Shown: piece after piece, positions 1 to 35,280 of the stretch | Layout of the letters: every line of letters starts with the position of its first letter | Position numbering within the stretch: position 1 is the first letter of the stretch | From: a virus | Direction: 5' to 3' (one strand) | Virus genome (UHGV): UHGV-0087155 | DNA length: 35,280 nucleotides | Notes under the pieces: model-generated | The model's input: the letters and a program-made list of their open reading frames with translations, nothing else | What the model was told of the DNA's origin: nothing | Databases searched by the model: none | Made by a program: the position numbers and the translations under genes

Positions 1-49
1 AGCTACCTTGCGGCGTAGCTGATGGCGTAGCTTGTGAGGATTGCATTTT
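1..49. promoter_or_regulatory. partial early operator/promoter region upstream of ner, with AGCTAC/GTAGCT inverted and direct repeats
   Basis: AGCTAC at 1-6, GTAGCT at 15-20 and again at 27-32 (GGCGTAGCT direct repeat 12-20 and 24-32). Position immediately upstream of ner is where Ner/repressor operators lie in Mu/D108; assignment is inference. Confidence 0.3.
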
Positions 50-268
50 ATGGCGATAAAGAAAAGTAAATGTGAAGACAAAAGCAGATACGACATTGTT
101 GCTGATCTGCGCAAAAGAGGAAAAAGCCTAGCAGCTCTTGGTCGTGAGAACGGTCTCTCTATCTCTACGGTAAAAAATGCCTTGGATAAACCTTACCCTC
201 GGGGTGAAAGAATTATTGCCGATGCATTGGGAGTTGAGCCACGAGACCTCTGGCCTTCGAGGTATTGA
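50..268 (+). CDS. ner: Ner-family DNA-binding regulator (72 aa), D108-like rather than canonical Mu Ner
   Basis: ATG at 50 with GAGGA at 36-40 (the track ORF begins at TTG 41). Small basic HTH protein ending ...LWPSRY as in the Ner/Nlp family; sits directly upstream of transposase A. Confidence 0.85.
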
Positions 269-270
269 AA

Positions 271-2271
271 ATGCAACCACAATGTAATGATTGGTTTTCT
301 GCAAAGAAATTAGAAGGGCTGATAGGTCTTCCAAAATCCTCTAGCGCGATCTCTCGTAAAGCAAGGTTAGAACAGTGGGTGTTTCGACAGATACACGGGG
401 TAAGAGGAGTAGCCTATGAGTTTCATATCTCATCTTTACCAAAGGAAACGCAAGCTGCGTTATTGCTTAGACAAGGAGAGATTGAAACAAGCATGGGCCG
501 TTTTGAAATCGCCCGCCCCACGCTGGAAGCCCACGATTATGATCCCGAGGCGCTGTGGAGCAAATGGGATAACGCCAGCGATTCCCAGCGCAGACTTGCT
601 GAAAAATGGTTGCCTGCGGTTCAGGCCGCAGACGAAATGCTGAACCAGGGGATTTCAACAAAAACGGCTTTTGCGACCGTTGCAGGACATTACCAGGTCA
701 GCGCATCCACTTTGCGTGACAAGTATTACCAGGTACAGAAGTTTGCGAAGCCTGACTGGGCGGCTGCTCTTGTTGATGGACGTGGTGCATCCCGTCGCAA
801 TGTTCACAAAAGTGAATTTGACGAGGATGCCTGGCAGTTTCTGATTGCAGATTATCTGCGACCGGAAAAACCCGCCTTCCGCAAATGTTATGAGCGTCTG
901 GAACTGGCAGCCCGCGAGCATGGCTGGAGTATTCCCTCCCGTGCCACGGCCTTTCGCCGGATTCAGCAACTGGACGAGGCAATGGTTGTTGCCTGTCGTG
1001 AAGGTGAACATGCACTGATGCATCTGATACCGGCACAGCAGCGAACTGTGGAACACCTGGACGCCATGCAGTGGATCAACGGCGACGGTTATCTGCATAA
1101 CGTCTTTGTACGCTGGTTTAACGGTGATGTGATCCGCCCGAAAACATGGTTCTGGCAGGATGTGAAAACCCGAAAAATTCTGGGCTGGCGCTGCGATGTG
1201 AGCGAGAACATTGATTCAATTCGCCTCTCGTTCATGGATGTTGTGACTCGCTACGGTATCCCGGAGGATTTTCACATCACCATTGATAACACCCGTGGTG
1301 CTGCGAATAAATGGCTGACGGGAGGCGCGCCCAATCGCTACCGCTTTAAGGTGAAAGAAGACGATCCAAAGGGATTGTTTTTACTGATGGGTGCGAAAAT
1401 GCACTGGACAAGCGTTGTTGCCGGTAAAGGCTGGGGCCAGGCAAAACCTGTTGAACGTGCTTTCGGTGTTGGTGGGCTTGAGGAATACGTTGATAAGCAT
1501 CCGGCACTGGCTGGCGCATATACGGGGCCAAATCCGCAGGCAAAACCTGATAACTATGGCAACCGCGCTGTTGATGCAGAGCTGTTTCTGAAAACCCTTG
1601 CCGAAGGTGTGGCGATGTTCAATGCCAGAACAGGCCGTGAAACAGAAATGTGCGGGGGCAAACTCTCGTTTGATGATGTTTTCGAGCGTGAATACGCCAG
1701 AACGATTGTGCGTAAGCCAACCGAAGAACAAAAACGGATGCTGTTACTGCCTGCCGAGGCGGTGAACGTTTCACGCAAAGGCGAGTTTACGCTTAAAGTT
1801 GGCGGCTCCCTTAAAGGCGCGAAAAACGTTTATTACAACATGGCATTAATGAATGCCGGCGTGAAAAAAGTTGTGGTCAGGTTTGATCCGCAGCAGCTAC
1901 ACAGCACGGTTTATTGTTACACCCTGGACGGTCGGTTTATCTGTGAAGCGGAATGTCTGGCACCTGTTGCATTTAATGATGCAGCGGCAGGCCGTGAATA
2001 TCGCCGCCGCCAGAAACAACTGAAATCTGCAACTAAAGCAGCCGTTAAGGCTCAGAAACAAATGGATGCACTGGAAGTGGCAGAGCTGCTGCCGCAGATA
2101 GCCGAACCTGAAGCACCAGAATCACGAATTGTCGGCATTTTCCGGCCTTCCGGTAACACGGTGCAGGTGAAATACCAGGAAGCCGATGATGAATATGAAA
2201 CTGATCGTGATGAATATCTGAATCATTCACTGGATATTCTGGAACAGAACAGACGTAAAAAAGCTATTTAA
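271..2271 (+). CDS. A: DDE transposase MuA (666 aa) with divergent D108-type N-terminal enhancer-binding domain
   Basis: From [13 protein letters not shown] onward the protein matches Mu transposase A as I recall it, including the C-terminal ...[13 protein letters not shown]; the first ~60 aa differ. ATG at 271 (track ORF starts at TTG 265, overlapping the ner stop). Confidence 0.95.
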
Positions 2272-2309
2272 TTAACATTTAAACAAAATTTAATTACGAG
2301 GTTATTCAG

Positions 2310-3248
2310 ATGAATATTTCCGATATTCGCGCAGGACTGCGCACGCTTGTAGAAAATGAAGAAACCACCTTTAAACAAATTGCTCTTGAGAGCGGGCTTT
2401 CTACCGGAACTATCAGTAGTTTTATCAATGATAAGTACAACGGGGATAACGAGCGTGTTTCACAAATGCTGCAACGCTGGCTGGAAAAATATCATGCAGT
2501 TGCAGAACTACCTGAACCGCCCCGCTTTGTGGAAACGCAGACGGTAAAACAAATCTGGACAAGTATGCGTTTTGCCAGCCTGACTGAAAGTATTGCTGTT
2601 GTATGTGGCAATCCTGGTGTGGGCAAAACCGAAGCGGCCCGTGAATATCGCCGCACCAATAACAATGTCTGGATGATCACCATTACGCCATCCTGTGCCA
2701 GCGTTCTGGAATGCCTGACTGAACTGGCGTTTGAGCTGGGAATGAATGACGCACCACGCCGTAAAGGGCCGCTCTCCCGCGCCCTGCGACGTCGCCTTGA
2801 AGGTACACAGGGGCTGGTTATCATCGACGAAGCTGATCATCTTGGTGCCGAAGTTCTGGAAGAACTCCGCCTGTTACAGGAATCAACCCGTATTGGCCTT
2901 GTGCTGATGGGAAATCACCGGGTTTATTCAAATATGACGGGGGGTAACAGAACGGTTGAATTTGCCCGTCTGTTTTCCCGTATTGCAAAGCGCACTGCAA
3001 TTAATAAAACCAAAAAAGCCGATGTAAAAGCTATTGCGGATGCCTGGCAGATTAACGGCGAAAAAGAACTGGAGTTATTACAGCAGATTGCGCAGAAACC
3101 AGGTGCGCTTCGCATTCTGAATCATTCACTTCGCCTTGCAGCCATGACGGCTCACGGTAAAGGTGAGCGTGTTAACGAAGATTATCTGCGTCAGGCTTTC
3201 CGTGAATTAGACCTGGACGTTGATATTTCAACGCTGCTGCGTAATTAA
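2310..3248 (+). CDS. B: Mu B transposition protein, ATP-dependent target DNA activator (312 aa)
   Basis: Length and sequence match MuB; Walker A motif GNPGVGKTE present; ATG at 2310 downstream of A. Confidence 0.95.
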   Translation: MNISDIRAGLRTLVENEETTFKQIALESGLSTGTISSFINDKYNGDNERVSQMLQRWLEKYHAVAELPEPPRFVETQTVKQIWTSMRFASLTESIAVVCGNPGVGKTEAAREYRRTNNNVWMITITPSCASVLECLTELAFELGMNDAPRRKGPLSRALRRRLEGTQGLVIIDEADHLGAEVLEELRLLQESTRIGLVLMGNHRVYSNMTGGNRTVEFARLFSRIAKRTAINKTKKADVKAIADAWQINGEKELELLQQIAQKPGALRILNHSLRLAAMTAHGKGERVNEDYLRQAFRELDLDVDISTLLRN

Positions 3249-3263
3249 GAAGGAGAAGAAATT

Positions 3264-3491
3264 ATGATGGCCCGAAATATAAAAATGGCAACGGATGCGC
3301 AGAACTGGTTACAGGCGCGCGGGAGTCATGTAAATGAATCATATCTCGGCGTGGCGCGTCCGATTCTTGAAATCACTTACCCACCGGTGGAACTGGTAAA
3401 AAACGCGGTCAGAATTATGGAGCATAAGTCCGGGGTGGCCCGTTCTGTATGGACGGCCCGTCTTAATGGTTGCCAGATTATCTGGAGATAA
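3264..3491 (+). CDS. kil: Kil-like host cell-division inhibitor (75 aa)
   Basis: First gene after B, as kil is in Mu; AGGAGA RBS at 3251-3256; size matches Mu Kil. Assignment by position and size. Confidence 0.7.
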
Positions 3492-3493
3492 CG

Positions 3494-3739
3494 ATGTGTA
3501 CTAAAGCTGAAAAATACTTTGAATGGGTTAAACGGGTACAGAATAACAATGTGGCTCTGACTGCATTTAATTGCCCCAAATGCAAAGAGCAAATTATGAC
3601 GCAATGCTCACCTGAAAATGAAGTATGGGACTCCTTCGCATGTTGTCCGTGGTGCAATGCGGTTTACTTTAAACAGGTACAAGGTGCGAAGGTAAAAGCC
3701 AGCGTAGTTATTATTCAGAATTCAATAAGCAGGCAATGA
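3494..3739 (+). CDS. early hypothetical protein, zinc-ribbon-like (81 aa)
   Basis: ATG 3494 with GGAGA at 3484-3488 (track ORF starts earlier at 3470); contains CPKC ... CCPWC cysteine pairs. Confidence 0.6.
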   Translation: MCTKAEKYFEWVKRVQNNNVALTAFNCPKCKEQIMTQCSPENEVWDSFACCPWCNAVYFKQVQGAKVKASVVIIQNSISRQ

Positions 3740-4011
3740 AAATGGCAAAAGTAATCTTTGAATTTAACAATACAGAAAATATTGAGTTTCAGGAAAATGG
3801 AGGTTTTGCCGTAAATATGAATGTGCGACTGGAAGAATCCTCACCTGAGGACCAGACCGGGCCACATGACGTAATGGCAGGCATCATCAAGAGCATGGCT
3901 CCTGAAATCATTAAAAAAGCGACCGAGGAGTTGTTGAAATCAGCCAGGGAACTTGGGCTGGAAGCTGAGGGGAAATTATTCAGCTATAACCCGAATACAG
4001 CCAGACATTAA
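3736..4011 (+). CDS. early hypothetical protein (91 aa), acidic
   Basis: ORF in the semi-essential early region; start overlaps the upstream stop; no recognisable motif. Confidence 0.55.
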   Translation: MKMAKVIFEFNNTENIEFQENGGFAVNMNVRLEESSPEDQTGPHDVMAGIIKSMAPEIIKKATEELLKSARELGLEAEGKLFSYNPNTARH

Positions 4012-4031
4012 TTCGCAAAGGAGCGCTGACA

Positions 4032-4451
4032 ATGAACGTCAAAATCCGAAATGAAATTCAGGCATTAATCCGAATTCAGGAACGCAATAACAACGGTGGT
4101 GAATTACGCGAGTTTATTTGCGCCAGGAAAGTTGATGATTGTGGTGAAAAGACGTACCTGATCGCTTTCGACCATTACAGCATCTGTGCGCGTTATTGCG
4201 GCGAAAGCATATCCCGCGCCATTGCATTTGGCGGTGCGTTCAACGTGGATTTATGGGAGTACGTCATGGACCGGGAATACATCTGCGCATCAGACCCTGA
4301 AGCCCGTGAAATGTGGCAGCGTATCTGGCGCGATTACCGGTTAATGGCAAAAGGCTGGGCGCGCTGCTGTTATTCCTCGCTTGCCCTGAAAGCGGTTCAG
4401 TTATCGCTGCGGCATATTCAGGCATCACTGCGCGAGCCTCTGCTGTACTGA
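4032..4451 (+). CDS. early hypothetical protein (139 aa), Cys/His/Trp-rich
   Basis: ATG 4032 preceded by AAAGGAGCG; compact ORF packing typical of the phage early operon. Confidence 0.6.
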   Translation: MNVKIRNEIQALIRIQERNNNGGELREFICARKVDDCGEKTYLIAFDHYSICARYCGESISRAIAFGGAFNVDLWEYVMDREYICASDPEAREMWQRIWRDYRLMAKGWARCCYSSLALKAVQLSLRHIQASLREPLLY

Positions 4452-4751
4452 ATGGTGACTGACATGAAGTGTAATCGTAAGCGCTGGTCACGCGAAGACC
4501 GGGAATTTATCGAAGCCAACGTCGGGAAAATGACCATTGAAGAAATGGCGGAAAAACTGAAAGTCGCCACAACCGCCCTCCGGGCACATGCCAGAAGGCA
4601 CGGAATATCATTGTGTGTATACCGAATCAGTGAACACGACAAATATTTATGTCGTGAACTTTATAAAGAAGGACTGGATATTCATGTCATTGCCCGAAAG
4701 ATGGAATTAAGCAATCGTGCTGTATCCAGCATTGTATACAGCGGATATTAA
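4452..4751 (+). CDS. early hypothetical protein (99 aa), possible HTH
   Basis: ATG 4452 (alternative ATG 4464); segment MTIEEMAEKLKVATTALRAHARRHGI looks helix-turn-helix-like (inference). Confidence 0.55.
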   Translation: MVTDMKCNRKRWSREDREFIEANVGKMTIEEMAEKLKVATTALRAHARRHGISLCVYRISEHDKYLCRELYKEGLDIHVIARKMELSNRAVSSIVYSGY

Positions 4752-4770
4752 TTAACAGGAGCTTTAATTT

Positions 4771-5295
4771 ATGGCTAAACCAGCAAAACGTATCAAAAGT
4801 GCCGCAGCGGCTTATGTGCCACAAAACCGCGATGCGGTGATTACTGATATTAAACGCATCGGGGATTTACAGCGCGAAGCATCACGTCTGGAAACGGAAA
4901 TGAATGATGCCATCGCGGAAATTACGGAGAAATTTGCGGCCCGGATTGCACCGATTAAAACCGATATTGAAACCCTTTCAAAAGGCGTTCAGGGATGGTG
5001 TGAAGCGAACCGCGACGAACTGACGAACGGCGGCAAAGTGAAAACGGCAAATCTTGTCACCGGTGATGTATCGTGGCGGGTCCGTCCACCATCAGTAAGT
5101 ATTCGTGGTATGGATGCAGTGATGGAAACGCTGGAGCGTCTTGGCCTGCAACGCTTTATTCGCACGAAGCAGGAAATCAACAAGGAAGCGATTTTACTGG
5201 AACCGAAAGCGGTCGCAGGTGTTGCCGGAATTACGGTTAAATCGGGAATTGAAGATTTTTCCATTATTCCATTTGAACAGGAAGCCGGTATTTAA
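4771..5295 (+). CDS. gam: Gam, Ku-like dsDNA-end-binding host-nuclease inhibitor (174 aa)
   Basis: Matches Mu Gam in length and sequence as I recall it (MAKPAKRIKSAAAAYVPQNRDAVITDIKRIGDLQRE...); AGGAG RBS at 4757-4761. Confidence 0.95.
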   Translation: MAKPAKRIKSAAAAYVPQNRDAVITDIKRIGDLQREASRLETEMNDAIAEITEKFAARIAPIKTDIETLSKGVQGWCEANRDELTNGGKVKTANLVTGDVSWRVRPPSVSIRGMDAVMETLERLGLQRFIRTKQEINKEAILLEPKAVAGVAGITVKSGIEDFSIIPFEQEAGI

Positions 5296-5337
5296 TACCA
5301 CCATTAATATTTAATTAATTCACATTCTTTTAATTAT

Positions 5338-5367
5338 GGCGCGATGCGTCAGGGGATTGCTCGCGCC
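5338..5367. promoter_or_regulatory. GC-rich stem-loop in the gam-downstream intergenic region
   Basis: GGCGCGA (5338-5344) pairs with TCGCGCC (5361-5367) around a 16-nt loop; no T-tract follows, so not a classical terminator. Confidence 0.3.
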
Positions 5368-5393
5368 TGAAACAGATTACTGAGGAATAAAAC

Positions 5394-5924
5394 ATGGTTG
5401 ATGCAAAAATTCTGAATGGTGTCAGCACATTATTACGGGCTTACGGACGCCTGACCTGCGGAGTTCTGGCTGAAAAAATGAAGATGCCTCCCTCATCAAT
5501 GGTGTATTTCCTGCGTGATGCGGTTGATGCCGGCGTTCTCACCGAATGCAACGGATTTTATGACGTTCCGCGCCCGCGTCCGACGCCGCCTGTAAGACGA
5601 AACGCAACTGAGCAGCCTGCTGTTGATGATGCGGTGTGGTGCAACTGGCGTCGCTCATTACCCTGGGTGGAAGGTAATACCATCCCCGCGCTGGCAAAAG
5701 AGTTTGCGACGGGCGTGCTGACCTGTGAATCCGTTCACATCGTTGCAGAACTGGACAACAGAATGTGCGAACAGGGAATGCCCCGTTTTGTGATGGCTTA
5801 TATCGATATCCGGCTGGGGCGTTTTATTTGCAGTTCAAGCGCCTGGAATATCACCGACCATGTACTGCGTTATCTCATTCTTGATTGTTCTCCGGCTCCC
5901 ACAGCGGTGCAGGAGGTGGCGTGA
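5394..5924 (+). CDS. early hypothetical protein (176 aa), N-terminal winged-helix-like
   Basis: ATG 5394 with GAGGA at 5382-5386; N-terminus ...LLRAYGRLTCGVLAEKMKMPPSSMVYFLRDAVDAGVL resembles a MarR-like wHTH (inference). Confidence 0.6.
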   Translation: MVDAKILNGVSTLLRAYGRLTCGVLAEKMKMPPSSMVYFLRDAVDAGVLTECNGFYDVPRPRPTPPVRRNATEQPAVDDAVWCNWRRSLPWVEGNTIPALAKEFATGVLTCESVHIVAELDNRMCEQGMPRFVMAYIDIRLGRFICSSSAWNITDHVLRYLILDCSPAPTAVQEVA

Positions 5925-6454
5925 TGTTTTTTAAAACGTCAAATCCCGCAGCACTGCTGGCATGGGACCAGTTTATGGCGGACTGCCTGAAACTACGCGA
6001 AGAAGCCCGCCATCTTGATAAGGTTCTGGGTTGTGGTTGCCGGTCAGTATTCAGCACAGGTATTGGTGGGCGTCATTTTCATGGCGTGAATTTTCCGGGG
6101 AATGAGCGACCTTTCTCGCCGGAGTTGTGGACTGTACAACGCTCCGCATCAGGTAACAGTTGCAGGCCAAGAACATCGCGCATTCCTGCACATCTGCGGG
6201 AGCAGTCAAAAGAGCTGGCGAAAATATGGCAGGAGAATATTCCGGTCACTTATGCCCGTACTGACGCTCTCTTACCCGCACTGGGACTGGATTTCAGCGC
6301 AACAATATTCGGCCCGCTCCGGTGGTTCCGTGTTGGTGATGTGATTTACGTCATGACAGGGATGACTCCCGCACAGGGCCGCATGACTGAAATCCTTTCT
6401 GACGAATTTATCCGGGCGCAAAAACAGGCGGAGGTAAACAATGGAAAACAATGA
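5924..6454 (+). CDS. early hypothetical protein (176 aa)
   Basis: ATG 5924 overlaps the upstream stop (TGATG) and follows AGGAGGTGG at 5911-5919; the track ORF begins earlier at 5885. Middle part is low-complexity (R/S/P-rich). Confidence 0.5.
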   Translation: MFFKTSNPAALLAWDQFMADCLKLREEARHLDKVLGCGCRSVFSTGIGGRHFHGVNFPGNERPFSPELWTVQRSASGNSCRPRTSRIPAHLREQSKELAKIWQENIPVTYARTDALLPALGLDFSATIFGPLRWFRVGDVIYVMTGMTPAQGRMTEILSDEFIRAQKQAEVNNGKQ

Positions 6455-6623
6455 AACATCGTATTCGTGGCTGGGGAAATTTACCACGGTGAAACAGGAA
6501 TGCCCGACCTGCGGTAATGAATCCCCTGAATATCTGAAAGAGTGCCCTCATTGTGGCGGGCAGAAATGCAACCACTGCGATATGGGCGACGACACGGCGT
6601 GCATGAATTGTGAAGGTGAGTGA
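6441..6623 (+). CDS. small Cys-rich protein with four CxxC pairs (60 aa)
   Basis: GGAGGT RBS at 6429-6434; motifs CPTC, CPHC, CNHC, CMNC. Confidence 0.6.
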   Translation: MENNETSYSWLGKFTTVKQECPTCGNESPEYLKECPHCGGQKCNHCDMGDDTACMNCEGE

Positions 6624-6624
6624 T

Positions 6625-6936
6625 ATGAATAATGGTGTATTTTCAAAATCAGAAGAGCTTGCCGCCCTGCTGATTGCCGGTGGTTTGCCGAAAAAAGAAG
6701 TGCATGACTTTGTGAATTTTGTATATGAGCCGTCTCATGAAAAAGCTATTGATGAAGTCATGGCGTACCGGTTTGGCATTATTGCTGAGTCACTGAGTCC
6801 TCACTGGATTATTGAAAATCTCCGCACTATTGCTGATGGTAACGATAAAGTGGCGGCTGTCGCCGCCCTTGATGTGCTGCAACGTATGAACCGGGAACTA
6901 TTCAATCCCGAGTTTCTTTTTAAGAAACGAGGTTAA
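6625..6936 (+). CDS. early hypothetical protein (103 aa)
   Basis: ATG 6625 after GAAGGTGAG (track ORF starts at GTG 6610); stop TAA at 6934-6936. Confidence 0.55.
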   Translation: MNNGVFSKSEELAALLIAGGLPKKEVHDFVNFVYEPSHEKAIDEVMAYRFGIIAESLSPHWIIENLRTIADGNDKVAAVAALDVLQRMNRELFNPEFLFKKRG

Positions 6937-7314
6937 CCACTGTTTGCCGACGTCTGTTACGAGCGTCATCGGGGCGTCGGCAAGGTCCTGTTTTATGCGC
7001 TCAAGAATGGGTTTTTGATGTAGTGCTTTCGCAAAATCATGACCATCTTGTGTAAGTCTGACACTGGTGCCTGAATATGAATATCCGAGGCTTGTTGGGG
7101 TGAGACCAATGCTTTTTGCGGTGCCTGTTTCCAGATATCTGTTGCTGATAAAACCATTTTCAACCAGCAACAGAAGATGGAAAACCAGCTTCTGATGGCT
7201 GTCGCTGTGCCGCTGAGAACGATCCCAGCCGACATCTTCCAGTCGAATGAATGCGGTGTCGGCCTCCAGAAAAACATCAAATATTCTGGCTATCTCGTCA
7301 TAATCAATTTTCAT
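6898..7314 (-). CDS. hypothetical protein (138 aa) encoded antisense to the early operon
   Basis: ATG at minus 7314 with AAGGA 7 nt upstream; it is the only sizeable ORF in 6937-7344; its 3' end overlaps the converging plus gene by 39 bp. N-terminus (MKIDYDEIARIFDVFLEAD...) is reminiscent of small DUF2513-type phage proteins; this is from memory, not verified. Confidence 0.5.
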   Translation of the reverse strand: MKIDYDEIARIFDVFLEADTAFIRLEDVGWDRSQRHSDSHQKLVFHLLLLVENGFISNRYLETGTAKSIGLTPTSLGYSYSGTSVRLTQDGHDFAKALHQKPILERIKQDLADAPMTLVTDVGKQWLTSFLKKKLGIE

Positions 7315-7344
7315 ATCTCATTCCTTAATATGAGAGGTGAGCAA

Positions 7345-7896
7345 ATGAATCGCACATCGCTTATTAAATTAATCCATGTCGCCCGTCGGGAGCTACAACT
7401 CGACGATGACACTTACCGCGCCTTTCTGATGCAGAAAACGGGCAAAACCAGTTGCCGCGAGCTGACGGTTACGCAACTGGAACAGACGCTCGATGCAATG
7501 AAAGAACGCGGCTTTAAGAAGCTGAATAAACATCCACGTCGCCGCTTTAAGGAACATGTCACGCCCCGCGAGAAGGTGTACAAAGTCTGGCAGCAGATGG
7601 CAGAAGACGGTTTTATTACCGATGGCGGTGATGTGGCGCTGGATAAATATGTTCAGCGCCTGACGGCGAAACGTAATGGCGGACAGGGTGTTTCCACACT
7701 GGCTTGGTGCCACGGAGAATCGTTGCAGGTTGTGCTTGAAACCCTGAAGCAGTGGCACATCCGCTGTATTCGTGAAGCTTTTTCCCGTCACGGGCTTCCG
7801 TTGCCGGTCAGTCCGTCCGGGCGTGAACTGCGCGGCTATGACGCCATGACGGCGGCTTATGTCCATGCCAGAAAGACGCGGAGGATGGCACAATGA
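7345..7896 (+). CDS. gemA: GemA, gene-expression modulator (183 aa)
   Basis: Matches Mu GemA from MNRTSLIKLIHVARRELQLDDDTYRAFL...; ATG 7345 with GAGAGGTGAG RBS. The track ORF extends upstream to 7177 but that extension has no RBS. Confidence 0.85.
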   Translation: MNRTSLIKLIHVARRELQLDDDTYRAFLMQKTGKTSCRELTVTQLEQTLDAMKERGFKKLNKHPRRRFKEHVTPREKVYKVWQQMAEDGFITDGGDVALDKYVQRLTAKRNGGQGVSTLAWCHGESLQVVLETLKQWHIRCIREAFSRHGLPLPVSPSGRELRGYDAMTAAYVHARKTRRMAQ

Positions 7897-8282
7897 CGGA
7901 AGATTTATTTGGTGATTTGCAGGATGACACCATCCTGGCACATCTTGACAATCCCGCAGAGGATACGTCACGCTTTCCGGCACTGCTGGCGGAGCTGAAC
8001 GATTTACTACGCGGGGAATTGTCCCGGCTGGGTGTTGATCCTGCCCATTCACTGGAGATTGTTGTGGCTATCTGTAAGCATCTGGGCGGCGGTCAGGTCT
8101 ACATTCCGCGCGGTCAGGTTCTGGACTCGCTGATTCGGGATTTGCGTATCTGGAATGATTTTAACGGTCGCAACGTCAGCGAACTGACCACCCGTTATGG
8201 TGTCACTTTCAATACGGTTTACAAGGCCATTCGCCGGATGCGACGGCTGAAATACCGCCAGTACCAGCCTTCACTTCTGTAA
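7893..8282 (+). CDS. mor: Mor, middle operon regulator (129 aa)
   Basis: Matches Mu Mor in length and sequence; start overlaps the gemA stop; last gene before the early terminator. Confidence 0.9.
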   Translation: MTEDLFGDLQDDTILAHLDNPAEDTSRFPALLAELNDLLRGELSRLGVDPAHSLEIVVAICKHLGGGQVYIPRGQVLDSLIRDLRIWNDFNGRNVSELTTRYGVTFNTVYKAIRRMRRLKYRQYQPSLL

Positions 8283-8287
8283 ACAGT

Positions 8288-8312
8288 AAAGCCGGTTAAT
8301 CCGGCTTTTTTT
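8288..8312 (+). terminator. rho-independent terminator ending the early operon
   Basis: Stem AGCCGG (8290-8295), loop TTAAT, CCGGCT (8301-8306), followed by six T (8307-8312), just after the mor stop. Confidence 0.7.
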
Positions 8313-8359
8313 ACGTCCTCAATATCCTGTGATGAATAACCGTACCGGGGGAACTCATC

Positions 8360-8590
8360 ATGGGTAAAGGCTGGAATGCATCCTTTCATCTTGGCAGACG
8401 TGAGCGGCTGCGTCAGGAGGTTTTGCACCGTGTCGCCGGTGGGCCACGGCCTGCGCCCCGCGACTATACCGGTCATGATGGCACCCACGGCAGTTATTAC
8501 ATGAAAGGCTGGCAGTCAGTTGATATGCCGGAAATTCTTCATCATTGCCAACGTTATAAGGAAAAATATTGTGTACAGAAAATTCAGTGA
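8360..8590 (+). CDS. candidate small ORF (76 aa) in the mor-C interval
   Basis: ATG 8360 with GGGGGA upstream; the protein is Arg/His-rich and not obviously protein-like; may be non-coding leader instead. Confidence 0.3.
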   Translation: MGKGWNASFHLGRRERLRQEVLHRVAGGPRPAPRDYTGHDGTHGSYYMKGWQSVDMPEILHHCQRYKEKYCVQKIQ

Positions 8591-8702
8591 TGAATGTTTC
8601 GGGCCGTCCACGCTGATTAGTGCGATAAAAGTGATTGCCCTTGTGGTTCTGATAACCATCAGGGCCGTGGTGTATCTTTCTGTCTGTTAACAAGGGGAAA
8701 AT

Positions 8703-9125
8703 ATGCAGCATGATTTATTTGAACACGATCCGGCAATTCGCCAGTTAATCGGACATATTGATAACATCCCGGCCCCGGAACTGGAATCACGCTGGCCCCG
8801 TTCGGTGGTTGATCTGATTGATGTTCTGGAAAACGAACTGAAACGCCAGAACGTCAGCAATCCCCGTGAACTTGCCCGTAAACAGGCCGTTGCCCTGTCC
8901 TGTTTTCTGGGTGGACGGCAGTTTTACATCCCCTGCGGCGATACGATCCTGACCGCGTTACGCGACGATTTGCTTTACTGCCAGTTTAATGGTCGTAACA
9001 TGGAAGAACTGCGTCGCCAGTATCGCCTGTCCCAGCCGCAGATCTACCAGATTATTGCCCGCCAGAGAAAGCTGCATACACGACGTCATCAGCCTGATCT
9101 GTTCTCACCTGAAAGCCAGAAATAA
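8703..9125 (+). CDS. C: C, late-gene transcriptional activator (140 aa)
   Basis: Matches Mu C protein (MQHDLFEHDPAIRQLIGHIDNIPAPELESRW...) and is a paralog of Mor; RBS AAGGGGAAAAT before ATG 8703. The Mor-dependent middle promoter must lie in 8313-8702; not pinpointed. Confidence 0.95.
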   Translation: MQHDLFEHDPAIRQLIGHIDNIPAPELESRWPRSVVDLIDVLENELKRQNVSNPRELARKQAVALSCFLGGRQFYIPCGDTILTALRDDLLYCQFNGRNMEELRRQYRLSQPQIYQIIARQRKLHTRRHQPDLFSPESQK

Positions 9126-9147
9126 CCGGTATCCTGCCGGTTATTTC
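9124..9147 (+). terminator. hairpin after C (probable middle-transcript terminator)
   Basis: AACCGG (9124-9129), loop TATCCTG, CCGGTT (9137-9142), followed by ATTTCCTG; T-tract is weak. Confidence 0.45.
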
Positions 9148-9155
9148 CTGTCACC

Positions 9156-9189
9156 ATAATCCCGCACCTGCCATCTGATTTTTTAGACT
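9156..9189 (+). promoter_or_regulatory. candidate C-dependent late promoter Plys (C-rich element plus -10-like TAGACT)
   Basis: ATAATCCCGCACCTGCC at 9156-9172 and TAGACT at 9184-9189, upstream of lys; the C-rich element recurs upstream of I (16729-16758) and of the tape-measure gene (22784-22806). Confidence 0.5.
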
Positions 9190-9216
9190 GCCATCAGAGC
9201 ATTTTTTCAGGGAAGC

Positions 9217-9735
9217 ATGATGGCGGGGATACCAAAAAAACTGAAAGCCGCACTGCTGGCGGCAACGATTGCCGGTGGCAGTGTGGGTGGTTATCAGGAA
9301 ATGACCCGTCAGTCTCTGATCCATCTGGAAAATATCGCTTATATGCCTTACCGCGATATTGCCGGTGTGCTTACGGTCTGTGTGGGACATACCGGGCCGG
9401 ATATCGAAATGCGCCGTTACAGCCATGCGGAGTGTATGGCTCTTCTCGACAGTGATTTAAAACCGGTTTATGCGGCAATCGATCGTCTTGTCAGGGTGCC
9501 GCTGACGCCATATCAGAAAACGGCGCTGGCAACGTTTATTTTCAACACCGGTGTTACCGCATTCAGTAAATCAACGCTGCTGAAAAAACTCAATGCCGGT
9601 GATTACGCCGGAGCGCGTGACCAGATGGCCCGCTGGGTGTTTGCCGCAGGCCATAAATGGAAAGGACTGATGAACCGTCGCGAAGTGGAAATGGCTATCT
9701 GGAATATCAGGGGGGCGGATGACCTTCGCCAGTAA
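9217..9735 (+). CDS. lys: endolysin Lys with N-terminal signal-anchor-release (SAR) segment (172 aa)
   Basis: Matches Mu Lys; N-terminal Gly/Ala-rich weakly hydrophobic stretch KLKAALLAATIAGGSVGG is typical of SAR endolysins; RBS AGGGAAG. Confidence 0.9.
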   Translation: MMAGIPKKLKAALLAATIAGGSVGGYQEMTRQSLIHLENIAYMPYRDIAGVLTVCVGHTGPDIEMRRYSHAECMALLDSDLKPVYAAIDRLVRVPLTPYQKTALATFIFNTGVTAFSKSTLLKKLNAGDYAGARDQMARWVFAAGHKWKGLMNRREVEMAIWNIRGADDLRQ

Positions 9736-10105
9736 AAGTTTACTGCTGGCAGCCGTGTTTGCCGCCGTTCTGTCCGGGGTGTTGTGGCACAGGCTGGACA
9801 GCACCCGCCACGATAACCAGACGCTGCGCCGTGAATTACAGACGGAGCAACAGGCCCGCAACACGGCTGAATGGTTGTTACACGGTCAGGAACAGACGAT
9901 GCAGGTATTTTCCGCTATCCGTGCCGCAAATCGTGCCGCGCGGCTGGCAGACGAGACAGAACATCATGATGCAAAACAAAAAATTACAACCGCCATTACC
10001 GGTGACAATTGCAGCACTCGTCCTGTGCCTGCCGTTGCTGCTGACAGGTTGCGGGAACTCGAAAAACGCACCCGTGCCATCGGTGGTGATCCTGCCCGAA
10101 ACTGA
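9719..10105 (+). CDS. i-spanin-like inner-membrane lysis protein (128 aa)
   Basis: N-terminal TM helix LLLAAVFAAVLSGVLW followed by a charged coiled-coil-like periplasmic domain; start overlaps the lys 3' end. Confidence 0.7.
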   Translation: MTFASKSLLLAAVFAAVLSGVLWHRLDSTRHDNQTLRRELQTEQQARNTAEWLLHGQEQTMQVFSAIRAANRAARLADETEHHDAKQKITTAITGDNCSTRPVPAVAADRLRELEKRTRAIGGDPARN

Positions 10106-10307
10106 TGCAGAACTGACGGAAGCAACGCCCGTTCCGCCCACGCCACAGCCCCTGACGTGGGGAGCATCCCTTCTCTGGAATGCTGACCTGTTGATGGCGC
10201 TCGGGCAGTGCAACCGCGACAAGGCATCAGTCCGGGAACAGGAGACCCGAAGGAAAGAAATTTATGAACGAAGACCAGAACCGGGCGGTGGCGCTGCTGC
10301 TCGCTGA
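9966..10307 (+). CDS. o-spanin-like outer-membrane lipoprotein (113 aa), in overlapped architecture with the i-spanin
   Basis: Internal ATG 9966 in an alternate frame of the i-spanin gene; signal peptide plus lipobox LLTGC; Pro-rich mature region. Confidence 0.7.
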   Translation: MMQNKKLQPPLPVTIAALVLCLPLLLTGCGNSKNAPVPSVVILPETDAELTEATPVPPTPQPLTWGASLLWNADLLMALGQCNRDKASVREQETRRKEIYERRPEPGGGAAAR

Positions 10308-10458
10308 ACTCTGGCAGGGGGATACCCGTGATATTCCCCGCCCGGCGGCGTATGACCCGCCTGTATTGTGTGCCGGTTGCGGTCGTGAGCTGCGGCCTGA
10401 TGTGCTGAGACAGCAGCCGATGGCGAACTACTGCCACTGGTGCCGTGGAGCAGAATAA
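10264..10458 (+). CDS. small Cys-containing protein (64 aa)
   Basis: ATG 10264; motifs CAGC and CHWC suggest a zinc ribbon; overlaps the o-spanin 3' end. Confidence 0.55.
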   Translation: MNEDQNRAVALLLAELWQGDTRDIPRPAAYDPPVLCAGCGRELRPDVLRQQPMANYCHWCRGAE

Positions 10459-10757
10459 TGGATTTGATTTCAGTTTTAGCGTTATGGCCTTACCTGTTGC
10501 CTGTTGTGGCCGGTGGAGCCGTCTGGGCAATGCGTCGTAGTTTTGCCAGCACTGAGCGTGTGGAGCGTCTTGAAAACCGGATGACCGAAATGGAAACCCG
10601 CTACGCCAGCATCCCTGGCACAGAAGATGTACACGAAATGCGCCTGCGAATTGCAGAGCTGTCCGGCGATATCCGGGTGCTGTCCCAGCGGGTGCAGTCA
10701 TTTTCCCATCAACTGGAGCTGCTGCTTGAAAACGCAGTAAACCGGAGTAATTCATGA
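10458..10757 (+). CDS. membrane-anchored coiled-coil protein (99 aa), candidate lysis accessory (releasin-like)
   Basis: ATG 10458 overlaps the upstream stop (TAATG); N-terminal TM segment LISVLALWPYLLPVVAGGAVWAM then a charged helical region. Functional assignment is inference. Confidence 0.55.
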   Translation: MDLISVLALWPYLLPVVAGGAVWAMRRSFASTERVERLENRMTEMETRYASIPGTEDVHEMRLRIAELSGDIRVLSQRVQSFSHQLELLLENAVNRSNS

Positions 10758-11044
10758 TTAACGATATTCTGACCGAAGACCGTCGTCTGGTCATCCTGCG
10801 TTCCCTGATGGACTGCAATAACGAAGCAAACGAATCCATCCTTCAGGACTGTCTGGATGCATACGGACACAACGTTTCCCGCGATGTGGTTCGCGGCCAG
10901 ATTGACTGGCTGGCAGAGCAGCAACTGGTCACCGTGGAAAACCTGCGCGGCTTTTATGTCGTAACGCTGACCTCCCGAGGTCAGGATGTGGCGGAAGGTC
11001 GTGCCCGCGTTGCCGGTGTCAAGCGTCCTCGTCCCCGTGCATGA
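10754..11044 (+). CDS. hypothetical late protein (96 aa)
   Basis: ATG 10754 with GGAG upstream; translationally coupled (ATGA overlap) to neighbours; lies just upstream of the terminase genes. Confidence 0.6.
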   Translation: MINDILTEDRRLVILRSLMDCNNEANESILQDCLDAYGHNVSRDVVRGQIDWLAEQQLVTVENLRGFYVVTLTSRGQDVAEGRARVAGVKRPRPRA

Positions 11045-11631
11045 CAGGAGGCGTGATGGACAGGAAAACACGGGGCCGGGCTTCAAAAGTGGATTTACTG
11101 CCGGAAAACGTACGTAAAACGCTGCATGAAATGCTGCGTGATAAAGCGATCCCACAGGCCCGCATTCTGGAAGAAATTAACGTACTGATTGAAGACGCTG
11201 GCCTGCCGGATGAGATGAAACTCTCCCGTTCCGGTCTGAACCGTTACGCGACGAACGTCGAGCAGGTAGGCCATAACCTGCGACAGATGCGTGAAATGAC
11301 GTCAGCACTGACCGCAGAACTTGGTGACAAGCCAATGGGAGAAACCACAAAGCTGATTCTGGAAATGGCCCGCAGCCAGCTTTTTAAGGCCATGATGCGG
11401 CAAATCGAAAACCCGGAATCTGACGTGGATATTGACCTGCTGAAAAATGCCATGCTGGCGGCACAGCGTCTGGAATCCACGGCAATGTCCAGCCACCGGC
11501 GCGAGAAAGAAATCCGCCAGGCATTCGCAGAAGAAGCGGCAAACGCCGTCAGTGAAGAACTGCGCGGGCAGGATGGCATCAGCGAAGAGCTGGAGCAGCG
11601 TATCCGTGATGTGCTGCTGGGTAAGGCATGA
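11041..11631 (+). CDS. probable terminase small subunit / DNA-binding packaging protein (196 aa)
   Basis: Immediately upstream of the large terminase, as the Mu small terminase is; alternative start ATG 11056 after AGGAGG (11046-11051). Confidence 0.7.
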   Translation: MTGGVMDRKTRGRASKVDLLPENVRKTLHEMLRDKAIPQARILEEINVLIEDAGLPDEMKLSRSGLNRYATNVEQVGHNLRQMREMTSALTAELGDKPMGETTKLILEMARSQLFKAMMRQIENPESDVDIDLLKNAMLAAQRLESTAMSSHRREKEIRQAFAEEAANAVSEELRGQDGISEELEQRIRDVLLGKA

Positions 11632-11638
11632 GAGGGTT

Positions 11639-13294
11639 ATGAACACCAGAGAAAACAATCTTAAAGCCCTTCATGCCCCCCGAAAAATCGACCTGCGTGA
11701 GGAAGCCGAACTGCTGGGCGTGAATATCGTTACCGATATCGGGGAAGCACAGCCCCGCAATGAACCGGTTTTTCTGGGTTATCAGCGCCGCTGGTTTGAG
11801 GATGAAAGCCAGATTTGTATTGCTGAAAAATCCCGTCGTACCGGTCTGACATGGGCCGAAGCGGGCCGCAATGTCATGACGGCCGCAAAGCCGAGGCGTC
11901 GCGGTGGTCGCAACGTCTTTTATGTGGGGTCCCGTCAGGAAATGGCGCTGGAATACATTGCCGCCTGTGCCCTGTTTGCCCGCGCCTTTAACCAACTGGC
12001 AAAGGCTGACGTATGGGAGCAGACCTTCTGGGACAGCGACAAAAAAGAAGAAATCCTCACTTATATGATCCGTTTCCCTAACAGCGGATTTAAGGTGCAG
12101 GCGCTGTCAAGCCGTCCGTCTAACCTGCGTGGTTTGCAGGGGGACGTGGTGATTGATGAGGCGGCATTTCATGAAGCCCTGGACGAACTCCTGAAAGCGG
12201 CTTTTGCTCTCACCATGTGGGGTGCCCGCGTGCGGATCATATCGACACATAACGGCGTCGATAATCTGTTTAATCAGTACATTCAGGATGCGCGCGAGGG
12301 GCGCAAGGATTACAGCGTTCACCGCATCACGCTGGATGATGCCATCGCTGACGGGTTGTACCGACGTATCTGTTACGTCACGAATCAGCCGTGGTCGCCG
12401 GAAGCGGAAAAAGCCTGGCGTGATGGCCTGTACCGGAATGCGCCGAATAAAGAGAGTGCCGACGAGGAATACGGCTGCATTCCAAAAAAATCCGGGGGCG
12501 CTTATCTGTCACGCGTGCTGATTGAAGCCGCCATGACGCCAGTGCGGGATATCCCGATTCTGCGTTTTGAAGCCCCGGACGATTTTGAATCGCTGACACC
12601 ACAAATGCGCCACGGCATCGTTCAGGACTGGTGTGAACAGGAGCTGCTCCCGTTGCTCGATGCGCTGTCGCCGCTCAATAAACACGTACTGGGCGAAGAC
12701 TTTGCACGCCGTGGCGACCTGACGGTGTTTGTGCCGCTTGCCATCACTCCTGACTTACGCAAACGCGAATGTTTCCGCGTGGAGCTGCGTAATGTGACCT
12801 ATGACCAGCAGCGACAAATCCTTTTATTCATTCTGTCCCGTTTGCCCCGTTTTACCGGCGCTGCATTTGATGCCACCGGTAACGGCGGTTATCTGGCAGA
12901 AGCCGCCCGTCTGATTTATGGCCCGGAGATGATCGACTGCATCAGTCTGACCGCCGCCTGGTATCAGGAGTGGATGCCGAAACTGAAAGGCGAGTTTGAA
13001 GCGCAGAACATCACGATTGCCCGGCATCAGACCACACTCGATGACCTGCTTCATATCAAGGTGGACAAAGGTATTCCGCAGATTGATAAGGGGCGCACAA
13101 AAGATGAAAGCGGTAAAGGCCGACGACATGGTGACTTTGCCGTGGCGCTCTGTATGGCTGTCAGGGCGTCTTATATGAATGGTTTTGTTATCGACGAGGA
13201 CAGCATACAGGCGCTGCCACCACGCCACCGTGGTGATGATGTTGATAACGATGATTTTGATGATTATCACCAGTTTGAACGAGGGGGCTGGTAA
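11639..13294 (+). CDS. terminase large subunit (551 aa)
   Basis: ATG 11639 after GAGAGGG; the track ORF begins at 11447 but that extension overlaps the upstream gene without an RBS; size and position match the Mu large terminase. Confidence 0.9.
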   Translation: MNTRENNLKALHAPRKIDLREEAELLGVNIVTDIGEAQPRNEPVFLGYQRRWFEDESQICIAEKSRRTGLTWAEAGRNVMTAAKPRRRGGRNVFYVGSRQEMALEYIAACALFARAFNQLAKADVWEQTFWDSDKKEEILTYMIRFPNSGFKVQALSSRPSNLRGLQGDVVIDEAAFHEALDELLKAAFALTMWGARVRIISTHNGVDNLFNQYIQDAREGRKDYSVHRITLDDAIADGLYRRICYVTNQPWSPEAEKAWRDGLYRNAPNKESADEEYGCIPKKSGGAYLSRVLIEAAMTPVRDIPILRFEAPDDFESLTPQMRHGIVQDWCEQELLPLLDALSPLNKHVLGEDFARRGDLTVFVPLAITPDLRKRECFRVELRNVTYDQQRQILLFILSRLPRFTGAAFDATGNGGYLAEAARLIYGPEMIDCISLTAAWYQEWMPKLKGEFEAQNITIARHQTTLDDLLHIKVDKGIPQIDKGRTKDESGKGRRHGDFAVALCMAVRASYMNGFVIDEDSIQALPPRHRGDDVDNDDFDDYHQFERGGW

Positions 13295-14832
13295 TGGGCC
13301 GTATTCTGGATATTTCCGGGCAGCCGTTTGATTTTGACGATGAAATGCAGACCCGCAGCGATGAGCTGGCAATGGTCATGAAGCGCACGCAGGAGCATCC
13401 TTCCAGTGGTGTGACGCCGAACCGGGCCGCGCAGATGCTGCGTGATGCCGAACGCGGTGATCTGACAGCACAGGCTGACCTGGCCTTTGATATGGAAGAA
13501 AAGGACACCCACCTTTTTTCCGAACTGAGCAAGCGCCGCCTTGCCATTCAGGCGCTGGAATGGCGCATCGCTCCGGCACGTGATGCCAGCGCACAGGAGA
13601 AAAAAGACGCCGACATGCTGAATGAATATCTGCATGATGCGGCGTGGTTTGAAGATGCCCTGTTTGATGCCGGTGATGCCATTCTCAAGGGTTATTCCAT
13701 GCAGGAGATTGAATGGGGCTGGCTGGGCAAAATGCGCGTGCCGGTGGCGCTGCATCATCGCGATCCGGCGCTGTTCTGCGCGAACCCCGATAATCTGAAC
13801 GAATTACGTCTGCGTGATACGTCTTATCACGGGCTGGAGCTGCAACCGTTCGGCTGGTTTATGCACCGGGCCAAATCCCGCACCGGGTATGTTGGCACCA
13901 ATGGCCTTGTGCGCACGCTTATCTGGCCTTTTATTTTTAAAAACTATTCCGTGCGTGATTTTGCAGAGTTTCTGGAAATTTACGGACTCCCCATGCGCGT
14001 CGGTAAATATCCGACCGGCTCCACAAACCGTGAGAAAGCCACGCTGATGCAGGCCGTGATGGATATCGGGCGACGTGCCGGTGGCATTATTCCGATGGGG
14101 ATGACGCTGGATTTTCAGAGCGCCGCAGATGGTCAGTCAGACCCCTTTATGGCGATGATTGGCTGGGCAGAAAAAGCGATTTCAAAAGCCATTCTGGGCG
14201 GCACCCTGACCACAGAGGCCGGCGATAAAGGTGCACGGTCGCTGGGTGAAGTGCATGATGAGGTTCGCCGGGAAATCCGTAACGCGGATGTGGGCCAGCT
14301 TGCCCGCAGTATTAACCGTGACCTGATTTATCCCCTGCTGGCACTGAACAGTGACAGCACCATTGATATTAACCGCCTGCCGGGCATTGTATTTGATACC
14401 AGTGAAGCGGGTGATATTACGGCACTGTCTGACGCCATTCCGAAACTGGCGGCGGGAATGCGTATTCCGGTCTCCTGGATACAGGAAAAACTCCATATTC
14501 CGCAGCCGGTCGGTGATGAAGCCGTGTTTACTGCTCAACCGGTCGTCATGGATAACGGTCCGCAGAAAGAGGCCGCATTATCCGCTGAAGATATCCCGCA
14601 GGAGGATGATATCGACCGGATGGGCGTCTCACCGGAAGACTGGCAGCGTTCGGTTGATCCCCTGCTGAAACCCGTCATTTTTTCTGTGCTGAAAGATGGC
14701 CCGGAAGCCGCCATGAACAAAGCTGCTTCATTATATCCGCAGATGGATGATGCAGAACTTATCGACATGCTGACCCGTGCCATTTTTGTTGCCGATATAT
14801 GGGGGCGTCTGGATGCCGCAGCAGACCATTGA
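13294..14832 (+). CDS. H: portal protein (512 aa)
   Basis: Mu portal-like sequence and size; start overlaps the terminase stop (TAATG). Confidence 0.9.
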   Translation: MGRILDISGQPFDFDDEMQTRSDELAMVMKRTQEHPSSGVTPNRAAQMLRDAERGDLTAQADLAFDMEEKDTHLFSELSKRRLAIQALEWRIAPARDASAQEKKDADMLNEYLHDAAWFEDALFDAGDAILKGYSMQEIEWGWLGKMRVPVALHHRDPALFCANPDNLNELRLRDTSYHGLELQPFGWFMHRAKSRTGYVGTNGLVRTLIWPFIFKNYSVRDFAEFLEIYGLPMRVGKYPTGSTNREKATLMQAVMDIGRRAGGIIPMGMTLDFQSAADGQSDPFMAMIGWAEKAISKAILGGTLTTEAGDKGARSLGEVHDEVRREIRNADVGQLARSINRDLIYPLLALNSDSTIDINRLPGIVFDTSEAGDITALSDAIPKLAAGMRIPVSWIQEKLHIPQPVGDEAVFTAQPVVMDNGPQKEAALSAEDIPQEDDIDRMGVSPEDWQRSVDPLLKPVIFSVLKDGPEAAMNKAASLYPQMDDAELIDMLTRAIFVADIWGRLDAAADH

Positions 14833-16132
14833 TCTGGCGTATGCCGCACGCCTCCCGCCAAAGGAGGCTGTCGCGTATTTCCGCGCCAAAGGCTACAACA
14901 TCACCTGGAACTGGTACGAACAACTGGCAGACGCGCACGCACGCGCCTTTACCGTTGCCAAAGCCACCCGGATGGATGTACTGACCACAATCCGTGAGGA
15001 AGTGGAGCGGGCTGTCAGTGAAGGCATCACCCGTGAGGAATTTACCCGCACACTGGCCCCCCGGCTGCAAAAACTCGGATGGTGGGGAAAACAAATCATC
15101 GTGGATGCAGAGGGAAACGCGAAGGAAATCGAACTGGGCAGTCCGCGTCGTCTGGCAACCATTTATGACGTCAACACCCGTACAGCATATGCGGCGGGAC
15201 GTTATGCGCAGATGATGAACACGGCGGACCTGTATCCGTTCTGGCAGTACGTTGTTGTCGAAGATGGCAGAACGCGCCCGGAACACCTCTTGCTGCGCAA
15301 TATGGTTTTCCGGTGTGACGATATTTTCTGGCAGACGCATTACCCGCCGAACGGCTGGCGCTGCCGCTGTCGCGTCCGGGCGCTGTCTGCGGCCCGCATG
15401 AAAGAGCTGGGGTTACAGGTCAGTTATGGTGCGTCATTCATGAATACCCGCGAAGTGGATGCCGGTACGGATGAAAGCACCGGAGAGATTTTCCGCACAT
15501 CGTCAACCACGTTTGACAACGGTCGGGTAAAAATGACGCCGGATGTGGGCTGGTCATATAACCCCGGTTCGGCGGCATTTGGTACGGATCAGGCACTGAT
15601 TCGAAAACTGGTGGAAGTTCGTGACGCGCAGCTGCGTGAGCAGGTTGTTCAGACGCTGAATAACAGCCGGGAGCGTCAGCTTGCTTTTTCCCTCTGGCTT
15701 AAACGCCTGGCAGGATCACGTCAGACCGGTCATGAAATCCGGGCGCTGGGGTTTATGACGGGATCCGTGGCTGAAGCCGTATATCAGCGCACCGGGAATA
15801 TGCCAGCCCGTCTGCTTGTAATGAACGGGAAAAGTCTGGCGACCACTGCTGATGCCGCCCTGAAACCGGAAGATTTACAGCGTCTGCCGTCGCTGATGGC
15901 AAAACCACAGGCGGTATTGTGGGACAGGGAGAACCACCAGTTGCTGTATGTTGTGGCAACCCGTGACGGCACGGCCCGGATTGTGGTCAGAACATCACAG
16001 ACAGTCGGCAGGCAGAATGACCGGGCGGATGTGCTGGTCAGTATCAGCCGCGTATCTGCACAGTCGCTTGAAGCCGCGATTGCTGACGGGATGATTGACA
16101 TACTGGAGGGGCATGTGGAGGTGAATAAGTGA
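14813..16132 (+). CDS. F: head morphogenesis protein F (439 aa)
   Basis: ATG 14813 (MPQQTIDLAYAARLPP...), overlapping the portal 3' end; Mu gpF-like. Confidence 0.85.
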   Translation: MPQQTIDLAYAARLPPKEAVAYFRAKGYNITWNWYEQLADAHARAFTVAKATRMDVLTTIREEVERAVSEGITREEFTRTLAPRLQKLGWWGKQIIVDAEGNAKEIELGSPRRLATIYDVNTRTAYAAGRYAQMMNTADLYPFWQYVVVEDGRTRPEHLLLRNMVFRCDDIFWQTHYPPNGWRCRCRVRALSAARMKELGLQVSYGASFMNTREVDAGTDESTGEIFRTSSTTFDNGRVKMTPDVGWSYNPGSAAFGTDQALIRKLVEVRDAQLREQVVQTLNNSRERQLAFSLWLKRLAGSRQTGHEIRALGFMTGSVAEAVYQRTGNMPARLLVMNGKSLATTADAALKPEDLQRLPSLMAKPQAVLWDRENHQLLYVVATRDGTARIVVRTSQTVGRQNDRADVLVSISRVSAQSLEAAIADGMIDILEGHVEVNK

Positions 16133-16599
16133 GTCTTGATATGAACGTTGCCGTGGATGTGCGACGTATTCAGCTTGCGCTGGATGAACTGGGAACCGTC
16201 ACACATGACCGCGTCATTCCCCGTGTGATGGCTGCGGCGCTGCTGTCATCCACGGAACAGGCATTTGAACGGCAGGCAGACCCGGATACAGGGAAAGGCT
16301 GGGAAGCGTGGAGCGATTCGTGGCTGGCATGGCGTCAGGATCATGGTTTTGTTCCGGGCAGTATCCTTACCCTGCATGGCGATCTGGCACGCAGCATTAC
16401 CACCGATTATGGACAGGATTATGCCCTGATTGGTTCGCCAAAAATTTATGCTGCCATTCATCAGTGGGGCGGTACACCCGATATGGCACCCCGCCCGGCA
16501 GGCGTTCCTGCGCGTCCTTATATGGGGCTGGATAAGACCGGGGAACAGGAAATTTTTGATGCCATCAGAAAACGCGTCAGCGCCGCTCTGAGGCAATAA
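16129..16599 (+). CDS. G: virion morphogenesis protein G (156 aa)
   Basis: GTG 16129 six nt after GGAGGTGA (alternative ATG 16141); Mu gpG-like. Confidence 0.8.
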   Translation: MSLDMNVAVDVRRIQLALDELGTVTHDRVIPRVMAAALLSSTEQAFERQADPDTGKGWEAWSDSWLAWRQDHGFVPGSILTLHGDLARSITTDYGQDYALIGSPKIYAAIHQWGGTPDMAPRPAGVPARPYMGLDKTGEQEIFDAIRKRVSAALRQ

Positions 16600-16646
16600 A
16601 CAGAATCAGGCATAAAATCAGCCGCACAGATTTTTTAAAACGCGCC

Positions 16647-16688
16647 ACGGGATTTTTAAACCGGTATTTAACGGTGTATGAATCCCGT
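16647..16688 (+). terminator. long-loop hairpin after G (terminator-like)
   Basis: Perfect 8-bp inverted repeat ACGGGATT (16647-16654) / AATCCCGT (16681-16688) around a 26-nt AT-rich loop, followed by TTTAT. Confidence 0.35.
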
Positions 16689-16728
16689 TTTATCTTCCTT
16701 CCACTTTCTTTCTCCAGTACTCAAATAG

Positions 16729-16795
16729 CATAACCCCAGATTTTCCCGCACCTCCCGCAAACTGACTGCTCACAAACCATGATGAGCAGCAGGAC
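16729..16795 (+). promoter_or_regulatory. candidate C-dependent late promoter P_I
   Basis: CATAACCCCAGATTTTCCCGCACCTCCCGC at 16729-16758 shares ATAA-CCC / CCCGCACCT-CC with the element upstream of lys; lies in the 196-bp spacer before gene I. Confidence 0.45.
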
Positions 16796-17881
16796 ATGAA
16801 AAAACACGCGATTGGCATTGCCGCACTGAGTGCGCTGTCCATTGACGATGACGGCTGGTGCCAGCTATTGCCTGCCGGTCATTTCAGTGCCCGTGATGGT
16901 CGTCCGTTTGATGTGACAGGCGGTCAGGGGTGGTTCATCGACGGTGAGATTGCCGGGCGTCTGGTTGAAGGCGTTCGCGCGCTCAACCAGGACGTGCTGA
17001 TTGATTACGAGCATAACCAGCTACGTAAGGACAAAGGATTACCCCCGGAACAACTCGTCGCGGCTGGCTGGTTTAACGCCGATGAAATGCAGTGGCGTGA
17101 AGGTGAAGGATTATTTATCCACCCACGCTGGACGGCGGCGGCACAGCAGCGCATCGATGACGGCGAATTTGGTTATCTCTCTGCGGTTTTTCCGTATGAC
17201 ACCGCCACCGGTGCGGTGCTGCAAATCCGCCTTGCTGCGCTGACCAATGACCCCGGTGCCACCGGCATGAAAAAGCTGACCGCACTGGCGGCAGACCTTC
17301 CCGACATCCTTCAACAGGAGAACAAACCCATGAATGAAACGCTGCGCAAGCTGCTTGCGCGTCTTGGGGTGACGGTCCCCGAAAATGCAGACATCACCGA
17401 TGAACAGGCCAGCGCGGCCCTGAGTGCGTTTGATGCGCTCGAAACAGATGCCGGAAAAGTGGCGTCGTTATCCGCCGAACTGGAAAAGGCACAGAACGCC
17501 GCCGTTGACCTGACGAAATACGTCCCGGTGGAAAGCTACAACGCCGTGCTTGATGAACTGGCACAGGCCAAAGCACAAAGCGCCACTGCCAGCCTGAGCG
17601 CCGTTCTGGACAAGGCGGAGCAGGAAGGCCGCATTTTCAAAAGCGAACGTACCTATCTGGAACAGCTTGGCGGTCAGATTGGCGTGGCGGCACTGTCGGC
17701 ACAGCTTGAGAAAAAACAGCCCATCGCTGCGTTATCTGCCATGCAGACCACCACAGCGAAAATTCCGTCGCAGGAAAAACCGGCGGTGGCGGTGCTGTCT
17801 GCTGATGAACAGGCAGCAGTGAAGGCGCTCGGCATTACAGAGGCTGAGTATCTGAAAATGAAACAGGAACAAGAAAAATGA
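16796..17881 (+). CDS. I: head protease / scaffold protein I (361 aa), with the scaffold (Z) nested in the C-terminal part
   Basis: Mu gpI-like; C-terminal half is Ala/Gln/Glu-rich with repeated ALSA/LSAxL units typical of a scaffold domain. Confidence 0.85.
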   Translation: MKKHAIGIAALSALSIDDDGWCQLLPAGHFSARDGRPFDVTGGQGWFIDGEIAGRLVEGVRALNQDVLIDYEHNQLRKDKGLPPEQLVAAGWFNADEMQWREGEGLFIHPRWTAAAQQRIDDGEFGYLSAVFPYDTATGAVLQIRLAALTNDPGATGMKKLTALAADLPDILQQENKPMNETLRKLLARLGVTVPENADITDEQASAALSAFDALETDAGKVASLSAELEKAQNAAVDLTKYVPVESYNAVLDELAQAKAQSATASLSAVLDKAEQEGRIFKSERTYLEQLGGQIGVAALSAQLEKKQPIAALSAMQTTTAKIPSQEKPAVAVLSADEQAAVKALGITEAEYLKMKQEQEK

Positions 17882-18795
17882 TTGTCACCCCGGCATCCAT
17901 TAAAGCCCTGATGACCTCCTGGCGTAAGGATTTTCAGGGCGGTCTTGAAGACGCCCCGTCGCAGTACAGCAAAATTGCAATGGTGGTGAACTCTTCCACC
18001 CGCAGTAATACCTATGGCTGGCTGGGTAAATTCCCGACCCTGAAAGAATGGGTGGGTAAGCGAACCATTCAGCAAATGGAAGCGCATGGCTACTCCATCG
18101 CCAATAAAACGTTTGAAGGCACAGTGGGTATTTCCCGTGATGACTTCGAGGATGACAATCTGGGTATTTATGCGCCGATTTTTCAGGAGATGGGCCGTTC
18201 TGCGGCAGTTCAGCCGGATGAGCTGATTTTTAAACTTCTGAAAGATGGCTTTACCCAGCCCTGCTATGACGGTCAGAACTTCTTCGACAAGGAGCATCCG
18301 GTATATCCGAATGTGGACGGCACGGGCGACGCAACGAATACCTCCAACATCGTTGAACAGGACAGCTTCAGTGGTCTGCCATTCTATCTGCTGGACTGCT
18401 CCCGCGCAGTCAAACCGCTGATTTTCCAGGAGCGCCGCAAACCCGAACTGGTCGCACGTACCCGTATCGATGACGACCACGTTTTTATGGATAACGAGTT
18501 CCTGTTTGGTGCCAGCGCCCGCCGTGCTGCCGGTTACGGCTTCTGGCAGATGGCTGTCGCGGTAAAAGGCGATCTGACGCTGGATAACCTCTGGAAGGGC
18601 TGGCAACTGATGCGTGCGTTTGAAGGTGATGGCGGTAAGAAGCTGGGCCTGAAGCCGACACATATCGTTGTACCGGTCGGGCTGGAAAAAGCCGCAGAGC
18701 AACTGCTTAACCGTGAACTGTTCGCGGATGGCAATACCACCGTCTCCAACGAGATGAAGGGCAAGCTGCAACTGGTTGTCGCTGACTACCTGTAA
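17878..18795 (+). CDS. T: major capsid protein T (305 aa)
   Basis: Matches the Mu major head subunit in length and sequence; ATGA overlap with the I stop. Confidence 0.9.
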   Translation: MIVTPASIKALMTSWRKDFQGGLEDAPSQYSKIAMVVNSSTRSNTYGWLGKFPTLKEWVGKRTIQQMEAHGYSIANKTFEGTVGISRDDFEDDNLGIYAPIFQEMGRSAAVQPDELIFKLLKDGFTQPCYDGQNFFDKEHPVYPNVDGTGDATNTSNIVEQDSFSGLPFYLLDCSRAVKPLIFQERRKPELVARTRIDDDHVFMDNEFLFGASARRAAGYGFWQMAVAVKGDLTLDNLWKGWQLMRAFEGDGGKKLGLKPTHIVVPVGLEKAAEQLLNRELFADGNTTVSNEMKGKLQLVVADYL

Positions 18796-18803
18796 CCGTC
18801 ATT

Positions 18804-18827
18804 AAAAGGCGGTTCAGACCGCCTTTT
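18804..18827 (+). terminator. rho-independent terminator after the capsid gene
   Basis: GGCGG (18808-18812), loop TTCAGA, CCGCC (18819-18823), then TTTT (18824-18827). Confidence 0.7.
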
Positions 18828-18861
18828 AACCTGATTTAAAGGAAAAGGAGGAGCATGTGTT

Positions 18862-19272
18862 ATGTCAGGCACTTCGCTTAATTCACAATGGCTGGACACT
18901 TCTCACATCACTTGCACGGCGATTATTAAATGCCTTCGTCCGGTCTACCGCCGCGCCGGAATCGCCTTTACACGTGGCGAAAACACCGTGGAAGTCACCG
19001 AAGAACAACTGGCGATCATTCGTGCCGACAGCGTGCTGTCTGTGGTATCTGCATCGTCAGCAGAAACGCTCGCTGAGGCTGGGGGGCTGGACGTTCTGGG
19101 TGTGGGCGATCTGAATACCCGTATCCGTGCGACCGTTGCCGGTCTGGATAAGGCAAACCCGGAGCACTTTACCGCAGGGGGAGAACCCAAAGTGAAAGCC
19201 GTCAGTGCGGCGCTGGGAGAACCGGTGAGCAGTGCGCAAATCAAAGCGGCGCTGGCTGAGGCGGATGCATGA
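18862..19272 (+). CDS. hypothetical head-associated protein (136 aa)
   Basis: ATG 18862 eight nt after AAGGAGGAG (18845-18853). Confidence 0.6.
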   Translation: MSGTSLNSQWLDTSHITCTAIIKCLRPVYRRAGIAFTRGENTVEVTEEQLAIIRADSVLSVVSASSAETLAEAGGLDVLGVGDLNTRIRATVAGLDKANPEHFTAGGEPKVKAVSAALGEPVSSAQIKAALAEADA

Positions 19273-19694
19273 ATTACGCGACGGTAAATGACCTGTGCGC
19301 CCGCTATACACGTACGCGGCTGGATATTCTCACCCGCCCTAAAACAGCGGACGGTCAGCCGGATGATGCCGTGGCAGAACAGGCACTGGCAGATGCTTCG
19401 GCCTTTATTGATGGCTATCTCGCCGCGCGCTTTGTTCTGCCGCTTACCGTCGTCCCCTCACTGCTGAAACGGCAGTGTTGCGTGGTGGCCTGGTTTTATC
19501 TGAATGAATCACAACCCACAGAGCAGATCACCGCAACTTACAGGGACACGGTGCGCTGGCTGGAACAGGTGCGCGATGGCAAAACAGATCCCGGTGTGGA
19601 AAGCAGGACGGCAGCCTCGCCGGATGGCGAAAACCTTGTGCAGGTGCAGTCTGACACGCCGGTCTTCTCACGAAAACAGAAGGGGTTTATCTGA
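19269..19694 (+). CDS. head-tail joining / DUF1320-like protein (141 aa)
   Basis: Position and size match the Mu protein between the capsid and tail genes; start overlaps the upstream stop. Confidence 0.7.
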   Translation: MNYATVNDLCARYTRTRLDILTRPKTADGQPDDAVAEQALADASAFIDGYLAARFVLPLTVVPSLLKRQCCVVAWFYLNESQPTEQITATYRDTVRWLEQVRDGKTDPGVESRTAASPDGENLVQVQSDTPVFSRKQKGFI

Positions 19695-20242
19695 TGCTGG
19701 AAGAAACCGAAGCCGCACTGCTGGCGCGCGTTCGTGAGTTGTTTGGGGCAACCTTGCGGCAGGTGGAACCCCTTACCGGCACATGGACTAACGAGGATGT
19801 ACACCGTCTCTTTCTGGCCCCTCCATCGGTATTTCTGGCATGGATGGGCTGTGGTGAGGGGCGTACGCGTCGGGAAGTTGAAAGTCGCTGGGCATTTTTT
19901 GTCGTGGCGGAGTTGCTGAACGGGGAACCGGTAAACCGGCCCGGTATTTATCAGATTGTGGAGCGACTGATTGCCGGTGTTAACGGTCAGACGTTTGGCC
20001 CGACCACCGGGATGAGACTGACGCAGGTCAGAAATCTTTGTGACGACAACCGTATCAATGCCGGTGTGGTGCTTTACGGCGTTCTGTTCAGTGGCACTAC
20101 CCCGCTGCCGTCCGTGGTGGACATGGATTCGCTGGATGATTACGAGCGTCACTGGCAGACCTGGAAATTCCCGGACGAAACCCCGGAATTTGCCGCACAT
20201 ATCAATGTGAATCAGGAAAAGGATCATGATGCTGAAAATTAA
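19694..20242 (+). CDS. tail-completion-like protein (182 aa)
   Basis: Synteny with the Mu head-tail connector region; ATG overlaps the upstream stop (TGATG). Confidence 0.7.
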   Translation: MLEETEAALLARVRELFGATLRQVEPLTGTWTNEDVHRLFLAPPSVFLAWMGCGEGRTRREVESRWAFFVVAELLNGEPVNRPGIYQIVERLIAGVNGQTFGPTTGMRLTQVRNLCDDNRINAGVVLYGVLFSGTTPLPSVVDMDSLDDYERHWQTWKFPDETPEFAAHINVNQEKDHDAEN

Positions 20243-20432
20243 ACCCGCAGCGGGAAAAGCCATCCGTGACCCGCTCACGATGAAATTACTGGCTCCGGAG
20301 GGAGAAGAAAAGCCCCGTAACAGTTTCTGGATACGTCGCCTTGCAGCCGGTGATGTGGTTGAAGTCGGGAGCACCGAAAACACGGCGGATGATACCGACA
20401 CTGCGCCGAAAAAACGGAGTAAATCGAAATGA
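20226..20432 (+). CDS. small virion protein (68 aa)
   Basis: AGGAAAAGGA RBS; immediately precedes the sheath gene. Confidence 0.6.
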
Positions 20433-21916
20433 GCGATATTTCATTTAACGCGATCCCGTCAGATGTTCGCGTTCCTCTGACGTATATCGAATTTGATAAC
20501 AGTAATGCCGTCAGCGGAACACCGGCACCCCGTCAGCGCGTGCTGATGTTCGGGCAAAGCGGAAGTAAAGCCAGTGCGGCACCAAATGTGCCTGTCCGTA
20601 TCCGTTCCGGCTCACAGGCCAGTGCGGCGTTTGGTCAGGGTTCCATGCTGGCACTGATGGCAGATGCATTCCTGAACGCTAACCGCGTGGCGGAGCTGTG
20701 GTGTATTCCGCAGGGGAACGGCACCGGTAATGCTGCTGTCGGTGAAATTTCACTGTCAGGAACGGCAGGCGAAAACGGCTCGCTTGTGACTTACATTGCC
20801 GGTCAGCGACTGGCGGTATCTGTCGCAGCAGGTGCAACGGGAGCGGCGCTGGCTGACCTGCTGGTTGCCCGAATCAAAGGCCAGCCTGATTTACCGGTGA
20901 CGGCAGAAGTTCGCGCAGACAGCGGGGATGATGACACCCATGCAGATGTGGTTCTGAGTGCAAAATTTACGGGTGCATTATCTGCCGTGGACGTGCGCTG
21001 GAACTATTACGCGGGTGAAATCACCCCTTACGGGATTATCACGGCATTCAAAGCCGCCTCCGGGAAAAATGGCAACCCGGATATCAGCGCAAGTATCGCG
21101 GGAATGGGCGATCTGCAATACAAATATATTGTGATGCCCTATACCGATGAACCGAACCTGAATCTGTTACGCACTGAATTGCAGGAACGCTGGGGACCGG
21201 TCAATCAGGCTGATGGCTTTGCCGTGACAGTGCTGTCCGGCACGTATGGGGATATTTCCACGTTTGGTGTCAGCCGTAATGACCATCTGATTTCCTGTAT
21301 GGGGATTGCCGGTGCACCGGAACCGTCATATCTGTACGCCGCCACACTGTGTGCCGTTGCCAGCCAGGCGCTTTCCATCGACCCGGCGCGTCCACTCCAG
21401 ACGCTGACGTTGCCCGGAAGAATGCCGCCTGCGGTGGGGGATCGTTTCACCTGGTCAGAACGTAATGCGCTGCTGTTTGACGGCATCTCCACGTTTAACG
21501 TGAATGATGGTGGTGAAATGCAGATTGAACGCATGATCACGATGTACCGCACAAACAAGTACGGTGACAGCGATCCGTCTTATCTGAACGTGAATACCAT
21601 CGCCACGCTGAGTTATCTGCGTTATTCGCTGAGAACCCGCATCACGCAGAAATTCCCGAACTACAAGCTGGCAAGTGATGGCACCCGCTTTGCCACCGGT
21701 CAGGCCGTGGTGACGCCATCCGTGATCAAAACGGAGCTGCTGGCATTGTTTGAAGAATGGGAAAACGCCGGACTGGTCGAGGATTTCGACACGTTCAAAG
21801 AGGAGCTGTATGTGGCACGTAACAAGGACGACAAAGACCGTCTTGATGTGCTGTGCGGCCCGAATCTGATTAACCAGTTCCGCATTTTCGCGGCACAAGT
21901 TCAGTTCATTCTGTAA
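20429..21916 (+). CDS. L: contractile tail sheath protein L (495 aa)
   Basis: Size and sequence match the Mu sheath protein; followed by the tube gene, the standard myovirus order. Confidence 0.9.
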
Positions 21917-21925
21917 GGAGCATTT

Positions 21926-22282
21926 ATGGCTGGAAATCAGCGTCAGGGGGTGGCGTTCATCCGTGTCAATGGCATGGAGCTTGAAACGATGGAAGGTGCC
22001 TCCTTCACACCTTCCGGCATCACCCGTGAAGAAGTGACCGGCTCGCGGGTTTATGGCTGGAAAGGTAAACCACGTGCCGCAAAGCTGGAATGCAAAATTC
22101 CGGGCGGTGGTGATATCGGTCTGGATGAAATCATCGGCTGGGAAAATATCACGGCAGAGTTTCAGGCAGACACCGGTGAAACCTGGATGATGGCGAATGC
22201 CTGGCAGGCAGATGAACCGAAAAACGACGGCGGCGAAATTTCGCTGGTACTGATGGCAAAACAAAGCAAACGCATTGCATAA
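21926..22282 (+). CDS. M: tail tube protein M (118 aa)
   Basis: AAGGAG RBS at 21915-21920; size and position after the sheath. Confidence 0.85.
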   Translation: MAGNQRQGVAFIRVNGMELETMEGASFTPSGITREEVTGSRVYGWKGKPRAAKLECKIPGGGDIGLDEIIGWENITAEFQADTGETWMMANAWQADEPKNDGGEISLVLMAKQSKRIA

Positions 22283-22291
22283 GGGGAAACA

Positions 22292-22726
22292 ATGGACGAA
22301 ATGAATTTAGGTCCTGAAGCACAGGAACTGCATGACAGCATTGTGGCAGAAATTCAGTCCGGCGTGCTGAAACTGAAAGACGGCCTGCCGTTCGGCACCG
22401 GTGACGAGACTGAAATGCAGTATGACGTGACACTGCGTGAACTGACCGCAGGCGATATGATTGATGCACAGGCGGCTGCTGAAAAGCTGGTAATGAGCAA
22501 GGAAGGTCCGGTGCTGGTCAGTTCCCCGTCCCGGATGGGACTGGAAATGCTGCGCCGACAGATTGCCAGCGTGGGCTGCATCAAAGGCCCGTTGTCGATG
22601 GCGCTGATTCGTAAGCTGTCTGTCGATGACTTCCAGCGTCTGTCGCTGGCCACAGAAATGTACGACATGGCTGTGGCGGCATCGCTGACACAAGAACGGG
22701 GGCGAGTGGCTGCGGTGCCGGAATGA
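22292..22726 (+). CDS. tail assembly chaperone-like protein (144 aa)
   Basis: Acidic protein between the tube and tape-measure genes. Confidence 0.7.
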   Translation: MDEMNLGPEAQELHDSIVAEIQSGVLKLKDGLPFGTGDETEMQYDVTLRELTAGDMIDAQAAAEKLVMSKEGPVLVSSPSRMGLEMLRRQIASVGCIKGPLSMALIRKLSVDDFQRLSLATEMYDMAVAASLTQERGRVAAVPE

Positions 22727-22783
22727 TATTGAGAAAGCGGCGACAGCGATTGGCGTTATTCTGAAAAGTGGCCCGGAATGGGC

Positions 22784-22846
22784 CTTATCCCTCCCGCTGT
22801 CCCGCTTTTTCCGGCACTGCCAGCAGGCTAAAACCCTCTCTCAATA
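22784..22846 (+). promoter_or_regulatory. candidate C-dependent late promoter upstream of the tape-measure gene (P_P-like)
   Basis: CTTATCCCTCCCGCTGTCCCGC at 22784-22806 in a 144-bp intergenic spacer; resembles the C-rich elements upstream of lys and I. Confidence 0.35.
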
Positions 22847-22870
22847 TCACCGTTAAATCAGGAAATCTCT

Positions 22871-24943
22871 ATGACCGGGAAACGCTTAAAGGCGTCTGTC
22901 ATTATTGATCTTAATGGCAATCTTTCCCGGCGTTCCCGCCAGTATTCGAACCAGATAAACGCCCTGTCCCGTAGCGGTCAAAGTTCCCTTCGAGCCCTGC
23001 GTATGGAGGTTGTGCGCGTTTCTGGTGCCATTGACAGAATGGGTTCACTGTCAACCCGTACATTCCGAATGCTGTCAGCCGGGGCGCTGGGTATCGCTGG
23101 CGTGGGTTACACCGCCAATAAACTGTTTATTGGTGCAGCCGCCCAGCGTGAGCAGCAGATCATCGCCATGAACTCGCTGTATCACGGCGATAAGGTCAGA
23201 GCGCAGGCCATGATGGCCTGGGCGAAGCAGAACGCGAAGGACACCACGTGGGGGCTGAGTGGTGTTCTTGATGAGATCCGTTCGTCGAAAGGCTTCGGCA
23301 TGACGGATGAACAGACGAAACAGTTCATCACCATGTTGCAGGATCAGGGGGCCATGCACGGCTGGGATTTACCCACTGCACAGGGTGCCTCACTGCAACT
23401 GAAACAGATGTTTGCCCGCCAGCAAATCACAGCGGCGGATGCCAACCTGCTGACCGGTTACGGTATCAACGTTTATCAGGCGCTGGCTGATGCAACGGGA
23501 ACGGACGTTAAAAAAATCCGTGATCTGGGTACAAAGGGCAAGCTGGGCATGAAATCCATTCTGACGGTATTCAGAACGCTGTCAGAACAGTCAAAAGGTG
23601 CACAGGCCAGTGCGATGAACTCCTGGGACGGGATGTTCGCCCAGATGGAAGCCAACCTGCTTGAATTTCGCATAAAGGTGGCAAACAGCGGCCCCTTTGA
23701 AGAAATCAAGAACGAGATGCGCCGGGTGCTTAACTGGCACGACATGGCGGATAAATCCGGGGAACTTGATGCACTGGCAGAAAACATTGGTCAGAAATTT
23801 CTGACCACATTCAGAACGGTAAAAATCGCGGCGCAGGAATTATGGCGCTGGCTGAAACCGGGTAAAGATGCGCTGGCATGGGTTGACCAGAATATTGTCA
23901 GCCTGAAAAAACTGGCTGCTGTTCTGGTGTCTGTCTGGCTTGCCAATAAAGCCCTGAGAGCAGGCTGGGCCGTGGCAAAACCCTCATGGCAGGTTGCCAG
24001 TTATCCGTTTAAAACCGGGCGTCGTATGTGGCGCTGGATGCGAAACCGCAAACGTGGGCAGGCAGGTCTGCCGGTCCCGGATGCCATGACGTCTGAGACG
24101 CTGTTGCAGGGTATCGGCATTCAGCGTGTGTTTGTCATCAACTGGCCCCGTGGATTGGGTGGCTACGGGAGTGGCGGCGGTCGTCGCGGACGGAGCGGCG
24201 GAAGAATGGCCCCGCTGTTACCCCGCCAGCCGTTATTGCTGTCCGGGCCACAGCCGCTGGCATTACCTGCACCACGCCCTGTACTGGCATTACCCCCACC
24301 CGGCGTACCGGTAACGGCACGGCCTGCACCATTACCTTTACCCGGTAAATCCGGTCTTCTGAGCAGGCTTGCAGGCAGTGCTGCCGGGCAACTGGTTACA
24401 GGAACGGTCGGAAAGCTGGCTGATGCCGGGCGTGCTGTTGGCGGGTGGTTTTCCGGTATCGGAAACAAACTTGCAGGCAGTGCGATCGGTCGGGTTGTGA
24501 CAAAAGGTGCCGGGGCGCTGGGCTGGATGGGGAAAGGTGCCGGTCGTGCGTTGTCACGTCTGGGTGGCCCGGTAATGGGGGCGCTCCAGCTTGCCCCCGT
24601 CCTGATGGATGAGCAGGCGTCAACCCATGAAAAAGCAGGCGCAATTGGCAGTACAGCCGGTGCATGGCTCGGCGGTGCCGTTGGCAGCCTTGCCGGACCG
24701 CTGGGTACGGTTGCCGGTGCCACGCTGGGCAGTGTCGCCGGGGAGTATCTGGGCGGCTTTGTAACCGACCTGTATCAGAAATGGACGGCCACGGATAAGG
24801 AACCGCAGGAACAAAAAGTGAATGCGGAAGCCTCGCTGCGCGTCGAACTCGGCGAGGGGTTACGTCTGACCAGTTCCCGCGTCACCGAGGATGGTATGGG
24901 GCTGAATATTTACGCGGGCGATAACTACATTACGGGCTGGTAA
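22871..24943 (+). CDS. tail tape measure protein (690 aa)
   Basis: Largest tail ORF after the chaperone; helical N-terminal part and Gly/Ala/Pro-rich repetitive C-terminal part. Confidence 0.85.
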
Positions 24944-24947
24944 AACC

Positions 24948-26435
24948 ATGTTTGAAGATGCTTTAAATGCCGTTAATGCTGTCCGGGATAAAACTGGTGG
25001 AGGCAGGAAAACAACCGGCAAAGGCACGTTCCGTAACGTGCCGTTTCTCGTCATCGAGGAGCAAAAACAGGCTGGCGGACGTCGCCTGGTTAAACGCGAG
25101 TACCCGTTACGTGATACCGGCGGCGTCAATGACCTGGGGAAAAAGCTTCGCTCCCGTACATTCAGCGCCTGCATTCTGAACAGCAACGCAGAAACAGCCA
25201 GAGATGAAGCGGGTGCGCTGATGGATGCTCTTGATGCTCCGGGTAGCGGTGAGCTGGTACATCCTGATTTCGGCACTGTGGACGTCATGGTGGATTCATG
25301 GGAATGCCGCACTAAAGCGGATGAACTGAATTATTACGCATTCACCGTTACCGTTTATCCGTCGTTGCAGGATACTGCCCCGGACTCAGAGACAGACACC
25401 AGTGCAGCCGTACCGGCACAGGCCGTTGCTGTAACCGGTTCTCTGGGAGATACGCTGTCCTCTGTCTGGCAGACCGTAAAAGATGGCACTGCGGCGGCAA
25501 CCGCCGTGATGGAAGCTGTAACCGGTGTCATCGATGATATCAGTGATGCGGTGGACAATCTGGGGGTTACGCAGACTGTCAGCGGTCTGATGGGATCGCT
25601 TTCTGCGATGAAAGGCTCTGTGACCAGCCTGATTAACCAGCCTGCCATGCTGGCCTCCTCGCTGATGGGGGCGCTGTCCGGCGTTTCATCGTTATGCGAT
25701 ACCCGGACAGCATTTTCCACCTGGAACCGTCTGGCGCAGCGATTCGAACGTCGCCATGCCGCCACCACAGGCAGACAGGGGACAATCACAACCTCGTACA
25801 ACAGTCCGGTTGCAGAAAAAAATATTGCCACACTGAACTACGTCATGCTGGCAGCGGCGCAGACATACCGGGCGGAGGCAGCAAGCCAGGCACTGACTGC
25901 GGCACTGGATTTCAGTCGCCGGATGGATAATGCCGCCCGTGCACCTGTACTGGATGCCCCGTCCACCACAACCGGCACAGCCAGCGTGGCCAGCAGCACA
26001 TCTGCTACCGTCACACAGGGACAGTTACAGTTAACTGCCATAACCCCGGACGGCGGCTTTTCACAGGTATCCTTTTCAGACAGTGGTACAGCCACGCCCC
26101 CGGTATTTGAAAGTGTGTCCGATATCGGAAAAACAGCCGCCATGCTGGGGGCTGCACTGGATACCGTCATTCTGACGGCATCTGAGCAGGGCTTTTCGAC
26201 AGACAGCGTTCAGCTTACGCAACTGCGTCTGCTGGTTGTTGCCGACCTGGAAAAACGCGGGCTGCAACTGGCGGGCAGTGAAACGCACCGCCTGCCGGAG
26301 ACGATGCCTGCAATGGTGGCCCTGTACCGTTACACAGGAAACAGCCGGAACTGGCAACGGCTGGCCCGCAGGAACGGTATCAGCAACCCGTTGTTTGTTC
26401 CCGGTGGTGTCAGTATTGAGGTGATTAATGAGTAA
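24948..26435 (+). CDS. N: DNA circularization protein N (495 aa)
   Basis: Size and position match Mu N, the injected protein that non-covalently circularises incoming Mu DNA. Confidence 0.8.
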
Positions 26436-27567
26436 TACCGTCACGCTGCGAACGGATGGCAGGCTTTTTACCGGCTGGACGTCAGTCTCTGTCACCCGCT
26501 CCATTGAATCCGTAGCCGGATATTTTGAGCTGGGGGTGAACGTGCCACCGGGCACGGATTTATCCGGGCTGGCACCGGGGAAGGCGTTCACGCTCGAAAT
26601 CGGGGGGCAGATTGTCTGCACCGGTTATATCGATTCACGGCGACGCCAGATGACCGCTGACAGTATGAAAATCACTGTCGCCGGACGTGACAAAACGGCT
26701 GACCTGATTGACTGTGCTGCCGTTTACAGTGGCGGACAGTGGAAAAACCGCACACTGGAGCAGATTGCGCGTGACCTGTGCACCCCTTATGGCGTTACCG
26801 TTCGCTGGGAGCTTTCCGATAAGGAAAGTTCGGCAGCTTTTCCCGGCTTCACGCTGGACCATTCAGAAACCGTTTATGAGGCGCTGGTGCGTGCCTCCCG
26901 CGCACGCGGTGTACTGATGACCAGCAATGCCGCCGGAGAGCTGGTATTCAGCCGGGCTGCCAGCACAGCCACTGATGAGCTGGTTCTCGGAGAAAATCTG
27001 CTGACACTGGATTTTGAGGAAGACTTCCGCGACCGGTTCAGCGAATACACCGTCAAGGGGTATGCCCGCGCAAACGGTGCTGAGGGTGATGATATTGATG
27101 CGAAAAGTATCGTCTCCCGGAAAGGGACCGCCACTGACAGTGATGTGACCCGTTACAGACCGATGATCATCATTGCCGACAGCAAAATTACGGCGAAGGA
27201 TGCACAGGCCCGCGCCCTGCGTGAGCAACGCCGCAGACTGGCAAAATCCATCACCTTTGAGGCTGAAATTGACGGATGGACTCGCAAGGACGGGCAACTC
27301 TGGATGCCGAACCTGCTGGTCACTATTGATGCCTCGAAATATGCCATCAAAACCACGGAATTACTGGCCAGCAAAGTCACCCTGATACTGAATGACCAGG
27401 ACGGGCTGAAAACCCGCGTCAGCCTTGCACCACGTGAAGGCTTTCTGGTGCCGGTTGAAAGCGACCGTAAAAACAGGAAAGGCGGCGACAGTAACGGCGG
27501 TATTGATGCGCTGGTTGAAGATTATTATCGCAGACACCCGGAGAAAACGCCGCCGTGGAAAGAGTAA
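26428..27567 (+). CDS. P: baseplate hub protein P (379 aa)
   Basis: Size and position match Mu P; GAGGTG RBS at 26418-26423. Confidence 0.85.
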
Positions 27568-28148
27568 ATGATTCCGCCCTGAACCGCCTGCTGACGCCGC
27601 TGATGCGTCGTGTGCGCCTGATGCTTGCGCGCGCTGTTGTTAACGTGATTAACGACGGGCGAAAGGTTCAGAACCTGCAGGTCGGTCTGCTGGATGATGA
27701 GGAATCCGATGAAGTGGAGCGCCTGCAAAATTACGGACATTTCAGCGTTCCCCTGCCGGGCGCAGAGGCGCTGATTGCCTGTGTGGGTGCACAACGTGAT
27801 CAGGGGATCGCCGTTGTGGTGGAAGACCGCCGCTACCGCCCGACAAATCTTGAACCGGGTGATGCAGGCATTTACCACCACGAGGGGCATCGTATCAGGC
27901 TGACAAAGGACGGACGCTGCATCATTACCTGTAAAACGGTTGAGGTTTACGCTGATGAAGGCGCGACCGTTGACACCCCGAAAGCCACGTTTACCGGAGA
28001 TGTTGAAATTCTGAACGGCCTCAGCGTTAAAGGTGAAAGTGACTTTGCAGGCAATATCAGCGCCCCGGATGCCATCATCAATGGCAAATCGACGGATAAG
28101 CATATCCACCGTGGCGACAGCGGCGGAACCACAGGGCCGATGCAATGA
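27555..28148 (+). CDS. baseplate spike / puncturing device protein (197 aa)
   Basis: GTG start overlapping the P 3' end; Mu gp45-like by size and order. Confidence 0.8.
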   Translation: MERVNDSALNRLLTPLMRRVRLMLARAVVNVINDGRKVQNLQVGLLDDEESDEVERLQNYGHFSVPLPGAEALIACVGAQRDQGIAVVVEDRRYRPTNLEPGDAGIYHHEGHRIRLTKDGRCIITCKTVEVYADEGATVDTPKATFTGDVEILNGLSVKGESDFAGNISAPDAIINGKSTDKHIHRGDSGGTTGPMQ

Positions 28149-28582
28149 CCGATTTAGCCATTATCTGGACGAACGGACGCGGCGATATTGCGCAGGATGG
28201 TATTGATATGCTGACCGACGACAGCCTGACAACCGATGTGACAATCTCCCTGTTTACCGACCGGCGCGCGCTGGATTCTGACACGCTGCCGGATGGTTCA
28301 GATGATCGCCGTGGATGGTGGGGTGACAGTTACCGCGACCGCCCCATCGGTTCGCGGTTGTGGCTGTTATCACGTGAAAAAGCCACGCCGGATACACTGG
28401 AACGCGCCAGAGGGTATGCCGAAGAGGCGCTGGAATGGCTGAAAACAGCGGGCCGGGTAAGTGCGATTAACGTCAGAGCGGAACAGTTACATCAGGGCTG
28501 GTTATACCTCTACATTGCACTGACATTACCGGATGGTTCCGTTATTCCTTATGAGTTTAAAGCAGCATTTAACGGGGTTTAA
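28145..28582 (+). CDS. baseplate protein, GP46-like (145 aa)
   Basis: ATGA overlap with the upstream gene; size and order as in the Mu baseplate cluster. Confidence 0.8.
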   Translation: MTDLAIIWTNGRGDIAQDGIDMLTDDSLTTDVTISLFTDRRALDSDTLPDGSDDRRGWWGDSYRDRPIGSRLWLLSREKATPDTLERARGYAEEALEWLKTAGRVSAINVRAEQLHQGWLYLYIALTLPDGSVIPYEFKAAFNGV

Positions 28583-29665
28583 ATGGCTTATTCACCACCG
28601 ACATTATCATCGCTGATTGCCCGTACAGAACAGAATATTGAACAGCGCCTGCCGGGTAGCTGGCCTCAGGCCCGTGAAAAAACGCTGAGTGCCATTGCTT
28701 ATGCTCAGGCGGGCCTTGCTGCCGGTTGTCACGAGCATATTTCATGGGTTGGACGGCAGATTATCCCGTCGACAGCAGATGAAGATGAGTTGCTGGAGCA
28801 CTGCCGGTTCTGGGGCGTGCGCCGCAAACAGGCGACAGCCGCCAGCGGCCCGCTGACTGTCACCACATCGGCAGCGACCACCATTCCTGCCGGTACACGC
28901 TGGCAGCGTGCTGATGGTGTGGTTTACAGCCTGGCTGATGCCATTGTGATTGACCGTGCAGGAACGACGGAAATTACCGTTACCGCACTGGCTGCCGGTG
29001 AAGCAGGAAATACCGGTGAGAATACCCTTTTAACGTTGATCACCCCGGTTGCCTGTGTTGTTTCCGATGCCATCACTGTAAAAGGGTTTTCCGGTGGGGC
29101 TGATATTGAGAGTGCAGCGGAGCTGCTGTCACGGCTGGAATATCGTGTCCAGTATCCTCCGTTCGGCGGTAATCAGTTTGATTACGTCCGCTGGGCACGT
29201 GAAGTCAGCGGCGTTACCCGTGCCTGGTGTTTTCCGACATGGAAAGGCGGTGGCACAGTCGGGGTGACGTTTGTTATGGATAACCGGAGCAATATTTTTC
29301 CACAACCGGCAGACGTGGAACGCGTGGCAGATTATATCGCCGGTCATACTGACCCGATCACCGGTCTGATTGTCGGACAGCCTGACGGTGTAAATGTCAC
29401 TGTATTTGCGCCAAAGGCAAAGCCGGTAAATCCACGGATTTATATATCACCGAAGACAGCCGAACTGAAACAGGCTATTACCCACGCCATTAATACCATG
29501 TTTTTTAATGAGGTGACGCCGGGCGGCGCACTTGCCCCCTCCCGTATTATCCGTGCGGTGGCAGGTGTTACCGGTCTGGATGATTTTGAAGTGCGTTTCC
29601 CGACAGAGATCCAGCGTTCGGAGAATACGGAACTGTTAACACCGGGGACAATTGAATGGCTGTAA
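28583..29665 (+). CDS. baseplate J-like wedge protein (360 aa)
   Basis: Size and order match Mu gp47. Confidence 0.85.
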   Translation: MAYSPPTLSSLIARTEQNIEQRLPGSWPQAREKTLSAIAYAQAGLAAGCHEHISWVGRQIIPSTADEDELLEHCRFWGVRRKQATAASGPLTVTTSAATTIPAGTRWQRADGVVYSLADAIVIDRAGTTEITVTALAAGEAGNTGENTLLTLITPVACVVSDAITVKGFSGGADIESAAELLSRLEYRVQYPPFGGNQFDYVRWAREVSGVTRAWCFPTWKGGGTVGVTFVMDNRSNIFPQPADVERVADYIAGHTDPITGLIVGQPDGVNVTVFAPKAKPVNPRIYISPKTAELKQAITHAINTMFFNEVTPGGALAPSRIIRAVAGVTGLDDFEVRFPTEIQRSENTELLTPGTIEWL

Positions 29666-30198
29666 CACCCTGGCAGACGGCCTTTCTGCAATTACTGCCG
29701 TCAGGGCTTGCCTGGAATAAAAGCCCCGACAGCAAATTATCTGCGCTGGCGCAGGCCATCAGCGACGTGATTGCCACTGCGGCGGATGATGCGCGGCAAA
29801 TGCTGCGGGAGCGTTTCCCGTCCACATCCCGCTGGTATCTGGGGGAGTGGGAATCATTTCTGGGGTTGCCGGACTGTACCAGCGAAAACGGCACCCTGTC
29901 CGAACGCCAGCGGGCTGCCGCGAATAAAATGCGTATGACCGGCAATCTGAGTCGGCGCTTTTATGAATGGCTGGCTGCGCAGTACGGTTTTACCGTCAGG
30001 CTGACGGATTCCACAGAAGGCCAGTGGGTTACGCAGGTCAATATTTACGGTATTAAAAATTATCGCAACGCAACGGTGCTGGATAATGTTCTGACGCCGT
30101 TACGTGTTTATGAATCGGGTGCGCTGGAATGTTTACTGGAGAAATATAAACCCGCGCATCAGATTTATAAATTTGTTTACCATGACGGAGATAACTAA
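29656..30198 (+). CDS. tail / baseplate protein (180 aa)
   Basis: Precedes the tail fibre gene as in Mu (gp48-like). Confidence 0.8.
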   Translation: MAVTPWQTAFLQLLPSGLAWNKSPDSKLSALAQAISDVIATAADDARQMLRERFPSTSRWYLGEWESFLGLPDCTSENGTLSERQRAAANKMRMTGNLSRRFYEWLAAQYGFTVRLTDSTEGQWVTQVNIYGIKNYRNATVLDNVLTPLRVYESGALECLLEKYKPAHQIYKFVYHDGDN

Positions 30199-31601
30199 TG
30201 TTTTATATTGATAACGACAGCGGCGTAACCGTCATGCCGCCCGTATCCGCCCAGCGTAGTGCTATCGTTCGCTGGTTTTCAGAAGGTGACGGGAATAATG
30301 TTATCACATGGCCCGGCATGGACTGGTTTAATATTGTGCAGGCGGAGTTATTAAACACGCTGGAAGAAGCCGGTATTCAACCGGATAAAACAAAATTAAA
30401 CCAGCTTGCACTGTCCATTAAAGCCATTATGAGCAATAACGCGCTGCTGATAAAAAATAACCTCAGCGAAATTAAAACTGCCGGGGCATCAGCACAGCGT
30501 ACAGCACGTGAAAATCTGGATATCTATGATGCCAGCCTGAACAAAAAAGGACTCGTTCAGCTAACCAGTGCCACTGACAGCCCCAGTGAAACGCTGGCAG
30601 CCACCGCAAAAGCGGTGAAAATTGCGATGGATAATGCCAATGCCCGTCTGGCAAAAGACCGGAACGGAGCAGATATTCCCAATAAGCCGCTGTTTATCCA
30701 AAACCTCGGTTTACAGGAAACGGTAAACAGGGCTGGTAACGCCGTGCAAAAAAATGGCGATACCTTGTCCGGTGGGCTTACTTTTGAAAATGACTCAATC
30801 CTTGCCTGGATTCGAAATACTGACTGGGCGAAGATTGGATTTAAAAATGATGCCGATGGTGACACTGATTCATACATGTGGTTTGAAACAGGCGACAACG
30901 GCAATGAATATTTCAAATGGAGAAGCCGCCAGAGCACCACAACAAAAGACCTGATGACGCTGAAATGGGATGCACTAAATATTCTGGTAAATGCCGTCAT
31001 TAATGGCAGTCTTGGAGTTGGTACGACGAATGCGTTAGGTGGTAGCTCTATTGTTCTTGGTGATAATGACACCGGATTTAAACAGAATGGAGACGGCATT
31101 CTGGATGTTTATGCTAATAGTCAGCGTGTATTCCGCTTTCAGAATGGAGTGGCTATTGCTTTTAAAAATATTCAGGCCGGGGATGGTAAAAAATTCACGC
31201 TATCCAGCTCCAACAACTCCACGAAGAACGTAGGGTTTAATTTATGGGGCGCTTCATCAAGACCAACTGTTGCAGAGCTTGGTGATGATTCAGGCTGGCA
31301 TTTCTATAGTCAGCGAAATACAGATAATTCGGTGATATTTGCTGTAAACGGTCACATACAACCAGGTAACTGGAGTAACTTTGATTCCCGATACGTAAAA
31401 GATGTTCGTCTTGGTTCACAGCAATATTATGGAGTGAACAACTGGCAAACATGGAATTTCCAGTGCCCGTCAGGTCATGTATTGTCTGGTATTAATGTTC
31501 AGGATACAGGGTCCAACTCTGCCGATAATATAGCGGGCGTTTATTACAGACCCGTTCAAAAGTATATAAATGGCACCTGGTATAATGTAGCGAGCGTTTA
31601 A
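30198..31601 (+). CDS. S: tail fibre protein S (467 aa): constant N-terminal part fused to the variable part encoded inside the G segment
   Basis: gixL lies inside this gene at 30694-30719; the residues right after the junction (QETVN) are shared with the start of the oppositely oriented S' ORF. Confidence 0.85.
30694..30719. repeat. gixL, left Gin recombination site
   Basis: TTATCCAAAACCTCGGTTTACAGGAA; its near-perfect inverted copy (two mismatches) is at 33640-33665. Confidence 0.8.
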
Positions 31602-31602
31602 T

Positions 31603-32130
31603 ATGATCCACTTAAAGAACATAAAAATTGGTAATGCTAAAACACCGGAGCAGTATGAGTTAACAAAGAAGCACGGAGTTATCTGGCTTTACTCTGAAGA
31701 CGGAAAAAACTGGTATGAGGAAGTGAAAAACTTTCAGCCAGACACAATAAAGATTGTTTACGATGCAAATAATATTATTGTCGCCATCACCAAAGATGCC
31801 TCCACGCTTAACCCTGAAGGTTATAGCGTCGTTGAGGTTCCTGATATTACAGCCAACCGCCGCGCTGATGATTCAGGAAAGTGGATGTTTAAGGATGGAG
31901 CTGTGGTTAAACGGATTTATACGGCAGACGAGCAACAACAACAGGCCGAATCACAAAAGGCCGTGTTACTTTCCGAAGCAGAAAGCGTTATTCAGCCACT
32001 GGAACGCGCTGTCAGGCTGAATATGGCGACGGATGAGGAACGCGCACGACTGGAGTCATGGGAACGCTACAGTGTTCTGGTCAGCCGTGTGGATACGGCA
32101 AATCCTGAATGGCCACAAAAGCCTGAATAA
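31603..32130 (+). CDS. U: tail fibre assembly protein U (175 aa)
   Basis: Follows S; paralogous to the minus-strand U' (both begin M-HLKNI... and share ...DGKNWYEE... and [12 protein letters not shown]). Confidence 0.8.
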
Positions 32131-32135
32131 AAATT

Positions 32136-32157
32136 AAGGCCCGATAGCGGGCCTTGT
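32136..32157. terminator. bidirectional hairpin between convergent U and U'
   Basis: GGCCCG (32138-32143), loop ATAG, CGGGCC (32148-32153), flanked by A/T on both sides. Confidence 0.5.
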
Positions 32158-32158
32158 T

Positions 32159-32692
32159 TCATTCTGGTTGTTCTGGAAACGTTACTGGCAGGCTGGAGGT
32201 GTCTGTGGATTCGACCTCCTGCGCATAGAGCATCCACTCGGTTAATTTTTGTTTATTCTCGTCGGAAATGATGCCCAGCCGTAGCTGTGAGTCCCATAGC
32301 TGGGTTTTATCCCTGACAAGTTGCAACAGGCTTTGCTTTTCATTCTCTGCCTGCTGCCTCTGTTCCTCTTCGGTATAAGTTCGCTTTATCACTACGCCAT
32401 CTTTGAACATCCATTTACCCGAAATATCAACCCGGCGATTTGCTGTAATATCAGGAACCTCAACGACGCTTGCGCCTTCTGGATTAATTGCTGAAACATC
32501 CTTTTCAATACAAATAATAACGCCGTTGTGGTCATAGACCATTTTCAACGTATCAGTCTGGAAATTCTTTTGTTCCTCATACCAGTTTTTTCCATCCTCT
32601 GTATAAAGCCATTTGATGTTAAATTGTTTCGTTAGCTGGTATTGCTCTTTTGTTTTAGGGTTGCCAGCAGTAATATTTTTTAAGTGCATCAT
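32159..32692 (-). CDS. alternative tail fibre assembly protein U' (177 aa)
   Basis: Minus-strand ORF with GGGGAG RBS; paralog of U. Confidence 0.8.
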   Translation of the reverse strand: MMHLKNITAGNPKTKEQYQLTKQFNIKWLYTEDGKNWYEEQKNFQTDTLKMVYDHNGVIICIEKDVSAINPEGASVVEVPDITANRRVDISGKWMFKDGVVIKRTYTEEEQRQQAENEKQSLLQLVRDKTQLWDSQLRLGIISDENKQKLTEWMLYAQEVESTDTSSLPVTFPEQPE

Positions 32693-32694
32693 AA

Positions 32695-33648
32695 TTAAAT
32701 ACTCCCCGCGTTATACCACGTTCCATTAATGCAATACTGAATTGGCCTTGCCTGAGTTGTATCAATTAATTCATCACGGTTCCCGTTAACTGAACCCGTA
32801 ACGACATAACCTGACCTGTCAGACCAGCCGGGACCATTCCATGTCTGAACAGATGACAGACCGCCAAGGCGAATACCTGTAATAAACCTTGAGTTACATT
32901 CTGCCTGCGTGTATGCACCAACATCTCCCGCTGAGGGTTTGCGGGTCGTGGTGTAAAACTCTGACCAGTCAGCCTCAAATCCATAACCATCACGCGCTGA
33001 ACGATAAAAAATACCGCCGTTCCTGTAATTCACGCGGAACTGTACAGCAGGGCAGCTCCCCGTATTCATATTGAAGTGGAGGATTAATGTCGATGCGCCA
33101 CCAATGTTTGCGTTATAGACCCCGCTATTCCAGTTCCAGCCAACAGCTTTATCATTTCCGACAGTGCTTCCTGTTTGCCCTAAAGCAAATGCAGGTTGTT
33201 GATTTTTCGTGTTGTAGTCTCGTCGCCAGCCAGGAGCATAAGCATCACCATGATTAATATAAGTGAATTGAGCGTTAGTAATTCCGCCACCGCTGGACGT
33301 GCTCGGCGTAGTAACGCGTATGGTCATTGCGCCGCGAGTGCCAATAACTTCCACCACAGCACCTGCAAGACAAATATTTCCGCAACCTGTATCTGTAATG
33401 ACCTTATTATTTGCATAAGCCCATGAGCCTTTGCACATCCAGTAAGGATGGTTAAATGCTCCCTGACTCTCCAGCCACGAAATAAATTGCGCGGTTGTCC
33501 AGACCTGACTATCGCCACCAATATTCAGCCATGCGCTATATGCGCGGCAGGCCCCAATATTTTTGGTGAAGGTATCTTTCCCCGGAATATCTGCGCCGTT
33601 CTGGTTTTTCTGTAATGCGCCAGAAGCCTGATTTACCGTTTCCTGCAA
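32695..33648 (-). CDS. alternative tail fibre variable part S'v (about 317 codons), no own start; expressed only after G inversion fuses it to the S constant part
   Basis: The ORF opens at the gixR boundary with TTG (not a real start) and begins QETVN like the S junction. Confidence 0.8.
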   Translation of the reverse strand: MQETVNQASGALQKNQNGADIPGKDTFTKNIGACRAYSAWLNIGGDSQVWTTAQFISWLESQGAFNHPYWMCKGSWAYANNKVITDTGCGNICLAGAVVEVIGTRGAMTIRVTTPSTSSGGGITNAQFTYINHGDAYAPGWRRDYNTKNQQPAFALGQTGSTVGNDKAVGWNWNSGVYNANIGGASTLILHFNMNTGSCPAVQFRVNYRNGGIFYRSARDGYGFEADWSEFYTTTRKPSAGDVGAYTQAECNSRFITGIRLGGLSSVQTWNGPGWSDRSGYVVTGSVNGNRDELIDTTQARPIQYCINGTWYNAGSI

Positions 33649-33665
33649 ACCGAGGTTTTAGATAA
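33640..33665. repeat. gixR, right Gin recombination site
   Basis: TTCCTGCAAACCGAGGTTTTAGATAA, inverted copy of gixL. Confidence 0.8.
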
Positions 33666-33719
33666 TGGTTGTTTCCGGCCTGCATGGCATGATTTGCGCT
33701 TTTAAACGGGAGATCCAGA

Positions 33720-34337
33720 GTGCTGATTGGCTATGTAAGGGTATCAACAAATGACCAGAATACAGACCTGCAACGAAACGCTCTTGTTTGTGCAGGATGT
33801 GAACAAATATTTGAAGATAAATTAAGCGGAACAAGGACAGACAGACCTGGATTAAAACGCGCGTTAAAGCGCCTTCAAAAAGGTGACACACTGGTTGTCT
33901 GGAAACTGGATCGCCTCGGGCGAAGCATGAAACATCTGATTTCCCTCGTCGGGGAACTACGGGAGCGAGGGATTAATTTTCGCAGTCTTACCGACAGCAT
34001 AGACACATCTTCTCCAATGGGGCGTTTTTTCTTCCACGTTATGGGTGCCCTGGCTGAAATGGAACGAGAACTAATCATCGAGCGAACGATGGCTGGACTT
34101 GCTGCCGCCAGAAATAAAGGCCGTATTGGTGGGCGACCACCTAAACTAACCAAAGCGGAATGGGAGCAGGCCGGGCGTTTATTAGCACAAGGAATCCCCC
34201 GCAAGCAGGTTGCATTGATCTATGATGTGGCTCTGTCAACTCTGTATAAAAAACACCCCGCGAAACGAACGCATATAGAAAACGACGATCGAATCAATCA
34301 AATCGATCGGCAATACAGATCGATTATGCCCCAATAA
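33720..34337 (+). CDS. gin: Gin serine invertase (205-aa ORF, GTG start)
   Basis: Matches Mu Gin (MLIGYVRVSTNDQNTDLQRNALVCAGCEQIFEDKLSG...), catalytic Ser in the VRVST motif; this ORF runs ~12 codons longer than I remember for Mu Gin. Confidence 0.95.
   Translation: MLIGYVRVSTNDQNTDLQRNALVCAGCEQIFEDKLSGTRTDRPGLKRALKRLQKGDTLVVWKLDRLGRSMKHLISLVGELRERGINFRSLTDSIDTSSPMGRFFFHVMGALAEMERELIIERTMAGLAAARNKGRIGGRPPKLTKAEWEQAGRLLAQGIPRKQVALIYDVALSTLYKKHPAKRTHIENDDRINQIDRQYRSIMPQ
34287..34321. promoter_or_regulatory. cluster of three GATC (Dam) sites upstream of the mom promoter
   Basis: GATC at 34287-34290, 34305-34308, 34318-34321; in Mu three Dam sites upstream of Pmom govern OxyR-mediated repression. 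A -10-like TAAGAT is at 34362-34367. Confidence 0.6.
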
Positions 34338-34395
34338 CCACACTCAACCCACGATGTTTTTTAAGATAGTGGCGAATTGATGCAAAGGAGGTGAG

Positions 34396-34584
34396 ATGAA
34401 ATCAATTCGCTGTAAAAACTGCAACAAACTGTTATTTAAGGCGGATTCCTTTGATCACATTGAAATCAGGTGTCCGCGTTGCAAACGTCACATCATAATG
34501 CTGAATGCCTGCGAGCATCCCACGGAGAAACATTGTGGGAAAAGAGAAAAAATCACGCATTCTGACGAAACCGTGCGTTATTGA
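34396..34584 (+). CDS. com: Com, zinc-finger translational activator of mom (62 aa)
   Basis: Matches Mu Com ([36 protein letters not shown]...); RBS AAAGGAGGTGAG. Confidence 0.9.
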
Positions 34585-35230
34585 GTATGAAGGCCAGATT
34601 GTTGGCTATGGTTCAAAGGAACTGCGCGTTGAAACCATATCCTGTTGGCTGGCCCGCACAATTATTCAGACAAAGCACTATTCCCGCCGTTTTGTGAATA
34701 ACTCTTACCTTCATCTGGGGGTATTCAGCGGACGCGATCTGGTTGGCGTTCTCCAGTGGGGATATGCCCTTAACCCCAACTCAGGTCGTCGTGTCGTGCT
34801 TGAAACGGATAACCGGGGCTATATGGAGTTGAACCGCATGTGGCTACACGACGACATGCCCCGCAACTCTGAATCACGGGCCATCAGCTACGCGCTGAAA
34901 GTTATCAGATTACTGTATCCGTCAGTGGAGTGGGTTCAGTCCTTTGCTGACGAACGCTGCGGACGCGCAGGCGTTGTGTATCAGGCGTCGAATTTTGATT
35001 TTATTGGCAGCCATGAAAGCACGTTCTACGAGCTGGATGGTGAGTGGTATCACGAGATAACGATGAACGCGATTAAGCGAGGTGGACAACGAGGCGTGTA
35101 TTTACGGGCTAATAAAGAGCGTGCCGTGGTGCACAAATTTAATCAGTATCGCTACATCAGATTCCTGAACAAGCGAGCAAGGAAGCGGCTAAATACCAAG
35201 CTATTCAGGGTTCAGCCATACCCTAAGTGA
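34535..35230 (+). CDS. mom: Mom DNA-modification protein (231 aa from GTG 34535; the ORF is open from ATG 34505)
   Basis: Matches Mu Mom; overlaps the com 3' end in another frame; the GTG start gives the 231-aa length I recall, the exact start is uncertain. Confidence 0.85.
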
Positions 35231-35250
35231 TCCCCATGGAATGAATAAAA

Positions 35251-35275
35251 AGCAGTAATTAATACTGCTGTTTCA
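35251..35275 (+). terminator. hairpin after mom
   Basis: AGCAGTA (35251-35257), ATTAA, TACTGCT (35263-35269), then GTTTCATTT. Confidence 0.5.
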
Positions 35276-35280
35276 TTTGA

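Follow-up and report, generated by a model that had tools for sequence, protein, structure and literature searches.

The interval between positions 3494 and 6936 of the window (the whole 35,280-nucleotide stretch of viral genome UHGV-0087155 that was analysed) holds nine plus-strand genes: gp6, gp7, gp8, gp9, gam, gp11, gp12, gp13 and gp14. The eight starts named in the initial annotation open real plus-strand ORFs, as does gam at 4771, but that account missed a tenth gene, which lies on the minus strand and overlaps the end of the interval. The features are as follows.

3494-3739, plus strand: gp6 (old name E5), 81 aa
3742-4011, plus strand: gp7 (E6 slot), 89 aa (91 aa from the alternative start at 3736)
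4032-4451, plus strand: gp8 (E7), 139 aa
4452-4751, plus strand: gp9 (E8), 99 aa
4771-5295, plus strand: gam (gp10), 174 aa
5296-5393, no strand: gam-gp11 intergenic gap, 98 nt
5394-5924, plus strand: gp11, 176 aa
5924-6454, plus strand: gp12 (E13), 176 aa
6441-6623, plus strand: gp13 (E14), 60 aa
6625-6936, plus strand: 'gp14', 103 aa
6898-7314, minus strand: DUF2513 domain gene, 138 aa, adjoining the block and not among the nine
8288-8308, plus strand: intrinsic terminator just 3' of mor, from a consensus scan

The DNA of the block is 92-97% identical to that of Mu, D108 and SfMu, and these phages share its position between B/kil and gemA/mor, its strand, the order of its genes and of these flanking ones, and the terminator after mor. 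[quoted passage not shown]

Thus, the feature itself is already known. Mu-type blocks are on record as genes E5-E15 or gp6-gp14 (GenBank M64097, NC_000929, NC_013594, NC_027382), and by similarity all nine genes are catalogued in Mu, D108 or SfMu. Public databases already contain every protein of the block under the label 'hypothetical' or 'Mu prophage protein', RefSeq and UniProt using the names 'hypothetical protein' or 'Uncharacterized protein gp11/gp12', and no paper assigning a function to gp6-gp14 was found in the searchable full-text literature. The earlier impression that these proteins mostly lack an assigned function is therefore accurate, and the ORFs are not all characterised in previous work.

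Coding capacity and transcription

Between 3494 and 6936, 96% of the plus strand and 31% of the minus strand lie in ORFs of 60 aa or more, whereas the plus-strand value expected from shuffled sequence (n=500) is 20% on average and 60% at most. Start codons in the block mostly overlap or abut the preceding stop codon, and the spacing of successive genes is 2, -4, 20, 0, 19, 98, -1, -14 and 1 nt. The tight packing described previously is thus confirmed, all gaps but the single one of 98 nt lying between -14 and +20 nt. Shine-Dalgarno-like GGAG/AGGA motifs precede gp6, gp8, gam, gp11, gp12, gp13 and gp14, and a weak one precedes gp7. Translation within the block is probably largely coupled.

Pairwise comparison with Mu, D108, SfMu and the Yersinia phages yields dN/dS values of about 0.05-0.5 for each of the nine genes, and therefore these are genuine coding genes, all of which are under purifying selection as judged from these alignments. 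Values well under 1 persist even at 52-54% amino-acid identity for gp12 and gp14. The opposing idea, that the ORFs are chance or decaying frames without function, could draw on the loss of gp12 from about one third of the related loci reaching its slot, on its frameshift in SfMu, and on the fact that gp6 is not called by PGAP in the closest E. coli prophage. However, the ORF cover, the selection analysis, the confident AF2 fold of gp12 and the membership of every gene in a PHROG family (E about 1e-30 or lower) contradict it, and we attach only a minute probability to it. The reading frames are also conserved across Mu-like prophages.

No sigma-70-like promoter was found on the plus strand inside the block, and a terminator consisting of an 8-bp stem followed by a T-run is predicted at 8288-8308, both results coming from a crude consensus-match scan. 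A rho-independent terminator is annotated at the equivalent position in the D108 record, and the predicted one would end the early transcript on which the whole block is read. In Mu, the Pe early transcript spans the semi-essential genes, and there is low-level expression from Pe/Pe* in lysogens (PMC3820752).

Core genes and swappable cassettes

Across 46 related loci, kil, gp8, gp9 and gam form a near-constant core, with gp11 slightly less constant. Among these loci are 39 from IMG/VR (L008-L046) that were retrieved through gp9, and the constancy of gp9 in them is therefore by construction. The swappable cassettes are gp6, gp7, the gam-gp11 gap, gp12/gp13 and the slot of gp14 and the minus-strand gene, with breakpoints at gene boundaries. 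Wherever a homologue exists in Mu, D108 or SfMu, the gp8, gp9, gam, gp11, gp12 and gp13 proteins are 85-100% identical to it. The one-to-one match to Mu that had been implied fails for two of the nine genes, gp7 and gp14, which are different alleles or cassettes. Overall, the allele comparisons indicate that the block is a new mosaic of Mu-, D108- and SfMu-type alleles.

The gp8 gene is a lineage-restricted orphan that matches PHROG 3690 (3e-96) and has no match in Pfam, NCBIfam or PDB. It is found in 38 of the 39 loci covering its position, with dN/dS values of 0.05-0.21. Relatives of gp8 form just 24 clusters, each with an identity of 71% or more and each from E. coli/Salmonella; a lone 44% match is a frameshifted translation. 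The start codon of gp9 directly abuts the gp8 stop codon, and its basic product contains two helix-turn-helix (HTH)-like segments. It matches PHROG 323, 'transcriptional regulator, D5-like' (6e-29), gives several sub-threshold HTH matches in Pfam/NCBIfam (residues 22-49 and 69-95), and is 85-100% identical across six reference loci with dN/dS values of 0-0.27. These features suggest that gp9 is probably a DNA-binding protein.

The gam product is 100% identical in amino-acid sequence to Mu Gam and matches Pfam PF07352 Phage_Mu_Gam above the cutoff (4e-42) as well as PHROG 491. The gap that follows contains an AT-rich stretch and a GC-rich hairpin (5338-5368) whose fold z-score of -1.8 is not significant. 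In SfMu and YpM_3 an additional DUF5420 gene, absent from the window, is inserted into this gap, and the SfMu alignment breaks at 5375/5379. In the gp11 protein, some 60 conserved N-terminal residues form one domain, which a variable linker rich in Pro and Arg joins to the C-terminal Gp11_C domain (Pfam PF25754, 7e-40). The N-terminal domain is probably a winged helix, although this call is tentative because the structure model is of low confidence (pLDDT 61).

One possibility is that gp8, gp9, gp11 and perhaps gp12/gp13 are phage-internal regulators that act on Mu's own DNA and correspond to the 'arm' (amplified replication) and 'cim' (control of immunity) functions, which have been mapped to the region and not to single genes (PMC4553209). 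Such proteins would tune transposition, repressor action or early-to-middle timing and would not attack host proteins. The HTH or winged-helix-like domains of gp9 and gp11, the slow evolution of gp8, gp9 and gp11 and their presence in nearly all related loci, and the regulators gemA and mor as neighbours are consistent with this proposal. However, anti-repressors and host-directed factors also commonly have HTH domains, and the HTH-type proteins of the block could equally be phage regulators or host-directed factors. Moreover, gp7, gp8, gp12 and gp14 carry no recognisable motif and no DNA-binding signature, the winged helix of gp11 comes from the low-confidence model, and the placement of arm and cim, in the available part of the source, goes back to old genetics. 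This proposal is a possible one that we hold tentatively.

Among the swappable genes, gp6 encodes a basic protein that has 7 Cys and, in the form CPKC...CPWC, motifs resembling those of zinc ribbons. The window carries the allele of SfMu and YpM_5 (93% aa), whose identity to gp6 of Mu/D108 is just 70%. The protein matches PHROG 3786 (4e-38), Pfam zinc-finger families at sub-threshold scores only, and nothing in PDB. Its dN/dS is 0.15-0.35, and the exact sequence occurs on 123 public contigs under the name 'hypothetical protein'. The gp13 protein is acidic, with four CxxC motifs, and its gene shares its first 14 nt with the end of gp12, in the +1 frame. Both gp6 and gp13 look like zinc ribbons, and gp13 is likely a double one by its motif pattern. 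It belongs to PHROG 5584 (3e-44) and also matches positions 175-231 of the 231 in PHROG 6418. In prophages that lack gp12, the gp13 domain forms the C-terminal part of a protein of 231 aa whose N-domain is unrelated (L018:5409-6167). Membership of gp13 in the Lar family was rejected (14.9 bits versus a cutoff of 39.6). These matches make the statement that only gam is recognisable slightly too strong, given PHROG 323 for gp9, Gp11_C for gp11 and the CxxC motifs of gp6 and gp13, although none of them provides a function.

The gp7 slot is the most variable of the block, with at least three allelic classes that are 23-43% identical. The window carries the D108 allele (98%), which encodes an acidic protein that shares 41% identity with the YpM_5 allele and about 23% with Mu gp7, to which BLAST gives no match. 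It matches PHROG 2230 (3e-40), whereas Mu gp7 belongs to PHROG 10252 and scores just 0.009 against PHROG 2230. Translation most likely starts at ATG 3742, not 3736, because all homologues open with MAKVIFEF and the recorded form is 89 aa. An exhaustive HMMER search of 1.84 billion proteins recovered only 11 cluster representatives, and dN/dS is 0.25-0.5, the upper value being the highest in the block. A weak Pfam match to RraB lies under the cutoff and other alleles did not reproduce it.

The gp12 product is an alpha/beta protein for which fold searches with the predicted structure found no solved relative, and its loss from many loci indicates that some block genes, gp12 for example, are apparently dispensable. 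The last plus-strand gene, 'gp14', has homologues in SfMu ORF14 and YpM_5 00021 (87-88%; dN/dS 0.25-0.3). Homology to Mu/D108 gp14 was ruled out by tblastn, which gave no match in Mu or D108, in agreement with the report that SfMu ORF14 lacks a homologue in either phage (PMC4406740). It belongs to PHROG 1988, whereas Mu gp14 belongs to PHROG 6075.

Perhaps gp6, gp7, gp12/gp13 and gp14 form a counter-defence set that inhibits host immune systems or nucleases. Such a set would complement Gam (RecBCD) and Mom (restriction), its diversity being kept by an arms race. The small size and early expression of the proteins, the replacement of their slots at gene boundaries, and the allelic classes, dN/dS and scarce relatives of gp7 fit this idea. 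So does a narrow host range: gp7, gp8 and gp12 have few, fast-diverging relatives, confined to E. coli, Salmonella, Shigella and Yersinia. However, no sequence or fold likeness to a known anti-defence protein was seen, the sole hints (RraB and Lar) fall under their cutoffs and were not reproduced, and cassette turnover is general in phage accessory regions whatever their function. We consider this set unlikely.

Proposed role of the block

The explanation that we favour, with a probability of roughly 0.6 for the whole, is an SEE block that encodes Gam and eight accessory small proteins and is built in two layers, core and cassettes. According to the literature, the genes are read in a single long early transcript from Pe once the repressor is lifted. 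Gam is an established Ku-like DNA-end binder, which guards linear DNA against host exonuclease (annotation; PMC3820752) and in this way shields Mu DNA. The other eight products are small, one- or two-domain proteins with no enzymatic signatures; most likely, they would act early in the lytic cycle by binding host proteins or DNA stoichiometrically. Such binding may adapt the cell to replicative transposition and dampen host functions, and these proteins would be accessory, not essential. The core, to a lesser degree including gp11, probably serves the phage's own DNA transactions, and the cassettes probably carry host-specific functions.

The initial annotation had suggested inhibitors of host defence or host machinery. 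No similarity of any block protein to a known host-takeover, defence or anti-defence family was found with PADLOC, Pfam, NCBIfam, PDB sequence or fold searches, and this suggestion is a reasonable prior, not a finding.

Clusters of small, non-essential early ORFs are also known from lambdoid phages, where the available text of two sources describes them as retained in evolution and as modulating phage development and host physiology (PMC7093339, PMC10789677). The Mu block resembles them, as far as those texts go, in being a cluster of small, poorly characterised, non-essential early ORFs. However, the two are unrelated in sequence and differ in their setting: recombination/excision genes for the lambdoid clusters, and for the Mu block a place after the transposition genes, in one transcript from Pe. 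Pseudomonas Mu-like (D3112/B3-type) phages have a Mu-like architecture in which, according to the available part of the source, conserved core genes alternate with variable accessory slots, as they do here (PMC4378225). They differ in that no homology was detected, relatives of gp8, gp11 and gp12 being found in Enterobacterales only. Small proteins directed at the host are encoded in the early operons of these Pseudomonas phages; examples are Tip, which inhibits twitching motility, and Aqs1, an inhibitor of quorum sensing and of the pilus.

The convergent minus-strand gene

The DUF2513 gene is convergent with gp14, with a 39-nt overlap, and fills the slot that in Mu is occupied by gp14 and the minus-strand gp15. 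Mu, D108, SfMu and the Yersinia phages all lack this gene. Its name comes from PGAP (WP_000687312.1); it matches PHROG 585 (3e-31), and its score of 15.9 bits against Pfam DUF2513 is below the cutoff.

A further possibility is that some of the genes are lysogen-benefit genes (morons) expressed from the prophage and serving the host. Expression would come from basal Pe/Pe* activity or, for the DUF2513 gene, from its own promoter; the benefit might consist in the exclusion of superinfecting phages or in a modulation of physiology, as has been reported for gem. Low-level early transcription occurs in lysogens, and a subset of semi-essential genes may benefit the host (PMC3820752). The DUF2513 gene is unreadable from Pe, and this swapped-in cassette is under purifying selection (dN/dS 0.14 against copies 61-65% identical). 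There is also a precedent in TerI of Listeria phi10403S, a defence gene that lies among prophage early genes on the minus strand and that the DUF2513 gene resembles in lying opposite the early operon and overlapping a plus-strand early gene (10.1101/2025.02.27.640495). This comparison concerns the DUF2513 gene only, not the nine-gene block, and the gene, known here from sequence alone, has no sequence similarity to TerI. Moreover, in other phages the DUF2513 homologues run in the same direction as the genes around them, not antisense, and lack a gp14-like or conserved partner. No clear promoter was seen upstream of it, the nine plus-strand genes lack promoters of their own in the crude scan, and no PADLOC defence model rose above noise for any block gene. 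Thus, a benefit to the lysogen seems improbable. The start of the DUF2513 gene lies 30 nt from that of gemA, and its cassette boundary falls exactly at 7345.

Position, coding capacity and transcription of the block

A megablast search with window 3000-7500 returned Mu-family phages exclusively, including Yersinia phage vB_YpM_5/6 (89% coverage, 95.8% identity), D108 (84% coverage, 95.3% identity), and SfMu and Mu (79% coverage, 95.6% identity). Mu, D108 and SfMu are 92-97% identical to the window at the DNA level in the block region. The best match overall is a prophage of E. coli 22KM0354 (L007 among the related loci compared), which is 99.8% identical across 6400-7500. The initial annotation placed the block in the semi-essential early region of Mu, and this identification is correct given the Mu-family matches and the gene order ner-A-B-kil-block-gemA-mor, wherein the block lies between A/B and kil on one side and gemA/mor on the other. 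Because Ner is encoded at 41-268, the window opens inside the early operon, without the repressor and the left end.

Features of the early region (window coordinates)
41-268: ner; the window begins within this gene
265-2271: A, transposition gene
2310-3248: B, transposition gene
3264-3491: kil, 100% identity to Mu Kil
3494-3739, plus strand: gp6, ORF
3736/3742-4011, plus strand: gp7, ORF with alternative starts
4032-4451, plus strand: gp8, ORF
4452-4751, plus strand: gp9, ORF
4771-5295, plus strand: gam, ORF
5296-5393: gam-gp11 gap of 98 nt, the sole sizeable intergenic gap in the block
5394-5924, plus strand: gp11, ORF
5924-6454, plus strand: gp12, ORF
6441-6623, plus strand: gp13, ORF
6625-6936, plus strand: gp14, ORF
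6898-7314, minus strand: DUF2513 gene, 138 aa, antisense to the early operon
7345-7896: gemA, downstream of the block
7893-8282: mor, downstream of the block
8703-9125: C, late activator, a second Mor-family gene beyond the early terminator

Every start named in the initial annotation opens a plus-strand ORF, and with gam these make nine genes. The tight packing and the ribosome-binding sites that it described are likewise found, with successive spacings of 2, -4, 20, 0, 19, 98, -1, -14 and 1 nt and with GGAG/AGGA-type motifs located 5' of most starts. In 3494-6936, 96% of the plus strand and 31% of the minus strand fall within ORFs of 60 aa or longer; shuffled sequences (n=500) reach 20% on average and 60% at most. 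Against the homologues from Mu, D108, SfMu and the Yersinia phages, dN/dS values by the Nei-Gojobori method are 0.05-0.5 in every gene. The reading frames are kept across relatives, and those of gp11, gp12 and gp14 remain open down to 52-58% amino-acid identity. The nine block genes are real and are under purifying selection.

The best-supported reading, in our view, makes the block an accessory set of early genes in a Mu-type prophage, transcribed together from Pe and coupled in translation. The gene spacing is compatible with an operon, and a consensus scan detected no sigma-70-like promoter on the plus strand of 3494-6936. The same scan predicts a strong intrinsic terminator at 8288-8308, immediately 3' of mor, where a rho-independent terminator is annotated in D108. 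Previous work established the Pe transcript and the long-standing designation of the region as 'semi-essential'; transcription itself is known from the Mu literature only, and low-level Pe/Pe* transcription is reported in lysogens (PMC3820752).

The gam-gp11 gap contains an AT-rich stretch and a GC hairpin at 5338-5368, and it was considered as a possible structured RNA or terminator. This candidate was rejected, since the hairpin is not followed by a U-tract and the fold z-score of -1.8 is not significant. An Rfam scan of 3000-8500 gave two chance-level matches, neither of them credible. The position of the gap is also the site of an extra DUF5420 gene in SfMu and Yersinia phage vB_YpM_3.

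Near-constant core and exchangeable cassettes

All window proteins, along with the alternative alleles from Mu, SfMu and YpM_5, were compared by tblastn with 46 related loci, comprising six loci from reference phage records, of which two are Mu, one locus from an E. coli genome, and 39 IMG/VR loci. Across this set, kil, gp8, gp9 and gam form a near-constant core, only a few loci are without gp11, and gemA and mor are constant downstream of the block. The constancy of gp9 is by construction, because the IMG/VR loci were fetched via this gene.

Between these genes lie slots whose occupants are exchanged. The gp6 slot carries one of two alleles with 70% mutual identity or is empty, and a DUF5420 gene is optional in the gam-gp11 gap. 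Of the related loci extending into the gp12 slot, about one third have no gp12 homologue, and the SfMu homologue (locus L005, 4957-5482) is frameshift-split and unannotated. Both observations hint indirectly that the region may be dispensable for plaque formation while improving growth, the property behind the name 'semi-essential'. The slot 5' of gemA is occupied by Mu gp14 with the minus-strand Mu gp15, by a gene of the SfMu ORF14 type alone, by an ORF14-type gene with the minus-strand DUF2513 gene, or by neither. The gp7 slot (3742-4011 in the window; also loci L001, L003 and L004) holds at least three allelic classes with 23-43% mutual identity, which have in common only their first eight residues, MAKVIFEF, and a C-terminal His; the genes that flank this slot are more than 90% identical. 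DNA breakpoints coincide with gene boundaries, at 3775-4017 for gp7 and, on the gemA side, from 6634 or 6876 to exactly 7345, which is the gemA start codon.

Seven genes are orthologous to their Mu counterparts: by full-length tblastn against Mu, gp6 is 70% identical and gp8, gp9, gam, gp11, gp12 and gp13 are 95-100% identical. No match to Mu gp7 or Mu gp14 was obtained for the corresponding window slots; window gp7 shares 98% identity with that of D108, and window gp14 shares 87% with SfMu ORF14. Sequence comparison thereby indicates that these two slots are kept relative to Mu and that their occupants are different. With an SfMu-type gp6, a D108-type gp7, an SfMu ORF14-type 'gp14' and the DUF2513 cassette, the block is a new mosaic made of known parts. 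The block genes are conserved, operon-like and mosaic.

Relatives of gp7 are few. An exhaustive HMMER search recovered 11 proteins among 1.84 billion cluster representatives, and all 11 begin with MAKVIFEF, so the start of gp7 is assigned to 3742. A possible relationship to RraB (regulator of RNase E activity, PF06877) was rejected, given a score of 16.9 bits versus a gathering cutoff of 23.3 and no match with the Mu or YpM_5 gp7 alleles or among the 11 relatives. The window form of gp6 (81 aa) is present on 123 public contigs. In the L007 prophage, PGAP left the gp6 position (1598-1843) unannotated, and tblastn reveals there a full-length Mu-type gp6 that is 100% identical to Mu gp6 and 69% identical to the window allele.

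Predicted products and candidate roles

The block was already known, since every ORF is in RefSeq and UniProt, and no new element is added here. RefSeq lists the Mu and D108 homologues as gp6-gp14, with the old names E5-E15, and all are called 'hypothetical protein' save Gam and gp9, the latter bearing the PHROG-derived name 'transcriptional regulator, D5-like'. The exact sequences of the eight non-Gam ORFs and of the minus-strand ORF are already public, with contig counts from the tens to above 1000, under names such as 'hypothetical protein', 'Mu prophage protein' and 'Uncharacterized protein gp11/gp12'. Full-text literature searches returned no functional assignment for any non-Gam gene of the block, and the functions of the semi-essential genes have been described as 'largely unknown' (PMC3820752). 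Annotations and literature thus agree with the initial view that these genes are uncharacterised.

Gam is 100% identical to Mu Gam and matches PF07352, the family of Ku-like end-binding proteins, over residues 21-166 (4e-42; 144 bits versus a gathering cutoff of 28.3), and its function is established elsewhere. Among the older genetic names, sot is the same gene as gam, and lig was later renamed gem. The old phenotypes arm and cim were mapped to the semi-essential early region of Mu and, to our knowledge, were never assigned to ORFs.

The protein gp9 matches PHROG 323, 'transcriptional regulator, D5-like' (6e-29), and contains two HTH-like segments, for which all Pfam and NCBIfam HTH matches are below cutoff. 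No PDB relative of gp9 was found by sequence search. We regard gp9 as probably DNA-binding. The Gp11_C domain (PF25754, Phage Mu Gp11 family) is present in gp11, and its N-terminal domain is tentatively modelled as a winged-helix fold. The old Mu left-end record M64097 (L002, 2877-3402) divides gp11 into E10, E11 and E12; in the window it is a single intact frame of 176 aa, in accord with the RefSeq merger. There are only 24 clusters of gp8, all at least 71% identical except for one 44% match. This match, P0093, was rejected as a remote homologue because the alignment reveals a translation disrupted by a frameshift, from an assembly of poor quality.

Both gp6 and gp13 are small, Cys-rich proteins predicted to be of the zinc-ribbon type. 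The gp13 gene (6441-6623), whose product has a likely double zinc ribbon, shares 14 nt with gp12. In gp12-less Mu-like prophages, the gp13 ribbon makes up the last 56 residues of a 231-aa protein (PHROG 6418; L018:5409-6167), whose N-domain is unrelated to gp12. For this reason a gp12-gp13 frameshift fusion was rejected, and the 231-aa proteins are attributed to domain shuffling rather than recoding. This fusion in related prophages suggests a functional linkage of gp12 and gp13, and hints that the ribbon may act together with whichever protein is encoded immediately upstream. Assignment of gp13 to the Lar restriction alleviation family (TIGR03655) was also rejected, as the match scores 14.9 bits where 39.6 are required and spans 21 residues of a generic CxxC motif. 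For gp12 a fold is confidently predicted, and this model is unmatched in the PDB. The sole match for gp14 is PHROG 1988.

The initial annotation noted that inhibitors of host defence or host machinery are usually found among the small early proteins of phages. Among the block proteins, PADLOC defence-system profiles gave no match beyond two noise-level ones for gp9 (E 0.004 and 0.014). PDB searches with the sequences of gp6-gp9, gp11-gp14 and the DUF2513 protein, and with a profile of the DUF2513 protein, returned nothing below E = 0.04, and they revealed no likeness of these nine proteins to characterised anti-defence proteins (Ocr, Ard, anti-CRISPRs, Tad, Gad and the like). Fold searches with gp11 and gp12 found no characterised inhibitor among similar structures. 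A counter-defence role therefore receives no direct support from these searches. As a prior expectation it is nevertheless reasonable where the variable cassettes are concerned, and for gp7 especially.

The eight uncharacterised products may act as small proteins that bind DNA or host proteins stoichiometrically. We find it more likely that the constant core would serve Mu's own DNA transactions and that the variable cassettes would bear host-specific functions. Our analysis adds a prioritisation on this basis: gp8, gp9 and gp11, being near-constant, are candidates for DNA-transaction roles, and gp6, gp7, gp12/gp13 and gp14, being swappable, are candidates for host-specific or counter-defence roles. 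It seems unlikely, although worth considering, that at least one cassette encodes a new, host-specific protein inhibiting either an immune system of E. coli/Salmonella or an essential host machine, in which case gp12 would represent a new inhibitor fold and the antisense DUF2513 protein would be an exclusion factor expressed from the prophage. The best candidates for such an inhibitor are the hyper-variable, acidic gp7, followed by gp6, gp14 or the gp12 and gp13 zinc-ribbon pair, and gp12 is a good structural target.

Mu is one of the founding models of transposition, and yet in its early operon some 3.5 kb remains a list of 'hypothetical proteins'. What these genes do is an old question, testable since the sequence was published. 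If some of their products turned out to be inhibitors of host defence or of the replication/repair machinery, a gap of more than 40 years would be closed, and new small protein inhibitors might result.

The antisense DUF2513 gene

The DUF2513 gene shares 39 nt with the end of gp14, and its start is 30 nt from that of gemA. It stands in place of the Mu cassette of gp14 and minus-strand gp15, with the breakpoint at exactly 7345. An identical protein is named 'DUF2513 domain-containing protein' by RefSeq/PGAP. The local match to Pfam DUF2513 (PF10711) is 15.9 bits, below the cutoff of 29.6, and the match to PHROG 585 is 3e-31. There is a good AAGGA ribosome-binding site, and a clear promoter was looked for and not seen.

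One possibility was that gp14 and the antisense DUF2513 gene constitute a conserved TerI-type module of two genes. However, remote homologues (32-38% identity) are co-directional with their neighbours, unlike the antisense Listeria TerI system, and they have no gp14-like neighbour and no conserved partner outside Mu-like prophages. The module was therefore rejected. The two genes are found together in Mu-like prophages only, and we attribute their co-occurrence to linkage within these prophages. Among 5426 complete E. coli genomes, only 5 cover 80% or more of the full segment 6400-7500, which contains the DUF2513 gene. Comparison with copies that are 61-65% identical gives a dN/dS of 0.14, and the DUF2513 gene is thus under purifying selection.

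What the first reader, a model, noticed from the sequence alone, without database searches (positions are those of the whole stretch)
6898..7344. A 138-aa gene on the opposite strand inside the Mu-type early operon
Every other early gene reads left to right, but the 408-bp interval between the 103-aa gene (ends 6936) and gemA (starts 7345) has no RBS-supported plus-strand ORF. Instead it holds a minus-strand ORF (7314 to 6898) with an AAGGA Shine-Dalgarno 7 nt upstream of its ATG, and its 3' end overlaps the converging plus gene by 39 bp. Its expression would need a leftward promoter near the gemA ribosome-binding site, so transcription would collide with the early transcript; that arrangement suits a gene expressed in the lysogen or before early transcription ramps up. 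The N-terminus loosely resembles small DUF2513-type phage proteins (memory only). Candidate roles are superinfection exclusion, a defence or anti-defence factor, or an antisense regulator of gemA-mor.
Basis: partly seen in the sequence, partly recalled or inferred. Interest (0 to 1): 0.6.

Follow-up and report, generated by a model that had tools for sequence, protein, structure and literature searches.

The report
Backward accessory gene in Mu-like prophage
The backward-facing 138-codon gene just before gemA is a real, conserved gene for a small winged-helix protein of unknown function. It sits in a swap-prone slot where phage Mu itself is annotated with a different backward gene, so it is a credible but untested "passenger" gene, not a new kind of system.

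Summary
The minus-strand ORF 7314..6898 (138 aa) has an AAGGA Shine-Dalgarno 7 nt upstream. It overlaps the converging gp14-like gene by 39 bp and lies in the 408-bp gap before gemA.

It is a real gene:
- it matches PHROG 585 over its full length;
- 450 protein clusters are homologous;
- the AlphaFold model is confident (pLDDT 93);
- dN/dS is 0.05-0.24;
- the other five frames are all closed.

RefSeq already names it "DUF2513 domain-containing protein". The fold is a winged helix followed by three C-terminal helices.

The architecture is not unique. RefSeq Mu has a backward gp15 in the same slot, and D108 has an unannotated backward ORF there. About 38 of 54 enterobacterial Mu-like loci carry a backward gene in this slot: a gp15-type family or DUF2513.

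The cassette (6877-7344) ends exactly at the gemA ATG and has been exchanged recently between diverged prophages. DUF2513 allele divergence does not track GemA divergence.

Relatives also sit backward between Q and the holin gene in a lambdoid prophage, beside CBASS and AbiE defence genes, and as a Vibrio cholerae superintegron cassette.

Best reading: a stand-alone, exchangeable accessory ("moron"-type) gene, probably expressed independently of the early promoter. I found no promoter, and its function is untested.

The parts
6898..7314 (-). 138-aa protein-coding gene of the DUF2513/YjcQ-type winged-helix group (PHROG 585)
7322..7326 (-). Shine-Dalgarno AAGGA of the minus-strand gene, 7 nt from its ATG
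   Evidence: Read directly from the sequence. Conserved in the 30-nt spacers of the 62% and 46% identical alleles.
7315..7344 (.). 30-nt spacer between the two divergent start codons. It holds both ribosome-binding sites (gemA GAGAGGTG at 7333-7340) and a weak 6-bp inverted repeat.
   Evidence: The predicted hairpin is not better than shuffled sequence (z about -1.2).
6877..7344 (.). Replaceable cassette: the sequence with no homology to SfMu-type relatives. It comprises the last 20 codons of the plus-strand gene, the DUF2513 gene and the spacer.
   Evidence: Pairwise blastn breakpoints at 6876/6877 and 7344/7345. Against Mu and D108 the left break is at 6634.
6792..7391 (.). Recently exchanged mosaic block: 97-99% identical to the E. 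coli SE11 prophage, while the flanks are 81-90% identical
   Evidence: 100-nt sliding identity.
6625..6936 (+). Converging gp14-like early gene (PHROG 1988, 103 aa). Its C-terminal tail is encoded by cassette DNA and overlaps the DUF2513 gene by 39 bp.
   Evidence: Overlaps of 15-39 bp recur in E. coli, Salmonella, Enterobacter and Klebsiella Mu-like loci.
7345..7896 (+). gemA, transcribed divergently from the DUF2513 gene. Any leftward promoter and leader must lie inside its 5' end.
   Evidence: Pfam GemA E 7.6e-31. Homology to all relatives resumes at its ATG.
6852..6867 (-). GC-rich hairpin 31 nt past the stop codon of the minus-strand gene: a weak candidate terminator for a leftward transcript
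   Evidence: Terminator-like scan. A similarly placed hairpin occurs in the Salmonella locus. It lies in the Ala-rich coding sequence of the gp14-like gene, so it may be incidental.

Best explanation
The interval holds a real, exchangeable accessory gene cassette of the 'moron' type. It occupies a hypervariable slot directly upstream of gemA in a Mu-like (Muvirus) prophage. The cassette encodes a stand-alone 138-aa, mildly acidic winged-helix protein with three C-terminal helices (DUF2513/YjcQ group, PHROG 585).

Shown: the gene is under purifying selection. It is kept in the same slot and in reverse orientation in Mu-like phages of Escherichia, Salmonella, Enterobacter and Klebsiella. It moves by recombination between diverged phage backbones, and its relatives work as single-gene units elsewhere.

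Inferred: it is transcribed leftward from a weak or non-consensus promoter inside the 5' end of gemA, independently of the repressed early promoter Pe. On that reading it is made in the lysogen and is silenced by converging Pe transcription after induction. Its winged-helix surface would bind a nucleic acid or a protein of a competitor, most plausibly giving the lysogen protection against other phages or some related conflict function.
For: Real coding gene:
- Window versus the SE11 prophage shows 6 synonymous and 1 non-synonymous change. dN/dS is 0.17 and 0.24 against the 62% and 48% identical alleles.
- Only this frame is open in all seven copies compared.
- A profile search finds 450 homologous clusters, nearly all single-domain proteins of 130-145 aa.
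- The AF2 model has pLDDT 92.8.

Fold:

Slot and orientation:
- Same slot, divergent from gemA, with a 15-39 bp 3' overlap, at 62%, 55%, 48%, 46% and 32% protein identity.
- The slot alternatively holds Mu gp15-type, D108-type or L043-type reverse ORFs, or nothing. 38 of 54 loci carry a reverse gene.

Mobility:
- Homology breaks exactly at the gemA ATG.
- A 600-bp block is 97-99% identical to SE11 inside flanks that are 81-90% identical.
- DUF2513 divergence does not track GemA divergence: GemA 92% with DUF2513 46% in one pair, and GemA 37% with DUF2513 62% in another.

Stand-alone accessory character:
- Reverse-oriented between Q and the holin gene in a lambdoid Serratia prophage, and reverse next to a capsid gene.
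- Adjacent to type I CBASS plus the defence candidate PDC-S19, and next to AbiEii.
- A VCR-flanked cassette in the V. cholerae superintegron.

General background:
- 18% of tested V. cholerae integron cassettes of unknown function had anti-phage activity (doi 10.1101/2024.07.02.601686).
Against: - No sigma-70-like promoter was found on the minus strand upstream of the ORF. The best candidates match only 7-8 of 12 consensus positions, so independent transcription is not shown. No clear terminator was found either.
- No transcript data were located in the literature searched.
- No match to any PADLOC defence model, and no characterised relative in the PDB, BFVD or NCBIfam.
- Cassette GC content (45.5%) is not distinct from neighbouring early genes (44-48%).
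- In several more distant relatives the gene has the same orientation as its neighbours, so reverse orientation is not universal.
- The base rate for a random integron cassette being a defence gene is only about 10-18%.
- The persistent linkage to gemA across genera could instead reflect a function tied to gemA.
Confidence: 0.5

Rival explanations
1. Local regulator of the gemA-mor step. The winged-helix protein, or the obligatory antisense 5' leader of its mRNA, acts on the divergent gemA start region. It would tune GemA and Mor production and therefore the early-to-middle switch.
For: A divergently transcribed small winged-helix gene next to its target is the classic MarR/PadR layout, and the fold hits are to those families. 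The two start codons are only 30 nt apart, so any leftward mRNA must be complementary to the gemA ribosome-binding site and first codons. Linkage to gemA persists from 99% to 32% identity across four genera. In Mu this spacer is annotated as a 'semi-early promoter'. The 30-nt spacer is nearly invariant between alleles that are only 46-62% identical as proteins. mor overlaps the gemA stop codon, so it may be translationally coupled.
Against: Relatives occur where there is no gemA: a lambdoid Q-holin slot, CBASS and AbiE islands, a Vibrio integron cassette, and downstream of gatB. Many Mu-like phages carry an unrelated gp15-type gene or nothing in the slot. The family is mildly acidic (median pI 5.6), and the segment before the recognition helix is acidic and variable. 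The spacer hairpin is not significant.
Confidence: 0.17
2. Counter-defence or host-takeover factor used during infection. The protein is made early after DNA entry, or at a low constitutive level, and neutralises a host defence or host protein rather than protecting the lysogen.
For: The Mu early 'semi-essential' region is rich in host-directed accessory genes such as kil and gam, which are present in this early region. High allelic diversity on near-identical backbones is also what arms-race counter-defence genes show. The proteins are small and acidic. Winged-helix domains are often protein-binding modules (for example the RPA32 and ScpA hits).
Against: An orientation against the strong early transcript is a poor design for a gene needed during lytic growth. 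Occurrence as chromosomal integron cassettes and inside bacterial defence islands suits a host-side function better.
Confidence: 0.15
3. Not a functional gene. It is a chance or decaying ORF, and the true coding or functional unit is on the plus strand, as the revised GenBank record of Mu proposes for its own slot (Mu_54).
For: The updated Mu record AF083977.1 drops the reverse gp15 and annotates a plus-strand 55-aa CDS in this slot. For Mu's own cassette the two frames cannot be separated cleanly by dN/dS: 0.28-0.37 for the reverse frame against 0.44 for the plus frame.
Against: For the DUF2513 cassette every plus-strand frame is closed by 4-7 stops in the window copy. The minus frame shows strong purifying selection, has 450 homologous clusters, and gives a high-confidence fold.
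Confidence: 0.02

Closest known systems
Phage Mu gp15 (Mup15, NP_050619; PHROG 8747), and the D108 and L043-type reverse ORFs in the same slot
   Same: Same position (between gp14 and gemA), same reverse orientation, a 3' overlap with the upstream plus-strand gene (62 bp in Mu), unknown function, and exchangeable between related phages.
   Different: No sequence relationship: BLASTP E 0.23, hhalign probability 9.9%. They are shorter (79-119 aa). Their spacer to gemA is 69-73 nt and carries a conserved GC hairpin that the window lacks. The coding status of Mu gp15 is itself disputed between the RefSeq and GenBank records.
Pfam DUF2513 (PF10711) and YjcQ (PF09639) families
   Same: Weak direct DUF2513 hit over residues 38-110. 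Profile-linked relatives pass the DUF2513 and YjcQ cut-offs. PGAP names the protein DUF2513. Similar size.
   Different: The window protein itself scores 15.9 bits against a cut-off of 29.6. It has an extra C-terminal helical region of about 40 residues beyond the 100-position DUF2513 model. Neither family has a known function.
PadR/MarR-type winged-helix regulators
   Same: Winged-helix core followed by C-terminal helices. A hydrophobic helix ending in ...LVENGFI. An R-L-T-x-x-G motif after the wing. These motif resemblances are my own reading of the alignment; the fold hits are.
Phage morons and lysogeny-expressed accessory genes (for example lambda rexAB, bor and lom, HK97 gp15, P2 old/tin/fun). 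This comparison rests on established knowledge.
   Same: Present in some close relatives and absent from others. Inserted between conserved genes. Oriented against the surrounding lytic operon in both Mu-like and lambdoid contexts. Exchanged horizontally.
   Different: The defining private promoter and terminator were not found, base composition is not distinct, and prophage expression is unknown.
Single-gene cassettes of Vibrio sedentary chromosomal integrons, some of which are anti-phage (doi 10.1101/2024.07.02.601686)
   Same: A 37% identical homolog is a VCR-flanked cassette in the V. cholerae superintegron. The protein is small and works alone.
   Different: That homolog has not been reported as a defence gene. 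Full-text search for the term DUF2513 found only one unrelated paper.

Membership tests
Pfam DUF2513 (PF10711) | The protein itself scores at or above the Pfam gathering threshold (29.6 bits) | tested here: not met
   15.9 bits, E 0.017, residues 38-110.
Pfam DUF2513 (PF10711) | Homology by profile to proteins that do pass the threshold | tested here: met
   A profile of 24 homologs retrieves P0107 (48.4 bits to DUF2513, and also YjcQ at 26.9 bits against a cut-off of 23.3) and P0167 (34.5 bits). Several close homologs have precomputed PF10711 hits. PGAP uses the DUF2513 name.
PHROG 585 | Full-length match to the family profile | tested here: met
   E 2.6e-31, residues 1-137 against profile positions 1-127 of 128. 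The family has no known function.
Winged-helix fold | Helix / helix-turn-helix / beta-hairpin wing topology, with structural matches to solved winged-helix domains | tested here: met
Winged-helix transcription regulator (DNA-binding) | Sequence-specific DNA binding and an operator | not testable with these tools
   The only indirect data are a family median pI of 5.6 and an acidic, variable segment before the recognition helix, which argue neither way decisively.
Phage moron | Present or absent among close relatives, and inserted between conserved genes | tested here: met
   Only 5 of the 72 complete E. coli genomes that match the query region (of 5,426 searched) carry this allele over at least 80% of its length.
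Phage moron | Own promoter and terminator | tested here: inconclusive
   No consensus sigma-70 promoter on the minus strand. There is only a weak terminator-like hairpin at 6867-6852.
Phage moron | Expressed from the repressed prophage | not testable with these tools
   No transcriptome for this or a related Mu-like prophage was found.
Mu gp15 family (PHROG 8747 / 32893) | Sequence or profile similarity | tested here: not met
   BLASTP E 0.23. hhalign probability 9.9%, 15 aligned columns.
Known anti-phage defence systems (PADLOC-DB v2) | Match to a defence-protein model | tested here: not met
   No hit for this protein or for the marine homolog P0025. Only their neighbours match: CBASS cyclase plus a 2TM effector, and PDC-S19.

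The most novel reading that the evidence does not exclude
DUF2513/PHROG 585 is an uncharacterised single-gene conflict module, either anti-phage defence or counter-defence. It hops between prophage cargo slots, bacterial defence islands and Vibrio integron cassettes. In this reading the position directly upstream of gemA is a dedicated hotspot in Mu-like phages for reverse-oriented, lysogeny-expressed cargo, within which alleles diversify rapidly.
Probability: 0.25. Interest if true: 0.6.

Novelty: new member of a known kind. Interest (0 to 1): 0.35.

Why it matters
If the protein proves to act in phage-phage or phage-host conflict, it would add a very small (138 aa) stand-alone module to the defence or counter-defence catalogue. 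It would also identify a cargo hotspot in Mu-like phages comparable to the P2/P4 and lambdoid hotspots.

The comparison also bears on a small annotation dispute in the reference Mu genome: reverse gp15 in RefSeq against plus-strand Mu_54 in the revised GenBank record. Four different reverse ORF families occupy the same slot, and three of them are loosely related to each other on the reverse strand. That favours reverse-strand coding there.

As it stands, the gene is already annotated as a hypothetical DUF2513 protein, and nothing here establishes its function.

Tried and rejected
- Leftward promoter. The consensus scan found none. My relaxed scan found only 7-8 of 12 matches, including an extended -10-like TGgATTAAT inside gemA codons 7-12. 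Not convincing.
- Rightward promoter inside the cassette that could replace Mu's 'semi-early promoter'. Only weak matches.
- Hairpin in the 30-nt spacer as a translational switch. Folding energy is no better than shuffled sequence (z about -1.2 on both strands).
- Homology between DUF2513 and the gp15-type occupants of the slot. Rejected, despite a shared L-x-x-L-[VI]-E-N-G-x-I-like motif.
- Function by similarity. Nothing informative from the PDB sequence profile (best E 0.32), Foldseek against PDB, BFVD, NCBIfam or PADLOC. The afdb50 library was unavailable.
- Domain fusions among longer family members. None informative.
- Literature. 'DUF2513' occurs in one unrelated paper. Searches on Mu gp15/gemA, Pgem, YjcQ and Mu-prophage RNA-seq gave nothing on this slot. 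Stoddard and Howe 1989 and PMID 9454718 are not held in the library.
- Which strand of Mu's own cassette is coding. dN/dS is ambiguous because both frames are open.
- A crude greedy ORF caller for neighbour orientation was misled by long spurious antisense ORFs in gemA. I relied instead on the precomputed gene calls.
- Compositional anomaly of the cassette. None.

Full report
**1. Observation**

The minus-strand ORF 7314..6898 (138 aa, ATG) is in the sequence exactly as described.
- AAGGA, the complement of 7322-7326, lies 7 nt upstream of its ATG.
- The converging plus-strand gene ends at 6936, which gives a 39-bp 3' overlap.
- gemA starts at 7345 (Pfam GemA, E 7.6e-31), so the gap between the two plus-strand genes is 408 bp.
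- The plus-strand ORFs in the gap are a 42-aa GTG ORF and an in-frame upstream extension of gemA. The extension is not conserved, because homology to every relative begins at the gemA ATG.
- In a 99.9% identical E. coli prophage, the c repressor is the only other leftward gene between the left end and mor.

**2. It is a real protein-coding gene**

- The protein matches PHROG 585 end to end (E 2.6e-31).
- It has 29 close homologs at 30-99% identity. A profile of these finds 450 clusters among 1.84 billion representatives, nearly all single-domain proteins of 130-145 aa.
- Between the window and the SE11 prophage the gene differs by 6 synonymous and 1 non-synonymous change. dN/dS is 0.17 and 0.24 against the 62% and 48% identical alleles.
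- The other five frames carry 4-8 stops in the window copy, and only this frame is open in all seven copies examined.
- AlphaFold2 with the 24-sequence alignment gives pLDDT 92.8 and pTM 0.83.
- RefSeq/PGAP already annotates it as "DUF2513 domain-containing protein" (WP_000687312 and WP_000687313).

**3. What the protein is**

- The direct Pfam hit to DUF2513 is below threshold (15.9 bits against 29.6). Profile-linked relatives do pass the DUF2513 and YjcQ thresholds.
- The model has helices at 5-17, 25-28 and 38-52, a three-stranded wing at 71-87, and three C-terminal helices at 89-135.
- Conserved motifs are F-H-L-L-L-L-V-E-N-G-x-I and R-L-T-x-x-G-H-D-F-A. The first resembles the recognition-helix end, and the second the post-wing segment, of PadR/MarR-like proteins; that resemblance is my reading, not a test.
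- The family is mildly acidic, with median pI 5.6. The loop before the long helix is acidic and variable. DNA binding is therefore possible but not implied.
- I found no characterised relative by PDB sequence profile, BFVD, NCBIfam or PADLOC.

**4. The slot**

- Pairwise blastn shows that homology to SfMu-type phages stops at 6876 and resumes exactly at the gemA ATG (7345). Against Mu and D108 it stops at 6634.
- The replaced cassette is therefore 6877-7344. It supplies the last 20 codons of the gp14-like gene, the DUF2513 gene, and a 30-nt spacer that carries both ribosome-binding sites.
- The same slot holds other reverse ORFs in relatives. RefSeq Mu has a reverse 88-aa gp15 that overlaps gp14 by 62 bp. 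SfMu has the same. D108 has an unannotated reverse 119-aa ORF.
- I surveyed 54 enterobacterial Mu-like loci fetched through GemA. The set is not de-replicated.

| Occupant of the slot | Loci |
|---|---|
| gp15-type reverse ORF | 18 |
| DUF2513 | 14 |
| D108-type reverse ORF | 4 |
| L043-type reverse ORF | 2 |
| No credible reverse ORF | 16 |

- The gp15, D108 and L043 types are loosely related to each other but not to DUF2513.
- The revised GenBank record of Mu replaces gp15 with a plus-strand 55-aa CDS and marks a "semi-early promoter" in the spacer. dN/dS cannot settle that case. The recurrence of related reverse ORFs favours the reverse strand.

**5. Conservation and mobility**

- DUF2513 alleles sit in the same slot, divergent from gemA, with 15-39 bp 3' overlaps. 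This holds in E. coli (62%), Enterobacter (55%), Salmonella (48%), a further Mu-like contig (46%) and the isolated Klebsiella phage Kp4866-3 (32%).
- Allele divergence does not track backbone divergence. In one pair GemA is 92% identical and DUF2513 46%. In another GemA is 37% and DUF2513 62%.
- Against the SE11 prophage, a 600-bp block (6792-7391) is 97-99% identical inside flanks that are 81-90% identical.
- The cassette is therefore exchanged by recombination in its flanks. This probably explains the lower synonymous diversity of the first 60 gemA codons.

**6. Contexts outside Mu-like phages**

- A 48% identical homolog lies reverse-oriented between the Q antiterminator and the holin gene of a lambdoid Serratia symbiotica prophage.
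- A 26% identical relative lies reverse-oriented next to a major capsid gene.
- Marine homologs (40%) sit directly upstream of a type I CBASS (cyclase plus Cap15 effector), beside the defence candidate PDC-S19 and a SymE toxin.
- A V. parahaemolyticus homolog neighbours AbiEii.
- A V. cholerae homolog (37%) is a VCR-flanked superintegron cassette.
- Some distant relatives have the same orientation as their neighbours.

Together these contexts show a protein that works on its own and travels as accessory cargo. They only hint at a conflict-related role. By the one systematic test available, about 18% of tested V. cholerae cassettes of unknown function were anti-phage (doi 10.1101/2024.07.02.601686).

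**7. Expression**

- No consensus sigma-70 promoter is present on the minus strand upstream of the ORF. A relaxed scan gives only 7-8 of 12 matches.
- Because the two start codons are 30 nt apart, any leftward promoter and 5' leader must lie inside gemA. The leader would then be complementary to the gemA initiation region. That much follows from the sequence; any regulatory effect is inference.
- Mu, D108, L043 and the Salmonella DUF2513 locus share a GC hairpin plus a pyrimidine run upstream of gemA. The window's 30-nt spacer lacks it.
- The small inverted repeat in the window spacer is not significant.
- I found no transcript data for this slot.

**8. Verdict**

The gene is a new member of a known kind: a prophage accessory gene of an uncharacterised winged-helix family, sitting in a slot where a reverse gene has been annotated in RefSeq Mu. 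It is already annotated in public genomes.

- Best mechanistic reading (confidence about 0.5): a stand-alone exchangeable accessory gene, transcribed independently of Pe and probably active in the lysogen, with a conflict-related function.
- Rivals: a local regulator of gemA-mor (about 0.17), an infection-phase counter-defence factor (about 0.15), and a non-gene (about 0.02).

Noticed in passing
L003 (Mu) about 2270-2300; L002 (D108) about 2355-2390; L043 about 2965-3000; L010 5952-5971. Absent from window 7315-7344.: A conserved GC hairpin (GGCGGTGTTGCAGCACCGCC), followed by a pyrimidine run and then the GGAGG Shine-Dalgarno, lies directly upstream of gemA in Mu, D108, L043-type and Salmonella Mu-like loci. 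In Salmonella it looks like an intrinsic terminator in the direction of early transcription. In Mu it lies inside the annotated 'semi-early promoter'. The window's cassette lacks it, so gemA-mor here may depend wholly on read-through from Pe.
   Followed up: partly
L003 1967-2233 (minus) against L090 1331-1498 (plus): The two public Mu records disagree on the coding strand of this slot. RefSeq has a reverse gp15 (88 aa). GenBank AF083977.1 has a plus-strand Mu_54 (55 aa). Both frames stay open in a 72% identical relative, with dN/dS 0.28-0.37 for the reverse frame and 0.44 for the plus frame. Only the reverse product has PHROG matches.
   Followed up: partly
window 6792-7391: This block is 97-99% identical to the E. 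coli SE11 prophage while the flanks are 81-90% identical. That is a recent recombinational exchange of the cassette with short flanks.
   Followed up: yes
window 7345-7525: Third-codon-position diversity in the first 60 or so codons of gemA is lower than in the rest of the gene across 41 distinct Mu-like sequences (entropy about 0.3-0.55 against 0.6-1.0). Possible causes are recombination tracts or an embedded element such as the leftward promoter.
   Followed up: partly
L158 3840-4569: The Vibrio cholerae homolog (37% identity) is a superintegron gene cassette flanked by VCR (attC) repeats. Many Vibrio species carry 143-149 aa members of the family.
   Followed up: yes
L013 2899-5106; L160 1816-4447: Family members sit beside a type I CBASS (cyclase plus Cap15-like 2TM effector) and PDC-S19 in marine contigs, and beside AbiEii/DUF6088 in V. 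parahaemolyticus.
   Followed up: partly
L092 3888-4620: In a lambdoid Serratia symbiotica prophage the homolog lies antisense between a PR'-like promoter at the end of Q and a strong terminator just before the holin gene. That would place it inside an unusually long late leader of about 700 nt.
   Followed up: no
L163 (Klebsiella phage Kp4866-3, OK490420, unannotated record): This phage is Mu-like: gemA and mor are present. It carries a 32% identical DUF2513 gene in the same reverse slot, 72 nt from gemA.
   Followed up: yes
window 7393-8052 (minus); L002 2441-3100 (minus): A 219-aa ORF antisense to gemA-mor is longer than gemA itself. It is also open in D108, and it misled a length-based gene caller. 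It is probably spurious.
   Followed up: no
L137-L144 (for example L140 4001-4162): Eight viral contigs hold only a C-terminal fragment of the family (residues 84-137, 61-63% identity) with no intact ORF, in a context that is not Mu-like. These look like remnants of decayed copies.
   Followed up: partly
window 8283-8702: The mor-to-C interval of the window is about 370 bp shorter than in the otherwise 98-99% identical prophage of strain 22KM0354. It appears to lack the gp19-like gene, so this is another variable segment.
   Followed up: no

Follow-up and report, generated by a model that had tools for sequence, protein, structure and literature searches.

A Mu-type lysis cassette with a SAR endolysin, overlapping spanin genes and a DUF2730 protein, but no recognisable holin, in a Muvirus genome

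How is a membrane-tethered endolysin set free when no holin can be recognised among the lysis genes? The question was raised by a cassette in the window, that is, the whole 35,280-nt stretch of the virus genome UHGV-0087155 analysed here. An earlier note, made from the letters alone, had described in it an endolysin of the signal-anchor-release (SAR) type, Lys, with nested spanin genes and no recognisable holin, and had proposed that a 99-aa protein with a single transmembrane (TM) segment may control endolysin release.

Relation of the cassette to phage Mu

The window is a Muvirus genome. Its DNA is 98.5% identical to that of phage Mu over positions 9000–11100, and the two are colinear without gaps from 8572 to 30973, the late region included; segments without a Mu counterpart lie at 1–432, 3776–4016, 6635–7344 and 30974–31538. 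Both prophage ends lie outside the window. All ORFs described in the earlier note were found in place, with matches far beyond chance. The lysis genes pair one-to-one with Mu genes 22, 23, 23.1, 24 and 25 in the same order, with the same overlaps and promoter (Table 1), and the Mu entry (GenBank AF083977) labels the matching genes SAR endolysin, i-spanin, o-spanin and releasin. Pfam matches in the cassette (PF00959, PF23793 and PF10805) were each above cut-off. Differences from Mu include two substitutions in the SAR segment of gp22 (V15A and G21S), the absence of gene 19 and the start codon of gene 20, and these leave the cassette architecture unaffected. We consider it very probable that the cassette represents a Mu relative's holin-less lysis system, expected to work as in Mu; no sequence feature contradicting Mu-type lysis was found.

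Table 1. Features of the lysis region and its surroundings (positions in the window)
Feature	Position	Strand	Evidence
Homologue of gp20 (39 aa) with a single TM segment, starting with GTG	8571..8690	+	36/39 residues identical to Mu gp20; phrog_19823, E = 1.1e-28; KD 2.59
Gene 19 absence junction	8571..8574	+	blastn: 7345–8574 matches Mu 8233–9462; 8572 onward matches Mu 9832 onward
Gene C, late transcription activator, turns on Plys	8703..9125	+	Pfam Mor family, E = 9.3e-34; 138/140 residues identical to Mu C
Plys, late promoter dependent on C, for the lysis operon (putative)	9143..9209	+	Homology to the mapped Mu promoter
gp22 (Lys), SAR endolysin, GH24-type lysozyme domain	9220..9735	+	PF00959, E = 1e-37; 169/171 residues identical to Mu gp22
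gp23, i-spanin, TM segment at the N-terminus, then a helical periplasmic domain with Cys98	9719..10105	+	phrog_214 (Rz-like spanin), E = 1.2e-34; 124/128 residues identical to Mu gp23
gp23.1, o-spanin lipoprotein, lipobox LLTGC (Cys29)	9966..10307	+	PF23793 (LysC/Rz1-like), E = 2.2e-15; phrog_3001, E = 4.2e-29; 107/113 residues identical to Mu gp23.1
gp24, 64 aa, CxxC-X17-CxxC	10264..10458	+	100% identical to Mu gp24; phrog_3260 (function unknown)
gp25, releasin, 99 aa, single TM segment, N-out/C-in, RR junction, cytoplasmic helical hairpin	10458..10757	+	100% identical to Mu gp25; PF10805

A terminator hairpin (9123–9146) follows gene C and precedes Plys. A scan for sigma-70 promoters and terminators over 8200–11200 gave 3 promoter-like sites where 2.2 were expected; a consensus –35 element is missing from C-dependent promoters. 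Because the scan was thus uninformative, Plys was placed by homology to the late promoter annotated at Mu 10403–10469; window positions 9123–9222 differ from Mu 10383–10482 at 3 of 100 positions.

In addition to its Pfam lysozyme match, gp22 matched a PHROG endolysin family (E = 5.7e-52), and its catalytic triad is intact (E37-X8-D46-X5-T52). At its N-terminus (LKAALLAATIAGGSVGG), residues 8–24 have a mean Kyte-Doolittle (KD) hydropathy of 1.30 over 17 residues and consist to 65% of Gly, Ala, Ser and Thr; K6, K7 and K9 precede this segment. In contrast, the true TM segments of gp23, gp23.1, gp25 and gp20 have KD values of 1.95–2.59. The low hydrophobicity, the basic residues in front of it and the near-identity to Mu gp22 bear out the description of Lys as a SAR endolysin. 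The cassette had been taken to begin at 9217, where an ATG does exist, but the lys start annotated in Mu equates to 9220, where the second of two consecutive ATGs lies (ATGATG), and the K6/K7 numbering follows from this start. Mu gp22 is membrane-tethered, as shown by chloroform release and gp25-dependent lysis (PMC9239132). Because 169 of 171 residues are shared with that protein, gp22 here would likewise be held at the membrane in an inactive form and become active once released. V15A and G21S both fall in the Gly-rich stretch of the SAR segment, which Chamblee et al. suggested might influence spontaneous release (PMC9239132), so dependence on gp25 could differ quantitatively in this phage. 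Here and below, topology was called from hydropathy together with the positive-inside rule and the identity to Mu.

The i-spanin assignment of gp23 likewise stands. It is a type II protein with an N-terminal TM segment (residues 7–23, KD 2.28) followed by a helical periplasmic domain. As described earlier, gp23.1 has the features of an o-spanin, with a lipobox Cys, a small Pro-rich mature protein (10 Pro in 85 residues) and a gene that shares DNA with the i-spanin gene in a different frame, but the term nested does not apply: gene 23.1, read in the +1 frame, starts within gene 23, overlaps it by 140 nt and ends 202 nt beyond the gene 23 stop codon. The pair resembles lambda Rz/Rz1 in combining an inner-membrane subunit (N-terminal TM segment, helical periplasmic domain) with a lipoprotein of the outer membrane whose gene is read in the +1 frame, whereas the lambda Rz1 gene is fully embedded in Rz. 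In Mu, spherical cells result from amber alleles of genes 23 and 23.1, and lambda RzRz1 complements the 23.1 amber mutation (PMC9239132).

Membrane proteins of the window and the search for a holin

When the hydropathy of all 391 ORFs in the whole 35.3 kb that are 30 aa or longer was scanned, no ORF on the + strand showed more than one hydrophobic segment, and the only two-segment ORFs in the window were antisense shadows inside structural genes. Hydrophobic + strand ORFs other than gp20, gp23, gp23.1 and gp25 were rejected as holin candidates, being out-of-frame or antisense shadows in gene 8 or in the terminase, portal, N, S and U'/S' genes, or else the sheath and wedge proteins. The segments without a Mu counterpart contained no + strand TM-like ORF that could be a holin; hydrophobic matches there were shadows only, at 31039–31233 (+, out of frame in S) and 30557–31099 (–, antisense). 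No cassette protein matched a holin family in Pfam or PHROGs, and the late region carries no insertion relative to Mu. With no multi-TM + strand ORF in the window and a late region colinear with that of Mu, the reading of the cassette as holin-less was upheld. Neither of the two findings that the earlier note had named as speaking against it, a holin elsewhere in the late region or a Lys without a membrane tether, was encountered; no such holin turned up, and the N-terminus of gp22 is of the SAR type. The 99-aa protein is not, as had been stated, the only other membrane protein, since gp20 also has a single TM segment. It is encoded by a middle-operon gene upstream of gene C, outside the lysis system.

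Mu positions 9463–9831 have no counterpart in the window, and the position of the gene 19 start codon is fused to gene 20. The same contiguous junction without gene 19 recurs in SfMu and PhiR68_1, in five vB_YpM phages of Yersinia and in at least 12 prophages of E. coli. The lysis regions of the SfMu, PhiR68_1 and Yersinia vB_YpM Muviruses are 98.4–99.6% identical to that of the window, with no functional differences evident, and in their GenBank entries most lysis genes are still "hypothetical". The gene 19 product is a 4-TM protein once proposed to be the Mu holin, and the gene is missing from several plaque-forming Muviruses. Mu gp19 showed no significant similarity to the multi-TM protein encoded at the corresponding place in Klebsiella phage Kp4866-3. 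Because gene 19 is naturally absent here and in plaque-forming Muviruses, the comparison agrees independently with the published conclusion that it is not a lysis gene.

Could a small pore-former nevertheless act as a cryptic holin or pinholin, with gp20 or gp25 depolarising the membrane and thereby freeing the SAR endolysin? Pinholins are the usual partners of SAR endolysins (PMC9239132); strong TM segments (KD 2.59 and 1.95) occur in the small membrane proteins gp20 and gp25, gp25 lies within the late lysis transcript, and gp19 and gp20 were once proposed to be a holin-antiholin pair. However, Mu gp19, gp20 and gp25, alone or together, were not lethal upon depolarisation with DNP, and DNP delayed Mu lysis rather than triggering it (PMC9239132). 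Growth was also unaffected by expression of Mu gp25 (PMC9239132), and gene 19 is missing from this genome and from the viable SfMu, PhiR68_1 and vB_YpM phages. A pore-forming role for gp20 or gp25 is therefore extremely unlikely. The holin-less cassette shares with the SAR endolysin and pinholin systems of phage 21 (S68/R21) and P1 (Lyz) the Sec export, the weakly hydrophobic SAR segment tethering a lysozyme and the spanins encoded downstream. In those systems release follows depolarisation by the pinholin, whereas here it would be brought about by gp25, which does not form pores.

Endolysin release by gp25

gp25 matched DUF2730 (PF10805) over its whole length (E = 2.5e-13; 50.4 bits against a cut-off of 24.9). 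Its TM segment (residues 3–19) is followed by R26 and R27, from which an N-out/C-in orientation was assigned by the positive-inside rule only, and the 73 cytoplasmic residues include 12 Asp/Glu, 9 Ser and 2 His. A single-sequence AlphaFold2 model has helices at residues 3–8, 10–49 and 56–97 (pLDDT 79). The PF10805 match, the TM topology and the anionic cytoplasmic domain are those of a DUF2730 type I protein, and the gene order 22, 23, 23.1, 24, 25 together with K6 and K7 of gp22 fits a type I releasin.

The protein identical to gp25 has been studied in Mu, which has no holin and needs gp25 for the release of gp22 (Chamblee et al., 2022, mBio 13:e00813-22; PMC9239132). Deletion of Mu gene 25 abolished timely lysis, and a 25::cam mutant did not lyse for about 3 h; neither gp22 nor gp25 alone caused lysis, whereas the two together did (PMC9239132). 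gp25 was no longer needed when gp22 carried K6A or K7A, so these two lysines confer the dependence (PMC9239132). By analogy, gp25 in this phage would probably be required for endolysin release and lack holin-like lethality, and the present copy of the system as a whole, its proteins being identical or nearly identical to those whose functions were established in Mu, would behave in the same way. The proposal that the 99-aa protein controls endolysin release is therefore supported, and it had already been published for Mu.

Lysis in this phage is then expected to proceed as follows. The late activator C would turn on Plys, giving one tightly overlapping transcript that runs from gp22 through gp23/23.1, gp24 and gp25 on into the packaging genes. 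gp22 would be exported by Sec and held, inactive, at the inner membrane by its weakly hydrophobic, Gly/Ala-rich SAR segment, with cytoplasmic K6 and K7 locking it there and preventing spontaneous escape. gp25, N-out/C-in with its acidic helical cytoplasmic domain, would defeat this lock and allow the SAR segment to leave the bilayer, after which gp22 would refold and degrade peptidoglycan and the gp23/gp23.1 spanin complex would disrupt the outer membrane. As to how the releasin acts, we prefer a model in which its acidic cytoplasmic domain non-covalently neutralises or chaperones the basic N-terminus of gp22 to one of proteolysis, since unrelated SAR endolysins are helped by gp25 as well. Among later papers listed for "releasin" or "DUF2730", none took up this mechanism in its title or in the opening of its abstract, and for that question the window is no more tractable than Mu itself. 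The cassette adds nothing new to lysis biology, the holin-less releasin pathway having been published for Mu in 2022 with the same proteins. It does illustrate that a non-obvious mechanism can be recovered from raw sequence, as the earlier reader's inference confirms.

gp24 and a possible second role of the DUF2730 module

We also considered whether the main role of the DUF2730 protein lies outside lysis, in a module upstream of the terminase genes (zinc finger, DUF2730, gp26 winged-helix protein, small terminase subunit) that might, for example, couple packaging or late expression to the membrane, with endolysin release secondary or specific to Mu. Distant Mu-like phages keep the order zinc finger, DUF2730, gp26-like, gp27-like regardless of which type of endolysin they have: the module accompanies a GH24 SAR endolysin in one lineage (L005) and a soluble GH108 enzyme in Klebsiella Kp4866-3 (L006), and occurs also in HS6. 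The zinc finger was kept in 30 of 31 loci of the L005 lineage, and DUF2730 proteins are also paired with non-SAR endolysins (PMC9239132). A locus scan with a single protein as query returned one lineage only. However, the conserved order may merely reflect a conserved operon, and no packaging phenotype is known. The Mu-type protein, identical to the one here, is moreover directly tied to lysis by the 25::cam phenotype, and gp22 and gp25 alone, expressed from plasmids, suffice for lysis (PMC9239132). A principal function other than lysis is thus very unlikely, and release of gp22 remains the expected role of gp25.

gp24 looks like a divergent TraR/DksA-like zinc finger. The only pointers in this direction were the CxxC-X17-CxxC spacing, the syntenic position and an hhalign comparison with the TraR/DksA fingers at that position (probability 54%, E = 1.3e-4). 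Pfam gave no PF01258 match even at E <= 10, NCBIfam NF033459 scored 15.3 bits against a cut-off of 105, and BLASTP with the HS6 zinc-finger protein returned no alignment; gp24 was accordingly not filed as a TraR/DksA member. The gp24 stop codon and the start codon of gp25 share 1 nt. This overlap with the releasin gene, the invariance of the 64-aa zinc ribbon and the counterparts beside distant DUF2730 genes suggested that gp24 might be a functional partner or timer of the releasin, which would make it a candidate for the lysis clock still missing in holin-less Mu-like phages, or might link DUF2730 proteins to a second, non-lysis role. We regard either function as unlikely; as noted above, gp22 and gp25 sufficed for lysis in the Mu work (PMC9239132). 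In distant Mu-like phages, TraR/DksA-type zinc fingers are encoded directly upstream of the DUF2730 genes.

Identity of the lysis cassette

Window 9000–11100 matched 15 GenBank phage records by megablast, all of them Muviruses, including PhiR68_1 (99.6% identity), Yersinia vB_YpM phages (99.1–99.5%), D108 (98.7%), Mu itself (AF083977, 98.5%) and SfMu (98.4%). The first 25 kb gave the same Muvirus match pattern, and close relatives occur in ~40 complete E. coli genomes. When the whole window was compared with Mu by blastn, positions 8572–30973 aligned with Mu 9832–32233 as a single gap-free block (98.1%) spanning gene 20 to the tail-fibre gene, and only four segments were without Mu counterpart (see table). 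The window extends on Mu from ~1050 to 36652 and is therefore a segment from the interior of a Mu-like phage or prophage. Plys, the C-dependent late promoter mapped in Mu, is conserved together with the terminator that follows gene C (3 mismatches/100 nt).

Features of the window and of related loci (window positions unless a locus is named)
Feature	Position	Strand	Remarks
Gene 19-less junction	8571–8574		
gp20	8571–8690	+	39 aa, single TM
gp22 (Lys)	9220–9735		169/171 identical to Mu
V15A codon	9262–9264		
G21S codon	9280–9282		
gp23 (i-spanin)	9719–10105	+	124/128 identical to Mu (4 substitutions)
gp23.1 (o-spanin)	9966–10307	+	107/113 identical to Mu (6 substitutions)
gp24	10264–10458		64 aa; 100% identical to Mu, no differences
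gp24 stop/gp25 start (TAATG)	10456–10460		one-base overlap
gp25 (releasin)	10458–10757	+	99 aa; 100% identical to Mu, no differences
gp26			100% identical to Mu, no differences
Two-segment ORF	12824–13372	minus	antisense to structural genes
Two-segment ORF	17674–18771	minus	antisense to structural genes
No Mu counterpart	1–432		
No Mu counterpart	3776–4016		gene 7 (E6) region
No Mu counterpart	6635–7344		
No Mu counterpart	30974–31538		C-terminal part of S
Ner-like gene	41–268		
Transposase gene A	from 265		
108-aa ORF	6610–6936	+	phrog_1988
138-aa ORF	6898–7314	minus	phrog_585; no Pfam match
Tail-fibre gene S	30198–31601		467 aa (504 aa in Mu)
Zinc-finger gene, locus L004	2278–2499		
Zinc-finger gene, L005	2203–2496		
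Zinc-finger gene, L006	2209–2439		
Gene group, L006	420–2722		

All ORFs named in the earlier note, which had proposed a SAR endolysin, spanins and a 99-aa membrane protein, exist in the window. Lys belongs to Phage_lysozyme (PF00959, E = 1e-37) and to a PHROG lysis family (E = 5.7e-52), and has E37-X8-D46-X5-T52 as its catalytic triad, along with basic residues at K6, K7 and K9. The ORF stands as called, except for its start: the Mu-annotated start is the second ATG (9220), from which K6 and K7 are counted. The N-terminal segment LKAALLAATIAGGSVGG is 65% Gly/Ala/Ser/Thr, and its mean Kyte-Doolittle value is 1.30 versus 1.95–2.59 for the TM segments of gp23, gp23.1 (signal), gp25 and gp20; its description as weakly hydrophobic is therefore quantitatively right. 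Both differences from Mu gp22, V15A and G21S, lie in this segment, G21S within the Gly-rich stretch named by Chamblee et al. 2022 (PMC9239132), who call this stretch unusual and possibly relevant to the absence of spontaneous release.

gp23 and gp23.1 fall in PHROG lysis families (E = 1.2e-34 and 4.2e-29), and gp23.1 is Rz1-like (PF23793, E = 2.2e-15), with lipobox LLTGC, Cys29 as the lipidated residue and 10 Pro among the 85 residues of the mature protein. The proposed spanin pair thus holds, in an overlapped rather than nested arrangement: gene 23.1 starts inside gene 23 in the +1 frame, runs 202 nt past its stop and ends 44 nt into gene 24. The 99-aa gp25 is a DUF2730 protein (PF10805, 50.4 bits; gathering score 24.9). 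Its single-sequence AlphaFold2 model (pLDDT 79) is all-helical, with a TM helix that continues into a long helix (10–49), which a short loop connects to another long one (56–97); this fits the single-TM coiled-coil protein proposed. Not borne out was its standing as the only other membrane protein, as gp20 is also present upstream of gene C.

We conclude that this locus is the phage Mu lysis cassette and, judged by every sequence feature examined, belongs to the Mu gp22/gp23/gp23.1/gp25 system. In the updated GenBank record AF083977, the Mu genes already carry the labels SAR endolysin, i-spanin, o-spanin and releasin. The cassette had been interpreted correctly, the same system being established in Mu. 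The lysis finding is thus already known, and only the gene 19 polymorphism and the synteny of gp24 are left as new.

Holin search and absence of gene 19

Previously, in Chamblee et al. 2022 (PMC9239132), Mu gp22 was identified as a SAR endolysin, and amber mutations in 23 and 23.1 gave a spherical-cell spanin phenotype complemented by lambda RzRz1. A 25::cam lysogen failed to lyse for ~3 h, yet chloroform freed active gp22; lysis from plasmids required gp22 and gp25 jointly, neither sufficing alone. K6A or K7A made gp22 independent of gp25, whereas K-to-R substitutions did not, and gp25 also aided the release of unrelated SAR endolysins. Neither gp19, gp20 and gp25 singly nor their combinations were lethal after DNP triggering, and DNP delayed rather than advanced Mu lysis, so that Mu was concluded to have no holin. 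The candidate mechanisms offered there were proteolysis of the gp22 N-terminus, an unknown partner, and a transient channel or charge-neutralising chaperone; according to those authors, the lack of specificity of gp25 argues against proteolysis. No later work on the releasin mechanism was found, judging by titles and abstract openings. We infer that gp25 most likely acts as a non-covalent chaperone or by charge neutralisation. For Mu proteins identical to those here or differing by two residues, experiments have established tethering and release, the gp25 requirement and the lack of holin triggering; by analogy, these properties would extend to the window.

A six-frame scan of all 391 ORFs of 30 aa or more for hydrophobic 19-mers found no + strand ORF with two or more hydrophobic segments; the only two-segment ORFs were two on the minus strand. 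The + strand ORFs with one segment comprised the known membrane proteins gp20, gp23, gp23.1 and gp25, and sheath and baseplate-wedge proteins. The remaining one-segment ORFs were rejected as holins, being out-of-frame or antisense shadows in gene 8 and the terminase, portal, N, S and U'/S' genes. By blastn, the late region contains no insertion relative to Mu, and the window-specific segments offered no + strand membrane-protein candidate, their hydrophobic-segment ORFs being shadows only. The cassette had been read as lacking a holin; with neither a multi-segment + strand ORF nor a late insertion, no canonical holin was therefore found elsewhere in the late region.

The product of Mu gene 19, a 4-TM protein, was proposed as the Mu holin by Samanta et al. 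(as cited in PMC9239132). This gene is cleanly absent from the window, in which nothing corresponds to Mu AF083977 9463–9831; gene 20, here with a GTG start, is joined directly to the site of the gene 19 start codon. As a result, gp18 reads through to 76 aa with a slightly different C-terminus. The same contiguous junction is found in SfMu, PhiR68_1 and five Yersinia vB_YpM phages, while gene 19 is still present in Mu, D108 and Mu_3F6; of the E. coli genomes listed, 30 in all, at least 12 lack it and 18 carry it. Phages isolated as infectious particles (SfMu, PhiR68_1, vB_YpM) thus manage without gene 19, in agreement with the published genetic evidence that it is dispensable for lysis.

gp24 and the gene order around DUF2730

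gp24 carries a CxxC-X17-CxxC motif; its name does not occur in Chamblee et al. 2022 (PMC9239132), nor is gene 24 treated in the sections consulted. In distant phages bearing DUF2730 proteins with 30–34% identity to gp25 (tblastn), a TraR/DksA-type zinc finger is encoded directly upstream of the DUF2730 gene, in the place that gp24 holds in the window: in Pseudoalteromonas HS6 (annotated as 'DksA-like zinc-finger protein'; PF01258, E = 2.7e-6), in a Mu-like prophage inside a Stx2c phage (L005) and in Klebsiella phage Kp4866-3 (L006). It is kept in 30/31 viral contigs of the L005 lineage; Pasteurella AFS-2018a has none at this position. gp24 itself reached no family threshold and gave nothing against the HS6 protein by BLASTP; profile comparison by hhalign aligned its four Cys in register with TraR/DksA fingers (probability 54%, E = 1.3e-4). 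It is thus at best a divergent TraR/DksA relative.

The order zinc finger, DUF2730, gp26-like and gp27 (small terminase subunit) stays the same across endolysin types, a SAR lysozyme in Mu and L005 and a soluble GH108 enzyme in L006. This is compatible with simple operon conservation; a partner or further role for DUF2730 proteins is a low-probability lead. Besides the soluble GH108 endolysin, the zinc finger and the DUF2730 protein, the L006 group encodes a homologue of gp18 and a multi-TM protein in which no similarity to Mu gp19 was detected. A 201-aa protein of L006 gave a sub-threshold GTA_holin_3TM match (E = 0.0048). In L006, DUF2730 is therefore found alongside a likely holin and an endolysin that is not of the SAR type.

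Segments without Mu counterpart

No DNA-level match to Mu was found for the Ner-like gene, the first ~170 nt of transposase gene A or the gene 7 region. PhiR68_1 covers 95% of the first 25 kb in three pieces starting at window position 1. Together, these results suggest a different immunity or early-region allele in segments 1–432 and 3776–4016. The third segment lies between early-region genes and gemA, and its 138-aa gene, which runs against the otherwise uniform direction of the genome, resembles an accessory (moron) gene. In two related E. coli prophages, the features that RefSeq lists anywhere under the 5.1-kb match include a 'DUF2513 domain-containing protein'. The variation in tail-fibre gene S probably means that the G segment here specifies another host range.

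Follow-up and report, generated by a model that had tools for sequence, protein, structure and literature searches.

The window, by which we mean the whole stretch of viral DNA analyzed here (35,280 nucleotides; UHGV virus genome UHGV-0087155), carries close to its center a noncoding spacer between gene G, which encodes a virion morphogenesis or neck protein, and gene I (Table 1). The stop codon of G (TAA) occupies 16597–16599 and the start codon of I (ATG) lies at 16796, leaving a spacer of 196 bp from 16600 to 16795. An earlier sequence-only reading of this DNA had described the spacer as the largest noncoding gap in the structural region, and this agrees with the annotation of phage Mu, in which the 196-bp G–I gap is the top internal intergenic gap genome-wide, followed by the 169-bp gap between c and ner. 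No Rfam family matched 16600–16795 at E ≤ 1. We consider it very likely, on the strength of the near identity to Mu described below, that the spacer is best explained as the Mu strong gyrase site (SGS), with a predicted terminator of the lys-to-G operon inside the right arm of that site and the C-dependent late promoter P_I downstream of it. The gyrase site reaches into G: the last ~47 bp of the gene are shared with its left arm and the first part of its core.

Table 1. Features of the G–I region, in positions of the window
Feature	Position	Strand	Remarks and source
Gene G (virion morphogenesis/neck protein)	16129–16599	+	ORF list; Mu annotation Mu_31
SGS left arm, −65 to −26	16553–16592		Inside the 3′ end of G; within the published 133-bp fragment; PMC6463007
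SGS core/gate segment, −25 to +25	16593–16642		Includes the first T6A4 tract, 16631–16640; PMC6463007
Central four bases AATC between two staggered gyrase cuts	16616–16619		GenBank; fragment register; PMC6463007 landmarks
SGS right arm, +26 to +85	16643–16702		DNase I-protected; phased A/T tracts; PMC6463007, PMC10052514, PMC11626157
Two-tier hairpin, predicted intrinsic terminator of the lys-to-G late operon	16647–16697	+	RNA fold; TransTermHP
Late promoter P_I, activated by Mu C protein	16717–16783	+	Mu 17977–18043, AF083977 (PMID 2522923)
C-binding dyad of P_I (proposed)	~16719–16734		
Shared CATAACCCC element of P_I	16729–16737		
−10-like CAAACT of P_I	16758–16763		
Ribosome-binding site (annotated), 16784–16786, and gene I ATG, 16796	16784–16798	+	ORF list; AF083977
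Gene I	16796–17881		ORF list

Identity of the window

When the whole window was compared with phage records by megablast, its matches were the Escherichia phages PhiR68_1, D108, and Mu, with 93–95% coverage and 97–98% identity. The window is thus a Mu-type transposable phage (Muvirus) with an overall identity of ~97.5% to Mu and D108. Relative to the Mu record it begins ~1 kb inside the left end and ends ~65 bp short of the right end, and the two are collinear from Plys through P_P, where the offset between the window and Mu (AF083977) is constant at 1260 bases. The spacer itself is identical to GenBank Mu (NC_000929, AF083977) at 195 of 196 bases. The sole difference, at 16701 (C in the window, T in Mu; position +84), lies at the distal margin of the right arm protected from DNase, beyond the 40 nt that have been described as essential.

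Two departures from Mu were seen elsewhere in the window. Firstly, the offset of 1260 found at Plys, P_I, and P_P becomes 1372 at Pmom (window ~26100–34320 compared), and therefore the window is ~112 bp shorter than Mu somewhere between P_P and Pmom; this deficit is placed in the tail-fibre/invertible G-segment/gin region. Secondly, the first ~430 bases (1–432) do not align with Mu or D108 at the megablast level but do align with PhiR68_1, a pattern compatible with a different variant there, at the early-region end.

The strong gyrase site

The sequence-only reading had stated that Mu carries a strong gyrase-binding site near its center, between G and I, and had put this spacer forward as a candidate for it. 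Three independent sources coincide on the place and register of the site. In both Mu records (NC_000929, AF083977) the misc_feature "gyrase cut site" is placed at 17879^17880, equivalent to 16619^16620 of the window, so that the mapped site falls in the G–I spacer and not elsewhere, as the candidate assignment supposed. The published 133-bp "Mu SGS" fragment (Sutormin et al., PMC6379681, Table S2) corresponds to the minus strand of window 16552–16684 with 132 of 133 matches, and placing it on the 133-bp gyrase consensus of the same study yields AATC at 16616–16619 as the central four bases. Finally, a center between 16617 and 16618 accommodates every landmark reported by Rovinskiy et al. (PMC6463007), namely +3 A at 16620 and +7G +8C at 16624/16625 on the top strand, and −3 T at 16615 and −7G −8C at 16611/16610 on the bottom strand. 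The assignment of each strand's cut to one edge of AATC is putative. The annotated cut site lies at 47.1% of the window, close to the ~47% that had been estimated for the spacer, and, as ~1 kb is missing from the left end of the window, at ~48% of the full genome.

The sole mismatch to the 133-bp fragment is at 16621, which is 2 nt rightward of the annotated cut; the window agrees with the GenBank Mu records in having G at this position, and the fragment has C. For the Topo-Seq work (PMC6379681) the SGS cassette was obtained by amplification from pMP1000, a plasmid said to contain a nuB mutant SGS, and in the Mu literature the nuA and nuB mutant DNAs are cleaved at the strong site more efficiently than the wild type. 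The nuB mutations are a possible source of the mismatch, but the transitions described for them, at ±3, do not fit it exactly.

We took the boundaries of the arms from PMC6463007 and transferred them to the window through the fixed register. The cleavage center AATC is found 17–20 nt past the G stop codon and ~30 bp upstream of the hairpin. The gyrase site is not confined to the spacer as had been supposed: the cut in the core and the right arm are inside it, but the left arm, reported to be dispensable (PMC6463007), extends leftwards into the 3′ end of G. The essential arm is the right one (PMC10052514; PMC6463007), of which the first 40 nt, window 16643–16682, are reported to be essential (PMC6463007). 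The right arm contains the phased A/T tracts, alternating with G/C at ~10.5–11 bp, that characterize the Mu SGS. The T/A runs pointed out in the sequence-only reading are present, TTTTTTAAAA at 16631–16640 and TTTTTAAA at 16653–16660. Given the boundaries of the right arm (16643–16702), the hairpin noted in that reading (16647–16688) is part of this essential arm, and what was described as its A/T-rich "loop" corresponds to the phased bending signals of the arm.

The feature is therefore the textbook Mu strong gyrase site, and it was already known. It is, to our knowledge, the strongest natural gyrase site, and it serves as a standard substrate in gyrase biochemistry, single-molecule work, and cryoEM. 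The Mu SGS explains how a 37-kb transposable prophage unites its ends; its occurrence in the window only confirms that the phage is of Mu type and has its central site intact, and yields no new biology. The locus agrees with the Mu SGS in its location between G and I at ~48% of the genome, in its cut register, and in its phased right arm.

It is well established that Mu DNA has a single strong site of gyrase cleavage, where quinolone-induced cuts are staggered by 4 bp (PMC10052514; PMC6379681), and its cleavage position is reproduced by Topo-Seq in vivo (PMC6379681). Deletion of the SGS delays Mu replication by ~100 minutes; the optimal location of the site is central, and without it Mu is blocked at synapsis and strand transfer of its ends (PMC10052514; PMC3820752). 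With gyrase alone, the DNase I footprint extends from +26 to +85 (PMC6463007). In the cryoEM structure of gyrase on a 217-bp Mu SGS fragment, the right arm is chirally wrapped around one GyrA C-terminal domain, with the minor groove of the A/T repeats towards the protein and the G/C repeats outward, and presents the T-segment (PMC11626157). By sequence identity, the gyrase cleavage and the replication phenotype described in the Mu literature would carry over to this phage. Host DNA gyrase would bind a site of ~150 bp and cleave around AATC, and the A/T tracts of the right arm, alternating with G/C blocks, would wrap one GyrA C-terminal pinwheel and present the T-segment. This wrapping would give rise to very stable gyrase binding and highly processive supercoiling, and from its central place in a ~37-kb prophage the site would bring about the formation of a supercoiled loop or domain that joins the left and right ends of Mu, permitting transpososome assembly and replicative transposition.

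Other strong gyrase sites share the general architecture. The pSC101 (par) and pBR322 sites and the genome-wide Topo-Seq motif likewise span ~130–150 bp with a central cleavage region and, like the Mu SGS, have periodic A/T–G/C flanks that wrap GyrA C-terminal domains. However, the pSC101 and pBR322 sites, unlike the Mu SGS, do not support Mu replication (PMC10052514). No sequence homology between the Mu SGS and these two plasmid sites was found, and none is expected.

Sequence statistics of the phased tracts

Generic sequence statistics by themselves do not single out the gyrase site. The 10–11 bp A/T periodicity at the SGS is at the 99.7th percentile of 50-bp windows and is not the maximum of the window, so generic A/T periodicity is not diagnostic. 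When the window was scanned crudely with the gyrase consensus of 133 bp from the literature, scored by identity, W/S match, and correlation of the W pattern, the SGS ranked at best 234 of 70,296, so this consensus proxy is too crude; the Mu site itself agrees with the crude consensus at 42 of 133 positions (z 1.6), a moderate match.

A more specific description is given by the junctions between T-tracts and A, which fall at 16636, 16657, and 16669, with spacings of 21 and 12. A triple of such junctions spaced 20–22 and then 10–12 bp apart is present a single time in the 35-kb window, counting both strands, and in 1 of 300 dinucleotide-preserving shuffles, a figure that is descriptive since the pattern was defined after the sequences had been viewed. 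A search keyed on the starts of the T-runs gave no matches, because run lengths differ, and was replaced by the key on the T/A junction.

Conservation among Mu-like phages

Among complete E. coli genomes, 272 of 5426 match the region and 44 cover it fully. Relatives were gathered with G and I as anchors, which gave 72 loci whose G proteins are 51–99% identical to that of the window. A G–I spacer is present in all 72 loci and measures 184–251 bp, with one exception of 688 bp. In 23 viral contigs of 33–41 kb the spacer is located at a median of 0.496 of the length, and in 19 of them it is within 0.45–0.55. The junction triple is found in 29 of the 44 distinct spacers and keeps its distance from the G stop (+34 to 39, +54 to 59, and +65 to 71), except that in L051 it is ~30 nt further downstream; the remaining spacers carry degenerate versions of it. 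A near gap-free alignment of 17 lineages gave the consensus AAAATC-TTTTAAACGCG-(N8-9)-TTTTTGAACGGG-TTTTGAACGGG with ten invariant columns, and the array (16630–16675) holds 1.15 bits per column as compared to 0.53–0.61 in the flanking spacer. Within the spacer, conservation is thus highest in the phased TTTT(A/G)AA-CG(G/C)G array, and the family as a whole does not keep the Mu hairpin. Since the array is conserved and the hairpin pairs are not, we conclude that selection acts mainly on the double-stranded right-arm array. In close relatives, with G proteins 97–99% identical, substitutions cluster in 16600–16629, and the right arm has one change, in one sequence.

These comparisons are the modest addition of this study, in that the right-arm array, and not the Mu hairpin, is conserved over 17 diverged lineages, which agrees with published genetics showing that the right arm is the essential part. 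Oram and Pato reportedly described SGS-like sites of Mu-like prophages in 2004 (cited in PMC3820752 and PMC10052514), and the family-wide conservation of the array is said to have been partly anticipated there. The SGS-like spacers of Mu-like prophages (e.g., Sp18-type, E. coli O157:H7) likewise measure 184–251 bp, lie near the center, and have phased T/A tracts equally far from the G stop. Their core and distal sequences have diverged from Mu, and most lineages have direct TTTTGAACGGG tandem repeats in place of the Mu palindrome. Only the O157 Sakai site has been reported to be able to replace the Mu SGS (review, PMC10052514).

Some of these loci have individual features. The 688-bp spacer (L040 1675–2362; IMGVR_UViG_2645727590_000012) keeps the phased TTTTTGAAA array intact directly after G, so an insertion probably separates the gyrase-site-like array from gene I. 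Polymorphisms in the near-identical Mu relatives L012, L015, L016, L017, L022, and L023 cluster in the left half of the core, for example at 16602, 16610, 16614, and 16623; L015 has a 1-bp insertion in 16600–16629, and neither the central AATC nor the right arm is changed across L012, L015–L017, L022, and L023. Two loci of O157:H7 type carry a RefSeq "tRNA-OTHER" on the minus strand between an F-like head morphogenesis gene and G (L005 765–845; L006 810–889); Mu has no comparable annotation, and there F and G overlap.

It is possible, though we regard it as doubtful, that the right arm is a sequence-specific signature of the whole family that goes beyond generically bendable DNA. The putative signature consists of three phased TTTT(A/G)AA-CG(G/C)G motifs, spaced 20–21 and then 11–12 bp apart at ~+35 to +70 nt from the G stop, and is retained in enterobacterial Mu-like phages with G proteins only 51–70% identical. 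If its conservation arose because the GyrA C-terminal domain or some other factor recognizes it specifically, the signature would offer an in silico predictor of strong gyrase sites and defined natural variants with which to dissect how gyrase gains its processivity. A related but unlikely explanation is that the motifs bind another protein (Fis, IHF, HU, or a phage DNA-binding protein) besides or instead of providing bendability for gyrase wrapping. The ten columns invariant in 17 lineages speak for it, as this is conservation of sequence beyond A/T versus G/C, and so does the requirement of the Mu domain for IHF, Fis, and HU (PMC3820752). However, the cryoEM orientation already assigns the A/T minor groove to the GyrA C-terminal domain and turns G/C outward (PMC11626157), gyrase alone accounts for the DNase I protection of the arm (PMC6463007), and no further binding protein has been mapped at the Mu SGS.

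The hairpin and the predicted terminator

The sequence-only reading had also called attention to a perfect 8-bp inverted repeat around a long A/T-rich loop and had suggested that a terminator of the G operon is located in the spacer. The repeat is present as described (ACGGGATT at 16647–16654 and AATCCCGT at 16681–16688, with a 26-nt loop, 65% A/T). The window has 37 such 8-bp inverted repeats with loops of 3–40 nt (20 ± 6.5 in shuffles), so the repeat alone is not significant. It forms part of a longer two-tier hairpin with stems of 9 bp (16647–16655/16680–16688) and 4 bp (16660–16663/16672–16675), interrupted by a 4 × 4 internal loop and closed by a terminal loop of 8 nt, which is followed by UUUUAUCUU. 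The extended hairpin has a predicted fold of −19.8 kcal/mol (z = −3.4), equaled by none of 200 shuffles. A simple terminator scan did not detect it because the stem is long and interrupted. A terminator is annotated in AF083977 at Mu 17908–17953, which corresponds to window 16648–16693; the suggestion of a terminator is upheld to this extent, but the annotation is a computational TransTermHP prediction only. A search of the literature yielded no mapped transcript 3′ ends for this U-tract. The hairpin is most likely an intrinsic terminator in Mu itself, and its use as a terminator there would plausibly be a secondary use of the right-arm DNA.

A conserved RNA hairpin was sought in 17 lineages with RNAalifold and by explicit pair counting and was rejected, as neither structure nor covariation above controls was found. 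RNAalifold predicted zero pairs for the Mu hairpin across these lineages, and 41.6% of cells form the Mu pairs compared to 38.4% in shuffles, with slid controls no worse. O157:H7-type prophages retain the two-tier hairpin with changed bases (z −3.8), and the 84%-identical PEC422 prophage does not retain it (z −0.6). Several other lineages have a hairpin and T-run of their own at nonhomologous positions, and several have none.

The hairpin DNA can also be read as an imperfect 42-bp palindrome (16647–16688) that acts as a DNA cruciform or a dimeric operator and not as an RNA terminator. Its arms, of 20 nt each, show 80% complementarity and are separated by 2 nt, its single-stranded DNA fold is −10.9 kcal/mol (z −2.9), and gyrase strongly negatively supercoils the site. 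Nevertheless, we find this very improbable in view of the fact that the palindrome is made up mostly of self-complementary TTTAAA and CCGG pieces of the phased array, is missing in most lineages, which have direct repeats there, and is followed on the coding strand by a U-rich tail.

The late promoter P_I and the start of gene I

Downstream of the right arm, the segment 16717–16783 is identical at 67 of 67 bases to the annotated Mu P_I, which places the promoter of gene I in the spacer as the sequence-only reading had proposed. The C-rich element resembling a late promoter that was noted in the same reading (~16731–16760) lies within this identical stretch and separates the C site from the −10. 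The positions given for the parts of P_I in Table 1 are putative assignments derived from alignment on Plys and Pmom. The element CATAAyCCC is common to P_I, Plys, and P_P, and Pmom has CAATAACCA instead; no difference was detected between the promoter in the window and the C-dependent late promoters of Mu (Plys, P_I, P_P, and Pmom). The C protein binds a 16-bp imperfect dyad centered at −43.5, and these promoters have no −35 hexamers (PMC2582627). A sigma-70 consensus scan of the spacer found no ordinary promoter and did not detect P_I, which is expected because P_I is activator dependent and lacks a −35 hexamer.

That the spacer is an ordinary operon boundary, with incidental A/T tracts and no functional gyrase site in this phage, is scarcely credible: the hairpin does have a U-rich tail, P_I is identical, and neither the 8-bp repeat nor the generic periodicity is statistically unique, but the experimentally mapped Mu site is matched except for one distal base and what the family conserves is the phased array and not the hairpin.

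A further perfect inverted repeat, of 7 bp (CTGCTCA/TGAGCAG, 10-nt loop), is found at 16766–16789 and overlaps the annotated ribosome-binding site of gene I (16784–16786). It surrounds the probable start of transcription from P_I (~16770) and so may not be fully transcribed. This repeat is retained in part in the PEC422 prophage.

Follow-up and report, generated by a model that had tools for sequence, protein, structure and literature searches.

The window, by which we mean the whole 35,280-nucleotide stretch of the virus genome UHGV-0087155 that was analysed, contains a tail-fibre locus in which two 26-bp gix sites enclose two sets of fibre and chaperone genes (Table 1). Sc, which encodes the constant N-terminus of the fibre, leads into the segment from outside. 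Within it, a variable fibre part and its chaperone (Sv and U) read rightward, an alternative set (S'v and U') reads leftward, and gin, the gene for a serine DNA invertase, is adjacent to the segment. This arrangement had been proposed in a first-pass annotation made from the DNA letters, and every one of its elements was recovered at the positions given there. Sc is joined to Sv in the window, which is therefore recorded, as that annotation had read it, in the G(+) orientation in which S and U are expressed.

Table 1 Features of the fibre locus, in window positions
Feature	Position	Strand	Description
Sc	30198-30705	+	Constant N-terminal fibre part, not included in the invertible segment; covers residues 1-169 and the beginning of the gix-encoded FIQNLGL
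S	30198-31601	+	Fibre protein, 467 aa, expressed as recorded; Pfam Phage_fiber_2 and Gp34_trimer
gixL	30694-30719	+	Reads TTATCCAAAACCTCGGTTTACAGGAA; central TC at 30706-30707; identical to both Mu gix sites
Sv (part of S)	30706-31601	+	Variable part joined to Sc in the recorded state
U	31603-32130	+	Tail-fibre assembly chaperone for S, 175 aa; Pfam Caudo_TAP, E = 4.5e-37
Bidirectional terminator	32135-32156	.	G+C-rich hairpin with T runs on both strands, between convergent U and U'
U'	32159-32692	-	Chaperone for S', 177 aa, silent as recorded; Pfam Caudo_TAP, E = 5.8e-37
S'v	32695-33653	-	Alternative C-terminal fibre part, promoterless and lacking a start codon as recorded; listed as an open reading frame at 32695-33648
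gixR	33640-33665	-	Reverse complement reads TTATCTAAAACCTCGGTTTGCAGGAA; central GA at 33652-33653
gin	33720-34337	+	Serine DNA invertase, 205 aa, GTG start; Pfam Resolvase E = 7.6e-50, HTH_7 E = 2.6e-17
Putative enhancer (sis)	33720-33842	+	5' part of gin, Fis-bound in Mu; base-for-base identical to Mu

Genes and sites of the segment

Residues 1-171, encoded by Sc, match Mu S at 100% identity, and in the Mu record the corresponding stretch is annotated as the N-terminus common to S and S'. The complete S protein matches the structure of Mu S (PDB 5YVQ) with E = 2.7e-188, and the exact protein is present on 13 contigs of a public collection. U is identical to Mu U at 159 of 175 positions and U' to Mu U' at 173 of 177, and the two chaperones are 56% identical to each other. 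In the gap between these convergent genes, a terminator scan detected the hairpin on both strands; the annotation of phage D108 places rho-independent terminators, also on both strands, at the corresponding position. Solved structures cover all parts of the system, namely Mu S (5YVQ, 9KI1), Mu S-S' (8JU3) and Gin (3UJ3, 4M6F).

The alternative fibre part, S'v, differs at two positions from the Mu S-S' chain of PDB 8JU3 (residues 172-488; 315/317 identical). It begins (L)QETVN, and a TAA located three codons upstream, at 33658-33660 in the outer half of gixR, closes its frame. On the minus strand of the segment, a consensus scan revealed nothing promoter-like ahead of S'v; overall, promoter-like sites were fewer than in shuffles. 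The TTG at 33648 was considered as a genuine start of S'v and rejected because the codon is Leu172 inside gix and the fused 488-residue protein is the form present in databases and in PDB 8JU3. Since this TTG is the gix-encoded Leu172 codon, a TAA stands upstream and no promoter-like site was found, S'v has no start of its own, in agreement with the first-pass annotation, which had also noted its initial QETVN. As in a G segment, the S'v-U' set has its own chaperone, is convergent with Sv-U and lacks a promoter and a start. One earlier statement had to be revised: Sv and S'v had been called unrelated in sequence, but BLASTP aligned the final ~75 residues of the two with 35% identity (E = 2e-8), which indicates that they have a homologous C-terminal module.

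The N-terminus of Gin reads MLIGYVRVSTNDQ, with Ser9 present at the position of the linking serine (PMC3575834). Compared with the 193 residues of Mu Gin, the 205-residue protein shows a single substitution and ends in a 12-residue tail, which is located after the HTH_7 domain (residues 138-181), and its residues 1-193 match the Gin structures 3UJ3 and 4M6F with E = 4.5e-125. By these comparisons gin is intact. The exact 205-residue protein was found on 431 contigs. Mu and the window do not differ at any base of 33709-33842, a stretch that comprises the first 123 nt of gin and the 11 nt before its GTG. The Mu enhancer lies inside the invertase gene, according to the work of Kahmann et al. 1985 as it is listed in PMC3798978; with identity to Mu as the sole guide, the putative sis would be placed in the 5' part of gin.

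The two gix sites are inverted relative to each other and match at 24 of 26 positions, so the number of mismatches given in the first-pass annotation was correct; they fall at positions 6 and 20. Both sites retain the TC/GA dinucleotide at the centre as well as the inner 12 bp (AAACCTCGGTTT), and the two changes in gixR are outside these 12 bp, 7 bp from the gix centre. The inner 12 bp have been reported to be important for an evolved Gin catalytic domain, Ginbeta (PMC5175349). The classical 34-bp inverted repeat (30694-30727 and 33632-33665) has the 26-bp gix as its outer portion, and the inverted repeats comprise ~38 nearly identical bases, with weaker complementarity on to 61 nt. A search of the whole window for gix-like sites with up to three mismatches returned none beyond gixL and gixR, and the chance expectation for the pair was 0 in 100 shuffles. 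At this threshold there was thus no sign of a multi-segment, shufflon-like system. An Rfam scan of the whole window at the gathering threshold gave 0 matches.

Both orientations in public sequences

The segment was inverted in silico at the central TC of gix and then compared with public contigs. The flipped version was 100.000% identical to contigs L012 and L013 over 6,081 nt and to contig L020 over 4,191 nt, and the unflipped window was 100% identical to contig L006. L006, which is G(+), and L012, which is G(-), also have in common 5,003 nt upstream and 2,584 nt downstream, the phage-host junction included; the two are one prophage at one insertion site, differing only by the flip. L012 and L013, both flipped, are inserted at different places in the chromosome. 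Among 5,426 complete E. coli genomes, a G(+)-type junction was present in 23 and a G(-)-type junction in 12, and in two finished E. coli W assemblies, which carry the Mu allele, inversion was the sole difference over 8,001 nt.

The reading frame is open in both states. As recorded, Sc-Sv encodes 467 residues; after the flip, Sc-S'v encodes 488 residues and U' follows 3 nt later. The predicted 488-residue fusion is present verbatim in public data, on 11 contigs in one search and on 13 in another. These data support the earlier proposal that inversion exchanges the fibre tip together with its chaperone. Two circumstances that had been named as speaking against a working switch, a single orientation accompanied by a defective gin and repeats incompetent for recombination, are not what we found: both orientations are public, gin is intact, and the public flips have their junctions exactly at the gix core.

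Of the two mismatches between the gix sites, the T at position 6, which is also found in gixR of D108, stays with the gin flank, and the G at position 20 moves with S'v: it is also at the right site in L006, L007 and L009 and at the left site in L012, L013 and L020. This sorting fits what strand exchange at the gix centre predicts, and the crossover is confined to 13 bp around that centre, which contain the Gin cleavage site. It is hardly credible that the opposite orientations represent assembly errors or RecA-dependent recombination between short inverted repeats. Short-read assemblers can mis-join at repeats, and those present here have ~38 nearly identical bases and weaker complementarity to 61 nt. 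However, the k-mers given in the contig records (k115, k127) exceed the repeat in length, flips also occur in complete genomes, the two finished E. coli W assemblies included, and the crossover is restricted to the 13 bp that hold the Gin cleavage site. Repeats of 34-38 bp are, in addition, a poor substrate for RecA.

The same pairs of sequences bear on whether this particular copy is frozen in G(+), its gixR mismatches making poor substrates and the cassette surviving as a relic in the lineage. The existence of two mismatches between the sites could suggest this, as could the speculation in the SfMu paper that a single change beside the gix centre might block inversion (PMC4406740). We nevertheless consider it very unlikely, as the exact site variants of the window are flipped at two chromosomal insertion sites (L012 and L013), they have been redistributed between left and right as a central crossover predicts, and both lie outside the inner 12 bp described as important (PMC5175349). 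From the natural flipped and unflipped pairs it is clear that the sites tolerate variants 7 bp from the gix centre.

Flips in other assemblies could also stem from a resident invertase acting in trans, for instance e14 Pin or the Cin encoded by a P1-like plasmid, in which case the phage's own gin would not be the flipper. Gin, Cin, Pin and Hin cross-complement, and related fibre-inversion cassettes accompanied by a recombinase family protein occur in about one third of the complete E. coli genomes (1,888/5,426). Moreover, Gin is 205 residues long here, against 193 in Mu and 197 in D108, and the 12-residue tail may have weakened it. Yet this tail comes after HTH_7, and the remainder of the protein is one residue off Mu Gin; the presence of the 205-residue form on 431 contigs makes it a common, maintained allele, and elements that carry it occur in both states. 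We therefore regard inversion in trans as improbable and the action of the phage's own Gin as the better account of the flips.

The G segment and its G(+) tip

The surroundings of the cassette are Mu-like as well. The window aligns with Mu (from position 1481 to 36652) at 95-98% identity over most of the window's length, and the gaps in the alignment are in the early region (1-432, 3775-4017 and 6634-7345) and at the Sv tip. The gene order of the locus is that annotated for S, U, U', S', gin, com and mom in Mu and D108, with 95-97% identity, and Pfam detects the com and mom families downstream of gin. Relatives terminate in the Mu right end, at differing host sites. By these comparisons the window is a Mu/D108-like (Muvirus) prophage. 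As with a Mu-type G segment, the element that carries the cassette is a transposable Mu-like phage, with the baseplate genes on one side of the cassette and gin-com-mom on the other. We estimate a probability of roughly 95% that the 2.95-kb cassette is the G segment of a Mu-like prophage and switches the tail-fibre tip along with the matching chaperone. The switch is complete, and it is evidently active, since identical DNA occurs flipped in other public assemblies.

The mechanism would be that of Mu. Late transcription would read through Sc into the segment and, in the recorded G(+) state, would continue through Sv and U and end at the central bidirectional terminator. Each gix would be bound by a Gin dimer, and the dimers would synapse with the aid of host Fis on the enhancer in the 5' part of gin. 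Gin would then cut the central TC, turn half of the complex by 180 degrees and religate, leaving the segment flipped, with Sc fused in frame to S'v and followed by U'. A lysogen population would thus yield two kinds of particle that differ in receptor specificity. By analogy with Mu we infer that inversion depends on Fis and the enhancer, how the strands are exchanged chemically and which hosts the phage can infect; the G(-) hosts of Mu are listed in PMC4406740. Invertases of the Gin, Hin, Cin and Pin group depend on negative supercoiling as well as on host Fis. The two receptor specificities would likewise follow from the example of Mu. The expectation is well founded for S', because S'v is 315/317 identical to Mu and is joined to a Mu-identical Sc, and less certain for Sv, because the tip is of the P2 gpH type and not of the Mu S type.

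We found that the S protein is a mosaic. Residues 172-406 resemble P2 gpH, with 93 of 93 residues identical at 172-264 and 127 of 142 at 265-406. They are followed by a private patch at residues 407-447, which matches neither P2 H (6/41) nor Mu S (10/41), and then by 20 conserved residues (448-467) at the end of the protein, beside the chaperone gene. We would give even odds to the proposal that this lineage carries a recombinant G(+) arm, consisting of a P2 gpH-type tip and the ~40-residue patch, within an otherwise Mu-type switch. If this is true, the phage would alternate a P2-like or new, non-Mu specificity in G(+) with the classical Mu specificity in G(-), and the cassette would exemplify how unrelated phages exchange tip modules yet keep the C-terminal end. 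The G(+) host range probably differs from that of Mu, given a tip of the P2 gpH type with a private patch.

This is an already-known, textbook G-segment host-range system, and the Mu G segment is the founding example of phage host-range switching by DNA inversion; for that reason the locus offers nothing new on mechanism, and it is to annotators that it is of practical use. The silent S'v reading frame should not be annotated as a separate gene or as a pseudogene, and the orientation recorded in an assembly is a snapshot only. For the G(+) fibre of this lineage, the K-12 specificity of Mu should not be assumed, because the tip is of the P2 gpH type.

Comparison with known systems

Mu (NC_000929, Mup49-Mup53) has the same gene order, strands and position before com and mom. 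Its gixL is identical, its Sc is 100% identical, and residues 1-193 of Gin differ at one position. Differences from Mu are seen in the G(+) tip, where Sv is 33% identical to Mu S from residue 265 on (S is 467 residues long here and 504 in Mu), and at the right site, where gixR has two changes relative to the perfect repeat of Mu. Mu also has CAA in place of the TAA that closes the S'v frame just outside the segment. Of the phage collection, D108 (NC_013594) matches best overall at the nucleotide level, with 96.8% across 87% of the query. It has in common the T at position 6 of gixR and the sequence between gixR and gin, whereas its S tip differs over the corresponding ~540 nt, its gixL has a change beside the centre (AAAACGTC) and its Gin has 197 residues.

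P2 offers a parallel for the G(+) tip. Its tail-fibre protein H (NP_046775) is accompanied by the chaperone G, to which U is identical at 156 of 175 positions. In contrast to the cassette described here, the H locus of P2 has no invertible segment or invertase, and Sc has no relation to the N-terminal part of H. The C segment of P1 and P7 with Cin and the P-segment/Pin-type cassettes of E. coli prophages share the design of a constant fibre gene that runs into the segment, two tip-plus-chaperone sets that converge, and a serine invertase next to the segment, with 90-94% nucleotide similarity over half of the query; they differ in the constant fibre part, the phage backbone and the invertase allele, and their sites are cix or pix instead of gix. 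The Hin/hix flagellar switch of Salmonella uses a recombinase of the same subfamily as Gin, and Hin, like Gin, needs two 26-bp sites and a Fis-bound enhancer inside the invertase gene (PMC3798978). Unlike the Gin system, however, Hin inverts a promoter and not coding ends, and its gene is located within the inverted segment.

Layout of the G segment and its recombination sites

The complete invertible host-range switch described by the first-pass annotation proved correct, complete and well described: the window carries a complete textbook Mu G-segment/Gin system, and the ORFs found match the proposed layout. Aligned with Mu, the window covers Mu 1481 to 36652 at 95-98% identity, except for a few early-region replacements and the Sv tip, and thus represents most of a Mu-like prophage, the finding being its G segment. 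About 1 kb of the phage precedes the window, which stops 65 nt short of the right end. BLASTN detected no similarity to Mu at 1-432, 3775-4017 and 6634-7345 in the early region, stretches that look like replaced early or semi-essential genes.

Features of the G segment and its surroundings (Sc, constant N-terminal fibre part; Sv and S'v, variable tips; U and U', their chaperones)
Feature	Coordinates	Strand	Length	Assignment
S	30198-31601	+	467 aa	tail fibre
Sv	30711-31601	+		variable tip of S
U	31603-32130	+	175 aa	Caudo_TAP
U'	32159-32692	-	177 aa	Caudo_TAP
S'v	32695-33648	-	317 aa	tail fibre, C-terminal part
gin	33720-34337	+	205 aa	Resolvase + HTH_7
Gin C-terminal tail	34299-34337	+		3' end of gin
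com	34396-34584	+	62 aa	Zn_ribbon_Com
mom	34505-35230	+	241 aa	Mom
gixL	30694-30719		26 bp	left Gin site
gixR	33640-33665		26 bp	right Gin site
Classical inverted repeat	30694-30727 / 33632-33665		34 bp	gix sites are its outer part
Second inverted repeat	30654-30679 / 33584-33609		26 nt	88% complementary
Hairpin	32135-32156	both		terminator score, G+C-rich
TAA	33658-33660	-		outer half of gixR
U/U' repeats	31684-31949 / 32346-32611		158 nt and 80 nt	imperfect inverted, 73-74% complementary

Searching both strands of the whole 35-kb window for gix-like sites with at most three mismatches returned only gixL and gixR, and 100 dinucleotide-preserving shuffles of the window returned none. gixL reads TTATCCAAAACCTCGGTTTACAGGAA and the reverse complement of gixR reads TTATCTAAAACCTCGGTTTGCAGGAA; as previously annotated, they differ by two mismatches, one at position 6 and the other at position 20. 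Neither site has lost the central TC/GA or any of the inner 12 bp. PMC5175349 gives CTGTAAACCGAGGTTTTGGA as the native gix core and reports that the inner 12 bp are important to Ginbeta, an evolved version of the Gin catalytic domain; both gixR changes fall outside these 12 bp. In the D108 reference record, gixL (L002, 1595-1620) has AAAACGTC in place of AAAACCTC, a change that adjoins the central dinucleotide, converts Leu to Val in S (FIQNVGL) and is absent from the window. Weaker complementarity extends beyond the 34-bp repeat, to 61 nt, because Sv and S'v start with identical residues. The second inverted repeat, separated from gixL by 40 nt on the outer side and from gixR by 31 nt on the inner side, encodes a K-x-x-NGADIP motif in Sc and S'v, so that the S' fibre has a unit of about 27 residues twice, in tandem across the junction.

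The TAA in gixR closes the S'v frame three codons before the junction and results from the same C-to-T change that gives one gix mismatch. This T is common to D108 and most of the relatives fetched, whereas Mu has CAA and a frame that is open outside the segment; for this reason Mup52, as called by a gene finder, runs past the segment boundary. The hairpin, identified by a terminator scan, coincides with D108's two annotated terminators; as it scores on both strands, neither fibre transcript should enter the silent set. A promoter scan found no promoter-like site upstream of S'v. U and U' are convergent homologues, which accounts for the long imperfect inverted repeats in this region.

Inversion in public sequences

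An in-silico flip of the window, with breakpoints at the central dinucleotides of gixL and gixR, placed Sc in frame with S'v to give a 488-aa protein, with U' three bases on. This open Sc-S'v frame followed by U', together with publicly available flipped twins, bears out the claim that inversion swaps the fibre tip and its chaperone. The public protein collection contains exactly this 488-aa sequence, from 11 E. coli contigs, and it is traceable to 13 contigs. Among public DNA records, the flipped window matched L012 and L013 (6081 nt, 29200-35280) and L020 (4191 nt) at 100.000% identity with no gap, and the unflipped window matched L006 at 100% across the same 6081 nt. L006 and L012, from different samples, likewise agree at every base across 5003 nt upstream and 2584 nt downstream, which includes a common phage-end/host junction. 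They are one prophage at one chromosomal site, and the sole difference is the orientation of the segment. Since L013 is inserted at another site, the flipped state extends beyond a single lysogen lineage. A frozen switch is contradicted by these twins. In L006, L009 and L011-L017, prophages that carry this fibre gene, the Mu right-end sequence abuts a host site that nearly always differs between assemblies (only L006 and L012 have one in common), in line with integration by transposition.

Two finished assemblies of E. coli W (L022 and L023; NC_017635.1 and NC_017664.1, 292000-300000) differ across 8001 nt only by the inversion, with 0 mismatches after an in-silico flip. Among 5426 complete E. 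coli genomes, 23 carry the G(+)-type Sc-Sv junction and 12 the G(-)-type Sc-S'v junction. In every flipped copy of the window's segment, the position-6 T remains beside gin and the position-20 G travels with S'v to the left site, a sorting that confines the crossover to 13 bp holding the known site of Gin cleavage. The opposite orientations are unlikely to stem from assembly error or RecA-mediated exchange, given that finished genomes exist in both, that the repeat is short and that the crossover is confined. For the silent variable part in E. coli W, the two RefSeq annotations disagree: one assembly lists a pseudogene, the other a separate tail fibre protein.

Gin residues 1-193 are those of Mu Gin except for A184T. 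The protein is 12 residues longer than Mu's because the Mu stop (codon 194) and the D108 stop (codon 198) are both CAA here; its tail, QIDRQYRSIMPQ, lies past the HTH_7 domain, and the exact 205-aa Gin occurs on 431 public contigs. Ser9, the residue that covalently joins Gin to DNA (PMC3575834), is present, and 3UJ3 and 4M6F, solved structures of Gin, match the protein at E = 4.5e-125. The first 123 nt of gin and the preceding 11 nt are identical to Mu, whose enhancer lies inside gin (Kahmann et al. 1985, listed in PMC3798978); from this identity we infer an intact putative enhancer within the window's gin. Some other resident invertase may have produced the flips in trans, though this seems unlikely; the window's own gin has no sign of a defect.

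A further group of prophages has the identical 467-aa S (L003, 13523-14457; L004, L005 and L007) or the same S' (L018). These five have a more divergent 190-aa invertase (about 94% nucleotide identity), followed by a ydcA-like gene replacing com-mom, and Mu right-end sequence was not found in the fetched flank. The C-terminus of the YdcA-like protein closely resembles that of the window's baseplate-hub ORF (26428-27567).

Fibre tips, host range and relation to known phages

Sv and S'v had been described as unrelated, which did not hold: over the C-terminal ~75 residues they show 35% identity (E = 2e-8), in a stretch ending in INGTWYN(V/A)(A/G)S. U and U' are 56% identical. The two arms are diverged copies of a single tip-plus-chaperone module.

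The nucleotide match to Mu and D108 breaks from ~31000 to ~31540, and Sv is a mosaic. Compared with Mu S and P2 gpH, respectively, identities are 171/171 and 55/171 for S residues 1-171, 87/93 and 93/93 (100%) for 172-264, 47/142 (33%) and 127/142 (89%) for 265-406, 10/41 and 6/41 for 407-447, which match neither, and 17/20 and 15/20 for 448-467. The last 20 residues are conserved across Mu, D108 and P2; the ~40-residue patch at 407-447 looks like the hypervariable part and is probably receptor-contacting. For the last 203 residues, the closest phage records are Yersinia myophages (79%) and P2-like phages (73%), and homology of the distal domain to its Mu S counterpart (PDB 5YVQ) persists (E = 1.7e-18). 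The G(+) specificity, with Sc-Sv joined, thus probably differs from Mu's. S'v differs from the S-S' chain of PDB 8JU3 at 2/317 residues; the fibre made in G(-) is essentially that of Mu. Phage bearing it should then have the Mu G(-) hosts, namely E. coli C, Citrobacter, Shigella sonnei, Enterobacter, Serratia and Erwinia (summarised in PMC4406740).

The region 30100-34400 is 96.8% identical to D108 and 95.1% to Mu, with 87% of the query length covered; these matches fall on the annotated S, U, U', S' and gin. The Mu and D108 reference records have the window's gene order, strands and spacing, and both annotate the G-segment boundaries and inverted repeats. The switch is already known, and its exact sequence is already in public assemblies; the sole mildly new point is the G(+) tip, which is of the P2 gpH type and carries a private distal patch.

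Follow-up and report, generated by a model that had tools for sequence, protein, structure and literature searches.

The closest described system is the com-mom operon of phage Mu (AF083977, genes Mu_52 and Mu_53), which is transcribed from the late promoter Pmom. This promoter is characterised by poor -35 and -10 elements, a suboptimal spacing and a stretch of T residues, and Fis adds a further layer of silencing (PMC3378877). The activator of the promoter, C, recruits RNA polymerase and also promotes promoter escape (PMC4461284). In the upstream operator, Dam methylation of the GATC sites prevents the binding of OxyR, as laid out in PMC3378877 and in its refs 12-14. At the level of the mRNA, the GUG start codon of mom is located within the stem of a translation-inhibition structure (TIS) (PMC6483171). 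The encoded protein, Mom, is a GNAT-fold, Gly-tRNA(Gly)-dependent DNA aminoacyltransferase, which transfers glycine to the N6 position of adenine, after which the transferred group is rearranged on the base (PMC13219725). Mutagenesis revealed nine important residues (W48, H58, Y59, R111, S124, D149, R151, Y159 and W181), and activity is retained without the first 10 residues, in the form that was crystallised (PMC13219725).

Other known systems resemble the operon in part. In the agn43 (Ag43) switch and in the gtr switches of P22 and Salmonella, GATC sites are likewise located within the OxyR site and their methylation blocks OxyR (PMC2909390). These switches bring about a heritable ON/OFF phase variation of chromosomal or prophage surface-antigen genes. 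At mom, by contrast, OxyR serves solely as a repressor, the promoter downstream of it depends on an activator, expression is a one-time lytic event and a translational lock operated by Com is added. The gtr switches are built on a three half-site layout (PMC2909390), in contrast to the single operator of the locus described below. The mom operator is similar in mechanism, in that methylation excludes OxyR, yet it is not classed as a member of this group, and heritable ON/OFF states are not expected in a gene of the lytic phase. On the side of the enzyme, Mom can be superposed on FemX and TacT, two tRNA-dependent GNAT aminoacyltransferases with which it shares the GNAT fold and the use of, or action on, aminoacyl-tRNA (PMC13219725). 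Unlike these proteins, Mom has the N6 of adenine in double-stranded DNA as its acceptor and contains a helix-turn-helix-like insertion (residues ~175-209) that is essential for activity.

The DNA analysed here is the virus genome UHGV-0087155, and the whole stretch of 35,280 nucleotides is referred to as the window. By its sequence, the window is a Muvirus genome and a relative of Mu and D108. Positions 433-35280 are colinear with positions 1481-36652 of Mu at 95-98% identity, and the right 25 kb are ~98% identical to D108, Mu and E. coli prophages, being identical to none of them. All Mu late genes in the window are full length and free of stop codons. Compared to Mu, ~65 bp are missing at the right end, and at the left the window does not include the terminal part with the repressor gene. 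The relationship to Mu is mosaic at positions 1-432, 3713-4031, 6621-7344, about 8572 and 30198-33648, and the window lacks counterparts of the Mu genes E6, gp14, gp54 and gp19. The ner-like gene shows only 48% identity to that of Mu, which implies a different immunity region. Identity to Mu falls to 64% in the tail-fibre protein S and to 56% in its chaperone U, so that a different host range is probably encoded by the G segment. As a whole, the window is depleted of GATC, with 70 sites compared to 131 +/- 11 expected from dinucleotide-preserving shuffles (at least 70 sites in 100 of 100 shuffles), and the promoter cluster of GATC sites stands out on this depleted background.

The right end of this Muvirus carries, with high confidence, a com-mom operon that works as in Mu; the parts (Table 1) are recognised from their sequence and the mechanism is taken from established Mu biology. 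No observation made here contradicts this reading. The system is a textbook one and already known; what is new is the phage that carries it, a very close relative of Mu. A complete architecture for Dam/OxyR-gated, C-activated and Com-dependent expression of mom had been proposed in the initial annotation, and every element named there is present, with a sequence equal or almost equal to that of Mu. Identity to Mu, SfMu and D108 in this region amounts to 97.3-98.2%, and the annotations beneath the match are Com, Mom and Gin; of 5426 complete E. coli genomes, 98 contain the com-mom segment. The order of gin, operator/promoter, com and mom is that of Mu, and the GATC sites, the C-binding site, the T6 run, the -10 element, the 19-mer bound by Com, the TIS and the downstream terminator region are identical. 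Between GATC I and the mom start, there are only three differences from Mu (34299, 34311 and 34352), each a T>C change in the window, and these changes spare the GATC sites, the C half-sites, the T6 run, the -10 element, com, the Com target and the TIS. Beyond these substitutions, the operon region differs from Mu in the length of Gin and in a single residue of Mom. Compared to D108 (98.0% identity) and SfMu (97.5% identity), the coding sequence of com and mom is the same; the C at 34299 is found in both phages, and the C at 34352 in SfMu. D108 possesses an extra gene after mom, where the window is like Mu and SfMu, and the spacer of its C site is a variant one (GTCTCA).

Table 1. Features of the com-mom region and of the two activator genes of the window (positions on the 35,280-nt stretch).
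Feature	Position	Strand	Description
mor, activator gene for C	7893-8282		A single residue differs from Mu Mor
C, late transcription activator	8703-9125	+	140 aa; 138/140 identical to Mu C, 2 C-terminal differences; needed in trans at Pmom
gin, G-segment serine invertase	33720-34337	+	205-aa ORF; Pfam Resolvase and HTH_7; 3' end carries the mom operator
GATC I, Dam site	34287-34290		About -87 from the mom transcription start; inside PvuI site CGATCG; invariant in all Mu-type loci
GATC II, Dam site	34305-34308		About -69; 18 bp from GATC I
GATC III	34318-34321		13 bp from GATC II
C-activator site, TTAT-N6-ATAA (TTATGCCCCAATAA)	34323-34336		About -51 to -38; identical to Mu
Weak Pmom core	34337-34367	+	-35-like ACCACA 34337-34342, 19-bp spacer, -10 TAAGAT 34362-34367
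com, zinc-ribbon translational activator of mom	34396-34584	+	62 aa; Cys6, 9, 26 and 29
Com target hairpin on the mRNA (GAAUGCCUGCGAGCAUCCC)	34503-34521	+	Loop CC-N3-GAG; stem holds ATG 34505
Translation-inhibition structure (TIS)	34519-34539	+	CCCACGG pairs with UUGUGGG; 7-bp hairpin
mom	34535-35230	+	231 aa from GTG; ORF also open from ATG 34505 (241 aa)
Terminator-like hairpin	35251-35279	+	7-bp stem, T-rich tail; begins 21 nt after the mom stop

A C-rich element and a -10-like TAAGAT had been noted downstream of the GATC sites, and both are found there as in Mu (TTATGCCCCAATAA and TAAGAT, respectively). The definition of the C-binding site as TTAT-N6-ATAA follows the literature of Nagaraja and Hattman. 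The site is located inside the late-promoter feature of AF083977, and its half-sites are kept in related loci with a variable spacer between them. The promoter core is that of Mu except for the C/T difference at 34352, a variant common to SfMu. It comprises a T6 run (34357-34362) that lies within the 19-bp spacer and merges into TAAGAT. The transcription start was placed at ~34374 from the position of the '+56' primer in PMC3378877. No sigma-70 consensus-like promoter was detected in 34200-35280, as is expected of an activator-dependent promoter. What a Pmom-type promoter requires, namely a weak promoter, a C-binding dyad and a cognate C gene, is present within the window, and activation is predicted. 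Mor, C, Com and Mom are all intact and 98-100% identical to the Mu proteins.

The initial annotation placed three GATC sites in the 3' end of gin; all of them do lie within the gin ORF, a location that is specific to this allele. They form the sole triple within 31 bp in the window. GATC I and GATC II constitute an imperfect dyad, CGATCGAAT-N6-AATCGATCG (34286-34309), and the 18-bp PvuI fragment reported for Pmom fits the position of GATC I within a PvuI site (PMC3378877). Such a cluster might have arisen by chance within the gin coding sequence and be devoid of any regulatory role. A triple within 31 bp is indeed obtained in ~11% of windows when 70 sites are placed at random and in ~39% of first-order Markov simulations, and the cluster by itself is not significant (p about 0.1-0.4). 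The significance of the triplet derives from its identity to Mu and from the 18/13-bp spacing kept in diverged relatives.

Homologous loci for comparison came mainly from a Mom search of viral contigs, the search of genome contigs giving 3 loci only. Across 24 Mu-type loci the three sites are invariant, while the neighbouring bases vary, including the position of the gin stop codon. Three loci (L006, L047 and L048) have upstream DNA that is otherwise unalignable, yet they contain three GATC sites with the identical 18/13-bp spacing; in a fourth (L046) the spacings are 31 and 13 bp. The 13-bp distance between GATC II and III is thus found in the Mu-type loci and in these four diverged ones. GATC I and II are 18 bp apart in nearly every locus compared, a class with two GATC sites included. 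Recurrence of the spacing in otherwise unalignable upstream regions, one class of which is without any gin, argues against a by-product of coding sequence, as does the description of the homologous Mu sites as experimentally defined Dam/OxyR targets in PMC3378877 and its refs 12-14. An origin of the cluster by chance is effectively refuted by the conservation across loci and is left with next to no probability. The comparison also shows that, among elements encoding Mom, no part of the operator is more conserved than the GATC I-II dyad with its 18-bp spacing.

The location of all three sites inside gin is a peculiarity of the 3' end of the gene. Gin is 99.5% identical to Mu Gin across 193 amino acids and continues with a 12-aa extension, which gives a length of 205 aa in the window compared to 193 aa in Mu and 197 aa in D108 and SfMu. 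The TAA stop codon of gin is situated between GATC I and II in Mu, where the first GATC alone is inside the gene, and between GATC II and III (GGTAA) in D108 and SfMu. The T>C changes at 34299 and 34311 amount to the loss of both of these stops, and gin of the window reads through to a TAA that forms the last three bases of the C-binding site. It is the loss of these two stop codons alone that places all three GATC sites inside gin; together with most of the C site, they are coding in the window and differ in this respect from Mu. Position 34311 is a T in essentially all other Mu-type loci. A C at this position is absent among the best E. coli and phage matches inspected and occurs in only one other IMG/VR contig, IMGVR_UViG_2585427776_000007 (L049, the same as L053).

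From the near-identity of the window operator to that of Mu, we infer that it is likewise bound and repressed by OxyR. In the register in which Mu scores best, the substitution at 34311 (about -63, between GATC II and III) removes a T specified by the OxyR consensus; the match of the window operator is weak, with 12 of 20 specified positions compared to 13 of 20 in Mu. It is conceivable, although very improbable, that the window carries a Mu com-mom operon with a weakened epigenetic gate, in which this change lowers the affinity for OxyR and leaves mom less dependent on Dam than in Mu, with gin translation crossing the operator into the C site. Such a reading could draw on the rarity of the C allele and on the loss of a consensus-specified base. 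However, the OxyR consensus scan is non-discriminating here, since 16 sites elsewhere in the window score equally well or better (at least 12). Bases between the GATC sites vary among working Mu-family phages, with Mu, D108 and SfMu differing at 34299 and 34316. The window retains all three methylation sites with unaltered spacing. Translation of the last codons of gin has no known effect on a DNA operator. A functional consequence of the C at 34311 is unlikely, and the specific proposal that this rare change measurably weakens OxyR binding and leads to Mom expression with reduced dependence on host Dam is very improbable. If true, the epigenetic gate would be loosened by a naturally occurring operator variant, for instance for growth in hosts with low or no Dam activity.

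An operator gated as in Mu would be followed by translational control, the components of which are encoded downstream. The com gene is preceded by a strong Shine-Dalgarno sequence (GGAGG, 34387-34391), and its product is identical to Mu Com at 62 of 62 positions and matches Pfam PF10122 (Zn_ribbon_Com; 36.8 bits, cutoff 22.9). The target hairpin, GAAUGCCUGCGAGCAUCCC, is an exact match to the native 19-mer bound by Com in PMC6483171, and its motif and stem are kept in 11 distinct homologous sequences. A fold of the com-mom junction had been suggested as a check of the initial annotation. For the RNA 34495-34550, the predicted MFE and centroid folds both recover the published TIS, which sequesters part of the GGAG (34524-34527) and the GUG (34535-34537). 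The z-score of the 56-nt junction is only -1.5, and stability alone is therefore not evidence for structure. Of the pairs, 11 of 11 are maintained in 11 distinct homologues (100% of cells paired). A covariation test of the Com hairpin and the TIS on 11 sequences yielded no compensatory pairs and only two wobble-preserving changes, because the stems hardly vary. Structural support for the two elements comes from the published probing (PMC6483171).

Translation of mom was considered to start at either ATG 34505 or GTG 34535, and this ambiguity is real in the databases, where the Mu record gives GTG and the D108 and SfMu records as well as the NCBI PGAP pipeline give ATG. The ORF is open from the ATG, which would yield a protein of 241 aa instead of 231 aa, and the 2026 mechanism paper numbers from the ATG, as R111 and S124 fit only the 241-aa numbering (PMC13219725). 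Initiation at the ATG is nevertheless rather unlikely. No Shine-Dalgarno sequence is located upstream of it (ACGTCACATCATAATGCTGAATG), whereas a GGAG precedes the GTG by 7 nt, in agreement with the curated Mu record, in which the GTG is annotated with a ribosome-binding site. The ATG itself lies within the stem of the Com-binding hairpin, and the GUG lies in the TIS stem, the structure on which Com control acts (PMC6483171). Comparative data point in the same direction: the ATG is replaced by GTG in several loci, and in the locus of a Scandinavium sp. MAG (L005) an in-frame TAA separates the upstream ATG from the GTG, so that the GTG alone can initiate Mom there. GTG 34535 is thus most likely the start codon of mom, and the comparison supports it as the conserved one. 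The question is functionally moot, because the form without the first 10 residues is fully active and was the one crystallised (PMC13219725).

The overlap of mom with com in another frame, noted initially, is borne out and amounts to 80 nt from the ATG or 50 nt from the GTG. Mom is identical to Mu Mom at 230 of 231 positions, the sole difference being the conservative exchange K225R, and no frameshift or stop codon relative to Mu occurs in the gene. The protein matches Pfam PF25680 (2.8e-75; 252.8 bits, cutoff 27.1), and the solved Mom structure (PDB 8bv8) matches residues 11-241 with E = 2.8e-158. All nine residues that are important by mutagenesis are present (241-aa numbering).

With these parts, the operon would operate as follows. 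In the unmethylated (dam-) state, host OxyR would bind the three-GATC operator just upstream of the C site and repress the promoter, and Dam methylation of the operator GATCs would prevent this binding. The very poor Pmom would fire only late in lytic growth, when a C dimer occupies TTAT-N6-ATAA. The dimer would untwist the spacer and recruit RNA polymerase before helping it to escape from the promoter, and Fis would silence the promoter further. On the resulting bicistronic mRNA, com would be translated efficiently from its strong Shine-Dalgarno sequence, with the GGAG of mom and GUG 34535 locked in the TIS. Binding of Com to the adjacent hairpin with its CC-N3-GAG loop would open the TIS and expose the mom start. 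Mom would then move glycine from Gly-tRNA(Gly) to the N6 of adenine in double-stranded DNA, and the glycyl group would rearrange to N6-carbamoylmethyl-adenine (6-NcmdA), shielding progeny DNA from many restriction enzymes. Such layered control would be accounted for by the toxicity of Mom to the host. The element is predicted to hypermodify its own DNA and to resist many restriction systems, which may be useful to know in phage and prophage handling and in typing. Beyond correct annotation the locus is of little importance; the points on the start codon and on the dyad refine a textbook system.

Several observations concern the annotation of the region and of its relatives. In E. coli RefSeq genomes (e.g. 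L052 and L054), the name given to Com by PGAP is 'Com family DNA-binding transcriptional regulator', contrary to its nature as an RNA-binding translational activator; many mom genes are still labelled 'hypothetical protein', and Mom is annotated from the upstream ATG. An NCBIfam scan of Mom, Com and C produced no matches, although PGAP names these proteins in genomes. The hairpin downstream of mom is flanked by T-rich tails and scores as terminator-like in either orientation. The minus strand has short ORFs in 34236-35089, which were rejected as genes: none exceeds 55 aa, all are contained in conserved genes of the plus strand, and no related record annotates them.

A second class of Mom loci was encountered in the comparison (L024, L029-L033, L035-L045 and L051; e.g. 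L040, 1260-1560). Their Mom proteins show 94-98% identity, the com allele differs (~73% nucleotide identity) and the upstream region is unrelated. This region has only two GATC sites at a distance of 18 bp, which form the almost perfect dyad GACGATCGATA-N6-TATCGATCGTC, and is not accompanied by gin. This class appears to have arisen by recombination right at the com-mom junction element. Among more distant homologues, the Scandinavium locus (~1455-1503 of L005) encodes a Mom that is 82% identical and has a 6-nt insertion in the TIS loop. In a Magnetospira sp. MAG (L007, ~120-150), the sequence CGCCAGGGAGCG, followed by GGAG and ATG, is found upstream of a Mom homologue with 53% identity. It resembles the CC-N3-GAG hairpin targeted by Com and suggests that the translational lock may reach even distant Mom loci.
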